The translations under genes and the position numbers were made by a program. A stretch of DNA of 11,290 nt from Candidatus Margulisiibacteriota bacterium (GTDB taxonomy: Bacteria > Margulisbacteria > WOR-1 > O2-12-FULL-45-9): assembly GCA_043816785.1 (NCBI GenBank), contig JBDRHP010000067.1:1-11290 (forward strand), given 5' to 3'. This document shows, piece by piece, positions 1-11,290 of this stretch. The notes below the pieces were generated by a model. It saw only the letters and a list, made by a program, of their open reading frames with translations. It had not been told where the DNA came from and searched no databases. Numbering within the stretch: the first letter of the stretch is position 1; the number at the start of each line of letters is the position of its first letter.

Positions 1-737
1 CCTGAGCCGACAAAAACCGCCTTATAATCCGTTAACAACTCCTTGATCGTGTAGACATTGCCGATCAGCATATCGGTCTGGATATCAACACCCAAACTTT
101 TGACATATTCAACTTCCAGGTTAACAATTGCCTTGGGCAGCCGGAATTCAGGGATCCCGTAAGTTAAGACTCCAGCCGTGACATGCAATGATTCAAAAAT
201 CGTCACCTGATATCCGAGCCTAGCCAGGTCCCCTGCACAGGTCAACCCCGCTGGTCCGCTTCCAACTACAGCTACCCTTTTACCTTTGCCTTTCGCCTCC
301 TTCGCCTTTGCCTGCGCCTTCGCCTCTGCCTTCACATTTTCCCTCTCCCAATCCGCCACAAACCTCTCCAGGTTACCTATGGCAATAGGTTCTCCCTTAA
401 TGCCTAAAATACAAACCTTTTCACACTGGTCTTCTTGGGGACATACCCGGCCGCAGATCGCTGGCAAAGCATTGGTTTCTTTGATCTTTGCAGCTGCGGA
501 AGCAAAATCACCCTCAGCCACAAATTTAATAAATGCCGGAATATCGATCTCTACTGGACAACCAGCCACGCATTTTGGTTTCTTGCAAAAAAGGCAGCGC
601 TTGGCTTCTTCCATGGCCTGTTCCGCAGTGTAGCCCATTGGCACTTCAGCAAAATCACGGATGCGCTCCGCAACGGTTCTTTCTTTCATGCCTTGCCTGC
701 CGGCAGGCAGGTGTAATCTTGGTTTTCTCTCAGCCAT
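1..737 (-). CDS. nfnB: NfnB/SudA-like flavoprotein (NADH-dependent ferredoxin:NADP+ oxidoreductase large subunit; often annotated NADPH glutamate synthase small subunit/homotetrameric). 3'-truncated by the window edge
   Basis: Not in the ORF track. Manual translation from ATG 737: MAERKPRLHLPAGRQGMKERTVAERIRDFAEV...EAKRCLFCKKPKCVAGCPVEIDIP...CGRVCPQEDQCEKVC...RVAVVGSGPAGL...GVLTYGIPEFRLPK. This has the two 4Fe-4S Cys clusters and FAD-binding motif of the GltD/SudA/NfnB family. It lies directly downstream of nfnA. ATG 689 is an alternative start. Confidence 0.9.
   Translation of the reverse strand, partial: MAERKPRLHLPAGRQGMKERTVAERIRDFAEVPMGYTAEQAMEEAKRCLFCKKPKCVAGCPVEIDIPAFIKFVAEGDFASAAAKIKETNALPAICGRVCPQEDQCEKVCILGIKGEPIAIGNLERFVADWERENVKAEAKAQAKAKEAKGKGKRVAVVGSGPAGLTCAGDLARLGYQVTIFESLHVTAGVLTYGIPEFRLPKAIVNLEVEYVKSLGVDIQTDMLIGNVYTIKELLTDYKAVFVGS
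283..332. repeat. Degenerate hexamer tandem repeat (YGCCTN) inside nfnB, encoding KAEAKAQAKAKEAKGKG
   Basis: CGCCTT TGCCTG CGCCTT CGCCTC TGCCTT at 303-332, with further units at 287-292 and 294-299. Confidence 0.65.
691..711. repeat. Short palindromic element, copy 1 (21-bp variant CCTTGCCTGCCGGCAGGCAGG), in frame inside nfnB
   Basis: Perfect 16-bp core palindrome TGCCTGCCGGCAGGCA at 694-709. Identical to the copy at 11185-11204 except for one extra T. Confidence 0.85.
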
Positions 738-745
738 TTGTTAAT

Positions 746-794
746 GGAGCCTGAGACTAAACGTCTCGGCTCCTTAGTTCCTTCCTAAAGGAAC
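746..794. other. Two adjacent stem-loops in the nfnA-nfnB spacer
   Basis: GGAGCC(T)GAGAC-TAAAC-GTCTCGGCTCC (746-773) and GTTCCTT-CCTA-AAGGAAC (777-794). No U-tract follows on the coding (minus) strand. Confidence 0.65.
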
Positions 795-802
795 CGCGAA
801 GT

Positions 803-1645
803 TCATTCGCAGGTTCCTTGTAACAATTTGCAAACATGGTCCATAGCCTGTTTTTCAACATCCTTATAAGGTTTTAAACGGTCTGATAAATCCTTAAAAT
901 CAACTTCATGGCCGTCAAATTCCGGGCCTTCCACACAAGCAAACTTGGTCTTGCCGCCAACAGTTACCCGACAAACCCCGCACATGCCGGTGGCATCTAA
1001 CATGATCGGGTTGAGCGAAACAACTGTTTTAATTTTGTGTTCCCTGGTAACATCACAGCAAACCTTCATCATGGGAACAGGGCCAACTGCGATCACCAAA
1101 TTTATCTTTTCACCTGAAGCAATTATGTCTTTTAACTCATCAGAAACAAAACCTTTTCTGCCGCAACTCCCATCATCAGTTGTAATCCTGAGTTCTGTGC
1201 TCTGTACTCCAAGTTCTTCCCGGTAAATCAGCAGATCTTCACACCGCGCTCCGATAATTGTAATGACTTTGTTCCCAGCTATTTTCAAAGCCTTAACCGC
1301 CGGATAGATCTCCGCAATCCCCACCCCGCCGCCAATAACCACCACTGTGCCAAATTTTTCAATATGTGAAGGAACGCCTAAAGGCCCTAAAAGATGGGCA
1401 ATAGTATCCCCTTCTTTTAAGGAATCAAGAACTTTGGTCGTAGCACCAACAATCTGAAAGATTATTGAAATGGTTCCGTTCTTGGTATCAGCATCGGCAA
1501 TGGTTAAGGGGATCCGCTCCGCATTCTCAGCCGGGATAACGACCACAAAATTACCCGGTTTGGCTGCCCGTGCGATATGCGGGGCATCCACAATGATGCG
1601 GGAAATATTATCAGCTAGTTTTTCTTTTTTGATGATTCTAGACAT
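803..1645 (-). CDS. nfnA: NfnA/SudB (sulfide/dihydroorotate dehydrogenase-like FAD/NAD-binding subunit with 2Fe-2S cluster)
   Basis: 280 aa with ERIPLTIAD, GPLG, GGGVG and TDDGS motifs. The C-terminal MLDATGMCGVCRV...ACVEGP has Asp in place of the first Cys ligand, as in NfnA rather than PyrK. Paired with the nfnB-like gene. Confidence 0.9.
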   Translation of the reverse strand: MSRIIKKEKLADNISRIIVDAPHIARAAKPGNFVVVIPAENAERIPLTIADADTKNGTISIIFQIVGATTKVLDSLKEGDTIAHLLGPLGVPSHIEKFGTVVVIGGGVGIAEIYPAVKALKIAGNKVITIIGARCEDLLIYREELGVQSTELRITTDDGSCGRKGFVSDELKDIIASGEKINLVIAVGPVPMMKVCCDVTREHKIKTVVSLNPIMLDATGMCGVCRVTVGGKTKFACVEGPEFDGHEVDFKDLSDRLKPYKDVEKQAMDHVCKLLQGTCE

Positions 1646-3824
1646 AGCGGGTTAATCCTTTACTCCATTCATCATATAATTTATTCAGCGGCAGATCAAT
1701 GAGGCTATTAATTACTAAATTCTTCCCCCCAACCTCTCCCATCTTAAAACACTCCACCCCGTTTTCAACCGCCAATTCTTCAATGCGCGAAATATTGTTT
1801 TTATTGCAGCTAACAATGGCTCTGGATTGGGACTCGCCAAAAAGCTCGGCATCCGGCCGGATTTGCGGCTCGATAGTGATCGTAGCGCCAATTATTTTAT
1901 TTTTATTAGAAATACAACATTCCGCCAGAGCAACAGCCAACCCACCCTCTGAACAATCATGCGCTGAGTTGATTAGGCTTTGTTGAATCGCATCGTAAAC
2001 CGTTCTTTGCAGGGCTTTTTCTTTTTCAAGGTCCAGTTCAGGAGCATCACCAGCAACTTTGCCATAGACAACTTTTAAATATTCGCTTCCACCCAGCTCT
2101 TCTTTGGTTTCGCCAAGCAGAAGTACGATGTCACCTTCATTCTTAAAATATTGGGTGCAGCGTTTTTCTATATCCGGCAGGATACCAATCATGCCAATGG
2201 TTGGCGTTGGATTAATTGCGCCTTTAGGGCTTTCATTATAAAAAGAGACATTTCCTGAAACAACCGGGATATCAAAGGACTTACACGCATCAGCAATCCC
2301 TTCAACGCAATTTTTAAAATACCAAAACCGGTCCGGTTTTTCCGGATTGCCAAAGTTTAAACAATCAGTCACTGCCGCAGGATCAGCGCCGGAACAGACT
2401 AAATTACGAGCAGCCTCTGCCACAGCTATTTGCGCGCCGCGATAAGGATTGAGAAAACAATAACGGCTGTTGCAGTCTGTGGTAGCAGCCAGGCCTTTGG
2501 GCGTGCCTTTTAATCGTAGAACTGATGCGTCTGACCCAGGCAACACAGTTGTGTTCGTCTGGACCATATGATCATACTGCGTATAAACCCATTCTTTACT
2601 CGCAATAGTTGGCGAGGCCAGCAATTTTAAAAGAACATCATTATAATCTTTTGGTTCTGGAATAGAATTAAGGTCAAGTTTGTTTATTTGATCTAAAACA
2701 GCGGGCTTTTCGAATTTCATGTCATAAATAGGTGCTTTAGCCAAAGCTTCGGTTTGAATTGTTGCCACAACTTTACCCTGGTGCTTAACTGTCAGTTTCT
2801 TATCGTCCTTAACGTAGCCAATCACCACACCGTGAAGATCCCACTTGGTAAAGATCTTCTCAATCTCTTTTTCTTTGCCTTTCTTAACGCAAACTAACAT
2901 CCTTTCTTGCGACTCGGACATCATGATCTCAAACGGTTCCATGCCCTCTTCGCGCAAAGGAACCTTATCCAGGTCAATCTCCATGCCTGAGCCACCCGCG
3001 TGGGCCATCTCTGCCGAGGAACAGGTTAGACCAGCCGCGCCCATATCCTTGATCCCCACAACATGGCCGGTAGCTAAAGTTTCCAAAGTCGCTTCGATCA
3101 AGCATTTCTCAGTAAAGGGATCGCCGATCTGAACCGTAGGCCGTTTTTCTTCGCCTTCGCCAAACTCATGCGAGGCTAGAACTGACGCACCGCCAATGCC
3201 ATCACGGCCAGTACTGGAACCAACATACATAATTGGATTGCCCACACCAGAAGCCCTGGCCCTAGCCAGCTCTTCTTTTTTGCACACACCAATGCTCATG
3301 GCATTAACTAAGCAGTTGCCACTGTAGGACTCATCAAAATAGATCTCCCCGCCAACAGTGGGCACGCCTAAACAATTGCCATAGAATTGAATTCCATCAA
3401 CCACACCTTTAAGCAGGTATTTATTGTAAGGCTCGCTCAGCGGACCAAAGCGCAATGAATCTAAAGAAGCAATTGGTCGAGCTCCAGCCGTAAAGATATC
3501 GCGGATGATCCCGCCTACCCCGGTGGCTGCGCCTTGTTTTGGCTCAACCTGCGAGGGATGGTTGTGGCTTTCCATTTTAAAAATAATGGCCAGGTCATCA
3601 ACCACAATGCCGCCGGAATCTTCGCCAACCAAAGCCTCGTACTTGCCGGTTTGGGGAAATATGCTTAACCATTTTCGCGACCGCGGATAACCGCAGTGCT
3701 CTGACCACTCCACCGAAAACATAGCCAGTTCAGTCGGACTTGGCTCACGCCCCATGATCTTTTCGATCTTTTTGAATTCCGCGTCAGTTAAGCCGAGGGC
3801 TTTATATTCTTCAGGCTTTATCAT
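1638..3824 (-). CDS. purL: Phosphoribosylformylglycinamidine synthase subunit PurL (small type)
   Basis: 728 aa with WSEHC, KMESHNHPS, GAATGVGGIIRD, DMGAAGL, SESQERM, LNFGNP, SGNVSFYN and HDCSEGG motifs. purQ and purS are upstream. Confidence 0.98.
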   Translation of the reverse strand: MIKPEEYKALGLTDAEFKKIEKIMGREPSPTELAMFSVEWSEHCGYPRSRKWLSIFPQTGKYEALVGEDSGGIVVDDLAIIFKMESHNHPSQVEPKQGAATGVGGIIRDIFTAGARPIASLDSLRFGPLSEPYNKYLLKGVVDGIQFYGNCLGVPTVGGEIYFDESYSGNCLVNAMSIGVCKKEELARARASGVGNPIMYVGSSTGRDGIGGASVLASHEFGEGEEKRPTVQIGDPFTEKCLIEATLETLATGHVVGIKDMGAAGLTCSSAEMAHAGGSGMEIDLDKVPLREEGMEPFEIMMSESQERMLVCVKKGKEKEIEKIFTKWDLHGVVIGYVKDDKKLTVKHQGKVVATIQTEALAKAPIYDMKFEKPAVLDQINKLDLNSIPEPKDYNDVLLKLLASPTIASKEWVYTQYDHMVQTNTTVLPGSDASVLRLKGTPKGLAATTDCNSRYCFLNPYRGAQIAVAEAARNLVCSGADPAAVTDCLNFGNPEKPDRFWYFKNCVEGIADACKSFDIPVVSGNVSFYNESPKGAINPTPTIGMIGILPDIEKRCTQYFKNEGDIVLLLGETKEELGGSEYLKVVYGKVAGDAPELDLEKEKALQRTVYDAIQQSLINSAHDCSEGGLAVALAECCISNKNKIIGATITIEPQIRPDAELFGESQSRAIVSCNKNNISRIEELAVENGVECFKMGEVGGKNLVINSLIDLPLNKLYDEWSKGLTRYV

Positions 3825-3884
3825 CTTTTCATTTTTCCTGCAATTTTTCCGCTCATTGATACGATATATTAATGCGACCGGCTA

Positions 3885-3913
3885 TTGACAATCAAATAGC
3901 CATGGTCTAAAAT
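3885..3913 (+). promoter_or_regulatory. Near-consensus sigma70 promoter pointing towards the 3' end of the NYN gene (antisense to the operon)
   Basis: TTGACA (3885-3890), 17 bp, TAAAAT (3908-3913): 11 of 12 consensus positions at optimal spacing. Confidence 0.75.
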
Positions 3914-3919
3914 ACACTC

Positions 3920-3981
3920 ACTATCACGATGGCAGACTACGTTAAGGGTTCGTCCCTGACAGATGTCTGCTTTCATTTTTT
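3920..3981 (+). ncRNA. Candidate ~60-nt small RNA (single long hairpin followed by a U-tract)
   Basis: Starts ~6-7 nt after the -10. Outer stem GCAGAC(3932-37)/GTCTGC(3965-70), inner stem GTTA(A)GGG(3941-48)/CCCTGAC(3954-60), loop TTCGT, then TTTCATTTTTT (3971-81). Transcription is inferred, not shown. Confidence 0.5.
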
Positions 3982-4494
3982 CAACCTGTTTTCCCATAAA
4001 TTCACAAAGGCAAAATATTTCGCAAATTTTCGCAATAAAGATGAATACCTTCTTTTGTTTGGAATAAGTAGTTTATAAAACTTATTTTTCGAGATTAAAT
4101 GTTCTATAAGACAATGAAAATCACCATCCCCTGAAATTATTATTGCCTTATCATAATTCTCTAATTCAATCATCGCTTGAAGCACAAGTTCAGCATCAAC
4201 ATTCCCTTTAACCACGCTCCCATCCTTAGATATTAATATTGGCTTAAATATAAGAATATATCCTACTTTCTGCAAATAAGTGTAAAGATTCTCATTCCCT
4301 GCTTTATAACCAATGAAGAGAAATGCCTTTTCAACTCGATATTTATTCTTCAAAAGGTAATAGAATTCACCGAAATCCAAGTCCCAACCTTTATGCAAAA
4401 GATTCCCATTTTTATCATGAATATCGTTTTTAATCGCCAGATTTAAATTTTGGCTGTCAATAAACGCATAAATGATCTCATTTTTTTTGTGCAT
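3973..4494 (-). CDS. NYN-domain (LabA/DUF88-like, PIN-like fold) putative ribonuclease
   Basis: 173 aa with the acidic motifs AFIDSQNL, KGNVDAEL and ISGDGDF. An SD-like AAGGA lies just upstream of the ATG. About 31% GC by hand count over 4021-4440. Confidence 0.9.
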   Translation of the reverse strand: MHKKNEIIYAFIDSQNLNLAIKNDIHDKNGNLLHKGWDLDFGEFYYLLKNKYRVEKAFLFIGYKAGNENLYTYLQKVGYILIFKPILISKDGSVVKGNVDAELVLQAMIELENYDKAIIISGDGDFHCLIEHLISKNKFYKLLIPNKRRYSSLLRKFAKYFAFVNLWENRLKK

Positions 4495-4533
4495 TGCTTA
4501 TTCCTTCTTAATATAAGCCTTGTATCCAATCCC

Positions 4534-4548
4534 GTCGCCGCAGGCGAC
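4534..4548. repeat. GC-rich mini-hairpin GTCGCC-GCA-GGCGAC
   Basis: Perfect 6-bp stem with a 3-nt loop in an otherwise AT-rich spacer. Confidence 0.6.
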
Positions 4549-4552
4549 ACCT

Positions 4553-4587
4553 TCATTTGTCATTTGTAATTGGTCATTTGTCATTTC
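4553..4587. repeat. Heptamer tandem repeat (TCATTTG)x5, STRR2-like
   Basis: TCATTTG TCATTTG TAATTGG TCATTTG TCATTTC. The last unit contains the purQ stop codon. Confidence 0.85.
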
Positions 4588-5255
4588 GAGCGCTCCTGTA
4601 ACCAACTCACAATTGAACTAAAAACACCCAACCCATCATCAGAGCCTAAAGCCTTTTCCGATGAACGCTCGGGATGCGGCATCATACCCAATATATTTCG
4701 CCCCTTATTCACAATTCCTGCAATATCATCTACTGCACCATTCGGATTATCAACGTAACGGAATATGATCTGATTGTTTTTCTTTAATTCAGCCAACCCT
4801 TTGTCATCAATATAATAATTCCCTTCGTTATGAGCAATAGGTATGCGGACAATCTGACCTTTTTTGTATTGAGAAGAAAAAGGAGTGTCCGTTGATTCAA
4901 CTTTTAACTCAACGAATTTGCAGATAAAGTGCAGGTCCTTGTTCCTGAGCATGGCGCCTGGCAGCAAACCAGCTTCAAGCAAAACCTGGAACCCGTTGCA
5001 AATACCAATTACCAAACCGCCGTTATTAGCGAATTTGATAACTGAATCCATAATTGGAGAAAACCTGGCAATGGCCCCGCATCTTAGATAATCGCCATAA
5101 CTAAAGCCGCCGGGGATAATCAAGCAGTCAAAGTGGTCAAGTTTTGTGTTTTTATGCCAAACATACTCAACTGGCTGTTTAAGAACATTCTTGACTACGT
5201 GGAAGCAGTCATGATCGCAGTTCGACCCGGGGAAAACAACGACACCAAACTTCAT
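4581..5255 (-). CDS. purQ: Phosphoribosylformylglycinamidine synthase glutaminase subunit PurQ
   Basis: 224 aa with [18 protein letters not shown], the catalytic GICNGFQ and GMMPHPER. Confidence 0.98.
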
Positions 5256-5503
5256 TAGATCTCTTTTACCTCGAAGGAATAATCCTCAATAATTGGATTA
5301 GCAAGGAGTTTTTCGCAGGCTCCTTTGGCCTCCGCCTCCGCCTTTGCCTTTTCCTTGGCCTCAAGCTTAAGGGTAATATACTTCCCCATTCTTACGCCAG
5401 AAATCCCGCTAAAGCCCAGGGCTTCTAAGGCATGTTTAACCGTCAATCCCTGGGGATCTGCCACAGTTTTCTTGAGGGTAATTTTAACCTGTGCTTCGTA
5501 CAT
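5255..5503 (-). CDS. purS: Phosphoribosylformylglycinamidine synthase subunit PurS
   Basis: 82 aa with DPQG, VRMGKY and [13 protein letters not shown]. Its stop overlaps the purQ start by 1 nt. Confidence 0.97.
5327..5362. repeat. Degenerate hexamer tandem repeat (NGCCTY) inside purS, encoding [12 protein letters not shown]
   Basis: GGCCTC CGCCTC CGCCTT TGCCTT TTCCTT GGCCTC. Confidence 0.6.
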
Positions 5504-5512
5504 TACAGCTTA

Positions 5513-5541
5513 ATACTAGCAAAAAATAGAAGAAAATTCAA
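5513..5541 (-). promoter_or_regulatory. Putative sigma70 promoter of the purSQL operon
   Basis: Minus strand TTGAAT (5541-5536), 17 bp ending in TGC (extended -10), TAGTAT (5518-5513). It ends 9 nt before the purS ATG. Confidence 0.6.
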
Positions 5542-5552
5542 CGCCGCCTGGA

Positions 5553-7220
5553 TCAAGCAAAAGAATTAAGCTCAAGAATTTTTTTTGCAATATTGTGGGA
5601 GTGGTCCCCGGCGCGCTCGAGGTTGCTCAATATGTCAAGAAAGACAATTCCAGCTTTGGGATCACATTCTGCCTTGCCTAATCGGGCAATATGGTTATCG
5701 CGATAATTCTGCTCAGTTGCATCAATCCTGCCTTCCATCTCAATTGCCTCTTCCGCAATCTTCCTGTCCCATTTATCAAAGGCATCAATAGTCAGGGTCA
5801 TCGCCTGATCAACATATTGACTAAGCTGCTTAACTTCTTTATCCCCTATTGCCGAAAACTTAATATTCTCTTCTTCTTTCAGTTTTATCAGATCAACAAT
5901 GTTCTCTGAAATATCGCCGACCCTCTCAACATCATGGATCAAATGCAAATAGGCTGCAGTGGTCTTTGACATCTCTTCAGTAATTGATTGCTGGTCAATA
6001 TTGATCAGAAAAGAAGTGATCTCCCTTTCCAGCAAATTAACAACTTCTTCACGGCGCTGGACCTTTTCGTGCAATTCCTCACGCTCGCGATGGTTTTTAG
6101 CAAAGATTGATCGGATCGAAAGATCAAGCTCTTGTTTAGCATAATGAGCCATGCGGATTATTTCCTTCTTTGCCTGGCCAATTGCAATTTCAGGAGTAAC
6201 CAGCATGCGAGGATCAAGGAACTTTGTCCCGTGCTCAATAACCTCCACTTCTCCTCTGATCATTTTAGTAACAACAAAAACCATAAAACCTGCCAGGGGG
6301 ATAAAAACTATACAGTTAACAACATTAAATATCGTATGCGTGTTTGCCACATGGCGCTCAATGTTCTGCCCTGCCCAAACATTGCCAGGAGTGATCCAGT
6401 CCACAAAATAGAGAAAAATGGGTTTTCCCTTAAATTGGACACCCAGCAGAAGAAACATATAGGCCGCGCCAAAAACCTTAAACAGGGTATGCGCCCAGGC
6501 CGTGCGCTTGGCCGAGACATTGGCGTTAAGCGCCGCCAGCTGGGCAGTAATAGTTGTCCCGATATTATCTCCAAGGATCACAGCAAAGGCAGTTACAAAA
6601 TCCAATAATCCAACTGCAGCCAGAGTCATGGTAATACCAACAGTAGCAGAACTGCTTTGAATTACCATGGTCAGGGCGGCACCTGTCAATACGGCCAGCA
6701 GCGGATTTTTGCTAAAAGTCACAAACAACTGCCTAAATTCAGGGCTGTCTTTTAAGGGGACAAAAACTTCTGTCATAACTGCCAGGCCAAAGAAAAGCAA
6801 GCCAAATCCCAGGAGCACCTGGCCAAAATATTTTATGTTTTTTCTGGGAATAAAAAAATTAAGTAGGACTCCCAGCCCAATTGCCGGCAGGGCGAACTTA
6901 TGGATCTTAAAAGCAATGATCTGCGCAGTAATAGTGGTACCAATATTGGCCCCGAGAATTACACCTATGGATTGTCTGAGTGTGAGCAAGCCGGCTTGAA
7001 CAAAGCCGATCAACATTACGGTAGTGGCTGAACTGCTCTGGATAATTGCGGTCACACCAGCGCCAACCATGACCCCGCCGATCGTTGTCTTGGTCAGCAT
7101 TTCCAGGATCCTGCGCAAGCTGCGGCCAGCGATTTTCTGCAGGCCGTCAGACATGACTTTCATGCCAAAGAGGAATAAACCGAGGCCACCAATTACACCA
7201 AAGAATATATTATTTGTCAT
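5553..7220 (-). CDS. Na+/phosphate cotransporter family protein (NptA/YjbB-like) with C-terminal PhoU domains
   Basis: 555 aa. Two QSSSAT repeats are followed by GANIGTT and GDNIGTT. The hydrophilic C-terminus has the PhoU-type DVERVGD and NLERAGDH motifs. Confidence 0.95.
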   Translation of the reverse strand: MTNNIFFGVIGGLGLFLFGMKVMSDGLQKIAGRSLRRILEMLTKTTIGGVMVGAGVTAIIQSSSATTVMLIGFVQAGLLTLRQSIGVILGANIGTTITAQIIAFKIHKFALPAIGLGVLLNFFIPRKNIKYFGQVLLGFGLLFFGLAVMTEVFVPLKDSPEFRQLFVTFSKNPLLAVLTGAALTMVIQSSSATVGITMTLAAVGLLDFVTAFAVILGDNIGTTITAQLAALNANVSAKRTAWAHTLFKVFGAAYMFLLLGVQFKGKPIFLYFVDWITPGNVWAGQNIERHVANTHTIFNVVNCIVFIPLAGFMVFVVTKMIRGEVEVIEHGTKFLDPRMLVTPEIAIGQAKKEIIRMAHYAKQELDLSIRSIFAKNHREREELHEKVQRREEVVNLLEREITSFLINIDQQSITEEMSKTTAAYLHLIHDVERVGDISENIVDLIKLKEEENIKFSAIGDKEVKQLSQYVDQAMTLTIDAFDKWDRKIAEEAIEMEGRIDATEQNYRDNHIARLGKAECDPKAGIVFLDILSNLERAGDHSHNIAKKILELNSFA

Positions 7221-7253
7221 TTCAAGTTGTTTTTAATCATCCAAGATGCCGAA

Positions 7254-7282
7254 ATAATAGCAAAAAATGAGGTTTAATTCAA
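7254..7282 (-). promoter_or_regulatory. Putative sigma70 promoter of the Na+/Pi cotransporter gene
   Basis: Minus strand TTGAAT (7282-7277), 17 bp ending in TGC, TATTAT (7259-7254). Confidence 0.6.
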
Positions 7283-7288
7283 CCGGGG

Positions 7289-8683
7289 TCAGGCAGCCGG
7301 CAAGGTAACAATGAATTTCGATCCCTTGCCCTCTCCCTCTGACTCCGCCCAGATCCTGCCGCCATTGGCTTCAACAAAAGCTTTGGCAATATAAAGGCCT
7401 AAGCCCAAACTCTGCTTTTCATGCCTGCTTGCGGTTTCAACCATAAAGAATTTATCAAAAACACGAGGCAAATGATCCTTTGATATGCCTTTTCCGTTAT
7501 CTGCAACAGAAAAAACAACCTCATTATTTATTTTGCTTAGGGACACCGTTACCTTGCCCCCTTCCAGGGTAAACTTCAGCGCATTTCCTAAAAGATTGCC
7601 AATAACCCGAGCAATCATGTTCTTGTCTCCGTTTATTTGCATCTCAGCACTCGGGAGATCCAATGCTATTTCAATCTTAGCCTGATCTGCTTGGGGTTTG
7701 ATCTCCTCAACTGCCTCCACGATCTCCAGGTTAATTGAAAAAACTTCGCGAGTTAAGATTATCCTGCCAAATTCCGCTCGAGTATAATCTAAAATCGCGT
7801 CAATCATCCCGCGCAATTTATTGGCTTCCCTTTTGATAATATCAATAAAGGACTTCTGTTGATCTGACAAGTCACCAACCATATTTCCTAATAAAATATC
7901 AGAATAACCCAGGATCGGCACCAGCGGGGTTTTTAGATCATGGGTCACAAGGGCTAAAAACTCATCCTTAACCTTGTCCATTTTTTTTAGTTCCTGATTG
8001 TTTTTTTCAAGCTGTTTTCGGGCATCTTCCAAATCTTCCATAATGCTCAAAGCTATGTGATATGACTTTTCTTTATCAATTGCTAATTCTGTTGCCTCAC
8101 TTTTTTCTCTGCGCAGCTGATCAGACAAAAAATCCACGGCTAGCGGGCCCAAAAGGAAGATCATGGTATCGCCAACTAAAGCGGATAAAATAAATTTTAG
8201 GTTCTGCCCTGGGCTAAATCCTGGCATCACAACCTGGAAAGAAATCATCCCCAATGTTTGTAAAACAAAAGCCAGCCACAAAGTAGCCGCAAAAAAGATC
8301 GCGACCAGCATGCCTCTTCTCAAGTCATAATTTAACGTATCGAACAAGGCAACAAAGACAGCCACCCAAATGAAGGGGCTGATCCCAGCCCCACTAAAAA
8401 AAACGCCCAAAGCTATCAGCACAACAATAGCAAAAGTAAAAAGGCCTCCATAAGACTGGTCAATTAACCATTTCTTTTTTACCAGGAAAAACTGAAGAAA
8501 AGCCAAACCCCAGGACATAAAAAGTATAATTGACAGAATAAACCACGGCATAATAAAGCCGAATAGCCTAAAAACAAGCAGGAGAATATATAATAAGGGG
8601 ATCATAAAGATAATGGCTTTTGATGATGTTTCAAGGGTTTTGATCTTCTCTGCTTGCGTTATCTTTAAAATAACCTTGATCAT
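7289..8683 (-). CDS. Membrane-bound sensor histidine kinase (multi-TM input, coiled coil, HisKA, HATPase_c)
   Basis: Several hydrophobic N-terminal segments. H box FLALVTHDLKTPL, N box NLLGNALKFT, G1 DNGKGI, F box FDKFF, G2 SLGLGL. Confidence 0.95.
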   Translation of the reverse strand: MIKVILKITQAEKIKTLETSSKAIIFMIPLLYILLLVFRLFGFIMPWFILSIILFMSWGLAFLQFFLVKKKWLIDQSYGGLFTFAIVVLIALGVFFSGAGISPFIWVAVFVALFDTLNYDLRRGMLVAIFFAATLWLAFVLQTLGMISFQVVMPGFSPGQNLKFILSALVGDTMIFLLGPLAVDFLSDQLRREKSEATELAIDKEKSYHIALSIMEDLEDARKQLEKNNQELKKMDKVKDEFLALVTHDLKTPLVPILGYSDILLGNMVGDLSDQQKSFIDIIKREANKLRGMIDAILDYTRAEFGRIILTREVFSINLEIVEAVEEIKPQADQAKIEIALDLPSAEMQINGDKNMIARVIGNLLGNALKFTLEGGKVTVSLSKINNEVVFSVADNGKGISKDHLPRVFDKFFMVETASRHEKQSLGLGLYIAKAFVEANGGRIWAESEGEGKGSKFIVTLPAA

Positions 8684-9222
8684 GCCTTATACCTCGTCGG
8701 AAGACCAAGCTGCTTCAAAAGCTGGTTAACCTCATTTTTCAGCTCAATGATTCTTACTTCCCTGCCAGTCATGAAGCTTGCAAGCTTTGCCTTTTCTTCT
8801 TCCACCCGCTTGCGCTGAGTTATATTTCTCTGAACCGAGGTGGAACGAAGTATCTTGCCCGCTTCATCCCTAACCGCATCCACGCTTAACTCAACATCAA
8901 TAATTTCTCCTTGTTTAGTTCTTATCTGCAGCTCTTCGTTGCGCAGTTTTCCCTCTTTTTTCCACTTTTCCAGCAAGGCTTTAGCTTTTTGCTGAGACTC
9001 TGGCGCATAAATGGTGGGAACAAGAGGTTTTCCAACAAGTTCCTCTTTCTTATATCCCAGCACTTCAAGCACTCTTCGATTGCAATCAGCAATCTTCCCA
9101 TCTGAATCAATTTCATAATAAAGATCAGGGGAATTATTAAAAAATACTTTACAGCCTAATAATTTCTCATATTCTTTTTCAGAAATATTGACAGCCTTTT
9201 TCAACTCTTCATCAGATCCCAC
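8680..9222 (-). CDS. Stand-alone PAS/PAC domain protein with C-terminal coiled-coil tail
   Basis: FNNSPD..IDSDGKIADCN...LGYKKEELVGK (PAS) and VELSVDAVRDEAGK...RNITQRKRVEE (PAC). GTG start with a G-rich SD. ATGA overlap with the kinase gene. Confidence 0.9.
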   Translation of the reverse strand: MGSDEELKKAVNISEKEYEKLLGCKVFFNNSPDLYYEIDSDGKIADCNRRVLEVLGYKKEELVGKPLVPTIYAPESQQKAKALLEKWKKEGKLRNEELQIRTKQGEIIDVELSVDAVRDEAGKILRSTSVQRNITQRKRVEEEKAKLASFMTGREVRIIELKNEVNQLLKQLGLPTRYKA

Positions 9223-9266
9223 AAACTATCCCACCCCCGCGTAAGGTATCACAACCATTAAAGAAA

Positions 9267-9295
9267 ATTGTATATAAGCACCCAACCCTTGTCAA
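9267..9295 (-). promoter_or_regulatory. Sigma70 promoter for the PAS-kinase operon
   Basis: Minus strand TTGACA (9295-9290), 17 bp, TACAAT (9272-9267). Confidence 0.75.
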
Positions 9296-9314
9296 ACACT
9301 AAATATACTTTTTG

Positions 9315-9325
9315 TGTGTTATAAT
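9315..9325 (+). promoter_or_regulatory. Extended -10 promoter for the DUF192 gene
   Basis: TGTG-T-TATAAT (9315-9325), 9 nt upstream of ATG 9335. Divergent from the PAS-kinase promoter. Confidence 0.65.
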
Positions 9326-9334
9326 TAACCCGCC

Positions 9335-9799
9335 ATGGAAGCCAAATACTACACAATCTTTCTGGCCTTTTTTATGGGGACTATAATATTTTCTTCCCCT
9401 TCGACTGAATCACATTCTAAGGCCCCGGAGAAATTCATTAAAGCCCGGATCGGCAGCAGGAGCTATGTGCTGGAGATCGCTGATACATACTCTAAGAGGG
9501 CTTATGGGCTTTCCGGCCGCAAAAAAATGGCCCGGGATAAAGGAATGCTTTTCGTTTTCAATAAGCCGGTTAATTATGATTTTTCCATGTACAATATGCA
9601 ATTTCCGCTTGATTTTCTTTGGGTCAGAGACAACCGGGTCGTTGGTCTGATGAAGAATATTTCTACCAAGAACACCAATGCTTTTGCGGCGGATGAGAAA
9701 TTTGACCGGGTAATTGAGTTAAACGCGGGTGAGCTAACAAGAAATATGGTGAAGGTCGGAGACGAGATCAGCTTCAGCAAGCTGCCCAATGAACCTTAA
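9335..9799 (+). CDS. DUF192 domain-containing protein with N-terminal signal/anchor
   Basis: LEIADT...GLSGR...GMLFVF...MYNMQFPLDFLWV...VIELNAG...VKVGD matches the DUF192 pattern. Hydrophobic N-terminus. Confidence 0.9.
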   Translation: MEAKYYTIFLAFFMGTIIFSSPSTESHSKAPEKFIKARIGSRSYVLEIADTYSKRAYGLSGRKKMARDKGMLFVFNKPVNYDFSMYNMQFPLDFLWVRDNRVVGLMKNISTKNTNAFAADEKFDRVIELNAGELTRNMVKVGDEISFSKLPNEP

Positions 9800-9841
9800 G
9801 GCAAATACCGGTTGATCGCCTTCTAAATAACTGGAAGCAAA

Positions 9842-10924
9842 CTATTTATCAGTAATATCTATGACTGCCTCTTTGTCCGCGGACATTGACAAGGCCTTTG
9901 CCTGCGTCAGGTCAAGTTTGGCAAGGTCCACTTTACGCATGGTCGCGTTATCATAAGTGGTAAAGTATAAAACCTTGCTGGTCTGATCGCGAAAGGTCGT
10001 CCACTGGGTCCACTCGCCGTAGATCACCTTGCCGCTCTTGTCCAGGTCAGAGGCGATACCCAGCGGGATATCTACATTGTTCATGATATGGCGGGCCAGG
10101 TTGAGCGCGCCGGCCGCATTGGCCGGCTGGAGGGCAAAATGTTTCAGCACCGCGATCTTGACAAAGCGGCTGGGCGGAGTAATGTCGCCCGGCAGGCCGA
10201 TCATGCCGCTGCCATGGCCCATGGATTTAAGGGTAAGGCCGGAATAATCAGCCGGCTCAGACTGCTGCTCTGACATCTTGAGATAATTGCGCAAATTAGT
10301 CAGATGCCAGGGAAACTTCGGCGCATTAGTCATCACGCCAAGCGGGTCATCATAAATATTGGCCTGGCCATTATCGTATTCCACCACGATCGCCCCGCCT
10401 TTGGCATCATAGACCGCAAAGTGCATTGGCGGCACCTGTTTCATCTGCGGGATATAAAGGCCGTAGACATAAACATCCTTTAAAGCCGCCTTGACCTCAT
10501 CAACTGAAGAGAATTGGCTCAACACCCAGGAGCCAAGGAACATGTGGGCCAGGGCCTTGTCATTTTGCCCGGCTGGCACTTCCGGCCACTGCATGCTGCT
10601 GTCATACCAGAGCGCGCTAAAGGCCAGGCCAGCCTCGTTCAGGCCGTCAAAGACCGCGTCAGCATCATCAAAAGCGTCAATGCCCGCAAAAGCGTACTTG
10701 CCCTGCCAGGTCAGGCCTTTGGTATTATCCGGCGCCGGGCTCATAAAGGACTTGCCGCGGGGTACAACTACGACCTTGGACTTAACATCGTAACCAAATT
10801 CCATGGTCCTGGCGCTGACAATCGTGCCGTCTTTGGCCGTAAGATTGAAAACCGTGCAGGCAAGAACGTTTTGAGCGAAAAAAACCAATACAAGCAGACC
10901 GGTAAAGAAATATTTTTTATTCAT
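9842..10924 (-). CDS. Secreted linear amide C-N hydrolase (choloylglycine hydrolase/penicillin V acylase family, Ntn-hydrolase)
   Basis: A 22-aa signal peptide ending VLA is followed directly by the nucleophile Cys (CTVF). Also ARTMEF, DGLNEAGL, MTNAP and LPGDITPPSRF motifs. SD AGGAGG at 10938-10933. Confidence 0.93.
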   Translation of the reverse strand: MNKKYFFTGLLVLVFFAQNVLACTVFNLTAKDGTIVSARTMEFGYDVKSKVVVVPRGKSFMSPAPDNTKGLTWQGKYAFAGIDAFDDADAVFDGLNEAGLAFSALWYDSSMQWPEVPAGQNDKALAHMFLGSWVLSQFSSVDEVKAALKDVYVYGLYIPQMKQVPPMHFAVYDAKGGAIVVEYDNGQANIYDDPLGVMTNAPKFPWHLTNLRNYLKMSEQQSEPADYSGLTLKSMGHGSGMIGLPGDITPPSRFVKIAVLKHFALQPANAAGALNLARHIMNNVDIPLGIASDLDKSGKVIYGEWTQWTTFRDQTSKVLYFTTYDNATMRKVDLAKLDLTQAKALSMSADKEAVIDITDK

Positions 10925-10945
10925 ATTGCTGCCCTCCTGGCTTAA

Positions 10946-10974
10946 ATTTTACTCTAATTCAGAACGAGCTGCAA
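10946..10974 (-). promoter_or_regulatory. Putative promoter of the hydrolase gene
   Basis: Minus strand TTGCAG (10974-10969), 17 bp, TAAAAT (10951-10946), just upstream of the SD. Confidence 0.45.
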
Positions 10975-11034
10975 CCAGATCAGCGGTCTCCCGGGCAAAT
11001 CTGACAGTCAGCCCCTGCTCCGTTGACAGTGGTG

Positions 11035-11150
11035 TCAGAGTACCAGAATATCAGAAGACCGGAGCAAAAGGATCAGATTACCAGAATACCAGAAAGATCT
11101 GATTCTCTAATACTCTGATATTCCAGTTCTGATTATCTGGTCTTCTGATA
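11035..11150. repeat. Degenerate octamer repeat array (YCAGAATA-like) followed by its inverted counterpart
   Basis: Forward units: TCAGAGTA CCAGAATA TCAGAAGA CCGGAGCA ... TCAGATTA CCAGAATA CCAGAAAG. Reverse units: TCTGATTC TCTAATAC TCTGATAT ... TCTGGTCT TCTGATA. 11049-11063 and 11136-11150 are reverse complements at 14 of 15 positions. Confidence 0.8.
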
Positions 11151-11184
11151 GTCTTGACCTTACCCCCAAAAACTGGACCACTTG

Positions 11185-11204
11185 CCTGCCTGCCGGCAGG
11201 CAGG
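11185..11204. repeat. Short palindromic element, copy 2 (perfect 20-bp CCTGCCTGCCGGCAGGCAGG)
   Basis: With its flanks TTG/CAA it forms a perfect 26-bp palindrome at 11182-11207. Confidence 0.9.
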
Positions 11205-11248
11205 CAATTAGAATTTAGTCCGATAAACTAATGCTAGGGGGTGCGTAA

Positions 11249-11290
11249 ATGAGGGGTAAAAGGTATACAGAAGAACAGATCATTGGTGCG
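11249..11290 (+). CDS. IS3-family transposase OrfA, N-terminal 14 codons only
   Basis: MRGKRYTEEQIIGA matches the (K)R(F/Y)TEEQII start of IS407-group OrfA. SD-like AGGGGG at 11236-11241. Confidence 0.75.
   Translation, partial: MRGKRYTEEQIIGA

Follow-up and report, generated by a model that had tools for sequence, protein, structure and literature searches.

A 21-nt palindrome inserted in frame in nfnB of a Margulisiibacteriota genome belongs to a dispersed 20/21-nt element with a positional link to small tRNA-linked GIY-YIG genes

The multiplication of short palindromes in bacterial genomes is poorly understood, even in the case of the REPs, as PMC8266576 itself relates. Several described systems lie close to the element considered here. 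The small GIY-YIG nuclease SsnA is reported to cut single-stranded DNA beside its hairpin, and Chenal et al. 2025 propose that NTS-ssnA-NTS units are mobile (PMC11893778). The GTAG- and CGTC-tagged REPs are palindromes of 20-40 bp, some of them intragenic, laid out as a tetranucleotide plus a hairpin (Di Nocera et al. 2013, PMC3733652; PMC8266576). The Rickettsia palindromic elements are inserted in frame into unrelated housekeeping genes (PMC10969869), and the free-standing homing endonuclease SegB is encoded by a GIY-YIG gene among the tRNA genes of the T4 tRNA cluster (PMC2330249).

Set against these, the palindrome described here resembles an SRM or REP hairpin in how it works and a Rickettsia palindromic element in how it lands, but it fails defining tests of each. 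With Ssn/NTS-SRM it has in common a small single-domain GIY-YIG gene adjoining a short, genome-dispersed hairpin repeat (here in a minority of copies) and a C after the hairpin (PMC11893778), but 0 of 172 element sites fit the degenerate SRM pattern, a quick tree places the tRNA-linked nucleases described below apart from the clade of the two NTS-flanked proteins, and the main text of that paper makes no mention of tRNA, nor is the element found in its 14 supplements. Like the products of REP/RAYT systems it is inserted without target duplication; unlike them it carries neither a GTAG nor a CGTC tag, shows no link between Y1 genes and copy number, and occurs mostly as single copies of one sequence that is identical across phyla. 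The Rickettsia elements, with about 150 bp and a range of one genus (PMC10969869), contrast with the 20-21 nt and many phyla of this one, whose basic unit is moreover no multiple of three. From MITEs it differs in the absence of a target-site duplication, 68 of 85 resolvable sites being exact, with a single repeated base at some coding sites, and no IS sharing its ends was noticed; and from SegB in that the cassettes here duplicate the 5' end of a tRNA and plug the duplicate with a hairpin, their nucleases being single-domain proteins of about 80 aa in bacterial chromosomes. It is apparently a minimal mobile element that the literature has not described: neither the exact sequence nor its peptides occur in any paper searched (a set outside which most subscription journals lie), and the element is absent from four supplementary files of Di Nocera et al. 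2013.

The window, the whole stretch of 11,290 nt analysed (contig JBDRHP010000067.1 of assembly GCA_043816785.1, Candidatus Margulisiibacteriota bacterium), contains two such palindromes (Table 1). Genomes (G), contigs (C) and loci (L) are referred to by our own handles, G000 being this genome.

Table 1. Features of the window and associated loci
Feature	Location	Strand	Remark
nfnB, 5' part (large subunit, NADH-dependent ferredoxin:NADP oxidoreductase)	window 3..737	-	truncated by contig end
Second ATG of nfnB, M17	window 687..689	-	invariant; possible alternative start with element-supplied Shine-Dalgarno-like site
21-nt palindrome variant, extra A in tail	window 691..711	-	in frame in nfnB; adds LPAGRQG
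First ATG of nfnB, M1	window 735..737	-	conserved; ATG here in 25/29 orthologues
Hairpin repeat, second family	window 747..775	.	nfnA-nfnB spacer; 8 motif matches in G000
nfnA, partner gene	window 803..1645	-	PRK06222 above cut-off
IS left end and start of first ORF (ATG 11249)	window 11155..11290	+
Perfect 20-nt palindrome	window 11185..11204	.	within IS left end
Small GIY-YIG between hairpin-plugged tRNA 5' duplicate and intact tRNA	G000 C24:5349-5810
Small GIY-YIG, same arrangement	G000 C55:2599-3010
Small GIY-YIG, same arrangement	G000 C105:4199-4750
Small GIY-YIG, same arrangement	G000 C2:1532-2000
Further GIY-YIG/tRNA cassette loci	L431-L489, L551-L580

An earlier reading of the window, referred to below as the original prediction, had taken 691-711 (CCTTGCCTGCCGGCAGGCAGG) for a palindromic element of 21 bp inserted in frame in nfnB without an obvious target-site duplication. 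Its coordinates were right, and the insertion, a clean 21 nt, is confirmed. nfnB, identified by matches to PDB chains 4ylf_B and 5jca_L at E ~1e-77, reads MAERKPRLH-LPAGRQG-MKER from ATG 737, and the N-terminal peptide expected from initiation at this codon is AERKPRLHLPAGRQGMK. When 41 genomes of the class were searched and 29 orthologous loci compared, the seven codons proved to be missing in all 29, and the gap in the DNA is exactly 21 nt, between ...TTACA and CATG; no target duplication need be assumed. For NfnB itself this is a real insertion of ordinary size. AlphaFold predictions of the protein gave a mean pLDDT of 43 without an alignment and of 58 with 29 sequences, residues 1-34 staying below 50 in the latter, and are therefore uninformative about the insert; Rfam gave no match anywhere in the window.

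At this one site, translation may begin wholly or partly at ATG 689 by means of a ribosome-binding site furnished by the element, leaving LPAGRQG outside the mature protein, a reading that we consider unlikely. The Shine-Dalgarno scores argue for it: ATG 689 scores -5.7 kcal/mol in this genome against -2.5 for ATG 737, and the orthologue medians are -0.2 for the second ATG and -5.8 for the first. As the insert thus lifts ATG 689 above ATG 737, the second start is possibly used in this genome, and similarity to the solved Nfn structures starts only at residue 14-16. Against it stands the conservation of the N-terminus M-A-E-K-K-x-R-x-H-M (R in 25/29 orthologues, last M in 29/29), in which M-A-E-K-K-x-R is kept through synonymous codon changes; the first start, 9 codons ahead of the second Met, is ATG in 25/29 and GTG in one more, and the codons upstream of the insert are intact and in frame here. 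A score at the first ATG as weak as this one, or weaker, is found in 6 of 26 orthologues, and the same ten codons of nfnB in G013 (L005) have independently received a frame-keeping insertion of their own, 24 nt in all and made of a hairpin plus TAAA.

The recurrence of the palindrome as a perfect 20-mer near the far end of the window was likewise correctly predicted, two sites being present against 0 expected in 200 shuffles. This second copy lies in the end of an insertion sequence that we take to be IS3-like, and a twin IS copy on contig C95 also contains the 20-mer. The genome as a whole holds many more than these two: within two edits of the palindrome there are 44 copies (28 perfect), and the controls, the reversed sequence and six shuffled palindromes, gave 0. 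The flanks of one pair in ribF, C6/C49, are identical, and the two are probably a single locus at two contig ends. In the class, 46 of the 65 genomes have the 18-nt core, each with 1 to 33 copies, and there are contrasts inside a genus (33 vs 3 vs 0; 13 vs 0). Across phyla the exact 20-mer occurs at 122 loci at least, those listed including Patescibacteria, Bacteroidota, Omnitrophota, Planctomycetota and Thermodesulfovibrionales; it is carried by the cultured isolates Winogradskyella echinorum, Flagellimonas yonaguniensis and Longitalea luteola, and it is found besides at 40 loci in viral contigs.

Empty sites in relatives, for which the original prediction had proposed to look, were found in other genes besides nfnB. 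The net gain is exactly seven codons relative to 5/5 orthologues each in an MBL hydrolase, ApbE, EtfA, YbeY, RarA, MutS and RibF, and relative to 4/5 in GlmS (in G007, the fifth carries a nested copy of its own at a distance of 5 nt) and to 2/3 in a second MBL protein. DnaX, Lnt and GrpE vary in length around their copies, which leaves the net gain unclean there; G013 has its own element copy in the dnaX linker. Further copies are in a TIGR03915 gene and at C-termini. A frame test was applied to 172 distinct sites of this genome and its relatives, 48 of which have homology to one and the same protein on both flanks (nfnB, with its short left flank, falls in the unclassified group). Forty-seven of these 48 coding sites are in frame, in genomes whose kinship makes them less than independent; a few low-scoring rows, the one shifted site among them, may be spurious ORFs. 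The 44 copies, the empty orthologous sites and the frame-keeping uphold the notion of a minimal dispersed element that enters in trans and is then filtered for frame. That the element is a product of chance or of assembly is hardly credible: its carriers are mostly metagenome-assembled genomes, but the controls gave 0, 47/48 coding sites keep the frame, cultured isolates carry the element, and separately assembled contigs, possibly from the source sample, span the nfnB and mutS copies unchanged (one, from sequencing run X1, covers 266-762 with zero differences). The isolates and the frame bias refute this reading. Empty alleles within the population, sought as 20/21-nt deletions in the contigs of five runs, with thin cover and the tendency of contigs to drop rare variants, were not seen at the window or mutS locus.

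The 20-nt and 21-nt forms had been expected to sort between non-coding and coding DNA by length modulo three. The coding share in this genome is 8/11 for 21-mers against 3/26 for 20-mers (Fisher P=5e-4), and in the relatives, which are not independent kin, 18/40 against 18/95 (P=0.003). Length by itself is nevertheless no sorter, since 21 of the in-frame sites are 20-mers, in which an extra junction base restores the frame in the cases checked, as in the coding 20-mers of ApbE, EtfA and RibF with one extra junction base each; and 21-mers also spread in non-coding DNA, as in G011 (L004), where a 21-mer identical to that of nfnB interrupts, upstream of nfnB, the orthologue of the 747..775 hairpin. 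An empty junction could be found for 85 of 338 sites (rows with single counts may be chance). Among the 70 of these that are 20-mers, 54 are exact, 13 plus-one and 3 minus-one, and 14 of 15 21-mers are exact; about half of the plus-one insertions are at coding sites. Insertion, we infer, is exact as a rule, and in genes the rare plus-one outcome is retained by selection. A 3-nt duplication (GGC..GGC around an 18-mer, as EtfA and RibF would allow) was considered and rejected because at tRNA and hairpin sites the gain is exactly 20 nt.

The 21-mers are stereotyped variants rather than random repairs, and are themselves mobile. The extra base occupies one of the two GGCA^GG positions in 52 of 55 21-mers (in the tail 24 C, 14 A and 4 T; in the arm 10 A), and tail variants occur in 37/65 genomes of the class and in 0/81 other genomes of the phylum. 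G036 has 40 tail variants against 5 perfect copies, an expansion that is partly hitch-hiking, as 13 of 23 examined sites in that genome lie at one position of a bulged-hairpin repeat.

The target sites were analysed with the element removed in silico (281 sites). At 11% of them the junction is enclosed by a stem of 6 bp or more, a figure that falls to 3.7% when positions 20-40 nt away are taken; a tandem unit lies at the junction in 9% against 2.6% farther off. This preference for folded or tandem DNA is present in relatives and across phyla; this genome alone shows no hairpin preference, 3% vs 3.4% (n=33). Adenine is scarce beside the element (9% vs 28%); pyrimidine|purine junctions are rarer than in the background (21/232 against 22.5%, P ~1e-7), and the flanks of the 281 sites hold no fixed target word or tag. 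Many sites, on inspection, are D- or T-loops of tRNAs or the middle of an older copy, and others lie in the loops of different repeats, where the offset varies. Short-period tandem repeats, of a kind often hosting the element in relatives, are also seen in the window at 11035-11150 and 4555-4586.

A co-occurring enzyme had been anticipated, with HUH/RAYT, GIY-YIG and reverse transcriptase proteins as candidates, and it is for the small GIY-YIG proteins that a positional link was found. This genome has six small GIY-YIG genes, four of which sit between a damaged duplicate of a tRNA 5' end and the intact tRNA. In the C24 cassette the order is tRNA-Leu 5' duplicate, 20-mer, GIY-YIG gene and intact tRNA-Leu, and the duplicate has received the 20-mer as an exact insertion as well as two other hairpins with a TAAA tail; in the C55 cassette an element copy lies immediately ahead of the tRNA duplicate. 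The C24 type of arrangement is also found in G011, G006 and G026, in a WWE3 genome, at two further cross-phylum loci and on a viral contig. Leu cassettes plugged by the 20-mer occur in G000, G011, G006 and G017 (a downstream copy); elsewhere it is Met, Lys and other cassettes. The Gln, Ser, Tyr and Pro cassettes have other hairpins, which recur within each isotype.

In all, 106 distinct small GIY-YIG proteins were assembled, 103 from 41 genomes and 3 from cross-phylum loci; 46 precede a tRNA, and a duplicate is detectable for 38. The tRNA-linked nucleases form the 67-row group that stands apart from the NTS-flanked pair in the quick tree, with members in 36/41 genomes. The group subdivides by tRNA isotype, mostly each with its own recurring hairpin, and the Leu clade has an SH-aLRT support of 86 in a preliminary tree. 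Five cassette nucleases gave no NCBIfam family above cut-off, and phage records matched the tRNA part of the cassette only. The median number of element copies is 20 where the Leu nuclease clade is present and 2 in the other genomes, kin again not being independent. In a test set of 24 genomes first examined after the cassettes had been found, the 20-mer was present in 3/3 Leu cassettes seen and in one Arg and one Met cassette, 5 of 56 listed copies lay no more than 300 bp upstream of such a GIY-YIG gene against 0.04 expected, and the 5 genomes without a close nuclease homologue had 0-1 copies; the best Leu-profile score was weakly correlated with the number of copies (rho 0.39, P=0.06).

Other results fit this link less well. 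Genomes richer in tRNA-clade nucleases do not hold correspondingly more copies (rho 0.17, P=0.29), and G004, with its two cassettes, holds zero. Four of eight Leu-clade cassettes of the first set are without an exact 20-mer, three of those holding another hairpin at the D-loop site. For G137, G125 and G139 (17, 14 and 9 copies) no cassette bearing the element turned up among the 30 matches examined out of 62, and among the cross-phylum loci with full flanks a GIY-YIG gene lies within 500 bp in 4/80, two of the four not being tRNA cassettes. The element may accordingly be mobile and its link to the GIY-YIG genes a by-product, a possibility to which we give appreciable but clearly minor weight. 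Dead tRNA copies are neutral and folded, and so may be mere landing pads, the copies being made by some other enzyme, by host repair or by template switching at folded single-stranded DNA. Most copies are indeed distant from any GIY-YIG gene, D-loop insertion points vary by several bases, with several hairpin families sharing that spot, and terminators and other repeats show the same loop preference. The surroundings of the listed 122 cross-phylum loci point the same way, GIY-YIG being the only ORF family to recur in more than two of them; by-eye inspection of the recurring ORF clusters there showed no reverse transcriptase. Three observations argue the other way: identity letter for letter across phyla implies recognition by something, the isotype-specific nuclease clades recur with their own hairpins, and the test genomes lacking a close nuclease homologue have next to no copies.

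The Y1 transposases expected of a REP-like system are the second candidate, and here the expectation was not borne out, as their number does not follow that of the element (rho 0.12, P=0.44). That an HUH (Y1/RAYT) transposase uses the element as a REP-like substrate, with CCTG at the hairpin foot as guide tetranucleotide, seems improbable to us. The absence of a target duplication and the tag-plus-hairpin geometry are as in REPs (PMC8266576); both extra-base positions follow CA, which by the rule given in that paper is the site that a CCTG guide would be expected to select; and a Y1 gene adjoins a copy upstream of mutS in both G000 and G011. Against this, G026, G023 and G015 (21, 16 and 9 perfect copies; genomes 84-90% complete) yielded no Y1 gene, and G004 has 8 Y1 matches and zero copies; the Y1-adjacent copies are nested in a different hairpin family, and the element has neither a fixed target di- or tetranucleotide nor a GTAG tag. 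The Y1 gene in question (G000 C60:7380-7960; L357), which has one internal stop in G000, lies between bulged hairpins in both genomes, with the element copy nested in a hairpin.

Taken together, a mobile element plus selection very probably accounts for 691-711, and we lean, with less assurance, towards the GIY-YIG proteins as its mobiliser. The combined reading, a non-autonomous element that small tRNA-linked GIY-YIG nucleases move in trans and that lasts in genes only if the frame survives, is in our judgement likely. The element would consist of a 6-bp hairpin and a 4-nt tail (CAGG or CANGG), like its sibling hairpins with CAGG and TAAA tails in other cassettes. The nuclease would make its nick in DNA that is folded while transiently single-stranded, and a hairpin copy would be captured there by host repair. 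Exact 20-nt insertions in genes would shift the frame and be purged, and plus-one forms would survive where loops and termini tolerate them. The observed net gain in conserved genes is 21 nt, which comes from the stereotyped 21-mer, with its extra base at GGCA^GG, or from a 20-mer plus a junction base. Some copies would then hitch-hike on larger mobile units, such as the IS end here and the bulged-hairpin repeat of G036. A bolder version can be put forward only tentatively: that a 20-base palindrome with no gene, terminal repeats or target duplication is by itself an entire mobile element; that a tRNA-parasitising mini GIY-YIG nuclease, which has this hairpin family as its partner, inserts it into single-stranded DNA that has folded; and that frame-neutral 21-base variants of the palindrome have evolved and spread themselves, writing seven-residue peptides into essential proteins.

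The element offers a minimal test case for the multiplication of short palindromes, with a substrate of 20 nt, known empty and filled sites, a candidate enzyme of 80 aa and sister genomes with 33 and 0 copies. Selection is visible on one-base length variants of a mobile element, and the same few seven-residue peptides have been added to GlmS, MutS, DnaX, RarA, RibF and NfnB. Should a lone GIY-YIG domain indeed drive precise insertion, this would be a new route of DNA mobility.

Some further features of this genome and its relatives were noted in passing. At G000 C33:2700-3550 an Ssn-like gene lies between NTS-type repeats, and at C77:4900-5600 another GIY-YIG gene splits a tRNA, within what looks on inspection like a group I intron; a clade related to this C77 protein is encoded downstream of tRNA-Gln/Asn in many relatives. 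The nfnB orthologue at G039:C13:44741-45475 has one in-frame TGA. In the window, nfnB contains an Ala/Lys-rich repeat at 296-340 (AEAKAQAKAKEAK), with similar DNA in a purS-like gene at 5320-5362, and a gene for an NYN-domain protein (3973-4494, minus strand) is inserted between purQ-like and purL-like genes. The nfnA-nfnB spacer holds another hairpin repeat family at about 790-832, with 61 motif matches in G000, which provides the stop codon of nfnA; hairpins resembling it are read in frame in mutS and dnaX.
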